A stretch of 63,813 nucleotides of DNA, the filler included, from Guillardia theta CCMP2712 (lineage: Eukaryota > Protista > Cryptophyta), in the NCBI RefSeq assembly GCF_000315625.1. It is 4 parts of 4 records of this genome, joined end to end, with 100 filler letters (N's around TTAATTAATTAA, not from the genome) between each part and the next. Parts side by side here need not be neighbours in the genome. Positions count along the whole stretch, not along the records: positions 1 to 25,567 come from NW_005434597.1; 3 more parts are not named here. One strand, given 5' to 3'. This document shows positions 1 to 63,813 of this stretch, piece after piece; the first letter of the stretch is position 1, and each line of letters starts with the position of its first letter. The notes under the pieces were generated by a model, which saw only the letters and a program-made list of their open reading frames with translations, made no database searches and had not been told where the DNA came from. A program made the translations under genes and the position numbers.

Positions 1-917
1 AGGGGTCGAAGAGGAGGAAGCAGCCATGGTAGTAGACGGGACGAGGTTTGCGAATCCTCTCCGTTCTCCTCACGATCCCTCCCTCCTTGATCTGATCCCC
101 CAAGTTCATGACCCCCGCCACTGGACGCGTCATGAGGCCCATGGCACCCGAGCCGACTCCTGCCATGGAGGAGGATCAGGTGAGTGAGGGGGAGGGAGAG
201 GAGGAAGAGGGAGGGAGGAGAAGGAGGAGGAAGAGGGGGAAGGGAGGGAGGAGCTAAGGGCCAGGAAGAGGAGGAGGAAAGTGAAAGGAGGAGAGGTAGG
301 AGAGAGGAGGAGAGAAGTTGGAGGAGAGAGCAGGAGGGAGGGAGAAGGGCTTGGGGAGGGGAGAGAAGAGCAGGAGGGAGGGAGGAGCAGGAGCAGGAGG
401 AGGAGGAGGCAGAAGAGGAGGAGGAGGAGCAAGGAGGATGGAGAGCAAGGAGCTAGACCTTTGAAGAAGCCCTGGACTCCTTCAGCTCGCGCTCCCTCTA
501 ACGGTCTCTCTACGAACCCTCTCAGCCCCTCAAGCATGTTCTCACGCGCCATTGAGAAGCCCTGCTGCAACCCCTGCATGCCCTCAGTCAAAACCCTTCT
601 CCCCCCACCCCCCTCTCCTCCTCTTCCTCCTCTTCCTCCCACCACCACCTCCTTTCCCATCCCAACTTCTTCTTCTTCTTCTCCTTTCCCTTCCTCCCCT
701 CTTCCTCTTCTCCACCCCCCTCCTCCCCTTCTGCTCCTGCTCCTCTCCTCCCATCTATCTTCTCGCTCGCTTCACCTCTTTGAAGGAGGCTGCCCCCTGC
801 GATCGCATCGTTGCCTTTTCCTTCTGCTTCGCCAGAATTTTCTCGTCCGTCTCGCCCACCTGCTCTCGTACCATCACCACGTTGACCTCCCTCTCATCCT
901 CCTCCTCCTCCCTCTCC

Positions 918-951
<34 letters not shown>

Positions 952-1530
952 TCCCCTGGTCCTGGTCCTGGTCCTGGTCCTCTCGTCCTCTCCCTTCTTC
1001 TCCTCTCTTTCTCCCTCTCCCGTCCCTCCCGTCCCCTTTCCCACCCTCCCCTCCTCATCTTCATCCTTTCTCTTCCCTTCCCTCTCTTCATTCCCCCCCT
1101 CCCCCTCTCCCCCTTTCCTCTTGCTGCTCTTGCCTGCTCTACGACGCTGCTCCACGAGGAGCTGGTGAGGGCTCGGTAGAGAATGGCGAGCCATCGCTCC
1201 TGGAGAGGCCGGAGAACCACCTGCAGCCCCCCGTCAGCATGCGAAGGGGAGGAGAGGGGGGGGAGGAAGGTGGGGAGGGGGAGAGGGGAGGGGGAAGGAG
1301 GGAGGAGGGAGGAGGGAGGAGGGAGGAGGGAGGAGGGAGGAGGGAGGAAGTACAAGGACGGAGGAAGAGGAGGAGACACAGGAAGTACTTCACCTCCAGC
1401 ACATCGCGAGGGTCCTCGAGCAGGAGCTGAGAGACTTTTACTTCCTCCACCTTCAGCTCGTGACAGTGGAGGTCCGGAATTACAATCGTCGCTCCTATCT
1501 CCCGCAGCCACTGGTACACGTCCACCATGA

Positions 1531-1569
<39 letters not shown>

Positions 1570-3758
1570 TCCTCGTAGCAGCGCCGAGCCCGAAGAGGCT
1601 GATGTCGAAGCTGATGGGAGCGATGCGGATCTCCTCGAAGAAAGCTCTGTCCTCCTCCTCCTCCGCCTGCTCCAGCCTGCTCCAGCTCGGCTCCTCCCAT
1701 CCCACAGAGCCGCTCGTCAGTCTCTCGAGCTCCCCTCCATCTGCGAGGAACTTCACGTCCAGGCAGGAGGAGGGAGGATTCGCGTCCGCAGGCACCAGCG
1801 TCTCCTGCTCGAGCAGCAGCAGCTCGTACAGCCAGTCCTCCTGCAGGTTGACTGTGATGTGTCCGACCTCCCCTCTCATCCTCTTCCAGTAGGTTGCTCC
1901 TTCCTCCTCCCACGAGCACTCCGCCTCCCCTGAGAGGAACCAGGAGGAGCCGGAGGAGGAGCCGCAGGGGCGCGGGGAGGGGGAGAGGAAGGCGATGCTC
2001 TGCCCGAGGCTGGTCTGGTTGTCTACCTCACCGCTGGAGACTTTGAGGAGGAGGAGGAAGCTGGTGGGGAGGAGGTGGAGGTGGAGGTGAATGCCTGAGA
2101 GGAGAGAGTAGACAAGCTCGCGCCTGTCGCTGCTGAGAAGGGAGAGAGAGATTCCGACCAGGTTGAGGTGAAGCTCGAAGAGCTGAGAGGAGGAGGAGGA
2201 GGAGGAGGAGGAGGAGACTTGAGAGGCACTGCAGAAAGTTGTCAGGTTGATGATGGTGGTGGTGGTGATGGTGATGGTGATGATGATGATGATTATGATG
2301 ATGATGATTATGATGATGATGATGATGACAGATTGACGAGAGACAAGGAAGAGACGTCGAGGAGAGAAGGGAGGAGGATGAAGATGAGGATGAGGATCAT
2401 GGTGAAATTTCTTCTCGTCAGCGCAAACAGCATCTGAACATATCACTGACCTCGTTTCATCCGATGTCAAAATCAAGACCCTTTTTATCCCCTTCTCATC
2501 AAGTCACAGATAGACATTACAGAAATCTCCTCGCTCCCTCGCTCCCTCGCTCCCTCGCTCCCTCGCTCTCTCCTCCTCTTCCTCACCTTGGCCTTAACCT
2601 TCCAGCGAATTTTCCTCTTCCTGGCCTTGGTCTCTTCCTCTGCTTCTCCTTCTGCTCCTTCCTCCGCCATGGGAACGCAGAATTCCTTGATGCCCTCAAT
2701 CTGTTTCTTGCACGTCAGCTTCCCCGCCTCCCGTCCCAACTCCTCTCCTCTCCTCTCCTCTCCTCTCCTCTCCTCTCCTCTCCTCTCCTCTCCTCTCCTC
2801 TTCTTTGTCTTCTCACCTTCACCATCATTTCTTCACTCCCTTCAGGCTCGTCAAGCGACATCGGCAAACATTTTCCCGCAGGCACCAGCAGCTGACCAAT
2901 GAAGAATGAGATTAAGGGATGAAGCATTCACGTGATTCCAAACACTGCTTTGATATGAAAACATTGACATGACATGAAGAATAAAAACATTGATATGACA
3001 TGAACAATAAAAACGTTGATATGACATCAGCCATGTATTTGGTATGAGACATTGATGCGATGAACGACAAATCAGAACGAGAAACAAGACGAAAGGTTAC
3101 AATCACAGTCAAAATTCATCTCAGAGCTCTCATTGCACAACATGACAAGGAGGGAAATCAAAGAGACATCCTGCCTTCATACACTTACCGCAAACTTCTT
3201 GCCATGTTTACTTCCCTTCTGCCACACTTGACAATCATCGCAACTCAACCTGTTGTCGAGCAACAACAAATCTCCGGCATTGGACTGCATCTTCAGACAC
3301 GCAAACATGGCAGGACCAACTGCCTTCACGTGTACAATCACGTTCAACTGCTCGACATCCCTTCCATCCTTGTCAACAATCAGCCTGGCTGCCTTCTTCG
3401 TATGCTCGCTCAGGTACACGTCCCCACTCCAGCCCGTCCATCCTCCTCCTGCCTTGATGCGGAATCGCATCTTCCATTCTCCCTCCTGTTTGCTGCCCCT
3501 GCTGATCATTGCTTTTCCCCCGTCGAGCAAGCGAACTTTATCTCCACCGTTCCCTCCTGCTCCTGCTCCTGCTCCTCCTCCTGCTCCTGTGCTAGCTCCT
3601 GCTCCGTTGCTCTTGTCCTCTACTCGATGATCAACTTCAACTTCATAGCCGAGATGGTTGATCACAGTCATGTACGGTTCGATTATGATGTACCTAGTGC
3701 GGTTGAACGGAAACTTTCCCATGTGCGAGGAGAGGACGAGGTCGTGGGACCGGCACGC

Positions 3759-3790
<32 letters not shown>

Positions 3791-4705
3791 CTTTCTCCCC
3801 CTTCTCCTCCTCCTCCACCTCCACCCGGGCCACGATCTCCATCCCCTTGCTCGCATAACTCGCGCACATGTCGGAGAAACTGGTTACAGTCCATCTCGTC
3901 GATCCTGCGAGGCTGATAGCGAATTGCTCCATGGAAGGATCAAAGGACATAGACAGCGCTGTTTCCTCCCTCCCCTCCCCGCGCTGGCTCCTCTGCGGTC
4001 GGCTGGCTCCTGGCTGACTCTCCGTCCTCTGCCCTGCCGCCATAACGAGCTCCTCCTCCCCCTCCTCCTCTCCTGCTCCCGTGGTCGCGAAGACGAGCGG
4101 CAGCTCCGTCCTGTTGAGAAGCACGACGGGTGCGCTGACTCGGACTTGAGGAGACTGGCGATCTTGCAGGAAGACTTCAACTCCAAGACGAAGTCGCCTC
4201 CCGTCCTCGTCGAACATGTCCAGGAAGGTACAGCCGGATGAGAAGCCTTGCTCTGGCCAGATTGAGGAGCGGGAGTAGAGGGTATTGTAGCTGTCGAGGA
4301 CGAGGACGAGGTAGACTGGGGTCAGGAACGGGTCGAAGCAGAGCCGAGCAGTGGTGTTGGATCGGATGGAGATGGAGCCTTGCTGCAGGTGGCAGGAGCC
4401 GGAGGTGAGGAGGAGGGTGTGGGGGAGGAGGTTGGAGCAGCTCCAGAGAGGAGAAAGGAGGACGGAAGTCTTGGATCCTTTCGTGTCGTAGCGGACGTTG
4501 TAGCAGGAGGAGGGGAATGGTTCCTGCCTGTAGGACGATAGCTGGCATGTTGTTGGAGACTTGTTCAGGTTGCTCTGTTCCTCCCACGTGTCTTCTCCCC
4601 TCAACCTGAGCAGAGTAGTGAGTTTTCTTGTCTCTTGTTGTTGTTGTTGTTAATAGGATAGTGGTTGTTGTTGTGGTGGTAGTGATCGCAGATGCTAATG
4701 ATAAT

Positions 4706-4761
<56 letters not shown>

Positions 4762-6677
4762 AGTTGGGTACCTGAATCTCCAAGTCTTGATCTCTTTGCC
4801 GTTACTGACGACATCTGACTTCTGCGATCTGACTGTCTTGGTGACGCAAGATCTGAAGGGAGCAAAGGAATACAAAAGAATTCAGCGGCTGCAAACATGC
4901 AGGCACGAGAAAAGAAGAGATGATGACGTAGTAATGCTCAACAACATGAAAGTTCGATCGAAGACAAGACAATGATCAGGAAGAAATCTGAAACACCAGC
5001 ATCGCAAACACATCTCTCACCCGTCCTGGAAGCAAACTTGGAAATCGACGGGCAAAGGCATCTTGTTCTCCACCATGACAGCATCTTTCTCTTCGAGCTG
5101 AAACTGGAACGAGCAAGTTCTCTTGTGAGGAACGAGCCTGGCACTCTGTCCTCATTGTCTGCAGTGACAACGTTGAGCAAACCTGTCGACCCTCATGTTC
5201 TTGCAGACTCTGAGCTGCTTGTCGATAACCTCGATGTCTCTCACGACATCGTCGACGAAGATCGCCTTGAAAGCTCGTCATGACTTGCAACGGCAGGAGC
5301 AGGAGAGGGTTCAGACCAGGCTTCTGATGTGGTCGGGAGCCAAGGTAAGGTTTATCATCTTCGAGGTTGTGATCTGCCGGAGCCATGAAAAGGAGGGAGC
5401 AAAGGGAACACAACGCTTACGTTAAGCACTTGACCCTTCCTCACCCCGTCCGTTTCGACACGAAGTTGCAAGGGAGTTCGTTCGAGGACAGGCTCCATCC
5501 TGTTCTTCCCTTCGTTCCTGCACTCACTGGACAGCTCAACGTTGACTTCGACGCGATCGGATGAGAGCGCGAATCTTTCGTTGATGCTGCTCCGTGTGTC
5601 AGTCCTCCACACAACCAGCAGCTCCCTCCAACCTGAGCGCATGTACGTTCAACTTCAACAGCTCTTGTTGCTCTCCTCCTCCCACGTCCTGTCGTAAGAT
5701 CGCGCAAGTAGGAGCAAGGACGATGTCCAGGTTCTCTGTCTTGCAGGTGGCCGGGAGCTGACGGGGCTGCGCAGTGGTAGCTGCTTCCTCCTGCGACTTC
5801 CTCAGCATCCTCCACCTCCTGCGCTTCACGTGCGGGGCGGAGACGGGCAGCGAAGTTTCGAAGATGTCTGCAGACAAGAAACGTTCACAACTACACTCTG
5901 CTACAGCTCAACTCACCTGCTACCAACATGACCATCTCTGCACACAACAAGATTTCATCCTGTCCTACTTGTACCATGATCGCCCCGTCCCCTCCTCCTC
6001 CCACCTCGACAAGGGCCTCCCTCGAGATCCTCGTCTCCGTCGATCGCAGGAGGAGGCGGAGGTCGTGGACGACGCGGTTGGACGCGACGGCACGCATGCG
6101 ATCGTTCAGCACGTCGCAGTGGAAGCATGCTCCCTCGACCACCAGTGTAAATGTTTGCTCAAACTCTCCTCCTCCTCCTCCTCCTCCTCCTCCTCCTCCT
6201 CCCTCCTCGCTATGCTCGGACCAGGAGGACTGGAGCTCGCAGGAGACGGAGGAGGAGAAGGAGATCTTCTCGCAGGAAGGATGGAACAGGTCCATGCAGA
6301 AGGCGGCAGTGACGGTGAAGGGGAGGAGGCGAAACTTTGTCCTCCTGCTCCAGCTGAGTTTCTCCTCGGCGTTTGGTTCCAACATCCTGTCGAAGATCCT
6401 CTGCCTCTGATCCGCCAGGAACTGCAGAGGAGCAGCAGGCGAGGGATCGAGAAGCTGCAAGTACGACTGCAGCGACAGCGCAGACCGACTCGCCTTCTTC
6501 CCTCCTCCTTCTCCTCCTCCTCCCTGCTCCTCACTCAGCTTGTTTACGTCTCTGATAAGGCTGCCCACTGTTTCCAGCAAGAGGCGGAGAGGAGAAGTCG
6601 ACACGCTGAGCCGGATGTCCCCCAATGCGATCATGACGTCGATGGCGCTGAACATGGCAATGCCGCAAGTCTCGCTC

Positions 6678-6752
<75 letters not shown>

Positions 6753-8936
6753 CTGGCGATCTCATAGGCGGCAGAGAGCACTAGGTCTGAGGTTTCAGAG
6801 ACGTTCCTCTTGCAAACGAGATCAGCGGCAGCCTCGAGGAGGTTGGACTTGGTAGCGACGGGGCGGAGGAGGAGGAGCGGGGCAGAAAACCTCTCCTCTC
6901 CGTACAAGTCAGCAAAGTTCAGGCACAGGGACCTGACGGTCAAGGAGGAGCAAGCGAGGTTGACGACGAGCAGAGCGTCTCGGGCCATGAGCTCCACCTG
7001 CTCCTTCCACCTGTCCCGATCGCTGCTGTGATCGTCCTTCATCCTCTCCACCTGCAGGATCAGCTGGGGCACAGCGATCGCAGCCTCGACCGAGCTGTAA
7101 GACCGAACGAGGCTCGAGAGCCAGGGCTCGACGTTTTGTGCCCCCTCGCTGTCCCGGGGAGACATCCGGGGGTTTGACACGCCCTTGTCAACTTCGAAAG
7201 CGCCGAGGAGCGAGCGGATCGAGTCTTGCAGGAACAGGAGCTTGTCCGCAAACTCGATGCAAGACTGGAACACCACTATGATGTCCTTGTCTTGGAGCTT
7301 GCACACAAGATCCCCGCAGTTCGCCTCCATTCCTAACTTGACATCCCTTCCCTCATCCCTCCCTTGCTCAACCTTGACAGAGACTGCCCTACCTCCCTCC
7401 CCTCCCTCCCCTTCCCCTTCCCCCAGCCTCACAAGCCCCTTCCTGACGTCTCGCTCGACCAGGTCGAACATGACCGGCAGCACCGTCAGCTCGAGCCACA
7501 CCTTGTCCTCCCGTGTGTCGGAATGCAGCAGGAAGCGGCACCCAGAGGCGTTCAGCTCCAGCCTTGACCTGCACATCTCCTGCTCGGGGAGGACAAGGAG
7601 GATAGGGAACATCTCGACGTTCACAGCGACTTCATGCGAGACTCTCGATGTCAGAGGAGCAGGACGTGCGTCCTCTGTCCTCCTGCTGCCCTCCAACGCA
7701 TCTCCCAGGCCCTCCAGGCTCTCCATGTAGGAAGAAGGACCGGCCAGGTTGTCTCTTGCCGCGTCTATCCAACCCTTGACGCAGTCGCAGAGGTGTTCGG
7801 AGAGGACGATCTCAAGGGCAGAGAGTCGCCCCTCGATGGCGTGACGGAAGTGAAGGGGAGGCTGAGACGAGCAAGATGACTTGAAGGTCACCGAGAGGAG
7901 GGGATGGGACTCGCTCCCACCTCTGATGATCGCGCTCTCTGCATCACTTGCACCATTGTTCTCCTGGTCGCCGATGACCGTCACATGACGGAGACAAAGA
8001 TTGACCTCAGTCGTATCGCCCAACAGCTGCAGCGCCGTCTCGGCGCCTTCAAATCTTATCACCATGCTGCTGCTGCTGCTGCTGCTGGGATCTGACCCAT
8101 GAACTCTCAGTAGCAAGTTCATCTCGTCATACTTCATCTGTATCCTTGTCTTCATCCCCGGCGCCTCACCCCTGCTCCTCGTCCTCCTCATCAGCGGGTT
8201 CAGCCAATCTCTCTCGTAGTCGCTCGATCGGAGGCTCTCACGCAAGTGATTCACCGTGTCCTTGAAGTGGCGGGAGCGGAGAGTTTTGTGAGCGGAGGCC
8301 ATGACGAACTTGTACTCCGCCATGACTGACGTCATGATGGACAAGTGCTTGCTGGTGAACAAGACTCTGATCGGACTGCATGTTGTTCTCACCTCACACG
8401 TGAGCTGGTCCTGGCAGGAGAAGGAGATCATCACCTCCATGTCCACAGGGCTCATGAGCGCGCCGGATTGACTGTCAGCAGCTTTCCCTGCTGCTCCTTC
8501 CTCTCCCTCTGACAGCTCCGCGCCAACGGCACACCCTCTCCATGTCAACTTGTACTCGTTGCCGTCCTGGGAACTGCTATCGCAGACGTTTTCCACTTGA
8601 AGCATGCCTCCCTGCAGCGACAGACGTGCGGGATAGCAGGCAGAGGAGGAGGAGGAGGAGAGAGACACGTTGGGCAGGTGTACCTCTACTCTGCTCAGTC
8701 TCAGTCTCCTCCTCGCAAGCTTCTCGGCTATCAGTTGGTCTGCCGAGCTTCTCACGGCTGACAGGATCCCTCTCCTTATGCTCCTTGAGGCATCGACGAC
8801 CGATCTCGGGTTCAGCGCAAGCTCCACCACGTCCCTCAGGTTGTCGAACAAGACATCCACAAACTGAAGCATGTCTGGAGACAGACGGATGCTTGTCGGG
8901 CATATGTACAACGAGATCTCCCCAAGATCTCCTCCT

Positions 8937-8984
<48 letters not shown>

Positions 8985-10789
8985 CCTTGGTGCTTCCTCA
9001 TGCTGAGAACACAGAGGTCGTCCGCTCCTCTCTTCTCCACGATGGTGAGTTGCCTCGAGCCCTGCAGACGACATTGGCACGACTTGACAGTGAGGTCGAG
9101 GAGGAACGTGCCAGTCGAGTCCCTCGATGCCTGCAGGTCAACAGCGTCGACCGTCATTCTCAGAGTCCCTTGACTTCGGTCGTCAGAGCAGGTTGCTAAA
9201 GAGACTTGGAATGAGCAGGTTCCCACCACGACGTGAGCTTTCATTCCGACTTGCGACCAGGCCAAGAATGAAGACGGACAGCCGGAGGGTAGGAGAGCAT
9301 CCAGGCTGTTCTCAACAGCCAGCACAGGAACTTGAAGGCGGTTGCCCCAGATGTATACATCGATGTCACCGCTAACGTCGTGGTCGCCGATGTCAAAACT
9401 CTTCGTCAACAGTGTTTTCAAGGTCTTGTCCTCGCCTCGCGCCCTCTCCTCGCTCTCAGGCTCAAACTTGGAGAAGACAGCATCTCTCAGCGCCATGATG
9501 GTGGTCTGCTGCATTCCCTGCTCCAGGTCTCCCAGCTCCTTCACGCTCTCCGAGACTTTCTTGTCGTCGTCAGAGCAGACGCCCTCCAGGTACCTCCAGA
9601 GGCACTGACGATAGCGACGGCCCGTACGAATGGCTCCCAAGACATTCGAAAGGTTGAGCTCTGATCTCCTCCTCCTTACGTTGTCGGCAACTTCTTCAGC
9701 AACTGACTGAAGACGTCTGGAGTTGAACGCCGACGGGTCAAACTTTCCCCGCACGAGCCTCTCCGCTCTCTCATAGTACAAGACCAACTTTCGAACGACA
9801 CTGATTGCGTCGCTGATAACATTCGGCGCCACATGAACGTCCAACTCGTCGAGCCCCAAGGTCAACTCGATCTCCTCGGATGGCAGGTTGACAGCCCCCG
9901 GCGACTTCTTCTGTCCTCCATCTTTGTTGCTTACGATACAGTTTACCGTTATGGAGGAGCGGAGGATAGTCTGTGACTTCGATGTGCTGCTTGTCATTCG
10001 TTGAGCTGTTACAGGTCCACCCTCTCTCCATGACAACTCGATGCCCTTCAGATTCACCTGCTTGTGTTTCCTGATCGGACCCTCACCTTCGTTGCTCTCA
10101 GATAGCATGTTCAACTCTTCTGCTGTCAGGACGAACTCTGAAGAAGTATCAACCCCCGTCATGTACTCAACAACCAACTCCAGCTTCTTGATCACAATCT
10201 GGGCAGGAGCAGCGTCAGCGGTTTCGAAACGCGTACGAAGACTCTTACGTCGACTCGGAACACAATCCCGAAGAGAAAATTCATCATTGTAGGAGTTTGC
10301 AGCTGCGGAAGGCAAATCAGACACGTTTGCCCGTCGCATGAGCGGAACTATCCCACCTGCTCTTTGAACAGCAGCTGCTTCAGTCGAGCCCACAAGTCCT
10401 GCGATGCCCCTTCAACCTCCACCCTCCCAACTCAGATCACAGACCTGTCTGCACTCCTTCACCTTCCTCTCCTCCTTCCTCTGGACATAGTCCCGCAGAA
10501 AGTCGTCGAACTCTCTGACTCTAACTCGCAGCATCACTGTCTCCGCAGTCAACACCACCCGCTGGTCGCTGAGCCGTTCCCATGGGATTGTGACGCCAAG
10601 GGTTCCGATGTTCCCTTCCTTCACCTCGAGAGGAAGGTCGATATGGCTGAAGGCGTCAGCATTCAATGCGACGTTGCTTGCTGCAAACTTTCCCTCCCAC
10701 AAGGCTCTGCTCGCCTCCTCCGAGTCCAACCCAGAGAAAAAGCCGCACACCTGTCCTACGATGTTCTTGACCCACGGCGCAGACATCAT
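1..10789 (-). CDS. VPS13: VPS13-family bridge-like lipid transfer protein, multi-exon; 3' end runs off the window start
   Basis: The N-terminal exon (10412-10789) reads like a chorein-N domain (RALWEGKFAASNVALNADAFSHIDLPLEVKEGNIGTLGVTIPWERLSDQRVVLTAETV). A ~1500-codon central ORF (5891-10393) follows. Then come VAB/SHR-BD-like segments (VLLNRTELPL, PYMTVINHLGYEV, LLLDNRLSCDDCQVWQ), APT1-like LVGISLSLLSSDRRELVY..EVDNQ and FFEEIRIAPISFDIS, and an ATG2_C-like GLRGFVERPLEGARAEGVQGFFKGL at ~460-590. All are collinear on the minus strand. Confidence 0.88.
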
Positions 10790-10986
10790 GGCGGAGGACG
10801 GAGGTCTCGGTCTCTCAACCCTGCACTGGGGGGAGAGAGCACCTGTGGCGAGACACGTATCAGCGATCGGGAGGATGAGCGGGAGCGAATGAACGAGTGT
10901 GGTACTTCGACACCTTTCGTCTACCCCTCCTCCACCTCAAGCTGACTTGAGCTTTCTCTTTCCCTCCTCCACTTCTTGGAATCCTT

Positions 10987-11021
<35 letters not shown>

Positions 11022-11500
11022 ATCCCCATCGTCGTTGTTCTCCTCCCGCTTCTGCCGCGCTCATCGCCTGCTCCACCTCATGATCCTAGCTAGATTCCCC
11101 ATTGACGGACAGATTTTGTTCTCGTCATCAGAAATATGAGGTGGAATCATATCCTGCACATAAACTATAAAAAATGTTTCAATTTGGAACATAAACTACA
11201 GATACATTCATATACTATATTGCATGCAGTACCTCCAATCGATTGCAAAATTCATGTACTATTTGGGGGTGGGGGTAGTGACCCACCCCTTCACGAATTT
11301 CTCAGTACCCCTTGAATCATCAATCTTACCTACTACGGGTCATGATATGGAATAGTAAAAAGTAGGGGTAATGAGAGTGTACTAACCCCCACCTCCTGTA
11401 TCTGTAGGGTCCCTACCCTCCCGGTTGTAAAAGTACCCCTACCCCTTCTTCCCCCTTCAATCCCTGGCACCCTACCCCATCTGCTCCTTTCGGCCCCACC

Positions 11501-12369
11501 ATGGCGGCAATGCGCTCCATGCTCCGGCTGCTCGGCCATGGCCCCCCCCCTCCTCTTCTCCTTCTCCTTCTTCTCCTCCTCCCCCTCTCTACTCCAGCAC
11601 TTCAGCCGCTTCCACACAGCACAGTCTCTCTGCCTTCACCGTCCTCAGCTCCGCAACCCAGCTCCTTCCAATCTCACTGCTACCCGGCTGTAATGGCCCT
11701 GCGTGGCGGGAGAGGAGACAGTATCAAGGCCAAAGATCTCCGGGATAAGGTTGGGCCCATGTGAAAGGACGAGATTGCCTCCTGACGGCTGCTCCAGACC
11801 ATCGATGAGCTAAGTCAGCTCGAGCAGGAGCTTCGTTCCGAGCTAATGTCACTGCGGGTTGCGCAGCAGGTTGGTAGAGCTTTGCAGGATCGCAGCTCAC
11901 TGTCGTTCTTGGTAGGTTGGAGGTCAGCCAGGCAGAGTGAACAAGATCAAAACCGTTCGAAAGAACATCGCTCGCGTCTTGACTGTCATGGTCTCCCAGG
12001 CCAGGAAGGCCGAACACAAGCTGGCAAGTCGCAGCCACCTCGTGCTCGTTTGACTCACATGGCTTGCTGCAGAACGTGGGCAAGAAGCACAAGGCCAAGG
12101 ACATCAGGATGAACAGGTGCTTCGAGTTTGCCTCCGCCCATTGTCGATTCATCATGACATAGGCATTGGCCCAAAGCCTGGAGGACGAGGCTCACCAAAA
12201 AAGAGAAGTCGATCAAATCGGAGAAAGCAAAGAGATGCTTGAAGCTCAAGGTGATGGGACTTGTCCAGCCTGTCTCCTCGTCCTCGTCTACATCCTCGTC
12301 TTCATCCTCGTCCTCCTCCTCGTCTTCCTCGTCCTGTTCGTCCTCCTCCTCGTCTTCCTCGTCCTCCTT

Positions 12370-12417
<48 letters not shown>

Positions 12418-12827
12418 ATCCTCCTCGTCCTCCTCTTGTACGAGAAACAACTCACTTTCCCCTCAGATCTGGGGAGGAGGGGTGAGGCCTATGAGGAGGG
12501 TGGTGCTCACGGAGCCGCTTCCTCCTCCTATTCTTGATGTTGTGGACTATAGCATTGAGAGAACATTCGAGAAGTATCCCCGCCGCAGGTTCTCCTCCCT
12601 TGGTGCTGCCCAGTGGTGTTGATAGGCTTTGGTGCAGGAAAGGAGCTAAGGGTCGTCATACGGCAACCGGACACATCCCAGAGCATGCGAAGGTGAGAGG
12701 GAGGAGCGGAGGAGGCGATGCTGATGGTGTGCAGTTGGCGATGGATAAGAAGAAGTTGAAGTGGAAAGAGGAGAACAAGCGCCTCAAGGCCTTACGGCAA
12801 AAACAAGACCAGATGGCAGAAGAATAA
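11501..12827 (+). CDS. RPL35: Eukaryotic-type 60S ribosomal protein L35 (uL29) with ~70-aa N-terminal signal+transit-like leader and ~70-aa C-terminal extension; 8 exons
   Basis: The spliced product ...SIKAKDLRDKTIDELSQLEQELRSELMSLRVAQQVGGQPGRVNKIKTVRKNIARVLTVMVSQARKAEHKLNVGKKHKAKDIRMNRHWPKAWRTRLTKKEKSIKSEK matches the eukaryotic L35 pattern (KIKARDLR..LKVELSQLRVAK..GG..KIRVVRKSIARVLTV..GKKYKPLDLR..AMRRRL). All introns keep frame, including a GC-AG intron at 12024-12072. Stop TAA at 12825-12827. Confidence 0.88.
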
Positions 12828-12949
12828 GATCATCCTGAAAGCTTTATTCTTTTACATGATCAGCCCAATCAGTTTTGTCTACATAATATCCTCACTCGGC
12901 TGTACAGCAAGGTTGATATCTTTACATCATTATCCCATGAGCTGTTAGA

Positions 12950-13317
12950 TTATGCATCTTCATGCTTGCGAGTAAACTCACGTTTCCTACCCTGCACGTA
13001 TTTCCAGTCCATCTGATGCTTAAGCCTTCCACCAGCTTCCGTCATTTTTGCTTCCTTCCTCCCAACCCGCTACCCTTCTGGCAACGTCACAGTCGCTTTC
13101 TGTCCGACTCCTTTCCTTGTTGCCGATCTATGAGAAGTGTCTCTCCTTCCCAAGGGCCTCCCTGACTGTCGACCTTCTCGCTTCTCTTCTGCCGTTCTGT
13201 TTGACCGTCAGCAAAAGTCTCGTGAGTATCGATTCAAAGCATTACTTGGCCTCGCTCCGCTCTCTGCCTGCTGGTGATTTCCCTGCAGCTTTACGTCGTT
13301 TATGTGCTTGTCGCTGC

Positions 13318-13401
<84 letters not shown>

Positions 13402-14490
13402 CCTGTACATCGTTTTCCTGCATTTCCATTTCTTGCTGCTGTGATAGCAGCTGCATATCCTGCTGCTCTTTGAGTAGCTTTTCCTTGGCATGAAACATTC
13501 TTCTCAAGAGCCTCTCATCCTCCTTGAGCAATCTTTCTCTCTTCTCTCCTTCAGTCTCCTGCACCATGAGCAGGTTCAGATCTTCACACCTCAATACCCC
13601 TCTCCTCTTTCTGACCTCCCCTGCTTCACCTCCCTGTGAAGGGTCGGAGGTTTTTGTTGCATCCTCGTTGTCATCGTGATTATCACTCTGCGACGAAGTA
13701 TCTTCGTCGTCAGCGGTCCGAGCACGCGCTCCCTCCTGCATCGCTCCCTGTGCTGCCTCCCGAACACCGCTATCCTCCTGTCTGACAACTGGCATCTGCA
13801 TGGCAGCAGTCAGCATGGCGCTCCGCTCCAAGGTTGGTGAGAACCTGCATGCTCGTCCTTTCCCCGCCAGCATCTGATGCCTCCATGGTGGCAACCGACC
13901 GCTCGACAGTATTCGGCATGGGAACCAACTGCTCTCCTCCTGCCCTGACCTGTCCCTCCTGAGCTTGCAGCACCTGCGATGCCTCGAGCTCATAGACTCT
14001 GCGAAGCTCAGAGACGATCAGCATCTCCTCCAGCTCCTGCGCATCTCTCAGCATGGGCAGGCCTTGCCTCCCCCTCCCACCTCGTCCAAGTTTCTCTTCC
14101 TGCGTCGCAGAGCCTCCAAGGAGCGGCCTACCGCCGCGGCTCGCATCTTCTTGTGCCTCAGCTCTACTGCATGGCGGGATGCTCAGAGGTTGACCAGCAT
14201 GGCGGCGACTCACCTTGCAGGCTGGCCAGCCGATCCACCTCGCTTTCTCGCTGCATTGCTACAAGGCCCCCGCCTCTCCCGCGCCTGCCTCAGAGACGAG
14301 GAATAGAATGGCTGACGAGAGGGAGGGAGGAGGTAGAGGGGGCAGGGGAAGGAGGGAGGAGGGAGGAGGGAGGAGGGAGGAGGGAGGAGGGAGGAGGGAG
14401 GAGGGAGGAGGGAGGAGGTATGGTAAGGTATGGCATCAGGCGGAGAGCGAGAGCGGGAGAGGGAGGAGGGTTGACCCCAATCAGACATAA
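12950..14490 (-). CDS. Hypothetical coiled-coil protein with poly-(QE) tract, multi-exon; ends approximate
   Basis: Spliceable exons MQRESEVDRLASLQ|ELRHKKMRAAAVGRSLEAL..ELEEMLIVSELRRVYELEASQ..CEDLNLLMVQETEGEKRERLLKEDERLLRRMFHAKEKLLKEQQ. Convergent with RPL35 and divergent from TRAPPC1. Confidence 0.5.
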
Positions 14491-14683
14491 GGAAGCAGAA
14501 TCGATGCCGGGACGTCAACGGGTAATGGAGGTTACGAGTGAAAGAGAAAGGGACGAGGAAAGGAGGGGATTGAGTAAGGGAAAGATTGAGGGAAGGGAAG
14601 GTTTGAGGAAAGACAGATTTTCTCCTACCAGCCTAAGGATGTTTGACTCGACATTTCAGGGGTCAAGTCAGCCCTGAGGAGCC

Positions 14684-15845
<1,162 letters not shown>

Positions 15846-18667
15846 AGCTCTGCTGGGCCCTTGCTCTGCGAGATTTCACCTGCCCCCTGCTCGACTTGTT
15901 CCGTCCGGACGGTCTGCTCCCCTTGTCTCCAACAGGCACCGACCGCCGGCAAGGCTCAAGCCACTGAGTCAGACTTGACAAGGCCTCGTTCTGCTCCTGC
16001 TCAGTGCCGGGCTGCTCCGGCCCGGCGCCTCGGGATAAAGTTCTCGCACTGGGCCTTACGTGACCGCTCGGCTGTGCCCTGGCGACTGAGCAGCTGCAGT
16101 GCCGTGGCCACCCGGGGCCTGATCACTGAGTCACTGCCGCTGAGCCTCAACTTGAAGACTTCACTAGGCTACTTTCCGATCACTGCCCGGCGGCCCCGGC
16201 TGGCGGCGGGTCAAGAGATTTTTGAACTTTTTCGAGGCTGCTACCGCTCAGCGAACTTCGGAAGTGGCTTCGCTGAAGCGTCTTCCGGTCGTCAGCGGCC
16301 GCAAAACCGCTCACGGCGGTTCACCGTCACGGTCGGGGGCCGGTCTGCTGCATTATACTGAGTAGTCGGAGCATGGCGCAACTTGAAGCTTGACTCGAAT
16401 GCCAACTTGTTAGTGAAGTTTACACCACTTGTCGGAATGTTAGTCAAGTTACTTCAGTCCGATGGCACGATCGAACTTCATGTTAAAACAGAGCCTGCAC
16501 GGACGTGTCCGTGAGGCCCTGAGTCCCGGTCAGTGAGCAAAAACGGACCGGACTGTCTCACCGTTCCGTTGCGGGCAGCCTGGCAGTGCATTTACACTGT
16601 GACAAGCCTAACAACCGTGAACCGTTGAACTCGCACTCCGAGGCTCCGTCGACTGCCCCGGCCGGGTAACCTCAGTACAGTACGTGACTCAGCCTGCCAG
16701 TGACTGTGATCATCGCCGGACTGCCGGGCCCGGGGCCGTCCGACGGTCGCCGGGTCACCGTGAGTTTGGAACGTGACTGGGGGAGAGGCCAGGGGTTGTG
16801 GCCACCTTGTATGAACGTGGGGTACAAAGAAGGGGTACTTTTCTAGGGTACGATCAGAGATCTATGGGGGTAGGGGTTATTTTTACATGGGTCATCAAAG
16901 GTATGGTGGGGTAGAAATTGGGGAGGCCTCACGGCCTCTCTTTTTCCCACTGAGGGTGGTCTGTCCCGTACAACTCGATCCGATCCCTTGTTTAAAACTC
17001 TAAAATGAATCTTTGTACATTTTTGTATGTGAATGGCTTATAAACAGTCCAGTAAAATACAACAATAGTGTAGCCCCCTCAAAACTGTACTGTGTAATGA
17101 AAAATAAAACAAAAAAAATTGCCATACTAGAAAAGCTAAAGATATTCTATATATAAATATATACAACGGTGTAAACCCGTACAAGCTCATCAGTACAGAA
17201 TTGAGATACAGTATTATGAAGTCACAAAATTATTTTAAGATTAAAACTTGAGGCTAGAAATATTGGCTGATAATCAAATTATCACTTATCACCGGGTCAT
17301 CTTATCTGGAATACCCCACCCATGTCCATTATGTCCTAATTAAATATTACTCAATTATTGTATTACTACCCCCATGGTGGGTCATGGTGGGTCCTTTTTC
17401 CGACCTCCTGCTGACAAGGTAGCCTTTGCACCAAAAGTCTACCCCCACCCCCCATTTTGTTGAAAAGTGAACGGTAGTGCTCAGTTGTATTGCATGAGTG
17501 GGTAGGGGTCATCAGGGGTAGGTGATGGAGTACAAATTGAGGGGTCATCAGGTTTTAGTCTGGTACGTGGGAATAAAATCCCTACAAATGGTAGGGTATT
17601 TGTGGTAGTAGAAGGGGGTGCAAGAATCATTGAAATTGATGGTGGGTACTGGTTGTTTTTTGGTGGGTGGGGGTCATGGGTTGGTCGGGGTTGTAGAGGA
17701 GTAGTTTGGAACTCAAGCATGGCGGGGATTGGGGCAAAGGGACGGAAAGACTGAGAGAAGAGAAAGGAAGAGAAGGGAAGAGGAGGGAAGGGAAGGGAAG
17801 GAATACCAGGAACAAGTGAGAGTACAAGCAAGAAGACAAGCTTGAAGGGGGCAGATTCATTTGGCAACAACTTGATATCTGTGTGCTAAGTTCTGCAATT
17901 CTAAGTATTTGCAGCAAAGGCGCAAATTTGTGGAAAGGGACAGAGGAAGGCAAAGATCAAAACTTTCCAACGACAAACAGACAAAATAAGCAGTGCGAAG
18001 ACACAAGGTGGTTCATTGCAGATCAATCGTCGTCAGGGAGCAAAGCGATCACAGACCCCAAATATCGCAATCGAAAGGGGGCAACGTCGGGTATCCATCA
18101 GCGTTCAACAGGGATCGGACGAAGAAGTCCAAGACAAGCTTTCGACTCAAAGAGCAGGAGAGGTCGACTTCCGTGCTGAGATGGTGCAGCAGAACAGAGG
18201 GTATAGCACCAAACCCCATTGCTTGTCCTGTTCCCCAGTGCACGGTTGTTGGAATTGATGTACCTCAAAGTAACTTGTCCAGCAGGATGTCGATCCAGAG
18301 AATCCTTCATATCTGCCTGGCGTTCATCTTCTATGGTGATCTCTTGGTGTACCATCTCTTGGCGTCCTCACTTTGTCTGTAGAGAGAGCCGCTGGATTCC
18401 AGATGCTGAGTTGTGTGGGAAAGCCCAGTGCTTCTGGTTGCCGGCAATCGGCCATTGTACACATGAATCTTCGGAGCACTCGTTCGAAGCTCTCCACATG
18501 CTCCTCTTTTGAGAGAGCAACAAATGCTGTGAAGAATGTTAGACGGCGACTGGGGATCCAGACGGCCGACCCGATCATGGTGGTACGTTTGCCTCACGCG
18601 CTCCTCCTCGCTCTCTCTGTCTCTCCTCTCCTCCCCTCTCATGAGCGTCTTCAGTTGAGATGAGGCG

Positions 18668-21073
18668 ATGCACATGACGAGATTGCAGGCAACGAATGAG
18701 TTCCACAATGTGTCAGAGAAGGCGATGGCGGAGCTGGAGAAGTCCAGCCTCAACCTAAGACGTACTTGCGATCTGAGATGTAACCAGCCGCTGATCCCTC
18801 CTCTCTCCCTCAGACTTCCTTTCGTGGGCTTCTGTCGTTGGGCCGTCACCAAGAGGTCTGTATGACTCAGTCGCGTCAATGTTTTGAAACTTGTCGTGCA
18901 GTCTCTCCTCTTCTCGAGGACAGGTACAAGAACATTTTCCCCATCCTCGCCGCAGCCATTGCCGCCATGGGGCCGCTGCTGTTCGGGTATGCCCTGGGGT
19001 ACACGAGCCCGTGCCTAGACTCTTTGGCAAGCGAGAATGCTCTCTCCTCGCTCCAGAGTTCGACCTTTGCCTCCATCATCAACATCGGGGCTGTGATCGC
19101 CGGCCTTGTCAGCAGCAGGAGGATAGAGACGCTGGGGAGAAAGCCCGTGGTGCTGATAGCTTCCCTCCTCTTCTTCCTGGGGTTTACCGGCGTCTTCCTG
19201 GGAGGAAGCTACCCCATGCTCCTCCTCGGCAGGCTAGTCACTGGCTTCGCAGCAGGAGTGGCAACAGTAGCCACTCCCATGTACATCGCCGAAATCTCTC
19301 CGAGGAGGCTGCGGGGATTTCTGGGCTCCTTCTACCAGCTCTCCTGCACCCTTGGCATCCTCCTCAGCTACTCGCTGGGGCTGGCGGTGGGATGGAGGGA
19401 GATGGCTCTGGTCGGGTCGATGTGCTCCCTCATGTTCGCCGGGCTGTCGTTGCTCTTCCTCCCTGAGAGCCCGGGGTGGCTGGAGAGGAAAGGGTTCTCG
19501 AAGCGCGCGAATGCGTATGCTGGAAAGTTGGGGATGCAGGACGAGCTGTCAGTCTCAGAGGAGGAGGAAGAGTTTGTTGACTCTCCGAGGAGGAGCCGGA
19601 GATCGTCGCTCCTTTCGCGATGGCGATATGAGCTGGATAGCATTCCTACCAACGTCCAGCGATCGCTGGTGATGATGGATCCCTTGTACCTCCCCCTGCT
19701 CTCTCTTCCCACTCTGCCTCCTCTTCACTGCCTCCTCCCATCATCTCTTGCCTCCCTCCGCCCTCCCTCCCTTCCCTCCCGCCTCCCTCCTGTTTTCAGC
19801 CCTCCTCTGACTGAGCATGCAGATCTTGGCGGCGGGGATGATTCTCCTCCAGCAGCTGTGCGGCATCAACACGGTGATCTTCTTCTCAGGGCAGGTGCGG
19901 CTCCTCTCCCCAGCACGAGCTGGCGTCCCTCACGTGCGTCCTCAGATCCTCTCGAGCGCTGGCATGGCGAGCATGGCAAACCTCGTCTCGTTTGCTGTGG
20001 CTCTGACACAGGTGACGGCAAGGCGGCGACGTTCTGGGCCGAGTCAGGATACTGACGGTTGAGATTCAGGTCATCGTCACTGCCTTCTCGGCCACGAGCG
20101 TGGACAGCATGGGGAGGAAGAAGCTTCTAGTAGGCACGAGCCTCCCATTCCTCCCTCCACGCGCGCGTTCTTGCTCTTGCTCCATCTGGCTCTATCTGAT
20201 TTCTCTTCTTTCTTCTCATCTCCCTCGCCTGACAGGTTCGGGGGCGGGCATGACACTGGGCATGGCGCTGATGATGCTCAACTTCTCGCTCCAAGTGACG
20301 ATGCTCCCTCCCTCTTCCTCTCACTTCTCACGCCCTCCTCTTGGCCAGGGGTCGAGCGCTGCGGGAGGACCTCTTCTCGGTGATTTTCTCTCTTGCCTCT
20401 CGTCAGCTACCAGGCTCATTGCACGCGCAGCTTCGAGCATGGCGAGCATGGGGCTGTTGATCTACATTGCCTCCTTCTCCTTTGGTTGGGGCCCCGTGAG
20501 TTCTCCTCCTCGTCCTCGTCCTCGTCCTCGTCCTCCTCATCCTGACGGCTCGATTAAGGTGCCGTGGCTGATGGTTGGAGAGCTTTTCCCTTCGCAGGCA
20601 GAGAATTTTCACATGCTTCCTCGTGACTGAAGTTTCTGTGGGAAGCAGTACAGGAGCCTGGCCTCTGCCATGTCGTCGGTGCTCGCTTGGTAACGCTTGC
20701 GCTTGTAGTGCTCTCGTCCTCAACTGTGTGAACAGGGGAGGCTCGTTCTGCATGACACAGGTATCCAGAACATGGAGAAGTAGCAGTTGGAGTAAGGAGG
20801 AAGAGGAAGAGCTCAAGCATGACCAGAGGAGGAGGAGGAGGAGGAGGAGGAGGAGGAGGAGGAGGAGGAGGAGATGGAAAAGGATCTGTTGTCACGAATT
20901 TTGGCAGTTCTTTGGCACGCTCATGTCATCGCTCGGGCAGCAGATGATCTTTACTGGCTTCACTGTAGCTTGCGCCTTCTCGGTTGGTCTCATTGAGAGG
21001 AGGAAGGGGACTGAGGAATGTACAGGTGTTGTGGGTGTTGGCTCCGAGCACGCAGTTCGTCGAGACCATGTGA
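18668..21073 (+). CDS. MFS sugar porter family transporter (GLUT8/ERD6-like), multi-exon; possible upstream targeting exons from 18287
   Basis: Sugar-porter motifs FGYALGYTSP, ETLGRKP, PMYIAEISPRRLRGFLGSFYQL, LPESP, LQQLCGINTVIFFS, VDSMGRKKLL, FSFGWGP|VPWLMVGELFP, terminal QFVETM* (TGA 21071-21073). Confidence 0.9.
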
Positions 21074-21330
21074 GAAAAGAGAGGAGCAAGGACAAATGAG
21101 GAGGAGGGAGGGAGGGAGAAAGTTCAAGAATAAGAGTGCAACTAGTTTCAATACCAGCAATCTAACATAAGAGGTGACAGGGGCAAGAGCCTGGAAGAAA
21201 TCCAAGCAGAATTATCAGAATGAATGACAGCAAGAGGATTGCTGTATTTCACAAAACACACACAATCAAGAATATGTGAAAAAATCATGTTTCATTAAAC
21301 AACAACCCATCTATCGCCCAAGGTCTAATC

Positions 21331-22218
21331 TTAGAAGGAAAATCGCTTCCTTAGCTGCTGCCTCTGGCTCCTAGCAGTGTCACGGTGCGCCTGGCACGCT
21401 GCGTAGAGGCTGACAAGTAACTCCTGGGGGGTCGGAGTCTTCATGATCGCCTCGGGGGCAACCATTGCCTCCTCCCTGACCTCCCCCCGAATCGAGTTCC
21501 TCTTCACCCTGTTGTACATAGGGCAGCAGGACTCGACTTCGCATCTGCAGCAGGGGCAGTTGTTGCAGATCTGGAGCCAGTTGACGATGCAGTCCTCGTG
21601 GAAGCTGTGAGCACATGGCATCTGCCTCACTTCGCCCTCCATGTTCTCATGGCAGATCGCACATACTGTCTGAGCGTTCTCCTCCTTCAATTCCTCAGCA
21701 GGAACCTTTGTCAGCGTGTCGATGGCATGGGAAGATGCTGCCGGGTTCGAGTGCGGCATCATGGCACTGTCACGAACCTTCCTCAGGAGCTCGAGCAGGA
21801 AGTAGCGAGAGAGGCCACCATTGCACACGGGCTCGTCGGCGAGCTGAAGGAGGAGAGGGTCCAGTGGAGTGCCCGGCGCCTCTGTCCTGACCGTCACAAC
21901 TCTCTCCCCACGTCGGTTGCGGAAAACTCTCGGACGACAATCCCTCGGGCAAGGACTGCGTGCCCTCTTGCGTGAGGTACCCATATCGGCCGGTGCAGTG
22001 GGGTCCGAGTTGGCCGGTGCGATAGGCTCCGGTTGGATCTGAGGACCATGTGCCACTTCTCTGGTGCGATTGATGCATGGCACGTACACAGCATCACAGA
22101 CAGGCCGCCTGTGAGTTTTCTTCCTGTTCAACTGCGCGTCGACAGACACCAAGATCATTCTATCGGTAAAGACGTCATTCTCCATCTCTTCCGTCATGTG
22201 ATGTTGAGCAGACTCCAT
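21331..22218 (-). CDS. Intronless RING-H2 (C3H2C3) E3 ubiquitin ligase-like protein
   Basis: Contains CAICHENMEGEVRQMPCAHSFHEDCIVNWLQICNNCPCCR preceded by PAASSHAIDTL (RNF126/ATL-type context). Probable start MESAQHH at 22218; the ORF is open up to 22509. Confidence 0.85.
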   Translation of the reverse strand: MESAQHHMTEEMENDVFTDRMILVSVDAQLNRKKTHRRPVCDAVYVPCINRTREVAHGPQIQPEPIAPANSDPTAPADMGTSRKRARSPCPRDCRPRVFRNRRGERVVTVRTEAPGTPLDPLLLQLADEPVCNGGLSRYFLLELLRKVRDSAMMPHSNPAASSHAIDTLTKVPAEELKEENAQTVCAICHENMEGEVRQMPCAHSFHEDCIVNWLQICNNCPCCRCEVESCCPMYNRVKRNSIRGEVREEAMVAPEAIMKTPTPQELLVSLYAACQAHRDTARSQRQQLRKRFSF

Positions 22219-25135
22219 GTTGGTTCCAGGAAGCAGACAGGAGGAGGAGAATGGAGAGGAAAGAACAATCTTGCTGAGAGGAGGAGGACCGGCTATGAGG
22301 AGGAGGGAAGGAAAACGCTTGCGTGGAGCGTGGAGGACGGAAGAGGAAAGAGAGTCGGTGCAGAGAGGAGGTCGGGGGTCCGGTATATACAGGGGGGCAC
22401 GGGGACAGGGAGGGGCGCAGACACAGGGGGTGGGTGGTAGGGTAAAGTGTGAGCGGGTGTAAGTGGAGGGGTACATTGCAAGGAACTTAAGGGGGTGGGC
22501 AAAGACCATGATGGAGTCGGATCGTGAAGGTATGGGTGGGGTGTAATTGGGTAGGGTGGATGGGAAGAGGACAAAGAGGCTCTGTACGGAGGGGTGGGTG
22601 AGAAGGAAGGAGTATAAGGGGGTAGGGGTAGCGATGGAAGAAGGCGAATCGAAAGGGTGGTAAATTGGCCCACCTCCTTTGGTGTCTGCGAGTAGGGGTA
22701 GGGGACGAGGTACCTAGGTAGGGGTGGGTGGAATAGAGGTGGTGGGTGGGTGATGAGATATTTCAGTTGTTGATCATAAATGATTGAGTTGGTGGGGTAG
22801 GGGTGGTACAATCTCTAAGGGAGTACGGGGTACTTGTTCGTTTTGGTTGTAGCTGGCTAGAACTCTAGCGGGCTAGACCGTGGGGATGGTGGGGTAGTCG
22901 TGGAAACTGTGGGGTGGTCAATGGTTCAATCGAACCCGGAGAGTAGGTGGGGAGGGAGGGTGGGTATGCTCACTGTGTGATGGTGGGGTGGGGAACAATT
23001 GAAGAGGATGATGATCATGTGTCACGGGGGAAGGGCTGAGGGACGGGTGGTTCCCTTCGACTCTGAGATTACTTGCTAAAAGTACCCCGTACTTCGTAGA
23101 TATCTTGGGGGTATGAATGGCCAACTATCGAAGTACTCACAAATGAGGTAGGGTGGGTATTTATCAGTCGCGCACCGACGGGTTTTACTAAAACCCTCTG
23201 TCAAAAGGGGGGTAGGGGTACATGACCCTAATGAGGGTCATGTCGAGTCATGGGCCTCGTGGCTCAGTCAGATCCGGGTAGACATCCCATGAAAACAATG
23301 GGAAATGGAGGGGTACAAATGATTGACGTGCGATGAAAGATAGGGCATACCACCGGTGGTTTTGGGAGAATTGAAAATCACCGGGTCATTAAAAATCGGG
23401 GTGGTCCCGAGGTGCTAGTCGATAGCAGGTCACGGGGATCTGTAAGGTAAAGTAGGAGTCGAAGTGGTGCTGTCCATTGTGGGGGTGGGTCAACAGGTAC
23501 GTTTTGAAAGGGTGAAGGCCAGAGCAGTAACGCTCATGCTTTGTGGAAATGAATTAATGCATTACATATCAAAACTAAAGGGTTGGAAAAACATAAACCC
23601 TGATATCAGGAACAACACAACATTTGGGGTATTGTATGCAGGGGGTACCCTACGGATGTTTGCACAAAGTGCAGCACGGATGCAATTGAAAGGCACGCAA
23701 GTCTCTTTTTCCAAAACGAGTGTCTTCGATTTTCTTTGAGGGGATCTGGTTTTTAAAAACAAGTATGAGACTTAAATTGTTTTTAGATTTTTTTTCTTGC
23801 AGAGTCGACCACCCCAAACAAGTTTTTTGAAGTAGAGTTGAGGGTTGTCGACAGATATTTACTGCACGGAACCTCGGGGCCTCGCTTTATATTTTACTAA
23901 AGCCTGACGTGACCCACTTTACCTTAAAAACCTTTGCATCCTGCTACAAGTATTTTAAGTACTCATGACTGTATCTGTCTCGAAGGTTCGGTGTGGCAGA
24001 TAAATACACCCTCTTCCTTCGACAGAACTGTACCGGTAGAAAACAATGAGAAAAAGAGGGGTCTTCAGAAAAGGGGTGCGCTGATCCAACAGGTTATGAA
24101 CCCTCAAAGACTCTCCGGCCCTCCGGCCCTCCGAAGCTGTGGTCACGGCAAATGCGAAAACCTCTGTTTTCATGAAATAAAAAAGAATGTACGTTTTGAA
24201 GATAAGATCAGTCTGTGTATCACTCAGAACCTTCTTCGCCATGTCTGACTGTTCCGAGCAAGTTACCACTTTCCTTCTAGGTTACACCCTCAACTTCAAC
24301 TCCGAGCCGGTGGATATACCGGAGCCTCCGGAGCTCCCCTACAGTACCAAAACTTATTACTCATCTTTTGACTAAATTATAAGCTAGAGCCTTTTTTCGA
24401 GTGACGAGTCGGGGGGCGCTGGCCGGGTTAAGTTATTATTACCGGTGACTTTACTCAACACGGCCCGGCGGCCCGACCGCCCGCCGTCACGGTCGGCGGA
24501 CAGCGGGCCGCAGAGCGGGCCGGGCCACTGGGGCCGGGCACACGGGCGGGACCGGCGGGGGGATGAGGCCCTGGTTACCACCGTCGGCGGCCGTCCGACT
24601 CTGAGTCCGAGGCCCTCCCCGGCGACTCAGTCCGTCCGTCACTTATCCGATAGTATAGTATGGTTCTGATTTTTAGCCGTCTCAACCTTTGTAGATTCGG
24701 ATCATGGCAAGTTGAGTACATCATTGTAACGGCGGTACTACGGTACTAGCCAGCCTCCGGGCCGACTCTCAGTTACTCCTGGCAGCGGACACTGGCAGTG
24801 CGCCTAAGTTCCATTGGCCCGGCACCGATGCCCCGCCGGGCCCGCCGCGGCAGATCGGAGTCATGACGTCGGCTCGGCGGAAAGTTCCAATTCAAGATCA
24901 GAACGACCGATGCTAATCGAGTCACCAACCTTGACGTTGCGGCAGTGCCGTTCAAGTTTCAAGGCATGCACTCAGGTGATTGTCAATACTAAGTTTACTC
25001 ATAACAAGCTCCGACTACCGACTGAGAGCGACTCACGACTCACTGATCGGACTCTCATCAGGAGCTGCGCTCAGACTCCAGCTAGCAGGACCCGGTCTCA
25101 CTCCTCAGCAGATAATGATGTACGGGCCCGGTAGG

Positions 25136-27968
25136 TCAGAGCTCGTTGAGGGTACGGCGGTGAGTGACGATCCTGACCCGAGCAGTCGCCGCCTGGGAGG
25201 AAGAAGACGATGAGGGTCAAGACGGTAGAATGGGAGACTAGGAGGGAGGGAGGGATGGCAGACATCGAGTCACCTTAGAGAGGTCAGCACGGTAGAGCTC
25301 AGCTTTGAGGAAGGAGGAAGGGTCCCTGTGGGTCAGGCCTGACAGGGTCCCTCGGAAGAGGCATTGCGATGGAGCTGACGTCCTCGTCAGAGGCGAGACG
25401 TGGACGATGTGGGTGGAGAAGAGTGAGCTTTGAGGGTGGTGGTGGTGGTGGTGGTGGAAGAGGAAGAGGAGGAGGAGGAGAAGGAGGAGGAGGAGGAGGT
25501 GGTGGTGGTGGAGGAAGAGGACGAGTAGGAGGAGGAGTTGGTGGTGGTGGTGATGTGGTGGAAGATGNNNNNNNNNNNNNNNNNNNNNNNNNNNNNNNNN
25601 NNNNNNNNNNNTTAATTAATTAANNNNNNNNNNNNNNNNNNNNNNNNNNNNNNNNNNNNNNNNNNNNTTCTCCCTCCTTGCTTCCTCCTCTTCCTTTTGG
25701 TGATCCATCTTCATCATCTCCTCTTTCCCTGAGTCTACTCCTTCATTCCCCTCCCCGTCCTCCCCTTCGCCTCTTGTCGTGCTCTCACCTGCCACACGCT
25801 TTTGGCTTGCGAGTCGCAGATGCATCCGCCTCCTCTGCTTCTCCGCGTCCTCTTACACACGGGACAAGTGTCCTGCGAGACCGCGTGGTTACCTCTCGCT
25901 CCTGCTTCTTTTAATCATCCTCGTCCTCCTGCCCCTTCTCCTGCTCCTCTATTGCTTCTCCCTCTCCTCGTCTTTCCCACCCTCCTCCTCCTCCTCCTCT
26001 TCCTCTTCCTCTTCCTCCTCCTCTTCCTCTTCCTCCATCTTCTCTGGAGGACCTGAGAGAATCGACGAGGAGAAGACGAGGAATCTCTGTGCGCTGCCAT
26101 CTGAGAAAGCATCGGGTCAAGCTCATCAGGGGAAAGAAAGAAGTGAAGAGAAGAGCGAAGGAAAGGGGACGAAGAGAGGAGGAGGAGGAGGAGGAGGAGG
26201 AGGAGGAGGTGCTGCTGGTAATGTGACGGAAGAGGAGGTGGTGGAGGTGGAGGTGGAGCAGCAGCAGCAGCAGCAGCATCCAGTACTTGTTGGAAGGGTT
26301 GGTGAGGAATTTCTTCGATGGTTGGCGTTGGGATGGCAGGCTGTAGATTAGAAACGTCAGCCAACTGGCACTGGGACACAACTTTTACCTCTTTGCCCTG
26401 CTCCTCGAAGACGCCCTCCTTGATTCTCTCCTCTTCTTGTTAGTGATCCCTGCCCTTGCCNNNNNNNNNNNNNNNNNNNNNNNNNNNNNNNNNNNNNNNN
26501 NNNNNNNNNNNNNNNNNNNNNNNNNNNNNNNNNNNNNNNNNNNNNNNNNNNNNNNNNNNNGCTGCTGCTGCTGCTGCTGCCCCCTCTCCTCTTCCTGCTC
26601 CTGCTGCTCGAGCTCATTTAGGTCCAGATCCTCTTGGGCTGCACTATCAGCAACTTCTGTTGGCTCCTCCTCCTCCTTCCCCTCCATTGGGATCCTGTAT
26701 GAGCGTCAGAACCATCTCATCCCCTCCGTGTCTCTTCCTGTAGAGCTCCATGCAAGTTTGCGGCTCCTCCTCCTCCTCCTCCTCCTCCTCCTCTCGCACT
26801 GCTGCTGGGGGAGTCTCCGATGCCTTGTGGGGAGTTTCGAGCGACCAGTCGAGAGCTCCTCTGAAAACAAATGAGGAGGAGGAAGGGAAGGGAGGGAGGA
26901 AACGAGAAGAGGACAGCGAAAGGGAGGGGAGGAAGAGGAGGAAGAGGAGGAAGAGGAAGAGGAAGAGGAAGAGGAAGAGGAAGAGGAAGAGGAGGGGAGC
27001 AGAGGATGAGGAGGTGGCAAAGGGACTTTACCCCATCGTCAGCACATGAGCAGATTCATGCTTGAGCGTGACCCACTGACCTGAAGGTTGCGTGAGAAAA
27101 GAGCGAAGAAAGAGCGCAAGGAGGAAGATAGAGAGGAAGAAGTGAGAGAGGAAGAAGTCAGAGGAATGAGGATATGATATGGTTGAAGCAAAGCAGTGGA
27201 GGAAGGAGAGGAGAGGAGGCGGAGGAGGGGGAGGAGAGGGAGGAGAGGAGGCGGAGGAGGGGGAGGAGAGGAGGCGGAGGCGGGGGAGGAGAGGAGGCGG
27301 AGGAGGCTGAAAGATGAAGAGGAGCGGTGAAGGGGCTGGAAGGAAGGAGCTGGTGTATAAGAAGGATCATGACAGCGCAAGGAGAAAGGGGAGGACGAGA
27401 GGAGGAGGAGAGGGGCAGGTCAGGTGGTAGTACCATCCTCGGCCTTGATCTGAACTTGTGAGCAAGCGCGCAGGAAAGTTCCTTCCATGATGCAGCGGAC
27501 AAGAACTGCCCTAATCTCTTCAACCTCCTCCCTCCCCCTCCAAGAAGGATGGTGGAGCCGAAGGAAGGAGCAGGTCTCCGGTAGCCGGGGAGCCTCGTAC
27601 ATCATCTACCGCCACTCACATCCTCCCCTCCTTGCTCACTTCGCCTCACCTTCATCTCCTTCCCCGCCGTCCCCGCACATGCCGCCAGCTCGTCCTCCAT
27701 CTGCTCCTGCAGCCCCACTGCCTCCTCCTTCCCTCCTCCCTGCCACTCCGTCAAACAAAACGCCAGAAGAAGCGAGTCCCACCAGCTTGAGGACAAGAAT
27801 CTTGCCTGCCGGCGACAACACCTCCTCCCCCCTCCTTCCCCTTCCCCCTCCCTCGTCCTCTTCTTCCTCCTGGGATATGCCAGGAAGCAGCCTGTCCTGA
27901 TCGGGAGGACGAGGAGCAACACGATCAAGTCGGCGCTGCCCATCTGAAGGTGAAAGTCAGGACCATTG

Positions 27969-28043
<75 letters not shown>

Positions 28044-30482
28044 AGATATTGCATGGGGGGGGGTTAGGTCGGGGAGGAGATATCTCTGTACCTCGGCGAG
28101 AGGAGAAGAGGATGCGATGGGGGTTGAGTTCTCGAGAGGAGGAGACGTTGCGGTCCTCCGAGTCCAGCTCAGACAGCAGGGTGTCCTCTTGCACGCTGGA
28201 GGAGACGAGCTGGGGAGAGGAGGGGCGGGGAGGTAGCTCCTCCCCCTCCTTCTCCTCTTCACGCTCCTCCTCCTTGGTCTTGGTGCCTTCCGGTTGAGAA
28301 GGAGCAGCAGGGGCGGCAGTTGGAGAGTCTTGGGACCTTTGAGAGGGAGGGGGAGGTGAGAGGCGCAAGGGGGGGAGGAGGGACGGCAGGAGACAGGACG
28401 AGAAGGAGGAAGGGAGTGGAAGTGGCAGAAAGAAAGAGGAAGAAGGAAACGGTGAGGTAAGGACGAGGAATTAGAGTGAGGAAGCAGAGGGGGGGGGCAG
28501 GAAGGAAAAGGAGGAGAAGATTGTGGAGGAAGAAGAAGATGGAGGGAGGAGGTGGAGGGGTGGGAGAAGGCAGGAGGAGGCAGGAAGACCAGGAGGAGAA
28601 GGAGGAGGAGGAGGAGCTTACCGGAGCTCGTGAAGGTCCATTGCAAGGTTGAGGACGGTGTCGACAGACTGACTGAGAAGGGAGCGGACGGACGTGAGGC
28701 CTCCGGCTGTGACGTCGCGAGTGAGGATGCGATCGAACCTGTTCTTGCGATCTCCTCCTCGTCCTCCTCCTCCTTCACCCCGTGCCTCGTCTCCTGTGGG
28801 TCTGATCTGGGGCACTTGCGCCTCCTCTGAGTTCCCGTCCACATCCTCCATTCTTCCCTTCATCTTCTCGTTCATCTTCTCCCTCACTCCCCGCGCACAT
28901 CCTCCTCCTCCTCCTCCTCCCTCGTCCATCCCCAGTTCAGCTAACACCAGGCTCAACGAGTCCTCGGCCCCAGCTCCTCCCCTGCTGGTGCGGGAGGGCT
29001 CGTCGCTCTCGAGCATGCGATCGAGCTCAAACCTCCTCCTCCTTGCTATCAGCGGAGGATCCTGGGCCTCCACCGCCTCCTTGAGATAGACGTTCCTTGC
29101 CAGCTGCTTCTTCATGCAGGACGCCTCCTCCTCCTTCTCGACCGCACGCCTGAAATGCGGAGAACCTGAAACAAGGACATACAGGAGGAGGAGAAGTCAG
29201 AAGGGGAGGGAGGGGGGAGAGAAGTCAGGAGGAGGAGGAGGAGGAGGTGGTGGTGGTGGTGGTGGTGGTGGTGCAGCAGCAGCAGGGAGAGGGGGATATG
29301 GTGTGCAGGAAGGAGAAGCTTGAGCGGGAGAGACATCAAGGGATGGCACTGACCCTGAAGGAGGAGGACGCAAACACACATGCCCATGTGCGCGACGTAA
29401 CTGCCCACGAGGAGCCAGTTCGCCACCCGGCTCCTCGTTCCCTCCGTCCACACGCTGTCGCTGCACATCGAGGCCGTCGCTGCACATCGTAGAGCACAGG
29501 AGGCGACAACGAAGAAGAGGAGGACAGAGGAGGAAGAGGAGGAGAAGCTCCAGTGGATGGAGAGGAGGAGGAGGAGGAGGAGGCTGGTGAGGAACGTGTC
29601 TATCGCTCCCCAGGGATCGATGAATCCTCCTCCTCCGCACACCAGCTCTCGGTAGCCCACCATCATCCTCCTATGAAGCCCCTCCCTCCTCAGCACGCTG
29701 CAGACCTGGAGGTTCGACAGGCAGGTGACAGCGGCGCAGAAGAAGAGGAGGCAGCGTGCCCATCTCGCCAGCGTCTCCAGCTCAGCGACCCAGCCAGCAT
29801 GGCAGATCTTGCGAGAGCGGAGGAAGGAGGCAGCAAGCTGAGCAAAGAGGACGGGCGTCAGGACGCCCTCTACCACCCTCCCCCCCCACAGCAGCAGCGC
29901 CTCGTAACGGAACCCCGCAGCTGCGTCCCCCACTGACAGCCCTTCCATGCAGGCATGAGCGACGGCGAGGAAGAGAAACAGAAGGCAGAGGACGAGGAGG
30001 ACGAGACGGACGAGTCGCGCTGCTCCTGCCTGGCTCTCCATGTTCAGATGCTTCTCCTCCTCCCCTCGGCGCGTGTACACCACGGTCTGCACGCCATCCA
30101 GCTGCTCCTGCAGGCAGTCAGCCGCCAGCGTCTGCTTCTCGTGCAGGTAGGAACACAGCCGGCGCATGCGGTCCTTCTGATCCGCAAAGCTCTGCTCCAG
30201 CCTCCTCACGCTCTCCTCCTGGTCCTTGAGCACAAGCTCGTGCGACAGAATGGTCTCGCCCCTGCGCTACGTCAGCCGACGAGACGGCAGCCCTCGCACC
30301 TACATCAAGAGCTCCTTCTCCACGCATTCCTTGAGCGCTTTGATGAGCGAGACGAGCTTCTCACTCCCTCCTCCCTCCCCGCTCGTCATTGCTGCTTCTC
30401 TTCCATCAACAAGGCCTGACACAACGGTCGGATCAGCAGGAGCAGCGGCAGCAGGATCAGCAGAAGCAGCAGCCTTCAGCAT
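25136..30482 (-). CDS. Hypothetical multipass membrane protein with N-terminal coiled coil and long C-terminal region, multi-exon, spans two N-gaps
   Basis: MLKAAASADP..KELLM|GETILSHELVLKDQEESVRRLEQ splices in frame into ORF 29112-30233, which has several hydrophobic helices. It continues GSPHFRRAVEKEEEASCMKKQLARNVYLKE.., with further exons to ..AATARVRIVTHRRTLNEL* at 25136. Continuity across the gaps is assumed. Confidence 0.5.
25568..25667. other. Assembly gap with artificial TTAATTAATTAA linker (also 35102-35201 and 49014-49113); plain N-gaps at 26461-26560 and 45150-45323
   Basis: N-runs flank the six-frame stop linker TTAATTAATTAA. Confidence 0.97.
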
Positions 30483-31159
30483 TTAGTATGTTGTTTGACG
30501 CCTCCTGTTCAACAAGAGTTGTTCTCTGGTCCTCTTTCCATCGTTATCATTCCATCTTCCCTCCTTTCATCGTTGCACGACCCTTCTTCGACACCAGTAC
30601 CCTCTCACCCCTCCAGTGACTCTCAACCCTTATAGCCGACTGGTCTTGCCCGGTCTCACCCTGCCATCTTCAGTCTCATCTTATCCTACATGGTCTATCC
30701 TCTCCTGTCTAACCTTGCCCGTTTCCTCTCCTCTCCTCTCCTCTCCTCGCTCCTCTCTCCTCTCTCCTCTCTACCGTCCTCCTCATTCCTCGTCAGTCTT
30801 TTTTGTTCCCTTTGACACCAAATTAGACCCACACATTTCACTCAACTCCTCCTCTCAGTCACGTGACCGTGACCCGGCGGCCGGGCCCGGCGGTCAGGCC
30901 TGAGCGGCGGCTCAGTCACTAGTGCCGGACTGGGTCACTTCCGAAGTTCCCCGGCCCGGGCCGAGCCTCAGTCGGACGGTGGTGGAGACTTGAAGGTTGA
31001 AAGTGCGGAAGTCGCGGGGCACAGTGAGGTGACTGAGATGACACGAATGTTTCATTCCGATACCTCCAGCTCCTCTCTTCTAACAGCTCCCAGCTCGCTC
31101 CCAAGAGCGAGGCCCTGGGCCGCAGAATTGGAGTCAGCAGCGGCTGTGCAGGCTCTTTA

Positions 31160-34100
31160 GCTCAGCTGCTCCGGGGCAGCTCTGCGGAGATGGAGGCTAG
31201 AGGGCCTGCGAAGAGGACTTCCTTCCTGTTGAAAAGCAAGTCAGGCAGAGTCGAGCTGGGTCACCAGCTGGGCTACGACTGACCCATCCTTGTCATAGCA
31301 GGAGGCCAAGAGAGTGTACGAGCCCGCCTCGAGGAAACAGATTCCCAGCTGCTCCACGTGTCAACCTTGTAACGGAGCAAATTCGCGATCACCTGGTGGA
31401 CAGCAGCTGGACTTGTGTCCCCGTTCGCCTTCAATGTACAGGAGAGTGCTCCGGCGACGAGGACACCATCCTGTCGTCGAGTCAGAGCAGGAGGAGGAGG
31501 AGGAGGAGGAGGAGGATGGGTAGAGGACGGGAAGAAATCACAAGGAGGAGAAGGCGTGCAGCAGCAGCAACGGAGGAAAGGATGGAAGCGGGGGAGGGAG
31601 GGGAGGAGAGATTTCACGAGGGTGAGGAGGAGAGGGCGGGGAGGGTGCAAGGAGAGAAGAGGAGCACACACAGGAGGGTCATGGAGACGGGCGAGGGACG
31701 AGGAGTCGCTCCATCCTCCGCGACGGATCTCAATCTGTTGGAGGCGTCAGGGAGCGAGACGGAACGAGCGTCAGCTTGCCATGAGGTGCAGAGGAGGGGA
31801 GGAGGACAAGAAGGAGAAGAGCGAGATCGAGCAGGTGTAGAAGTTCCCTGTACAGAGTCAAAACAACGAAGCCCTCCTCCTCTTCTTCAGCCCTCTTTCC
31901 TCCTCCCCTGCTCTCCCCAGTCCTCCTCCTCCTCCGCCTCCTCCTGGGCTCTCCTCTCACCGGTCACCAAACTGAACGCCGTCTCCCGTTCAGGAGCAGC
32001 AACGCCAGAGGAAGCAGCGGTCTCAGACGCGAAGGAGGCATGGAACCAGACCTTGCTGCCACGTCAGCAGCTGGTAGACAGGCGCGTCCCTCGGCACCTT
32101 GGCGGGTCTCAAGCAACTGACGTCGGCAGCCTCCAGCTGCATGCCGAGCAGGTTGACAAGTCCGTGACGAGACCCCGACGAGCTCCAGCTGATTCTCAGG
32201 TGGGAGAATAGAACGTCCCTCATCCTGCTGCCCGTCACCGCACCTCGGCTCAAGTTCGCGGGCCTTCGAACCTGTCCAGCTGTCGCCGAGCTGCTGCTCT
32301 CTTCTTCTCCTCCTCAGTTAGCGCCTGTCCACCGGGTCACTCCTCCCCTTCGCTAGCTCTCAACTCTCACCCGCTGCCCCAATGGCGGGACGTCGTCCTT
32401 GCCCGCCTCCTCCACAGACGGTCAGGAGGGTCAGAGGGACCAGGGGAGTCACCTCAGCTGGAGTCTCGAACTTCTTGATGAGCAGCGCGACTCTTTTGAC
32501 CGAGCGCGGGAGCAGGGAGAACGTCTTGCTGCTTGCGCCGTCCGCGTCTCCGCCGAAGGAGACGCACTGCCAGCAGGTAAGAGGAAGTCGAGAGGACGAG
32601 AGAGCAGCTCCGGACCAGCTGAGGCAGGACGGTGACGAGGAGGGACAGGAGTAGGTTGGAGTGGTTGACGACGTCCAGCTTCAGCAGAGCTGCTTGACAG
32701 CCTTGCTGCTCGAGACTCGCCTGCCAACTCCGCGTGACCCGAGGAAGCTGACGGGGTCAGAGGAACCTCGACGAGGCAGGTCGTGAAGGCAGGGGGTGGC
32801 AGGTTGATGCTTGAAGCGACAAACCTGAGCAACGAGAGAGGGGATGAGTTAAAACACACAAAGAAGTAAGAGCAGTAGCAGAGGCAAGGGCAAGGGCAGA
32901 AGCTAGGCATCAGCAAGGGCAGCAGGAGAAGGAGGCAGGAGGAGGAGGAGGAGGACAAGGAGGACAAGGAGGACAAGGAGGGCTGACATACCGGGGAATG
33001 ACATCGCTCAGCTTGTGATGCTCGTCAAGAGGTTCGTCGGCTCTCGAGCAAGCCTCCATTATCATCGTCTTCTCCTCCAGATGCGCGTCAGCTGCCCAAC
33101 ATTCGCGAATCCGAGCGTTGGAAATTTCAACGGAAGGCTCGACTGCCCTCGTAGTCTGAAGAAGCATGTCAATAGATCCCCTGCCTCCTCCCTGCCTCTT
33201 CCCCTCCCCTCTTCTCCCCTCTCCGCCTCCCCTCTCCCTCTCCCTCTCCCCTTCCCTCTCCCTCTCCCCTCCCCTCTCCCTCTTCTCTCCTCTCCCTCTT
33301 CTCTCCTCTCCCTTCCCTCTCGTTTCCCCACGTCTTCTCCTGCTCTTTCCCTTCCCTCCTCTCCCCGATACCAACGACGTCTCACCTTCCATACCAGCCT
33401 CCTCCAGAAGCTTCGCTCTCTCTTCCGTGCGTACAGAATCTGGACCTCTACCTCCTGCTCCTCTCCTCCGGCGTTGCCTTCCTCCTCCAGCCTCGAGAAC
33501 GCGTTCGACGAGCGTCGTCCTCCTCTCCCAGGGGCCTCAGCGGAAGCCCAGTAGTCGATTCTTACTGCCTTCCCTAGCACACGCCTTGAGATTTCAAGCA
33601 GACAAGCGAAGTAGAGGAGGGAGTTTGATAGCGAGCATCTCCAGCAAAAGGAGGAAGACCACAAGTGTGAGGGGGAGAAGGAGAAGAGAGTAGGGAGGAG
33701 GGAGGCGGGAGGGGGGAGTAGGGATGGGGAGGAAGTTTGGGATCTACCTCGATTCAGCGGCAGCGAGGCTTTCAGCGCCTCCTCGTTCACTCGCAGCCCC
33801 TTTGTGTTCACCTGGAGGGATGCTCACTTGCTCCCTCTCCGAGCTCCTCTCCAGCTCCCTACCTCCAATACTTCCACGGGTGCCCCCCCGACGTTCTCGA
33901 GGAAGAGGACGCCCGTGGTTACTTCGCCTGCTAGCGCGACCCCTTGCATGCTGCAGGTTAGACAGGAAGGAGAGGGAGGGGAGGAGGGAGGAAGAGGGAA
34001 GATAAAGGAAGGGGAAGGGAGCAGGTGGAGATAGGAGGCGAGGAGGAAGGAGAACATGAGAGGAGGGGAGTAGAGGAGGGAGGGGAGGGAGAGGACAACA

Positions 34101-34840
34101 CCTGACAGGTCAGGGCCGGAGATGTGGAGCTGTGGAAGTTGCTGGATGACGGCAAACGCGATCCCAGCTGATGAAACTCAAAGTGAGATGCAGACAAGCC
34201 TCTGTCCCTCCGCTCCTTTCCTTGCTGCACCTCCCCTCCTCTCCCCTCTCCCTCCCTCCTGTCCTTTTCCTCCCCTCCCCTTTCGCTTTTCCCTCCTCTC
34301 CTCTCCCCTCCCTCCCCTTTCTTCTCTCCCTCTCCCTCCCTCCTCTTCCGTCCTCTCCTCTCCTTCTCCCTCACGGACCTTCAGGCGTCTTTCTGCCTCT
34401 TTCGCTTCGCTCAGACAGCAGCGGCACCTGCGTCACGACATTCCAGACGCGAAACTTGAGGGCGTCGATGCAGCACTCGACGAGCTGCTCCTCCTCCTTC
34501 CCGCACGTCAGCATCCTTGACAAGTGTGGCAGCTCCTACCTCCTCTCCTCTGCTCGCCGATCCCTCTCCCTCCCTCTTCCCCTCCTCCTCCTCAGCCACT
34601 GCATCGGTATCAAGGACTGGATCGGAGCAGAGCAGCTCCGACTACCAGGGATGACGGACGCGTAGACAACCTTCCTCCTTGCTGCGTCTCCAGCATCGTG
34701 CGGGCCAAGCTCTACCCCAGCTCGGCCCGGTCAGACTCATCACGACACAAGGGAGGGACTGACCTACTACCATCGGCGCCACCTGCAGCTGCACCCCGCG
34801 ACAAACGGCACCCAGCACCTGCAGGGGAGGGTGACCGGGA
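31160..34840 (-). CDS. TRAPPC9: TRAPPC9/Trs120-like protein, C-terminal half (5' part lost in the gap at 35102)
   Basis: Collinear exons VLGAVCRGVQLQVAPMVVELGP..VVYASVIP, AVIQQLPQLHIS, ALAGEVTTGVLFLENVGGAPVEVLE, VNEEALKASLPLNRG, VQILYARKRERSFWRRLV..AVEPSVEIS and QDGVLVAGALS parallel remembered TRAPPC9 segments ([55 protein letters not shown]). Confidence 0.62.
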
Positions 34841-35284
34841 GAAGTCTGAGCACGCGCAGGTAGGAGGGGGGATGAAGTACGGGGCTGGGGGAGAGGATAG
34901 GAGGAGGGTAGGAGAGGAGGGTAAGAGTTGAAAGGGAGGTAGGAGCACCAGAAGAACTTTGTGGGGCCGGGGGGCGGAGGTGGGAGGGAGGGGGGGGGGG
35001 GGGGAGGAGGGAGGAGGGAGGAGGGAGGAGGGGGTAAGGAAGGAGGGGAGGGGGAGGGAAGGACGACGAAGGAGGGAGGACGGAGGGATACGACCGCGGA
35101 CNNNNNNNNNNNNNNNNNNNNNNNNNNNNNNNNNNNNNNNNNNNNTTAATTAATTAANNNNNNNNNNNNNNNNNNNNNNNNNNNNNNNNNNNNNNNNNNN
35201 NGACAGTGGCGTGAGATTCTGATTACAAGTATGAGACTGGCAATGATTTCTCGGGGAGAATGCTTACGAAACATGTAATGAGGA

Positions 35285-37598
35285 TTAATCAGCATTTTCA
35301 ATGATGAGAGGGTTGAGAGACAACAAACAATCCTTTGCAGCATTCGCAACCAGTCGGTCTTTGTCAACCAGCCTTCTGCTGAGGGAAAAAAGCATCTTAT
35401 CGATAGTTTGACACCTTGCTCTGACATTTCCTCTGATTGCGTCCGCGATCTGTTTGCAAGATCTAATAGCAATCAACCTTGTCGTTGTGTTGGGGTCGTC
35501 GATCAATCCTGATCAGAAAACGAATATTCAGATAGCAATCTTAGTTACAACTTGATGATGACTTGTAAATCTTCTCACAACTTGATGATAATTTGTTTCT
35601 CCTCCCACTCTTATCACCTGCAAGCTTCTCGAGGGCCGTCATCTTCTCATGGAACAATCTCCCAGGCGGATGAGAGAACCTGATTCCTGACAGGAGAACT
35701 CACAACAAGACATGAAAATCTGCAACCATGTTGTTCCCTTCACTTTGATTCATTTCATCGTGTTGACATCATTTGCATACAATTTCCTCATCCTCTTTTC
35801 CTTCCAAGATCATTCTTCCATGACCTTGACATCATCACTACCACCATGATTGTCGTCATCATATTACCCATCATCATCATCATCATCATCAGTATCATCA
35901 TCGTTATCATCATCATCGTCCTCGTCGTCGTCATCATCATCGTCCTCGTCGTCGTCATCATCATCATCATCACCACCACCACCACCTCCTCCTCCTCCTC
36001 CTCGATCATGTCATATTCATCTTACCCATCATCTCAGCACTGGCTGCTCGCACGTCAGGCTCGTCGTCCTTGAGTCGTTCTACTATCGCTCTCTCCCACT
36101 CCCTTGCCACCTTCCGTCCACAAGGAAATTCTCCTTCCTCACTATCCCCTCCTCTCCTCCCTCCCCTCCCCTCTTCCGCCTCCCCTTCCTTTCTCTCCTC
36201 TGCATCCTCCCCCTCCTGCCTGTTTGGCCCATAGACCATGGTAGACCATCCTTGTCTCGCCGCACAGAGGAGGGAGGAGGATGCTTCGGATCGGACAGAC
36301 GCGTTGCTGTCATGCTGAAGGCACTGAACTGCTGTCCTCAGCGCGTCCTGTCTTCCTTGTACCACAAGGGCCTGTCAAGCACGTGAGAACAGTAGGTGAG
36401 GAGGAGGCAGGAGGACTGACGCGGAGGGCAACGAGGGCTGCAAGGCGGATCATGTTGTCTTTGGCTAAGGTGGCTTTCAGGCTGAGCTGCTCGACGACGT
36501 CTTTATCGATCCTGCCAGGAGGAGCTGTAAGTTGGTGAGAAACAACCAAGATCATCATGCCAAGGGCACTTGAAGGAAAGGAGAAGCAAGGGATTGAGCT
36601 TTTCTGTGAAGGAATGTGCAACATGAGTGTTTTATGTGTGCATGTTTGTTTTCAGAGACATCAAACAAGCAGCATTGACTTACATCTGCCTATTCTCAAC
36701 TCTCGATGAGATGGTGGCACCGAATACCTTGCAAGCAAGTACTTGCTGCTCGACCTCGTTCTGCGATCCCAAGGAAACAAGGAGTTTGCTCGATATAATG
36801 TCGTCAGAGCTGTTTGCAGCTGCTTGCAACATCGACAACGAGTACTGCGCATCTTGGCTGTTGTCCTGGTTCTTCACTGCAGTCCTTGCCTTACGGAGCA
36901 AGCTTGCACTTGCTGCGGACCGTATGTTTGCATCCTGTTTCATCAACAATGCAGCTCGTGCGCTGGCAGAAACTTGCGTCTTGTTTGTTCGGTCAATCAT
37001 ACTGGGAGCAAGCAAAGATATCAGATCTCATGATAATCGTATCAAAGAGATACAGCTCTCAAGATTTTCCAGCATTCCGTCCCTTCCATCTTTCGTTTCA
37101 CTTATCACTCTTGCATGCATTCATCTCCCTTCATTCCTCTCCAATCAACACGCCCTGTTCTTTGCTCATACACATGTTCTTGTCAGCATGTTCAATCCTC
37201 CCTCCCCCCCTAATTCGTTTCATCACTCACCATCTCGCTGTTGCCCCGAGTCTATCCTGCCCACCTGCCTCTCTCCCTCTTCCTCTCTCCCTCTTCCTCT
37301 CTCCCTCATCCTCTCTCCCTCTTCCTCTCTCCCTCTTCCTCTCTCCCTCTTCTCTCTCCCTCTTCCTCTCTCCCTCTTCCTCCCTCCCTCTTCCTCTCTC
37401 CCTCTTCCTCTCTCCCTCTTCCTCTCTCCCTCTTCCTCCCTCCCTCTTCCTCTCTCCCTCTTCCTCTCTCCCTCTTCCTCTCTCCCTCTTCCTCTCTCCC
37501 TCATCCTCTCTCCCTCTTCCTCTCTCCCTGCCCATTCACATCACCTTCCACCCTCCCTCGCCTCCTCCCCCTTCCCCTCCCGCTCCCTCCCTTGCCAT
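35285..37598 (-). CDS. HEAT/ARM-repeat protein, multi-exon; start uncertain
   Basis: HEAT-like segments QCLQHDSNASVRSEA, IVERLKDDEPDVRAASAE, LIDDPNTTTRLIAIRSC, RRLVDKDRLVANAAKDCL, LLMKQDANIRSAASASL. Confidence 0.62.
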
Positions 37599-37789
37599 GG
37601 TCGGTCAACCTGCGACCGTTGAATCTTTTTCACTCAACAATTAAAAAGAAAAGAAAACTTGAAAGCGAGGTTGACACGCGAAAGCTTTTTAAAAGTCTAG
37701 TAGAATGAAGATTTGAAATGGCGTGATTTCATTTCAGGTCACTGAACCCAAACTTAAACGATTGTTCCCGCGATAACACATACAAGCTG

Positions 37790-37889
37790 ATGAAGCTTCT
37801 TGACGATTGTTCTGGCGATACCATGAAGCTTCTTGACGATTGTTCTGGCGATACCATGAAGCTTCTTGACGATTGTCCTGGTGATACCA
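37790..37889. repeat. 33-bp tandem repeat x3 (ATGAAGCTTCTTGACGATTGTTCTGGCGATACC)
   Basis: Units start at 37790, 37823 and 37856. Confidence 0.9.
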
Positions 37890-38249
37890 GTCACAGCCAT
37901 ACCTCCAGCAGCACAGCAGCGGCTGTGAGCTCCTGCAGAATGTCGCGAGCCCTGCCGCAGCCTTGCAAGAAGGAGGAGGGCGCGAGCTGAGAAGAGGGCG
38001 ATGCATGGTGAAGCCGTTCAAACCTTGAGAGGCCAAGGTGGATGCAACGCGCAGCAGTATAGAAGGCCGCGGAGCACATGGCAGGAGAAGGAGCGGAGGC
38101 AGAGAGGTAGAGGAGAGACAGTTGGGAACACTTGAAGTTGTGATGCTGCCAGTAGCAGGGTAGGTGGGAGTCTGGTGCTCATAGAGCAATGCATCTGCTA
38201 GGAGTGATAGAGCTTGTTCACGTTGTCAGTGAGATACTATCATGGATGA

Positions 38250-39048
38250 GTGAGATACTATCATGGTCTCGATGCATCTAACTCGCGCTTGTCTCTGTGT
38301 GCTTTCAGACTTAGCATACCGCCTTCCATTATCCTGTGCCATTCGTTGACTGGTCAAGCGAAGAGAAGAGAGCGAGTCACCGAGAAGAGCACAGCAGCTT
38401 CAACGAGCTCCTGCGGAATGTTGCTGAAAGAGCTTTGGAGAGGCTTTTAGAATACTGCCGGCCATGTATCTGCTTGCGTGATAAAGCTTGTTGATGTTTG
38501 TCGATCAGGAAGATGCTGTCAGGGTCTTTCTACTCACCTGGGGCAGACAATCATGCACTCCCGCGACGACTGTGAAAGATCAAGAAGAAATGTCAAGGTG
38601 ACAGGAAGGCGGCAAGAAGCCAAGGTAGATGGCGCAGCACTCTTGGGATCGTTCATTTCCAGTTCTTTTACGACACACCTCCTACTCATAGAGTAAATAG
38701 TCTACGACATTCCTTTCCGGGTCAGCCGCACACAGTTCATCGCAAACACACGCGATCCTCTCTTCTACTCTATGTGCTCCCAGAAGTCTTCTAGTGCAAC
38801 ACGGATCAGCCCCTGCTCTTCCATGCTCTCCCTCCCAATGCGCTATCCTCGCTCTCTCTCTCTCTCCCCCCTCCCCCCCCCCCCCCCCTCTCGTTTCTCT
38901 CGTCCTTGTCACTCATGACTCTCTCTGCCCTGACGCCTGCGACAATGCGGCGGCACTCGCGACATTCTGTACCAGCTCCTGCCCGTCACTTCTCACGTCC
39001 ACTCTCATGCGCCGGTAGCTTGACAGCTGGTGACTGAGGACTGGAGGC

Positions 39049-39109
<61 letters not shown>

Positions 39110-39162
39110 CGCTGTTGCTGTTGTTGTTTGAGGAGGAGGAGGAGGAGGAGGATGAGGAGGAA

Positions 39163-39224
<62 letters not shown>

Positions 39225-39320
39225 TGAGGACGAGGATTTAGATGATGATGAGGATGAGGACTGGGGAGTATGCCAGTGAACGTGCTGGATTGCGATGCGG
39301 CGGCGCGGCATCATCTTCAT
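38250..39320 (-). CDS. Small hypothetical multi-exon gene (low confidence)
   Basis: Exon-like pieces flanked by GT/GC-AG: YRRMRVDVRSDGQELVQNVASAAALSQ, GLIRVALEDFWEHIE, KPLQSSFSNIPQELVEAAVLFS. No family recognised. Confidence 0.3.
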
Positions 39321-39920
39321 TGGGGTAGGCGCGTCCTCGGGCTGAAGTTACAGGGCCGATTTTGTACTACAGCCCAAAAGAGATCTGAAAGGGCGCGATG
39401 TGGTCACCTGATTCCTGTAAAGGTCCCATGTCATGGTTCTAGGACCGTGATCAGACCGTTGATATGGGGGAGTAGACCACCCCTACGAAAGGGGGCTTTT
39501 TAGGATCACATAGTGTCCGGGGTCCGTATCTTTATATTTTTTAGATGATATTATCATTATATATCTGCTTTACTCAAAGTTAAGTTAAAAATCAGTACGA
39601 GGACAATCAGGAGAGTCGAGGAGGCTTGACCCTGACACTGTCGCACAGGCCAAACGGCGATCATTATAGAGTGTCCGGGGTCCGTATCTTTTGGGATATC
39701 TTTTGGGTGACCTTCTTCTTCGCATCCTTTCGGACCGATCGTTAGTTTATCAAATCGCTCAACGTGGCACCGTGCCCATTGCGTTCCGAAGGAGTACGGT
39801 AATAAGTGGAGGAGACAGACAGGATACATAGTGAAGCCGTTCAAACCTTGAGAGGCCAAGGAGGATACAACACGCAGCTGCACGGGGTCTCTTTGAATTC
39901 GACTCAGTAAATCGCATTTA

Positions 39921-40292
39921 GGCCCGTTTCCCGCCGGCTCCCAGATTCCAGATTTTTGACTTTATTCAAACTAATTTGAATAAAGTCCCCGAAATATTCA
40001 CCGGTGCTTTCAATACATACTGACAGGGGGTGGGTCCACTGCCTGTTCATATTTGATGCTCCCAGCGTACCCTCCCTACCTTCTAACAATTTTTCTCGAT
40101 TGAGCTAATAGTATATTTCCATATAGTGCCTGCCCATTCGAAAAGCAAAATCTGGGAAAGTCAACCGCATCGTTTCATTCTCAAATTAAAATGACTTATA
40201 GTTGAGTTCTGGAGTAGAAAAAAAAGAATTTGACTTATATTTGTATGAAAAAATCTGGAATCTGGAATCTGGGAGCCGGCGGGAAACGGGCC
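39921..40292. mobile_element. 372-bp MITE, PIF/Harbinger (Tourist)-like
   Basis: Perfect 34-bp terminal inverted repeats GGCCCGTTTCCCGCCGGCTCCCAGATTCCAGATT (39921-39954 / 40259-40292). TTA flanks both sides (39918-39920, 40293-40295). Interior is AT-rich and non-coding. Confidence 0.88.
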
Positions 40293-40570
40293 TTATAATC
40301 AAAGTTTGAACTGACTTCCCGCGCTCCCGCGCATGACTATGCTCCCATGAACGTGCCTAAAACTTACAAGTGTGTTTTAAACGCTTGGCTCCCTTAATTA
40401 ACTGATTGTCTTGAGACTTCTTCGCCCGGGGGAATCGGCCCAGTTACTGAGAGTGCCGCCGGGTCTCCTTGGCCGGGCCCCGAGCCCCGGGCCCCGAGAG
40501 TGTCCGGGCTCCGGCTTCGGTACTGACTGGGCCTGAGATCAGGTTTCACAAGAGTTTGTAGGAGCCGAGA

Positions 40571-43500
40571 ATGGCCGGCGAAGGCGCTCCGCTGTCTCCT
40601 CGCACGATGGCGGGGAACATGGCGATGAAGCAGGCCAGGGAAGACCTCGAGGAAGGGAGAGCAGAAGGTTGTTGTCCTCCTGACCTCCTCCTGACCTCAC
40701 TGCTGTCTTGTTCTCCCTGTGAGATCCAACTCTCTTCCATGTGGTGCCTGTGTCCTGTCTCTGTTCCCCCTGCTTCAAAGTTTGATCCTGGTGTGTGAGT
40801 TTGTCGATCAGATGCCGAAATGAGTCTCCTTGCCGCCATCTCCTTCTTCGAGGAAGCAGGCAACGAGGAGCTGCTGGGGCAAGCCAGCGAGATGCTGGAG
40901 TACGTGCAGGAGGTTATGAGGTTCGGAGAGGGAGGAGTGTTGTGTGCGATGATCGCTCATGGCAATGGCAGGGAGAACCATGTAGATGAAGAAGAGGACA
41001 ACAACGACGAGCTTATGGCATCGGACGACAGCATGGAGTTGGACCGAGTCAACAGTCCCCCGACAAGGTGAGTGAAATTGATCCCTCTTTTGTCTTACTT
41101 ACCATGATTGCAACAGTCCCAAAGCTGTCATGTCCAACGACTTCACAGTACGACCTCATGACAACGTGTATCTTGTTGTCTCTTACCCGACTGTGATGAA
41201 GAATGCGATCAAAGCATTCATACAGAACCGCAACGAGGCAGAGAGCAAGTCGCTGGTGATAGCTCGGCTGACCGCTCGAGGGTATGATATGACGGTTGAT
41301 GTTCAGCTCTCCAACATGAAAGAAACGTCTGCGGTCAAGGAAAGAGATGCTGACGCTTCTGCTGAGCCTTCCTCTTATACTCGAGAGCTCTTGCTCGTCA
41401 TGGTTTGCATGGTCACAACATTCGAGGGGTAAAGCGAAGGATATTGACAATGGGATGCAGTTGAGAGATTGTCGAGAACAACTTGAGAGTTTCATGGAAC
41501 AAACACAGATTGTGAGATGTTTGCTCTATCCTGATCACTGACATGCTGTGACACATCCAACTTCTGTACAGGCGCGAGATCCCAGCGGATTGACAAGTAC
41601 CTACCATGGCATTGTAAACGTATCCATTGGTGGGGCAACAGTTAGCTTACTAGTCTCTGCTTAGAGGCAATATGGGAGCAGAACAGCTGACAAGTTGCTT
41701 GCTGAGCATCGAACAGGTGCGTGCGACAACAAAAACACTTGTATCTGCGCTATGCTGACTTATCCTTGTGCTGTTTGTGTTTGGGATGCTCGTTGTTGAT
41801 AAGAACTATTGGAGGGTGAGATCAACAGCCTAAGGCGTGAGAGGATCAGCCTTCTGGAGAAGCTTGAGTCTGTGGTTAGTCACGTCTCATGATTTGTCGT
41901 CTTTTCAACAAGATTGCTGACAGAGTGTTCTGCGGGAGCAAGTGAAGTACCTGGAGACTTCACTGGGGAGCATGAGAGCTGAGAAGGCGAGGGCCGTAGC
42001 GTCACGAGCTGAGAAAGTTCTGACCTGCAGTCTTGACAGGCTACCATAGAGAATCAGAAGTTGAGGTATGAACATCTCACTAGCGTCATTGCAACGAGAA
42101 TCCGAGTGGTGAGAACGTTAGTGCAACATGTTCTAGCACCGATGCTTCATTCTCGTAATGAACAAGACGGGATGTATCAAGATGCAATGAGCTGTTGTTG
42201 GATGTTATCAGTGCAACCTAGATTCCCCTCAGAAGAGACAACACATGATCTTTCAGAACGTCTTGTACTTCTCTCTCTTATCTTCCCCTCCAGGACCTTG
42301 AAGACCTGGGTCGTTGTCTTCAGGAACATCGTTCAAAGAATCCCCAGCTCCTCTCCGAGCTGCAGCAGGCAATCCGTTTTGCCTACAGCGTTGAGAAAGC
42401 ACAAGCGCTGGAGCAGATCGAGGGAGACGCGTGCGAGCACTGGCTGCTGACAGGTGAAGATGGAGATAATGACGAGTCGGTTGTGATAGAGTTTGTTATG
42501 ATGACGATCTTGTGATATTGGCGATATGAACATGTTGAACAGCAAACGCCATCATCAACAAAGCTGTTTCGTTCGCACTCTCTGTCTCCACTTGTCCTCA
42601 GACATCGAGTGTTGCAACTCAGGTGAAGGGAGTCAAAACTCGAGCATTTCTCCTGCTGACTATCTACAGGTTGATGGCGGAGAAACCCATGAGGTGCTGC
42701 CTGTCTGCTGAATTCTCTCATCTTTAGTTGGTTGAGTTTCCATTGCTTGCCTGCTCCTTCTCCCTCTTCTCTTCCTCCCCTCTTCCTCTTCCTTCTCTTC
42801 CTCCTTCTCTTCCTCCTCTTCCTCCTGATCCTCCTCTTCCTCTTCCTCCTGATCCTCTTCCTCCTCTTCCTCCTCTTCCTCCTCTTCCTCCTCTATCTCC
42901 TCTACCTCGTCCTTGCTGCTTATTTTCTACCTCAGTACCTCCCTTCCTCTCTTCATGATTGATCACACGACAAGTGGTTGGCTCTCTCTACACCTTTCAT
43001 CCTTCGTGCCTGCGACCTTTTTTCAGCTGAAACTATTCTCATACCTGACTTGACAACCAGTGCGAATCGAAAAGCGGCAGAGTGAGCAACGTGGAAGAAG
43101 ACAAGGCGACCTTGAAAGAAGCAAGAGCAAAAATCGACAATCTTATCGCCGGTTGACCAGGGAGAAACTCACACCTGGCTCTGACATGACGCAAATCATT
43201 GCAGAAGTAGTCGATTTCAACACCAGAGAGATGATTTTCTCGCAGCAACTTGTGTGTTTTACTCTCAAGACGTGTTCATGTCTCATCTTGCTCTCAGGAA
43301 AAAGAACAACATGAAAAGACAGTGCTGGCAGATGCACTGGCAGACCTTGAAACGAGGATGAGGAGGATGAATGATCGGATGAGGGAAATGAAGGTGAGCG
43401 AGGGACGAGGACGTGGAGAGAGGAGGACCAGGAGGAGGAGGAGGAGGAGGTAAGGAAGATGAGGTATACGGTGAATGACATGATGTTGCTGATTGGAGGA

Positions 43501-45963
43501 GGACGAGGGAGGAAAGAGGAGGAAGAAGAATAGCAGGAGCAGCAGGAGCAGCAGGAGAGAAGATGAGGAAGAGGTGAGGGGATAGATGAGGAGAAAAGAA
43601 GGAGATAGGGATGAGGGAGGGAGGAAGAAAACGAAAGTTGAGGGTGGCATGGAAGGAGGAAGGAGGGAAGAGACGCGATGAATGACGTTGAATGTCAAGG
43701 CGGAAAACGAAAGAATACAACAAGAACAAGAGAAGTGCAGAAAGAAATCTGACGCAGCGATCCGAACACTGCACCATGGTTGTTAGATGACAACCTGAGT
43801 TGAAAGATGTTGACATTTCTCTCAGTGCGATGGCTGATGCTGAACAGAATGATTCCCGAAGAGATGTCGAAGGTGAAGAACACAAAGAGACATCTGATCC
43901 TTACCATGACTGTGTGTTCACAGGCAATAATCCGACATGTGGAGCAACTGGAGCATGATGAAGATTATTTCCAACTCGACGAGCAATCGTGGGATGTTGT
44001 CAGAGTTTGCGGACTTCTCATTCACTTCCTGTGCCGGAGGAGAGACGAGTCATGTCTATCTCCTGATGACAACCTCGCCCAGCTAAACAGGCAGAGTCTT
44101 CAGGACAAGACAAGCTGTACATCAGTGATAACCTTTGAAGCCGCTGAGAAGATTCTACAAGGTGTCAAGGAGTTTGTAAGTTTTCGCCTCCCGTCTACTC
44201 TCCTCTCCTCTCCCCTCCTCTCCTCTCCTACCCCCTCCCCTTCCCTTCCCTCGCCTCCCTTCTCCTCCCTTCCCCTCTCCTCCCCCCTCCTCTCATCTTT
44301 TCTCATCTCCTCTCCTCTCCTCTCCTCTCCCCTCCCCTCCCCTCCTTTCCCTCTCCCCTCCTCTCCTCTCCTCTCCTCTCCCCTCCCCTCCCCTCCCCTC
44401 CCCTCCTCTCCTCTCCTCTCCTCTCATCCAGCCTCAGGCTGACGACCTCAAGAAGCGCGAGAAGCTACGTCGGCAGATCCTCTTTGACCTCAAAGTCAAC
44501 TTTGACAAGGAGCGGAACCAGCTTGAGTCGGTAATCCGCCTCAAGGAGCAGCAGCTCGTGAGCCGCGACGACGTGAAGCAGAGAAAGAAGCTTGACGTTG
44601 GGAAGAACATTGACAAGATCTACAAGAGCCTCCTGGTGCTGCCCATCCCCCGACGTCTTCTCTCCTCTCCTCTCTCCTCTCTCCTCTCTCCTCTCTCCTC
44701 TCTCCTCTCTCCTCTCTCCTCTCTCCTCTCTCCTCTCTCCTCTCCTCTCCACCCTTCCTACCTTCCTCTCTCTTATCCTTCCTCCTGCCTTGCGTCCATC
44801 GTCGTCTAGCTCCTGACCTTCCTCCCATTCCTTCTATCTCCTCCTCCTCCTCCCTCCTCCCACTGCTCCTCCTTCTTACCTCTCTGTCTTGACTCCCTGC
44901 TGTCCAGGAGAACTCTGGTCAAAGTCCGCGATCCAGCCAGGGCGAGCTGGGAAGCCCTCGCCCAGCAACTCGCCCAGCATCCGACGACAGGATCTCTCTC
45001 AGTCCCCGCGAACTCGAGAGGTGAGAAAAAGATGCCTAGCTGGCCCTAACCTCTTCTCGCACCTTTTCTGCCACCTTCCATCCACTTATCTCTATCCCTT
45101 GCTCCTTACCCTTCACCCCTCCCCTTCCTCTCCCTTCCCTCCTCCCTCCNNNNNNNNNNNNNNNNNNNNNNNNNNNNNNNNNNNNNNNNNNNNNNNNNNN
45201 NNNNNNNNNNNNNNNNNNNNNNNNNNNNNNNNNNNNNNNNNNNNNNNNNNNNNNNNNNNNNNNNNNNNNNNNNNNNNNNNNNNNNNNNNNNNNNNNNNNN
45301 NNNNNNNNNNNNNNNNNNNNNNNGCGCACCCACCCAATCGCGGGAGTGAGATATGCACTCCTCTTTTCTGCTCTCCTCTCCTCGCCATCTCCTCTCCTCT
45401 CTTCCGCGGCTGATCGTGCTTGTACCTCTTTCAGTCTTCTCACTCCCCGTCGGAGGATTCTAGAGGCTCTTGACAAGGCAGGAGCAAGTCCGGCGCTAGT
45501 TACTCAGGTATTTCACTGCCCGTATCCCCGTAGTCCCGTCAGCTTCAGTCCGCCTTCTCCTCCTCCCTTTCCCTCCCTCCCTCCTCCCTCCTCCCTCCTC
45601 CCTCCTCCCTTGAAGGCTTCCTCCTACATCCTCTTCGCTCCATTTTCCTCCTTTCTCCCCGCATCTTTGTCTGCCCATCCGCCTCACTACTGTCCTCTTT
45701 TTCGGCTCGTTCTCCTCTCCCTTCTCCACTCCCTCCTAAGTTCTCCTCTCCCTTCTCCACTCCCTCCTTCTCCTCTCCCTTCTCCACTCCCTCCTAAGTT
45801 CTCCTCTCCCTTCTCCTCATCGGACGCCTTCAGGTTGTCACTGCCATGGATCGAGCTGAGAAGGAGGCTGTCTCAAGAGGTCGCAGCCCTCGTGAATCTT
45901 ACCGTACTAGTACGCTCCGGGGCCAGGAGGCTGCCGGGCTCCGACTCACTGATGATTCATAGC
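40571..45963 (+). CDS. Large hypothetical coiled-coil protein, many exons
   Basis: MAGEGAPLSPRTMAGNMAMKQAREDLEEGRAE.., exon FTVRPHDNVYLVVSYPTVMKNAIK.., heptad-rich exons (LEGEINSLRRERISLLEKLES; ADDLKKREKLRRQILFDLKVNFDKERNQLESVIRLKEQQL), last exon VVTAMDRAEKEAVSR..*. Regular GT-AG introns. Confidence 0.6.
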
Positions 45964-46868
45964 GGTACTATGACTCGTAACCGTAACGCTGGCACTCAGT
46001 GTAGGCCGGCAGGCACGTGAAAGTTAACTCAGTTGTTACTTGACTGAATGAATTCGGAACTACCGTACCACACCGTCACGGTCCGACGCACCGTGCTCCA
46101 GCCAGGGTGGCCACTTTCAGGCAGTCCGCCAGGATGCCGCGATGATGGCAGCCTTAGCACCTCCAGGCTCCGGGAGTCCGGGGCCCCCGCAAACTGCCGC
46201 AGCCGGGCCCTGGCAGCCCGGTCCGGCCCGGGGGGGGATGCTCGTACTCTTCAGTGACTGACTTTCGAGCCTTCGCGCCGGGGGGCCGGGCCCGGGCGGC
46301 CGCCGGGCCGGCTGGGCCGGCGCTGAGAGTCACTGAGCCTGAATCTGACCAAGTTGATTTAACGATGACGTTACGTCAATGTAACGTTGTGTAACGAGAT
46401 GGGCATGCGGCGGCAAAAAGGAGAGGAACGGGGAAGGGGAGGAGGGAAGACAACTGGGGAGGAGGAGGAGGAGGAGACGAGTTAGAGGGGATGCGGATAT
46501 CGAAGAGAGAAAGTGAGAAAAGAATGAGTCCGAGGAAGAAGATTGGAATGGAAGATGAGAGAAAGGAAAGTAATTCAGTCACTTCACATGATTCATTCAC
46601 ATGGGGGCAGGAAATTAGTTGAATGAGGAGAACATAAGATCCAGATCAGCCACAAGGGCAAGAGATAGTGTGAGAGGTTCTTCCAAACAACCATGTTTAG
46701 CATTTCAACCTCCCTTGCAACATGCCATGCACTATCACAGTCAAACAATCATCTTGTCACCTGAAAGCTTGCCTTCTCACTCCACCTTGCTTCTGCAGTT
46801 GTTCACCTACTCTCCTAAGAGGAACACGCGAGCAGACAAGCTTACAAGCAGATTGCTCTCTCACCAAC

Positions 46869-49013
46869 ATGGGTCTTCCCCCGCAGCCAATCATCAACCC
46901 GGCTGATCGCGCGCCTGCCAAGTACCATGCTTCCGATGACAAGGTACCCAAGGCATTCCGTCATCAAAACAGGTGGAGGGCAGGTAAAGCTCCTGAGGTC
47001 AAAGACAACGACGATGATCAGTTGAACTTGGACGAGAAGGTGTTGTACAAGTTCAGACAGCAGGGATGATGATGGTGATGATCTTTGTGCAGCCGAAAGA
47101 GGAAGAAGAAGCGAAGAATGTACAACCAGACCTCACCGACCGTCGACTCCGTCGTTTGGCAGAAGGAAGAAAAGGTTATACTTTTGCAAACAAGGGACAA
47201 ATCGTTGAGGAAAGCTATGTGTTCCGCTCGGATCAGTCATGTTCTTGTGTGAAGGGGTGTGAAATGTGAACTTTGTTGATGTTGCGATGTGAAATGTAAA
47301 GAGTACAAACAGCGTGTCAGAGCTGCATGTACATTCTGTCTTGATTGTGCTCTGATTCTTGATTTGCAGAAGGAGTGATTGGATCAAGGCAGAGAGAAGT
47401 GGTTGAGGCAGAGGTCAGGGCTGAACGTGTTGAGGAAAATTTCATGAGATGCTCTCAGGTTATCGTTGGCGATGAGAGCGCCGAGGCTAAGGATGAACCT
47501 GTAAGTCTTGTTGTATGTTGTGTCTTGCTGTTATCAGCCCAGGTTTCGTTCTGATGATGAGAATCATCTAGATGGATGTATCGGAGAGTGAAGACGACGA
47601 GGACAAGGCAAGCCTTTGTTTGTTGTTGGGTGAACAGATGAAGAAGATTTTTGTTTTTAAGTTATGAGATGATGTTTGAAAACGACTTGAAAGTGATGAG
47701 ATGACATTTCTTGCCTTGAGATTGATCTCTACATGTGCGATTTGAGATGTGATGCATGACGATGCATCTAATCATGTTCTTGCCCTGCATGCAGTGTTCT
47801 TGTTCATGAATTTTAACAAAGATGGCAGCTGGAAGCGCGTCGAGAACGATTAAGACAGGTGTGGAAAGAGGAACGTCCTTGCTTTTCCAGATGGTGAATG
47901 TCTACCAGATCGCGTTGGAGAGAAGGAAGAAGGAGGAAGAAGAGGTACGGCTGGTTTCACCCTCGTCCTAGGCTTCTTCCTTCTCAGAGGTTGCTGTTGT
48001 GTAGGATGCAATGCCTGTGGAGGAGGAGGAGGAAGTGGAAGAGAAAGGAGATTCATCATCGTCGTGGGAATATGAATCGGAATCAGAGAGCGGTGAGGTT
48101 TGGTTGGTTGCCTGTGACATAGAGCATCTCTCACTGTGAAGGGGATGCCAATGATATAGGACCTGATGAAGATGATGCATTGTTGTTCCTGTTCTTGATC
48201 TTGTACTTTTTGTGTACTTGTACTTGTACTTGTCCTCGTACTCCTTGCTGTTCTTGTACTTGTTCTTGTACTTGTTCTTGCTCTTGTTCTTGCTCTTGCT
48301 CTTGCTCTTGCTCTTGCTCTTGCTCTTGCTCTTGCTCTTGCTCTTGTTCTTTCTCATTGCAATCACTGTGCTCCATATCGATTGAAATTCGCCTACAGAA
48401 GACGACAGGAAGCTTATCAAGCCGGTTTTCATCTCAAAACAGAAGAGAGAGACAATTGAGGTCACACTTGTCCATCCATTTCATCCCCTTGTCTAATTTC
48501 CATCTCGACTATCTTGTATTCTTCATGTTGATGTTGATAATTACACCAGGAGAAGAACAAGATCTACGAGGAAGAGCAGGCGGAGGAAGAAGCGCGAGTC
48601 AAGAGGATGGAAGAGAGAAGGTGCTCATGCTGTCTTCGTTATCTTTCCTCTCCTCTCCTCTCCTCTCCTCTCCTCTCCTCTCCTCTCTTCTCCTCTCCTC
48701 TCCTCTCCCCTCCCCTCCCCTCCCCTCCCCTCCCCTCCTCTCCTCTCCCCTCCCCTCCCCTCCAATACTCCTGCTTTCTCCCTGTCTGATCTTCTCATTC
48801 CTCTGCTTTTGACAGGCAGGAGACGCGGCAGATTGTTGCCGAGGAGCTTCTGAAGGAAAAGAAAATGCAGCAAGAGAGAATGACGCGCCAGGTGCTCAAC
48901 ACCAATCCTCTTGCCTCCCCTCTTCTCTCTCCTCTCCTCTCCTCTCCCCTCCTCTCCTCTCCTCTCCTCTCCTCTCCTCGCCTCGCCTTACTCTCTTTCA
49001 GGCCCGAGAGCTC
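46869..49013 (+). CDS. MFAP1: MFAP1/Spp381-like spliceosomal B-complex protein, 5' part (truncated by gap)
   Basis: RWRAGKAPE, DLTDRRLRRLAE, acidic SSSSWEYESESES, RKLIKPVFISKQKRETIE, EEEARVKRMEERR|QETRQIVAEEL match MFAP1 motifs (RY..GKRP, DPRLRRL, LKPVFIRKKDRVT, AEERRKYTLKIVEEE). Confidence 0.82.
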
Positions 49014-50427
49014 NNNNNNNNNNNNNNNNNNNNNNNNNNNNNNNNNNNNNNNNNNNNTTAATTAATTAANNNNNNNNNNNNNNNNNNNNNNNNNNNNNNN
49101 NNNNNNNNNNNNNTTCCCCTCCCTCCCTCCCCTCCCATCCCTCCCTCCCCCTCCACTTCTCTTCCTCCTCCTGTTTTCACCCTGTCCTACTTCTTCGTCT
49201 TCCTCTACCCCCCTGACTTCAACTCATGGTTCATAGCACCACGTCGAAGGAGGCAAACTCGCCTTCTTTTCCATCCTTCGCCTCCCATCCTTTCGTTTCT
49301 CTCGAGCCCTCGCTGCTCGTCTCTCCTACCGCTGTGCTTCATTCGGAGAACAAATCTTGTGCCTTCATAAAGCTGTGAGCAAAGGTTGCCATGCGATAAG
49401 AATGGTGGTGATGATGATGATGATGATGAGGATGAGGATGACGACGAGGTGGTGGTGGTGGTGGTGGTAGTGGATTAGGATTAGGAGGACTAGGATGATT
49501 GAGATGATTAGGATGACGATGACGATGACGATGAGGACGAAGACGAGGATGAAAACCCCTCTTGTCTCCTCGTGTTTCGAAGGGGCTTACTGACTCTTCT
49601 CTCGTATTTTTCTCTCTGATGATTCTCCTCCCCTCCCCTCCCCTCCCCTCCCCTCCCCTCATTACATCGATGCATCGATGTTTTTTATATATATATTATA
49701 TTTTTTTTATATTTTTTATATATACCTTTTCGGTCATCAGCCTGGCGGCCCAGTCAGCCAGTGACCGCGGGACCGGATGCGGCACTGCCCGGCGGGCCGG
49801 CAGCCGGCGGCGCCGGGCCTCTGTCGCGGCCCGGTGGCAACAGGAACTTCCGAAAGTCACACTGTCATACTGCCGGGCGGCGCGGCTATCGCCGCTCAGC
49901 CAGTACCATATATCAGGCTGATACCGAACTTCCCGGTGATGTCGGACTCGGATCATCATACTGATACTAACATCCGATGAGTCACCGGCGACCGCCGGGT
50001 GACCGTCACCGGGTGATTCCAAACTTGGCTTCCAAGTTCGGCCCCGCCGGGACTCCGGAAGTTCGGTCGGACTCCAGCCTGATCGGACACACTGCCACAA
50101 CTTGCAAGTTGTCCCCACGGGCATTGTGACTCTCGGAGGCTTCAAGCTTGTTGAGGGTTCAATGGGTCACGGTTGCCAGCCTGACGTCAGTGAGCCGCGA
50201 CTGATCCAGTGACGGTGAGCGGCCTCGGGAGTCGGAGCTTGCCATCAATCTTGGCACTGAAAAGAAGCATCTACTGTGGGATGAACAGTGACTGCGTCGG
50301 CTGCTGACATCATTCGTCGCGCGGGTCCTCCTCCAGCATTTGCGCGGCCTGACGCCTGCGCCGAGTTGTGGAGTCGAAACTCTTCAGCTAGAAGGGTCTG
50401 TTCTGTCCTCATGTTGTATGCCGCGCT

Positions 50428-51317
50428 GATCCAGCATCGCTAGTAAACTCGACATCACAACTTCACCTTCATGTGTGATCCAGCATCGCTAGTAAACTCG
50501 ACATCACAACTTCACCTTCATGTGTGATCCAGCATCGCTAGTAAACTCGACATCACAACTTCACCTTCATGTGTGATCCAGCATCGCTAGTAAACTCGAC
50601 ATCACAACTTCACCTTCATGTGTGATCCAGCATCGCTAGTAAACTCGACATCACAACTTCACCTTCATGTGTGATCCAGCATCGCTAGTAAACTCGACAT
50701 CACAACTTCACCTTCATGTGTGATCCAGCATCGCTAGTAAACTCGACATCACAACTTCACCTTCATGTGTGATCCAGCATCGCTAGTAAACTCGACATCA
50801 CAACTTCACCTTCATGTGTGATCCAGCATCGCTAGTAAACTCGACATCACAACTTCACCTTCATGTGTGATCCAGCATCGCTAGTAAACTCGACATCACA
50901 ACTTCACCTTCATGTGTGATCCAGCATCGCTAGTAAACTCGACATCACAACTTCACCTTCATGTGTGATCCAGCATCGCTAGTAAACTCGACATCACAAC
51001 TTCACCTTCATGTGTGATCCAGCATCGCTAGTAAACTCGACATCACAACTTCACCTTCATGTGTGATCCAGCATCGCTAGTAAACTCGACATCACAACTT
51101 CACCTTCATGTGTGATCCAGCATCGCTAGTAAACTCGACATCACAACTTCACCTTCATGTGTGATCCAGCATCGCTAGTAAACTCGACATCACAACTTCA
51201 CCTTCATGTGTGATCCAGCATCGCTAGTAAACTCGACATCACAACTTCACCTTCATGTGTGATCCAGCATCGCTAGTAAACTCGACATCACAACTTCACC
51301 TTCATGTGTGATCCAGC
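50428..51317. repeat. 49-bp minisatellite, 18 perfect copies + partial (GATCCAGCATCGCTAGTAAACTCGACATCACAACTTCACCTTCATGTGT)
   Basis: Units start at 50428, 50477 ... and a partial unit at 51310. No spacers and no variants seen. Confidence 0.97.
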
Positions 51318-51923
51318 GGAGGCGCCTTGAGCATTCAATGTAGACGTCTGAAACCGGTTAGGCTTCGGGGTGTGACACCAGGTCTCAGGCTTCAAATCCT
51401 CAATGCGACTAAATTCAGCATCAAGATCCTGATTTCAGGTGCTCAGAAGAAGATTGAAATCTTGTTGGAGGATTCTCACTTCTCGAGCTCAACATTCTTT
51501 CTCTTCACATGGCCGGACTCAGTCGGGAGCGACTGAGCTTACATCATACATGATCCGACAACTTCGCATCACGGAGCGAAGGCAAGTCATCATCCGCTGA
51601 ATCACACATTGAATTGCAAAGGCAGATGCGTCGAGTGCGATCACTGAAGGTTCAGTTCCCAAGTTCACTCGAGACAGAAAAACAAAGCATTCACGACTCT
51701 AGCTAGACTGAGTCACAGGCTTAACTTCATCCTCGAGAGAGCCTGTGGCCCAAGGGAAATATCGCCTCCTCCCATCTCATGCCCCGCCCACGCACCCGTG
51801 ACTGTCACACTCCCCTCCTCTCTTTCTCCTCTTCCCATCTGCCGGGCCCTCGGGCCTGCTAGTCGCTCTGCCGCCCTCCAAGCGGCTCCCACGCATAGCC
51901 CCCCTCCCCCCCCACAAGCCCCC

Positions 51924-52372
51924 TCAGCTCTCTCCCGGTCCGTCTTGACCTCTCCCCGCGGGTCTCCCCTCCTCCCAGTCCTTCTGCAGCTGACGGAAGT
52001 ACTTCTGCGCATGCGATCGCACCTGCGACTCCGTGCGAGTCTTGACGTACTCGGCGATCTTCCGCGCGACCCCGGGCCCCAGCACCGCTCCTCGTCCTCC
52101 GTCGCTGGTCTCGCTCGTACTCGTCGTCGACTGGTAGGCGCGCAGGGCCTTGACAAAGCGAGCATGCTCGAGAGGCGTCCAGCGGTTACGAGGGTCGCGT
52201 TGCCGCTCTTCAGCCTGGCTCGAGCTGGGCACGGCGGGGGCGGCGGGGGCTCCGGAGCTGGGCGACGGGTCTTGAGGAGGGGCAGGAGGAGGAGCCTCGT
52301 CGTAGGCGAGGACGAAGGCGACGAGCGAGTAGTTCCATGGCTCGTCGGAGGGCGCAGGCAGCTCTGGGTCCA
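51924..52372 (-). pseudogene. SHAQKYF-class Myb gene copy 1; start codon removed by a ~70-bp deletion
   Basis: Near-identical to copies 2 and 3 (RWTPLEHARFVKAL..KIAEYVKTRTESQVRSHAQKYF). On the + strand it reads ..GGGTCCA|GGGAGAGAG where copy 2 has ..GGGTCCATGGCGAG...GAGGAGGGAGAGAG. Confidence 0.75.
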
Positions 52373-52760
52373 GGGAGAGAGAAGTGAGGGAAGACAGAGG
52401 ATAAGCTGATCAGAAGGGGAGGAGCTGTCGACGCGCGCTAAGAGGCGGTAGAGAGGAAGTTGAGGACAGGGATGGGAGGGATGTACGGCCAGAGGAGGAG
52501 CAGGATTGAAGGGATGATGAAGGGGTGGATAAGACGGGGGGTATGGAGGGTCAGGACAAGCCCCCGTTGCATCATTTTGTAGGGCCGTCCGTCAGCATTC
52601 AAACGATTTGAAGCAGCCCGAAATGACAGAGAAGATCAGAGGGAAGATTTGAAATTAAGTTTGAAAACCTTTCACGGAGTAGCCCTTGACAACCCCTCCC
52701 CCCCCCCAAATGGCAGGGAAGCACGCACAAAGAAGGAGAGCGACAGGGAAAATCGCTAGG

Positions 52761-53334
52761 AAGAGAAGCTGACGGATATAACGAGAAGACAACGACTATC
52801 ATCTGAAAAGACAAGCTGACGGATGTAACGAGAAGACAACGACTATCATCTGACAAGACAAGCTGACGGATGTAACGAGAAGACAACGACTATCATCTGA
52901 CAAGACAAGCTGACGGATGTAACGAGAAGACAACGACTATCATCTGACAAGACAAGCTGACGGATGTAACGAGAAGACAATGACTATCATCTGACAAGAC
53001 AAGCTGACGGATGTAACGAGAAGACAACGACTATCATCTGACAAGACAAGCTGACGGATGTAACGAGAAGACAATGACTATCATCTGAAAAGACAAGCTG
53101 ACGGATGTAACGAGAAGACAACGACTATCATCTGACAAGACAAGCTGACGGATGTAACGAGAAGACAACGACTATCATCTGACAAGACAAGCTGACGGAT
53201 GTAACGAGAAGACAACGACTATCATCTGAAAAGACAAGCTTACGGATGTAACGAGAAGACAATGACTATCATCTGAAAAGAGAAGCTTACGGATGTAACA
53301 AGAAGACAACGACTATCATCTGAAAGAAAAGCTG
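52761..53334. repeat. 47-bp minisatellite, 12 copies (AACGAGAAGACAACGACTATCATCTGACAAGACAAGCTGACGGATGT)
   Basis: The GACTATCATCTG core recurs at 52794 + 47n up to 53311, with a few point variants. Confidence 0.96.
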
Positions 53335-55325
53335 AGTCGGAGTGGTTTACGGTGAGGTTTACTCATCAACCATGCTTACTGCAAGGTTTATCTCACGTTA
53401 CAGTTCAGACTCAAAGCGGTCACATTGCGACAGGGATTGTGACTAAACATCGTCAATGCGGGTATCTGTTAGTATCCAAGGCAGCCATGTTCGCTCGGAG
53501 GCCTGCCCAGGCGCGATGCGGCTCCAAGCTCGCAGATGCATCAATGTCAGGGCTGCATCACTGAGACGACCTTGATGCGTCCGGGCTTGACTGAGATTGA
53601 AAAATATGTAGGAGCAAAGAGAGAGACTGAATACCCACTCGGATATAAGCAACTCATGGAACAAGAAAAGTAACAACCCTTGGAGGCTGAAAGAGTGCTT
53701 CTCAAACTGTTGGACATACCTGGAAGGCTAAAAGCTTCAAGTTGAGGATTGCGGCACGAGCATTCGTCGTTGATGTTGCAAACCTGACAGACAGATTCAT
53801 CCGCTAGGAATGTTCATCTTGACTCAGTTTCGTGATCAGAGCTGAGCCAGGGCAAGCAATGAACCTAAAAAAGCAGACCAATATCAGGACTGATTGACGA
53901 TCAGCACATACATCCCACCGAAGAAGCTGCTTGGTCAGAGGCCACAGGGGACCTGGAGGGCTGGCGGACAAGAGGATGCTGAGAGCTGAAAAACTGACAG
54001 TCTAGAACGAGGGGAGAAGAATATAATAAGATGGTATGAATTGATTGACGAGTCTGCAGCTATACACGACGCAACAAGGTCAGTCAACTTGAAAGCTTCA
54101 TCGAACAGCAAACGATGTGTTGAAGTTCACAGTTTGACTGAGCTTCTCAACGTTTCTTTCTGTTCCTTGTAAAGCTCGGGATCGCAGACACCTCAACAGG
54201 TCTGCTACTTGGACCTACAGGTTTGTCCGCCCCTGGACGTGCCTGGGGGGCTCGCGGCTCTCCGCCTGTGCCTCTGGGTCAGCTGTGAAAGTGCTTGCAA
54301 GTATTCGAAGGCTTTCGCTGGCTCGATCTCTTGTCAAGCGCAACCTCGTTCTGATGTGACTCCTTTGCGCCGCTGGCTTCCTAGACTCGACCTGGAGAGA
54401 AGATGTATCTGACGACCATGAGCACAGTGGTCAACGCCTCCTTCATGATTCTGTTCCTTCAGCCACCGTCCTCCAGGCCCCATCCGATGACCCGGCCTAG
54501 CTCAGATCATGGCGATCTGACTGAGCTTATCCGACAAGGGCATACAAGCAATCGCACAACACGGACGCATCGAGTGCGATCACTGAAGGATCAGATGTCA
54601 CCAAAACAAATTCATTCATGACTCTACTGAGCTAGAAATATCAATGTCATCCTCCAGAGAGCCTGTGGCCCAAGGGAAATATCGCCTCCTCCCATCTCAT
54701 GCCCCGCCCACGCACCCGTGACTGTCACACCCCCCTCCTCTCTTTCTCCTCTTCCCATCTGCCGGGCCCTCGGGCCTGCTAGTCGCTCTGCCGCCCTCCA
54801 AGCGGCTCCCACGCATAGCCCCCCTCCCCCCCCACAAGCCCCCTCAGCTCTCTCCCGCTCCGTCTTGACCTCTCCCCGCGGGTCTCCCCTCCTCCCGGTC
54901 CTTCTGCAGCTGACGGAAGTACTTCTGCGCATGCGATCGCACCTGCGACTCCGTGCGAGTCTTGACGTACTCGGCGATCTTCCGCGCGACCCCGGGCCCC
55001 AGCACCGCTCCTCGTCCTCCGTCGCTGGTCTCGCTCGTACTCGTCGTCGACTGGTAGGCGCGCAGGGCCTTGACAAAGCGAGCATGCTCGAGAGGCGTCC
55101 AGCGGTTACGAGGGTCGCGTTGCCGCTCTTCAGCCTGGCTCGAGCTGGGCACGGCGGGGGCGGCGGGGGCTCCGGAGCTGGGCGACGGGTCTTGAGGAGG
55201 GGCAGGAGGAGGAGCCTCGTCGTAGGCGAGGACGAAGGCGACGAGCGAGTAGTTCCATGGCTCGTCGGAGGGCGCAGGCAGCTCTGGGTCCATGGCGAGA
55301 GCGTCGCGAGAGCCGTGAGGAGGCG
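53325..55325. repeat. ~2-kb segmental duplication unit (segment A + Myb gene), repeated at ~58012-60020; the Myb half is also at ~51530-52690
   Basis: The same small ORFs recur in the track (53352/58041, 53443/58132, 54209/58943, 54403/59137). Near-identical sequence with a few indels. Confidence 0.95.
54844..55293 (-). CDS. Single-exon SHAQKYF-class Myb-like transcription factor (149 aa), copy 2
   Basis: RNRWTPLEHARFVKALRAY...ARKIAEYVKTRTESQVRSHAQKYF is a single Myb repeat of the SHAQKYF class. ATG and stop intact. Confidence 0.9.
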   Translation of the reverse strand: MDPELPAPSDEPWNYSLVAFVLAYDEAPPPAPPQDPSPSSGAPAAPAVPSSSQAEERQRDPRNRWTPLEHARFVKALRAYQSTTSTSETSDGGRGAVLGPGVARKIAEYVKTRTESQVRSHAQKYFRQLQKDREEGRPAGRGQDGAGES

Positions 55326-56057
55326 GAGGAGGGTCTTGGTGACAAGAGCCGAGCGCAAAGAGGAGGGAGAGAGAAGTGAGGGAAGACAGAGGATGAGCTG
55401 ATCAGAAGGAGAGGAGCTGTCGACGCGCGCTAAGAGGCGGTAGAGAGGAAGTTGAGGACAGGGATGGGAGGGATGTACGGCCAGAGGAGGAGCAGGATTG
55501 AAGGGATGATGAAGGGGGGTAAGGGGGGGTATGGGGGGTCAGGACAAGCCCCCGTTGCGTCATTTTGTAGGGCCGTCCGTCAGCATTCAAACGATTTGAA
55601 GCAGCCCGAAATGACAGAGAAGATCAGAGGGAAGATTTGAAATTAAGTTTGAAAACCTTTCACGGAGTAGCCCATGACCACCCCCTCCGGAATGGCAATG
55701 GCAGCAAGGCGGCAACCAGGTTTGAGGATGATTTATTCAGCCTGTGCAATGATGACAATCGTGAAACCACCATAGCCAATCAGGGATTTGTGAGATCTAT
55801 ATCATGGTGTCAATCATTTGAATGTCATCGTTGCAGAGTTTAATATTTTCTACAATACGTTTTCTCTGTTTTCGACTTGCAACCAGCAATGCTACGCAAT
55901 CCCCGGAACCGTTGCATATTTCCTGTTCATCCTTCATCCCATTCCCCTGATTTAGCATATACTGACTTTCGTTTGTTCTTCTGCCTGCTATTTTCTGGCT
56001 CCACATCATTATCAGATCCATCCCGTGCATTGAAAGCTTCACGGTCGTGGGGTTTGC

Positions 56058-57675
56058 TTAGGATACAAAAGGCAGGTTTGGATCCACCTTTTTAGATACT
56101 TCCGTGCATGCCTGATTGAATTTTCTCAGAAAATTCTTCTTGTTCAGATGGCCGGTCAAGGACCAAAGATTCTCTACACTATCCGTACAGAGAGTTCGTG
56201 AATTGAAGTCATAGTCTCTATCACCCAGCGTATGATTCTTATCCCTCACATACTGTTGTACAGGCACATGAGTATCAATTGCAACTATGAACCCTTCAAA
56301 TGTGACAGAGGATAGTCCTTTGACATATTTGTGGCTGACACTGGTCCAGTCGATGCCTTCCAAAAGCCATCTTCGACCCTCTTGTACTAGACGTATCCGC
56401 TCTGAAACTTTCAGCCCTCTTTCATCGAATGCTTTGTGCAGGCCAGACATAGCCTCTGCCATTCTTGCTGTCGCTTCATGCCCTTCTGCCTTCAGTAGAC
56501 TGATGGCCTTGTCACTGAACATCTTCAGCATGATATCCACCGATTGTGGATCGGCGGTCCCGTCGACTTCCATCTGAGTCATCCACGCAGCATTCTTCTT
56601 GGCGATATCGCTGTAAGCTTTATTACATATCTTTGCTTCCCTTGATGATGACTGCGACTTCCCTGATCCAATGGAATGTCTTACATTCTTCAGCAAGAGA
56701 TTGATGCACGGCGAGAAAATCAACAGCTTCTTACTAATGGGAGAGACGACAGGATTGGATAACCATTCGTCGAATTGAAAGCGGATCTTGTATTCATCAA
56801 AGTTATTTAGTCCATCAGCTATTCTTCGCTCCATCTCCCAAGGAGTGAATGTTTCCTCCCCCTCTTCATTGCGGTTGGCCAACAAAGGAACTTCTTCATA
56901 TCCATACCGTCTGCAAAATATTTGAAGCCTGCAAAACATCTCTTTCAAGGTCGCTCTGGGCCTCATGCTCGTATTGCATCGTAGCGTCTTCTCCTTTTGA
57001 ACTTGCCATATGGCCTGGTTCTGTCGTAACTGCAAAACAAACTGTTTGATTTCTCTCATCTCGGCAACATCCATGTGTACAAGGTTTCGATTCTTCCTGT
57101 GAATATTGCCAATACGTGTACGAAGTCGATTCAAGTGCTCATACACGGCCTTTGTCCCTCCAAGTGATTTACCAGATGCTTGTTTTTCGAAACCTGTATG
57201 TAGCGCTGGAGAAAACATCTCGAAAATCCTTCTAATGTATGCCCATAGACATCTCCGAGGACCTTTAGTTTGTTTTGGACTTCAAACAAGGATACAGAAC
57301 GAAGACTCCACTTGAGGTAATGGGTCGCTGAAGCTAGAAGATTCTCTCGTCTTCACACTCCACAGATAAAGTTGCATGGACATGACATTGCAAGAAATCC
57401 AACAGCTTGAAATCCAAGGCATCATCCCATTTAGAGAGCAAGATCTGCTCAAGATCATTGAAGGTCTTGTGTTGTTTGAACCTTGAAACACAAGTTGTGC
57501 ACAAAGGCACACCATGCCACTTTCGAATGCTTGTCATCTCACTTCGTCTGTGGCATGATGAGCACGTTTTCTTCGCTGGAGGCCTCGGCCTGACCATGGT
57601 GTGGGGCACCATAGCTTTGACCACCAAAACTCTGATTTGAATTTTCTCGTGACACCCTGCCATGGCATGCAGCAC
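56058..57675 (-). mobile_element. Degenerate P-element/THAP9-like transposase-derived gene (386-aa ORF 56058-57218) with upstream Cys4 zinc-finger exon (57334-57675)
   Basis: Ordered motifs NLLLKNVRHSI (cf. HLIKNIRN), DPQSVDIMLKMFSDKAISLL (cf. KQKVKLATQLFS), EATARMAEAMSGLHKAFD (cf. TADFFKLMNDWFD), RTLCTDSVENLWS (cf. RLNQDxVEHFFS). Lower GC than host exons. No TIRs found. Confidence 0.55.
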
Positions 57676-57859
57676 CCCCTAAATTCCCCGCCATGGTGCC
57701 CCGAACACACTGCATGGCGGCGCGATGAGGAAAGAGGAGAGTATTTAACTAAATATCTCTACCAGTTAATTCCCACACTAGGGGTTGGCCCGTCTGTCAA
57801 ATCGAAAATGCTAGTTCCCAACAGAAAATCGCTAGGAGAAGGAGCTGAGGACTGTAACA

Positions 57860-58016
57860 AGAAGACAATGACTATCATCTGAAAGAGAAGACAACGACTA
57901 TCATCTGAAAGAGAAGACAACGACTATCATCTGAAAGAGAAGACAACGACTATCATCTGAAAGAGAAGACAACGACTATCATCTGAAAGAGAAGACAACG
58001 ACTATCATCTGAAAGA
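57860..58016. repeat. 26-bp minisatellite, 6 copies (GAAGACAACGACTATCATCTGAAAGA), a deletion derivative of the 47-bp unit
   Basis: GACTATC core at 57870, 57896, 57922, 57948, 57974 and 58000. Confidence 0.95.
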
Positions 58017-59528
58017 AAAGCTGAGTCGGAGTGGTTTACGGTGAGGTTTACTCATCAACCATGCTCACTGCAAGGTTTATCTAACGTTACAGTTCAGACT
58101 CAAAGCGGTCACATTGCGACAGGGAATGTGACTAAACATCGTCAATGCGGGTATCTGTTAGTATCCAAGGCAGCCATGTTCGCTCGGAGGCCTGCCCAGG
58201 CGCGATGCGGCTCCAAGCTCGCAGATGCATCAATGTCAGGGCTGCATCACTGAGACGACCTTGATGCGTCCGGGCTTGACTGAGATTGAAAAATATGTAG
58301 GAGCAAAGAGAGAGACTGAATACCCACTCGGATATAAGCAACTCATGGAACAAGAAAAGTAACAACCCTTGGAGGCTGAACGAGTGCTTCTCAAACTGTT
58401 GGACATACCTGGAAGGCTAAAAGCTTCAAGTTGAGGATTGCGGCACGAGCATTCGTCGTTGATGTTGCAAACCTGACAGACAGATTCATCCGCTAGGAAT
58501 GTTCATCTTGACTCAGTTTCGTGATCAGAGCTGAGCCAGGGCAAGTAATGAACCTAAAAAAGCAGACCAATATCAGGACTGATTGACGATCAGCACATAC
58601 ATCCCATCATCAACGACTTCTTGTCTGATCAAGTCAGCGTGGAGAATCCTTTCATACACGAGGCATCAACAGAGACACCGAAGAAGCTGCTTGGTCAGAG
58701 GCTAGGGGACCTGGAGGGCTGGCGGACAAGAGGATGCTGAGAGCTGAAAAACTGACAGTCTAGAACGATATGAATTGATTGACGAGTCTGCAGCTATACA
58801 CGACGCAACAAGGTCAGTCAACTTGAAAGCTTCATCGAACAGCAAACGATGTGTTGAAGTTCACAGGTTGACTGCGCTTCTCAACGTTTCTTTCTGTTCC
58901 TTGTAAAGCTCGGGATCGCAGACACCTCAACAGGTCTGCTACTTGGACCTACAGGTTTGTCCGCCCCTGGACGTGCCTGGGGGGCTCGCGGCTCTCCGCC
59001 TGTGCCTCTGGGTCAGCTGTGAAAGTGCTTGCAAGTATTCGAAGGCTTTCGCTGGCTCGATCTCTTGTCAAGCGCAACCTCGTTCTGATGTGACTCCTTT
59101 GCGCCGCTTGCTTCCTAGACTCGACCTGGAGAGAAGATGTATCTGACGACCATGAGCACAGTGGTCAACGCCTCCTTCATGATTCTGTTCCTTCAGCCAC
59201 CGTCCTCCAGGCCCCATCCGATGACCCGGCCTAGCTCAGATCATGGCGATCTGACTGAGCTTATCCGACAAGGGCATACAAGCAATCGCACAACACGGAT
59301 GCATCGAGTGCGATCACTGAAGGATCAGATGTCACCAAAACAAATTCATTCATGACTCTACTGAGCTAGAAATATCAATGTCATCCTCCAGAGAGCCTGT
59401 GGCCCAAGGGAAATATCGCCTCCTCCCATCTCATGCCCCGCCCACGCACCCGTGACTGTCACACCCGTCGCTCTGCCGCCCTCCAAGCGGCTCCCACGCA
59501 TAGCCCCCCTCCCCCCCCACAAGCCCCC

Positions 59529-59978
59529 TCAGCTCTCTCCCGCTCCGTCTTGACCTCTCCCCGCGGGTCTCCCCTCCTCCCGGTCCTTCTGCAGCTGACG
59601 GAAGTACTTCTGCGCATGCGATCGCACCTGCGACTCCGTGCGAGTCTTGACGTACTCGGCGATCTTCCGCGCGACCCCGGGCCCCAGCACCGCTCCTCGT
59701 CCTCCGTCGCTGGTCTCGCTCGTACTCGTCGTCGACTGGTAGGCGCGCAGGGCCTTGACGAAGCGAGCATGCTCGAGAGGCGTCCAGCGGTTACGAGGGT
59801 CGCGTTGCCGCTCTTCAGCCTGGCTCGAGCTGGGCACGGCGGGGGCGGCGGGGGCTCCGGAGCTGGGCGACGGGTCTTGAGGAGGGGCAGGAGGAGGAGC
59901 CTCGTCGTAGGCGAGGACGAAGGCGACGAGCGAGTAGTTCCATGGCTCGTCGGAGGGAGCAGGCAGCTCTGGGTCCAT
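59529..59978 (-). CDS. Single-exon SHAQKYF-class Myb-like transcription factor (149 aa), copy 3
   Basis: Protein matches copy 2 from MDPELPAPS. It has a different upstream region (open frame to 60158) and a deletion just downstream of the stop. Confidence 0.88.
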   Translation of the reverse strand: MDPELPAPSDEPWNYSLVAFVLAYDEAPPPAPPQDPSPSSGAPAAPAVPSSSQAEERQRDPRNRWTPLEHARFVKALRAYQSTTSTSETSDGGRGAVLGPGVARKIAEYVKTRTESQVRSHAQKYFRQLQKDREEGRPAGRGQDGAGES

Positions 59979-60482
59979 GGCGAGAGCGTCGCGAGAGCCG
60001 TGAGGAGGCGGAGGAGGGTCTTGGAGACGACGGCTGCGCGTATGGCGACAGGCGGGGGGCGGGACTGCAGGAGAGGAGGGGAAGAGGGTAGAGAGGAGGT
60101 CGGGGACACAGAGGGGATCTGGCGGTGTAGAGGGGGGCAGTGGCTGGTGGAGAAACACGAGGGCAGAGGAGACTGGACGGTTCTTGTAGGGCAGCCTAGA
60201 GAGGGTCGGGGGAGGAGGGAGAGAGGAGGGAGGAGGACGCAGAGCAGGAGAAATCAGAGGCAGCGAGTCTGCATGCCAGTTGGTCAGTCACTGAAAGGCC
60301 GGTAGGGGTGGTCGGAGGGCCAGCCCCCAAGTTGTTATAATAGGGGGCTTATTTACAGAGGCTTTGACAAGATATGAAAGGGGAGATTTGAAATTTAATT
60401 TGAATGCTACGTACAAACTCAAACTCGCCGACCTCAGGCTTAACTTTGAGTAAAAAGCTCAAGCGGCCCCCGAGCCTGACTC

Positions 60483-60912
60483 GATTGAATTTCATAGCGT
60501 TCAGTAAACTGAGTGATTTGAACGCTAATCTGAAACTTTCAAATCTGCTCAGTTAAAAGCCGATTGAATTTCATACCGTTCAGTAAACTGAGTGATTTGA
60601 ACGCTAATCTGAAACTTTCAAATCTGCTCAGTTGAAAGCCGATTGAACTTCATACCGTTCAGTAGTAAACGGAGTCGTTCAGTAAACGGAGTCAGATTTG
60701 AGCGCTAATCTGAAATTTTCAAAATCTGCTCAGTTGAAAGTCGATGAACAAATTTCATATCCGATTCAGTAAACGGAGTCGGATTTGAACGCTAATCGAT
60801 TTGAATTTCAGTTTCATACCGTTCAGTACTAAACGGAGTGATTTGTCGGAACGCGGCTAGAGTCTGACGGGACTCTCAATCGGAAACTTTAAAATCTGCT
60901 CAGTTAAACTTG
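60483..60912. repeat. Degenerate ~79-bp tandem repeat (~4-5 copies)
   Basis: GATTGAATTTCATA(G/C)CGTTCAGTAAACTGAGTGATTTGAACGCTAATCTGAAACTTTCAAATCTGCTCAGTT at 60483, 60562 and 60641, then decaying. Confidence 0.88.
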
Positions 60913-62156
60913 AATTGCCCTCAGTGGGCCCCTCCGAGTCCGCTGCTCCCGGGAGGCCCCCTCAGATCAGTGTCGGATGCGCCGGGCCCGCCGGCCCGCC
61001 GGGCCGGGTCACCGTGGCACCCGGTGACCCGGTGACCGTGCCACGGGTGCCTGGCGCCGCCGGCCCGGCGCCCGGGCCGCCGCCGGCCCCGCCGGGCCAG
61101 GCCGCGGTGAGCCGCGGCGCAGGGGCCGGGCGGGCCGGGCCACTGGGCCAGCCGGGCCTACCGTTACTACTAGTGCCGCCGGGCCGCGGTACCGTACGGT
61201 ACGTCGAGTCCGATAGTAGTCAGTACAGGCCTAGACTAGTACCGTACCCGGTACGGTAGCCCCCCGCCGGTGTAGTACGGTCCGGGTACTATGGCATCCT
61301 CAGCGCCGGGTACCAAGTTCGGGAGTCGGCAGTAGTCAGCCTGAGTCACGGGCTAGTACGGCCCCGGACGGTACTACGGTACCGGCTACTACCCGGGCCG
61401 GCGTAGTGACGGTACGGTACGGCGGCGGCGGGCCGCGGTTGAGTCCGCACTGCGGCGTAGGCTTTGGGGTTTCCTTGATTGCCATATAACTTGAAGTACG
61501 GTACCCTAGGCGGGCCCGGGCCCGAACATGACGTCGATATCACCTGCCCGGCTGAGTAGCCCGGGCCGCTGAGTACGGCGGCGGTGCCTGAGGCAGACTG
61601 GCTGCCACAGTGCAGTGCAGCAGCTGAGTGCCCTCTCATCATGATGCTGCTCAGTCACAGTGCCGCTGAGCCTCGGAGTGCTCAGCTGAGCGGCTGCGAC
61701 GGTTCACTGATTGAAGTGAGACCGGAGGGCCGCCATGCCCGGCGGGGTCGTGACCGTACTGATGCCGCGAGTTCTCCCGGACCGGGCTGAGTCTCGGAGC
61801 CGGGCTTGGCCCGCCGCGCTCCCGGAGTCCCAGTGCGGTATGTCATAGCTGCTCCTCAGTGTCCTGCGGGACTATTTCGGCCTCGCCGGACCGCCGGACC
61901 GGCCGCCGTCACGGCCCGGTACCGTCACGGTCAAGCCAGTACCGAATAGAGTACCAACTTGAAGTTCTGCGCGGCGGTCACTAGTCTAGGCAGTACCCGG
62001 TCTAAGTGACTACAGTGCGTGTACGGCACGGTACGCAGGTTGAGTCTCGACTCAGTCACAGGCCGCAGTGGCACTCAGGGGCCTGCCGATCGGACGGTAC
62101 TCACGCGGCGGGCGGCGCGGCGGGTACGCCGCGCAGCCTGTCACAGTACCCGTGAC

Positions 62157-63813
62157 TGTAAGAACTCGGATAAGTTCTTGGAGACGGCGAGAAGTTCAGG
62201 GTATTGCGTCTCATCCGTGGACGAAGCTCAGCGAGATGGAAGTGGGTTTCGACATAGGTCTGGAATTAAGGAATCGACGAGCCTGAGGGTCAGGCGGAGA
62301 AGAGGGGGTTAGGAGGACACGTGTCCACTGCGCGCTGTGCAATGTACTGGGTTGCAAGGGACTGAAGGGAAGGTGACTGCTGTGAATAAAGGAAGTGTTG
62401 GTGGTGTTGTGTGGTTCTTCTGAGAGTTCTATCACCATCAGTGAAGGTGTTAGAGACTGCACAGCTGTGTATCGTTGAGGTGAATAAGGTTGGTGTAAGG
62501 ATCTCAGGTGTACTGAGAATTAGTCTTTGGTGGATCTTGGGTTAAATAGATTCTGGCCAGTGAGGTGGAGGTTGATTCGATTACAAAGAGAAAATTTTCT
62601 CTTTGTTCTCAGTTCTCATTTTTTACTGTTGTTGCGCAACTGTGATTTACCGTACGGTCTGAACTGGAACAAAGAGTAAGTTCGGTTCATTGTTGCTATT
62701 TGAGTCGGTGATTCGATTGTTTGGAATCGTTGTTTGGAAGTTGGACTCGATTTTTTGCATTTTTTTCGCTTGTGCTAGGAAGTTGCCAGTTTGGAAGGTC
62801 ACTGTTTGAGTCGGTGATTCGATTGTTTTTTGGACTCGTTGTTTGGAAGTTGGCCTCGATTTTTTTTGCATTTTTTACGCTTGTGCTTGGAAGTTCAGTT
62901 TGGAAGGTCGGAGTCGATTCTTGTGTGGAACGTTGCTACTGATTTTTCGACATTGCTTTTACCATGGGAGGAGGAAAATTGGACCTCAGTGAAGAATTGA
63001 TCAAGACTCATCCTGAGTTACAGATGGACACATTCCTCAAAGGATCGGTGACGTCACAGGAGGAATTGGATGAACTTCTGCTTCCGATTCAGAATGCAAT
63101 GAATCGATATCGGACAGGATTGGGCATGTGTTTGTTCCCGCTGATACGAGAGTTTCCACTCGATCAACTCGGTAATTTTGGTGGTGAGTTTCATACTGTA
63201 TGGGAAAAGAACAAGAGTGTGAATGTGGATGGCGAGTTGACGGAGGAATGGAAAAGGCAGGTCGTTTTGCTTTTCCTGAATGCCAAATTTTGTTGGAGGA
63301 AGAGCGGGCAGATTCGAGATTATGTGGAGCAGTTGCAAAATTTGTCCAAGACGGTGTCGGATCAGTATGGTAGTCCTGTTGATGAAGGGGATTCCGGCAA
63401 TCCAGTGAGTGCTTCTGGCAAGAAGAAAAAGAAGGGGGTAAGCCGAAGGGATTCTGATGGCAAGGAGATGGATGCCGCGATGATTAACGCGTTATATGAA
63501 GACGTTGAATATTTTCTCCTGGAGCTTGGCCAATACTTTCGATCCTATCTGAAGCCATTATTTCCTGTTCCATGGGCTATGTCAGGAGGATTCAAGTCCA
63601 AGTTGGCTCCGATCAAAGCTCTGGCGTATATGATATGGGAAGTCAGAAAGCGCAGTGGGAATCTCAATGCCACTCCGGATAAAACGCGGATGGAGCTTCT
63701 GACGCTGGCAAAGTCGAAATTGCCTGACATATCTACCTTCCACAGCGTTATGGTCCAGATGAAGATCCTGCTTAACAAGTTGACTAAGCCGCTTGGACTA
63801 GGAGCAGAAGACT
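62157..63813 (+). mobile_element. Probable 5' end of an LTR retrotransposon: candidate LTR ~62157-62434 and leader with a ~105-bp direct repeat (~62699-62800 / ~62806-62910)
   Basis: Abrupt composition change at TGTAAGAACTC (62157), an imperfect inverse GAGTTCTATCA ending at 62434, and AATAAA at 62385. An intronless ORF follows. No PBS recognised. Confidence 0.5.
62964..63813 (+). CDS. Intronless ORF (>=283 codons, open at window end), gag-like candidate
   Basis: ATG at 62964 (MGGGKLDLSEELIKTHPELQMDTFLKGSVTSQEELDELLLPIQNAMNRYRTGLG...). No stop before the end of the window, so it is absent from the ORF track. No introns or microsatellites, unlike host genes. Confidence 0.6.
   Translation, partial: MGGGKLDLSEELIKTHPELQMDTFLKGSVTSQEELDELLLPIQNAMNRYRTGLGMCLFPLIREFPLDQLGNFGGEFHTVWEKNKSVNVDGELTEEWKRQVVLLFLNAKFCWRKSGQIRDYVEQLQNLSKTVSDQYGSPVDEGDSGNPVSASGKKKKKGVSRRDSDGKEMDAAMINALYEDVEYFLLELGQYFRSYLKPLFPVPWAMSGGFKSKLAPIKALAYMIWEVRKRSGNLNATPDKTRMELLTLAKSKLPDISTFHSVMVQMKILLNKLTKPLGLGAED

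What the first reader, a model, noticed from the sequence alone, without database searches (positions are those of the whole stretch)
11501..12827. Nucleus-encoded cytosolic-type RPL35 with bipartite leader ending in a ubiquitin-like LRGG: candidate periplastid (nucleomorph ribosome) import with DUB-type maturation
Seen: an 80S-type L35 is preceded in frame by a Leu-rich hydrophobic stretch (LLLLLLLLLPLSTPA), a Ser/Pro-rich spacer with no Phe at the likely +1 site, and then MALRGG|RGDSIKAKDL immediately before the conserved domain. It also has a ~70-aa basic C-terminal extension absent from canonical L35. Established: cytosolic ribosomal proteins have no signal peptides; in cryptophytes a signal + transit peptide without +1 Phe routes proteins to the periplastid compartment, which has its own 80S ribosomes; LRGG is the ubiquitin C-terminus cleaved in ubiquitin-ribosomal protein fusions. 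Inference: a host-supplied subunit of the endosymbiont ribosome, with LRGG acting as a leader-processing or SELMA-linked signal.
Basis: partly seen in the sequence, partly recalled or inferred. Interest (0 to 1): 0.7.

Follow-up and report, generated by a model that had tools for sequence, protein, structure and literature searches.

The report
Periplastid ribosomal protein with ubiquitin-tail leader
This cryptophyte nuclear gene encodes a second, divergent 80S ribosomal protein L35 whose signal-peptide leader ends in a ubiquitin-tail-like LRGG motif, and the same leader-plus-LRLRGG design recurs in dozens to hundreds of other genes of this genome, pointing to an undescribed maturation or sorting signal for proteins sent to the remnant endosymbiont cytoplasm.

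Summary
Spliced RNA contigs confirm an 8-exon gene (11501-12827, 276 aa; Guillardia theta GUITHDRAFT_143670) whose mRNA includes the Leu-rich leader. The mature part is a eukaryote-type uL29/L35 with a conserved ~33-aa insertion and 48-aa tail. A canonical leaderless L35 lies on contig C8, and published tables list no rpl35 on cryptophyte nucleomorphs, so a host-supplied subunit of the periplastid 80S ribosome is the best reading. The LRGG is not chance. Orthologues (Cryptomonas, a Guillardia/Hanusia-like relative, MMETSP and environmental sequences) have variable leaders that all end in [LM]xLRGG. Second copies of S7e, L22e, S18 and L38e, an EF-1alpha-like gene and a TrpRS-like gene in the same genome carry signal peptide + spacer + [LMV]R[LV]RGG directly before the native N-terminus. 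Genome-wide, the motif-coding pattern has 471 hits against 186-197 for permuted controls. A signal-peptide-like stretch lies upstream at 46 of 100 motif sites and at 0 of 60 control sites. Cleavage after GG by a ubiquitin-tail-specific peptidase is inferred, not shown. I found no description of this motif in the literature held here.

The parts
11501..11599 (+). Signal-peptide-like segment (aa 1-33): three in-frame Met (aa 1, 4, 7), two Arg, a run of nine Leu, then PLSTPA with a -3/-1 cleavage site after Ala33
   Evidence: Kyte-Doolittle 11-residue mean up to 3.3. It lies inside RNA contigs X1 and X2. No SignalP was available.
11600..11692 (+). Transit-peptide-like spacer (aa 34-64): Ser/Pro-rich, no Asp, Glu or Lys; +1 residue is Leu
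   Evidence: It stays in frame without indels but is only 67% identical in the relative's transcript L012.
11693..11710 (+). MALRGG junction motif (aa 65-70), the local form of the family-wide [LM]xLRGG
   Evidence: Conserved in all orthologues with an N-terminus. Recurs in other signal-peptide genes of this genome.
11711..11749 (+). End of exon 1: first residues of the mature uL29 (RGDSIKAKDLRDK)
   Evidence: Aligns to residues 3-12 of 60S L35 chains. Splice junction 11749|11798.
11798..11869 (+). Exon 2 (24 aa), uL29 helix 1
   Evidence: Pfam PF00831 positions 7-29; junctions.
11916..12023 (+). Exon 3 (36 aa), the most conserved part of uL29 (VRKNIARVLTV)
   Evidence: PF00831, 28.6 bits; junctions.
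12024..12072 (+). GC-AG intron, missed by the public gene model
   Evidence: The joint at 12022/12072 with a 1-nt ambiguity gives GC..AG. P0052 lacks the 11 aa before it.
12073..12116 (+). Exon 4 (KKHKAKDIR region)
12163..12250 (+). Exon 5: eukaryote-specific C-terminal helix of L35 (TRLTKKEKSIK...)
12251..12466 (+). Intron 5 (216 nt) with CTC/GTGCTC microsatellites
   Evidence: k-mer pile-ups and loose ends at 12300-12440.
12467..12588 (+). Exon 6: paralogue-specific insertion (IWGGGVRPMRR...) ending in FEKYPRR, the counterpart of the canonical L35 C-terminus
   Evidence: WGAGVRPMRR and ERTFEKYP are conserved across the family.
12638..12692 (+). Exon 7: conserved tail motif (G..G+.T.TGH.P.HA)
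12735..12827 (+). Exon 8: basic coiled tail and the stop codon (12825-12827)
   Evidence: two raw RNA reads of X17 also span the last intron.
12828..13196 (+). 3' UTR, overlapping the 3' end of a convergent minus-strand gene
   Evidence: RNA contigs continue to 13196 and then show a CT..AC (minus-strand) intron.

Best explanation
The gene encodes the uL29 (L35) subunit of the 80S ribosomes of the periplastid compartment, the remnant red-algal cytoplasm of Guillardia theta. It is made on host ribosomes with a three-part leader. Part one is a signal peptide for entry into the ER lumen around the plastid. Part two is a short, acid-poor, Ser/Thr/Pro-rich spacer that passes the periplastid membrane. 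Part three is a junction motif [LM]xLRGG that copies the C-terminal tail of ubiquitin or NEDD8. I infer that a ubiquitin-tail-specific cysteine peptidase in the periplastid compartment cuts after Gly-Gly. That would remove the leader and free a protein that starts at or within a few residues of the native L35 N-terminus, which then enters nucleomorph-driven ribosome assembly. Shown here: the gene structure and expression of the leader, the eukaryotic uL29 identity, the second canonical copy, conservation of the junction motif, and its genome-wide link with signal peptides on cytosolic- or nuclear-type proteins. Inferred: periplastid location, cleavage after GG, and the kind of enzyme.
For: Gene model and leader in mRNA. 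uL29 identity: PF00831 at 59.9 bits against a cut-off of 24.5; the best solved relatives are 60S L35 at E 8e-17 over ~110 aa, while bacterial L29 reaches only 4e-6 over 60 aa. Only two L29-type loci were found in the nuclear genome, and the C8 copy is a canonical 123-aa leaderless L35. rpL35 is absent from the nucleomorph r-protein tables (PMC3879969 Table S2), and the same paper states that the missing periplastid r-proteins are host-encoded. The paralogue family is monophyletic at 100/100 and includes Cryptomonas curvata and a close Guillardia/Hanusia-like relative (P0002); a Hanusia phi-labelled fragment, P0035, lacks the N-terminus. No named non-cryptophyte member was found. Leaders vary, and conservation starts exactly at [LM]xLRGG. 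The same design sits on second copies of S7e, L22e, uS13 and L38e, on an EF-1alpha-like GTPase (LRLRGG then GKEKHH, its native start) and on a TrpRS-like gene. The motif-coding pattern has 471 hits against 197 and 186 for permuted codon orders. A signal-peptide-like stretch lies upstream at 46/100 motif sites and 0/60 control sites, Fisher p 3.6e-12. Acidic residues rise from 5.6% before the motif to 15% after it, and Pro never follows GG. Downstream domains are cytosolic or nuclear types: pyruvate kinase, SAP, HAT1_N, WW, LisH, TPR, Ank.
Against: No localisation or N-terminal protein data exist here. No ubiquitin fold precedes the motif, and most deubiquitinases need that fold. G. theta itself has MALRGG, not LRLRGG. 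The predicted +1 residue is Leu, which in diatoms can direct stromal import (PMC4494062). The ptDUP deubiquitinase clade is reported absent from cryptophytes (PMC12412216), so the enzyme is unknown. Signal peptides were judged by a hydrophobicity heuristic, not by SignalP. RNA contigs stop 2-4 nt upstream of the first ATG, so the true 5' end is not mapped. The environmental members of the family have no taxon label.
Confidence: 0.62

Rival explanations
1. The protein is periplastid-directed, but the [LM]xLRGG motif is not a cleavage site. It is a recognition or retention element, for example bound by the ubiquitin-handling SELMA/Cdc48 machinery or marking cargo to stay in the periplastid compartment or enter the nucleomorph. 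It stays on the mature protein or is removed elsewhere.
For: The motif is conserved and tied to signal peptides, but nothing here shows cleavage. A basic R-L-R-G-G-K stretch could serve as an N-terminal rRNA-binding or import element. No ubiquitin fold lies upstream.
Against: The motif sits just before native N-termini of unrelated proteins (EF-1alpha-like GKEK, L38e-like QIYEIK, L35 IKAKDL). Composition switches exactly there. It occurs on enzymes and membrane proteins as well as on r-proteins. A position-fixed boundary fits a processing site better.
Confidence: 0.22
2. The leader is 5' UTR. Translation starts at Met65 (MALRGG) and gives a leaderless, cytosolic, divergent L35 paralogue.
For: Several database ORF calls start at this Met (P0034, P0002, P0036, P0037). 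RNA contigs end only 2-4 nt upstream of ATG 11501. An out-of-frame ORF ends in TAATG at Met65.
Against: The leader is transcribed, has three in-frame AUGs upstream and no stop. Full-length orthologues keep an in-frame signal peptide (P0038, P0073, P0074, P0039, P0057, P0072). The position is Leu, not Met, in 37 of 46 genome-wide cases and in many orthologues. The TAATG overlap is not conserved in L012. The short ORF calls come from contigs broken at the CTC repeat.
Confidence: 0.04
3. The protein enters the secretory pathway and ends somewhere other than the periplastid compartment, such as the ER, the cell surface, or the plastid stroma because of Leu at +1, with a non-ribosomal role.
For: Leu at +1 counts as plastid-type in diatom rules. 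Localisation is untested.
Against: The mature part keeps nearly all uL29 core residues under purifying selection: differences at codon positions 1/2/3 are 31/32/106 against the relative. The plastid uses 70S ribosomes. Several other 80S r-proteins and an EF-1alpha-like factor share the same leader type. The nucleomorph lacks exactly these genes.
Confidence: 0.07
4. The LRGG is a chance tetrapeptide or a dead relic of an old ubiquitin-L35 fusion, with no present function.
For: A four-residue match alone is weak. Ubiquitin-ribosomal protein fusions exist (own knowledge).
Against: The motif is conserved across a family whose leaders are otherwise unalignable. It is shared by many unrelated genes with different leaders. 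It is 2.4-2.5 times enriched over permuted controls and linked to signal peptides at p 3.6e-12.
Confidence: 0.02

Closest known systems
Bipartite topogenic signals of periplastid-compartment proteins in cryptophytes and diatoms (signal peptide plus transit-peptide-like region without aromatic +1; Gould et al. 2006 as cited in PMC12136025 and PMC4494062)
   Same: An N-terminal signal peptide followed by an acid-poor, hydroxylated spacer on a cytosolic-type protein. The cargo is needed in the periplastid compartment. The host genome supplies what the nucleomorph lacks.
   Different: A third, sharply conserved element, [LM]RLRGG, ends the leader. The spacer can be as short as 9 aa. The published discriminators (no +1 Phe, charge distribution within 25 positions) do not include it. 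In this gene the +1 rule alone is ambiguous (Leu).
Ubiquitin precursors and ubiquitin-ribosomal protein fusions (Ub-eL40, Ub-eS31) processed by deubiquitinases after LRLRGG; NEDD8 precursor ending LALRGG (own knowledge)
   Same: The same tail sequence stands directly in front of a ribosomal protein. The proposed cut after Gly-Gly frees the native N-terminus. The nucleomorph encodes rpl40 and rps27A, which are ubiquitin fusions in other eukaryotes (own knowledge), so a tail-cutting activity is expected in the compartment.
   Different: No beta-grasp ubiquitin domain is present upstream; only 5-7 tail residues are. The motif is preceded by a signal peptide and spacer and is found on many non-ribosomal proteins.
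Double-glycine leader peptides of bacteriocins and quorum peptides, removed by C39 papain-like peptidase domains of ABC exporters (own knowledge)
   Same: A short N-terminal leader that ends in Gly-Gly and is removed by a cysteine peptidase in connection with membrane passage.
   Different: That system is bacterial and has a different consensus upstream of GG. No homology is implied; it is only a functional analogy.
Canonical cytosolic uL29/RPL35 (for example the G. theta copy on contig C8)
   Same: The PF00831 core plus the eukaryote-specific C-terminal helix; about 45% identity.
   Different: A very long branch separates the two. The paralogue has a leader, a ~33-aa insertion, a 48-aa tail and different intron positions.

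Membership tests
Eukaryotic uL29 / RPL35 (Pfam PF00831 plus eukaryotic C-terminal extension) | Ribosomal_L29 domain above the curated cut-off | tested here: met
   P0034 (identical to window residues 65-276) scores 59.9 bits against a cut-off of 24.5. Exon 3 alone scores 28.6 bits.
Eukaryotic uL29 / RPL35 (Pfam PF00831 plus eukaryotic C-terminal extension) | Collinear match to 60S L35 beyond the bacterial-length core | tested here: met
   Residues 10-121 align to 3-113 of 123-aa 60S L35 chains at E 8e-17. Bacterial L29 matches only ~60 aa at E 4e-6.
Eukaryotic uL29 / RPL35 (Pfam PF00831 plus eukaryotic C-terminal extension) | Incorporation at the exit tunnel of an 80S large subunit | not testable with these tools
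   Needs purification or cryo-EM of periplastid ribosomes.
Nucleus-encoded periplastid-compartment proteins of cryptophytes | N-terminal signal peptide | tested here: met
   By heuristic only: an n-region with Arg, a nine-Leu core (mean hydropathy 3.3) and TPA at -3..-1. Orthologues also have hydrophobic N-termini. SignalP was not available.
Nucleus-encoded periplastid-compartment proteins of cryptophytes | Transit-peptide-like region without an aromatic residue at +1 | tested here: inconclusive
   The predicted +1 is Leu. It is not aromatic, but Leu is grouped with aromatics in PMC4494062, and the cleavage site itself is only predicted.
Nucleus-encoded periplastid-compartment proteins of cryptophytes | Function needed in the compartment, gene absent from the nucleomorph, separate host-cytosol copy present | tested here: met
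   rpL35 is not in Table S2 of PMC3879969. The canonical copy is on C8.
Nucleus-encoded periplastid-compartment proteins of cryptophytes | Experimental localisation to the periplastid compartment | not testable with these tools
   Needs a GFP fusion or immunogold labelling.
Ubiquitin-fusion precursors | C-terminal tail LRLRGG directly before the fused protein | tested here: met
   The window has MALRGG. Orthologues have [LM]RLRGG or MHLRGG.
Ubiquitin-fusion precursors | Ubiquitin beta-grasp domain upstream of the tail | tested here: not met
   Exon 1 has no Pfam family. The stretch between signal peptide and motif is 9-35 aa and unalignable between orthologues. So this is not a ubiquitin fusion, though it may be processed like one.
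Ubiquitin-fusion precursors | Cleavage after Gly-Gly by a deubiquitinase | not testable with these tools
   Needs N-terminomics or an in vitro cleavage assay.

The most novel reading that the evidence does not exclude
Cryptophyte proteins bound for the periplastid compartment and nucleomorph use a three-part presequence whose last element is a mimic of the ubiquitin tail (LRLRGG). A resident ubiquitin-tail-specific peptidase removes the whole leader after Gly-Gly; one candidate is the orphan ZUFSP/UfSP-like putative deubiquitinase encoded on all four sequenced cryptophyte nucleomorphs. This would be a new way to mature imported organelle proteins. It would also give a one-line sequence rule for reading the periplastid proteome, roughly 200 or more genes in G. 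theta.
Probability: 0.45. Interest if true: 0.9.

Novelty: new variant of a known kind. Interest (0 to 1): 0.8.

Why it matters
How proteins are sorted between the periplastid compartment and the plastid stroma, and how periplastid leaders are removed, is still open. Current predictors find only about a quarter of periplastid proteins in diatoms (PMC12136025), and no periplastid deubiquitinase has been found in cryptophytes (PMC12412216). A conserved ubiquitin-tail motif at the leader/mature boundary would give a testable cleavage mechanism. It would link import to the ubiquitin machinery that drives SELMA. It would provide a simple marker for listing the host-encoded proteome of a remnant eukaryotic cytoplasm: its ribosome, translation factors, chromatin enzymes and metabolism. 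It would also offer a practical tag for targeting reporters. For the gene itself, it identifies the missing uL29 of the nucleomorph-associated ribosome and corrects the public gene model.

Tried and rejected
2. The weak third PF00831 hit on C18 is a coiled-coil protein, not an L29.
3. The 22 unmatched 5' letters of RNA contig X1 are not an upstream exon. They map to C82:265720-265741, so that contig is chimeric.
4. The relative's transcript L012 has no ATG before its Leu run. The contig is joined to another gene at the CTC repeat, so it says nothing about the start codon.
5. Raw RNA reads (X17) gave only 8 reads, too few to map the 5' end.
6. The taxon of the GC-rich environmental clade could not be set. 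Neighbouring genes have no informative Pfam domains, a neighbour search found only unnamed marine sequences, the ESM Atlas gave only generic L35 clusters, and the accession numbers are in no held paper.
7. Red-algal versus host origin could not be tested. No red-algal L35 came back, and the paralogue sits on a very long branch.
8. The second L28e-domain locus on C21 looks like MAK16, judged by eye and not confirmed, so it is not a second L28e. L37e gave one locus only.
9. A metagenome scan for orthologues of the S7e paralogue found nothing.
By coordinates, none of the three LHC genes on the listed contigs has a listed motif site upstream.
11. Curtis et al. 2012 and Stork et al. 2012 are not held, so I cannot exclude that the motif is mentioned there.
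12. The joined 276-aa protein was built only inside scripts and was not sent to any search tool. Searches used single exons by reference, or database proteins identical to parts of it (P0034, P0052).
Full report
**Source and gene model.** The window is contig C77:337441-363063 of an 87.1-Mb, 669-contig assembly. An exact database match names the gene GUITHDRAFT_143670 of Guillardia theta CCMP2712 (EKX39293.1).

Two assembled RNA contigs from different studies (X1, 1326 nt; X2, 1302 nt) lie on the locus with seven joints. They define these exons:
- 11501(ATG)-11749
- 11798-11869
- 11916-12023
- 12073-12116
- 12163-12250
- 12467-12588
- 12638-12692
- 12735-12827(stop)

One intron, 12024-12072, is GC-AG. 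The product is 276 aa. The public model (P0052, 259 aa) starts at Met7 and misses the GC-AG intron, which drops 11 residues. The extra 22 letters at the 5' end of X1 belong to contig C82, so X1 is an assembly chimera. The true cap site is therefore not mapped. All three candidate start codons (Met1, Met4, Met7) precede the hydrophobic core.

The spliced protein was joined only inside scripts. Searches used single exons by reference, or database proteins identical to parts of it.

**What the protein is.** Residues 71-276 are a eukaryote-type uL29.
- PF00831 scores 59.9 bits against a cut-off of 24.5.
- The best solved relatives are 60S L35 chains, E 8e-17, collinear over about 110 residues including the eukaryote-specific C-terminal helix. 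Bacterial L29 matches only the first 60 residues at E 4e-6.
- Compared with canonical L35 it has a ~33-aa insertion (exon 6) before the conserved FEKYPRRR end, and a 48-aa tail. Both are conserved in orthologues.

**The leader.** Residues 1-33 look like a signal peptide: Arg-containing start, nine consecutive Leu, and TPA at -3 to -1. Residues 34-64 are Ser/Pro-rich with no acidic residue or Lys. Residues 65-70 are MALRGG.

**Is it the periplastid ribosome's L35?** Five lines of evidence bear on this.
- A genome-wide six-frame search with PF00831 finds only two real loci. The other, on C8, encodes a canonical, leaderless 123-aa L35.
- Table S2 of Maier et al. 2013 lists the r-proteins encoded on the nucleomorphs of G. 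theta, Hemiselmis andersenii, Cryptomonas paramecium and Bigelowiella natans. rpL35 is on none of them. [quoted passage not shown]
- A profile-free search with exon 3, and two word-based searches, recovered a family of full-length relatives of about 210-290 aa. It includes Cryptomonas curvata (A0A7S0MLB3), a close Guillardia/Hanusia-like relative (P0002; 78% identical, unlabelled), a Hanusia phi-labelled fragment (P0035), several MMETSP transcripts and many marine metagenome contigs. No named non-cryptophyte organism has a member.
- In a maximum-likelihood tree the family is one clade (100/100) on a very long branch, apart from all canonical L35 including the G. theta C8 copy.
- Against the close relative, differences at codon positions 1/2/3 are 31/32/106, which indicates purifying selection.

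These data make a host-supplied periplastid uL29 the best reading. Localisation itself is not shown. The origin (red alga or host) is unresolved because no red-algal sequences were retrieved.

**The LRGG motif in orthologues.** In a full-length alignment the leaders cannot be aligned. Conservation begins abruptly at [LM]-x-L-R-G-G, followed by K/R-x-G/D-G/S-[IVL]-K-A-[KR]-[DE]. Most orthologues read V/L/P-[LM]-R-L-R-G-G, the last seven residues of ubiquitin. Guillardia and its close relative P0002 read V-M-A-L-R-G-G, closer to the NEDD8 tail (own knowledge of both tails). The stretch between signal peptide and motif ranges from 9 to about 35 residues.

**The same design on other genes.** Because S7, L22, S18 and L38 are also missing from cryptophyte nucleomorphs, I looked for second copies of them. 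Each has one, with a hydrophobic N-terminus, a short spacer and the motif just before the conserved N-terminus.

| Protein | Contig | Junction |
|---|---|---|
| S7e | C99 | ...HLHMRLRGG then MDQIRR |
| L22e | C16 | ...NFLLRLRGG then QSQSF |
| uS13/S18 | C269 | ...NRCLRVRGG, about 20 residues before IRIFNTNIDG |
| L38e | C15 | GEPLRLRGG then GSLQIYEIK |
| TrpRS-like | C28 | VRLRGG after a signal-peptide-like start |

The canonical copies show no such leader in the exon that holds their N-terminus.

**Genome-wide test.** The DNA pattern for [ILMF]-R-[LF]-R-G-G occurs 471 times in the genome. Two codon-order permutations occur 197 and 186 times, and the tool's backwards control 307 times.

I fetched 677 nt around the first 100 listed motif sites and around 60 permuted-control sites. 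The same script was applied to both: an in-frame Met, then within 25 residues an uncharged 8-residue window of mean hydropathy 2.3 or more, ending 5-75 residues before the site.
- 46 of 100 motif sites pass, and 0 of 60 controls. Fisher p is 3.6e-12.
- For exact xRLRGG the share is 42 of 77.
- The distance from hydrophobic core to motif is 11-61 residues.
- The residue after GG is never Pro.
- The first motif residue is Leu in 37, Met in 5, Ile in 3 and Phe in 1. The Met of MALRGG is therefore the hydrophobic position of the motif, not evidence for an internal start.
- Acidic residues make up 5.6% of spacers and 15% of the 30 residues after GG.

Downstream sequences include an EF-1alpha-like GTPase that begins GKEKHH right after LRLRGG, i.e. 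at its native N-terminus. Others are pyruvate kinase, a methyltransferase, and SAP, HAT1_N, WW, LisH, TPR and ankyrin proteins, plus a weak starch-binding module. These are cytosolic or nuclear kinds of protein, and with a signal peptide they make sense only in the periplastid compartment or nucleomorph.

Extrapolating 46% of 471 gives about 200 genes. This is a lower bound: variants such as MALRGG, LRVRGG and VRLRGG, and leaders split by introns, are not counted.

**Mechanism.**
- Shown: a position-fixed, conserved, recurrent ubiquitin-tail-like hexapeptide at the boundary between variable leaders and mature proteins.
- Inferred: it is the site where the leader is removed, by a peptidase that recognises the ubiquitin tail.
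- In favour: the cut would restore native N-termini. The nucleomorph encodes rpl40 and rps27A, which in other eukaryotes are ubiquitin fusions (own knowledge), so tail-cutting activity should exist in the compartment. The absence of Pro after GG fits deubiquitinase specificity (own knowledge).
- Against: deubiquitinases usually need the ubiquitin fold, which is absent here, and the known periplastid deubiquitinase clade ptDUP is reported absent from cryptophytes (PMC12412216).
- A candidate enzyme: all four sequenced cryptophyte nucleomorphs encode an orphan ZUFSP/UfSP-like putative deubiquitinase of unknown role (PMC6559170).
- The main rival is that the motif is a recognition or retention signal for the ubiquitin-dependent SELMA pathway and not a cleavage site.

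**Comparison with what is known.**
- The existence of host-encoded periplastid r-proteins is known in general. This particular gene is annotated only as hypothetical.
- The published discriminators of periplastid leaders are the lack of an aromatic +1 residue and the charge pattern (PMC12136025, PMC4494062). Here +1 is Leu, so that rule is ambiguous for this gene.
- Full-text searches combining LRGG, RLRGG, LRLRGG, RGG or diglycine with cryptophyte, nucleomorph, periplastid, Guillardia or complex plastid found no paper describing the motif.
- Curtis et al. 2012 and Stork et al. 2012 are not held, so prior mention cannot be excluded.

**Verdict.** Localisation and cleavage remain to be shown at the bench.

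Noticed in passing
window 11519 and 12024-12072: The public model EKX39293.1 (259 aa) starts at Met7 and replaces the GC-AG intron with a GT donor inside exon 3, losing 11 residues (VSQARKAEHKL). RNA contigs support a 276-aa product.
   Followed up: yes
window 11538-11695: An out-of-frame 51-codon ORF starts at a good-context ATG (11538) inside the leader and ends in TAA overlapping the ATG of Met65 (TAATG). This is a stop-start overlap that could allow re-initiation. It is not conserved in the relative's transcript L012.
   Followed up: partly
window 10412-10789 (-): An exon with a VPS13/ATG2-type N-terminal (chorein) region, transcribed away from the L35-like gene. The two genes share about 700 bp of upstream DNA.
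   Followed up: partly
window 13197-13993 (-): A convergent minus-strand gene (Glu/Gln-rich coiled protein, no Pfam family) with an intron at 13197-13245. Its 3' end overlaps the 3' UTR of the L35-like gene, so unstranded RNA assemblies fuse the two.
   Followed up: partly
window 12251-12466; also 10980-11038 and 11540-11591: CTC/GTGCTC microsatellites inside intron 5 and inside the Leu-run coding region. They break or mis-join transcript assemblies (X1, L012, and the 995-nt contig behind P0034).
   Followed up: yes
L064 (G000:C3:~1065284, -): An EF-1alpha-like GTPase with signal peptide, spacer and LRLRGG fused exactly to its native GKEK start. It is a candidate periplastid elongation factor.
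   Followed up: partly
L094 (C8:~411626, -), L143 (C15:~751398, +), L088 (C7:~516197, -): Pyruvate kinase, a HAT1-type histone acetyltransferase N-terminus and a SAP-domain protein, each behind a hydrophobic N-terminal stretch upstream plus xRLRGG. They are candidate periplastid or nucleomorph proteins.
   Followed up: partly
L120/L121 (C13:130769 and C13:133887, -); L098/L128 (C8:1171620, C14:11657): Pairs of near-identical motif-bearing sequences. The C13 pair looks like a tandem duplicate in which only one copy keeps an in-frame signal peptide. The C8/C14 pair looks like a dispersed repeat carrying LSLRGG without a leader.
   Followed up: no
L013-L015 (Tara Oceans metagenome contigs), P0057 cluster: A GC-rich environmental clade of the L35 paralogue is intronless, has only 9 residues between signal peptide and LRLRGG, and sits among long ORFs without known domains. 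The organism is unidentified.
   Followed up: partly
P0001 (KAI8483961.1, Branchiostoma belcheri, 3009 aa): A predicted protein with 49 tandem stretches resembling the L35 core. It is probably an array of processed copies or an annotation artefact.
   Followed up: no
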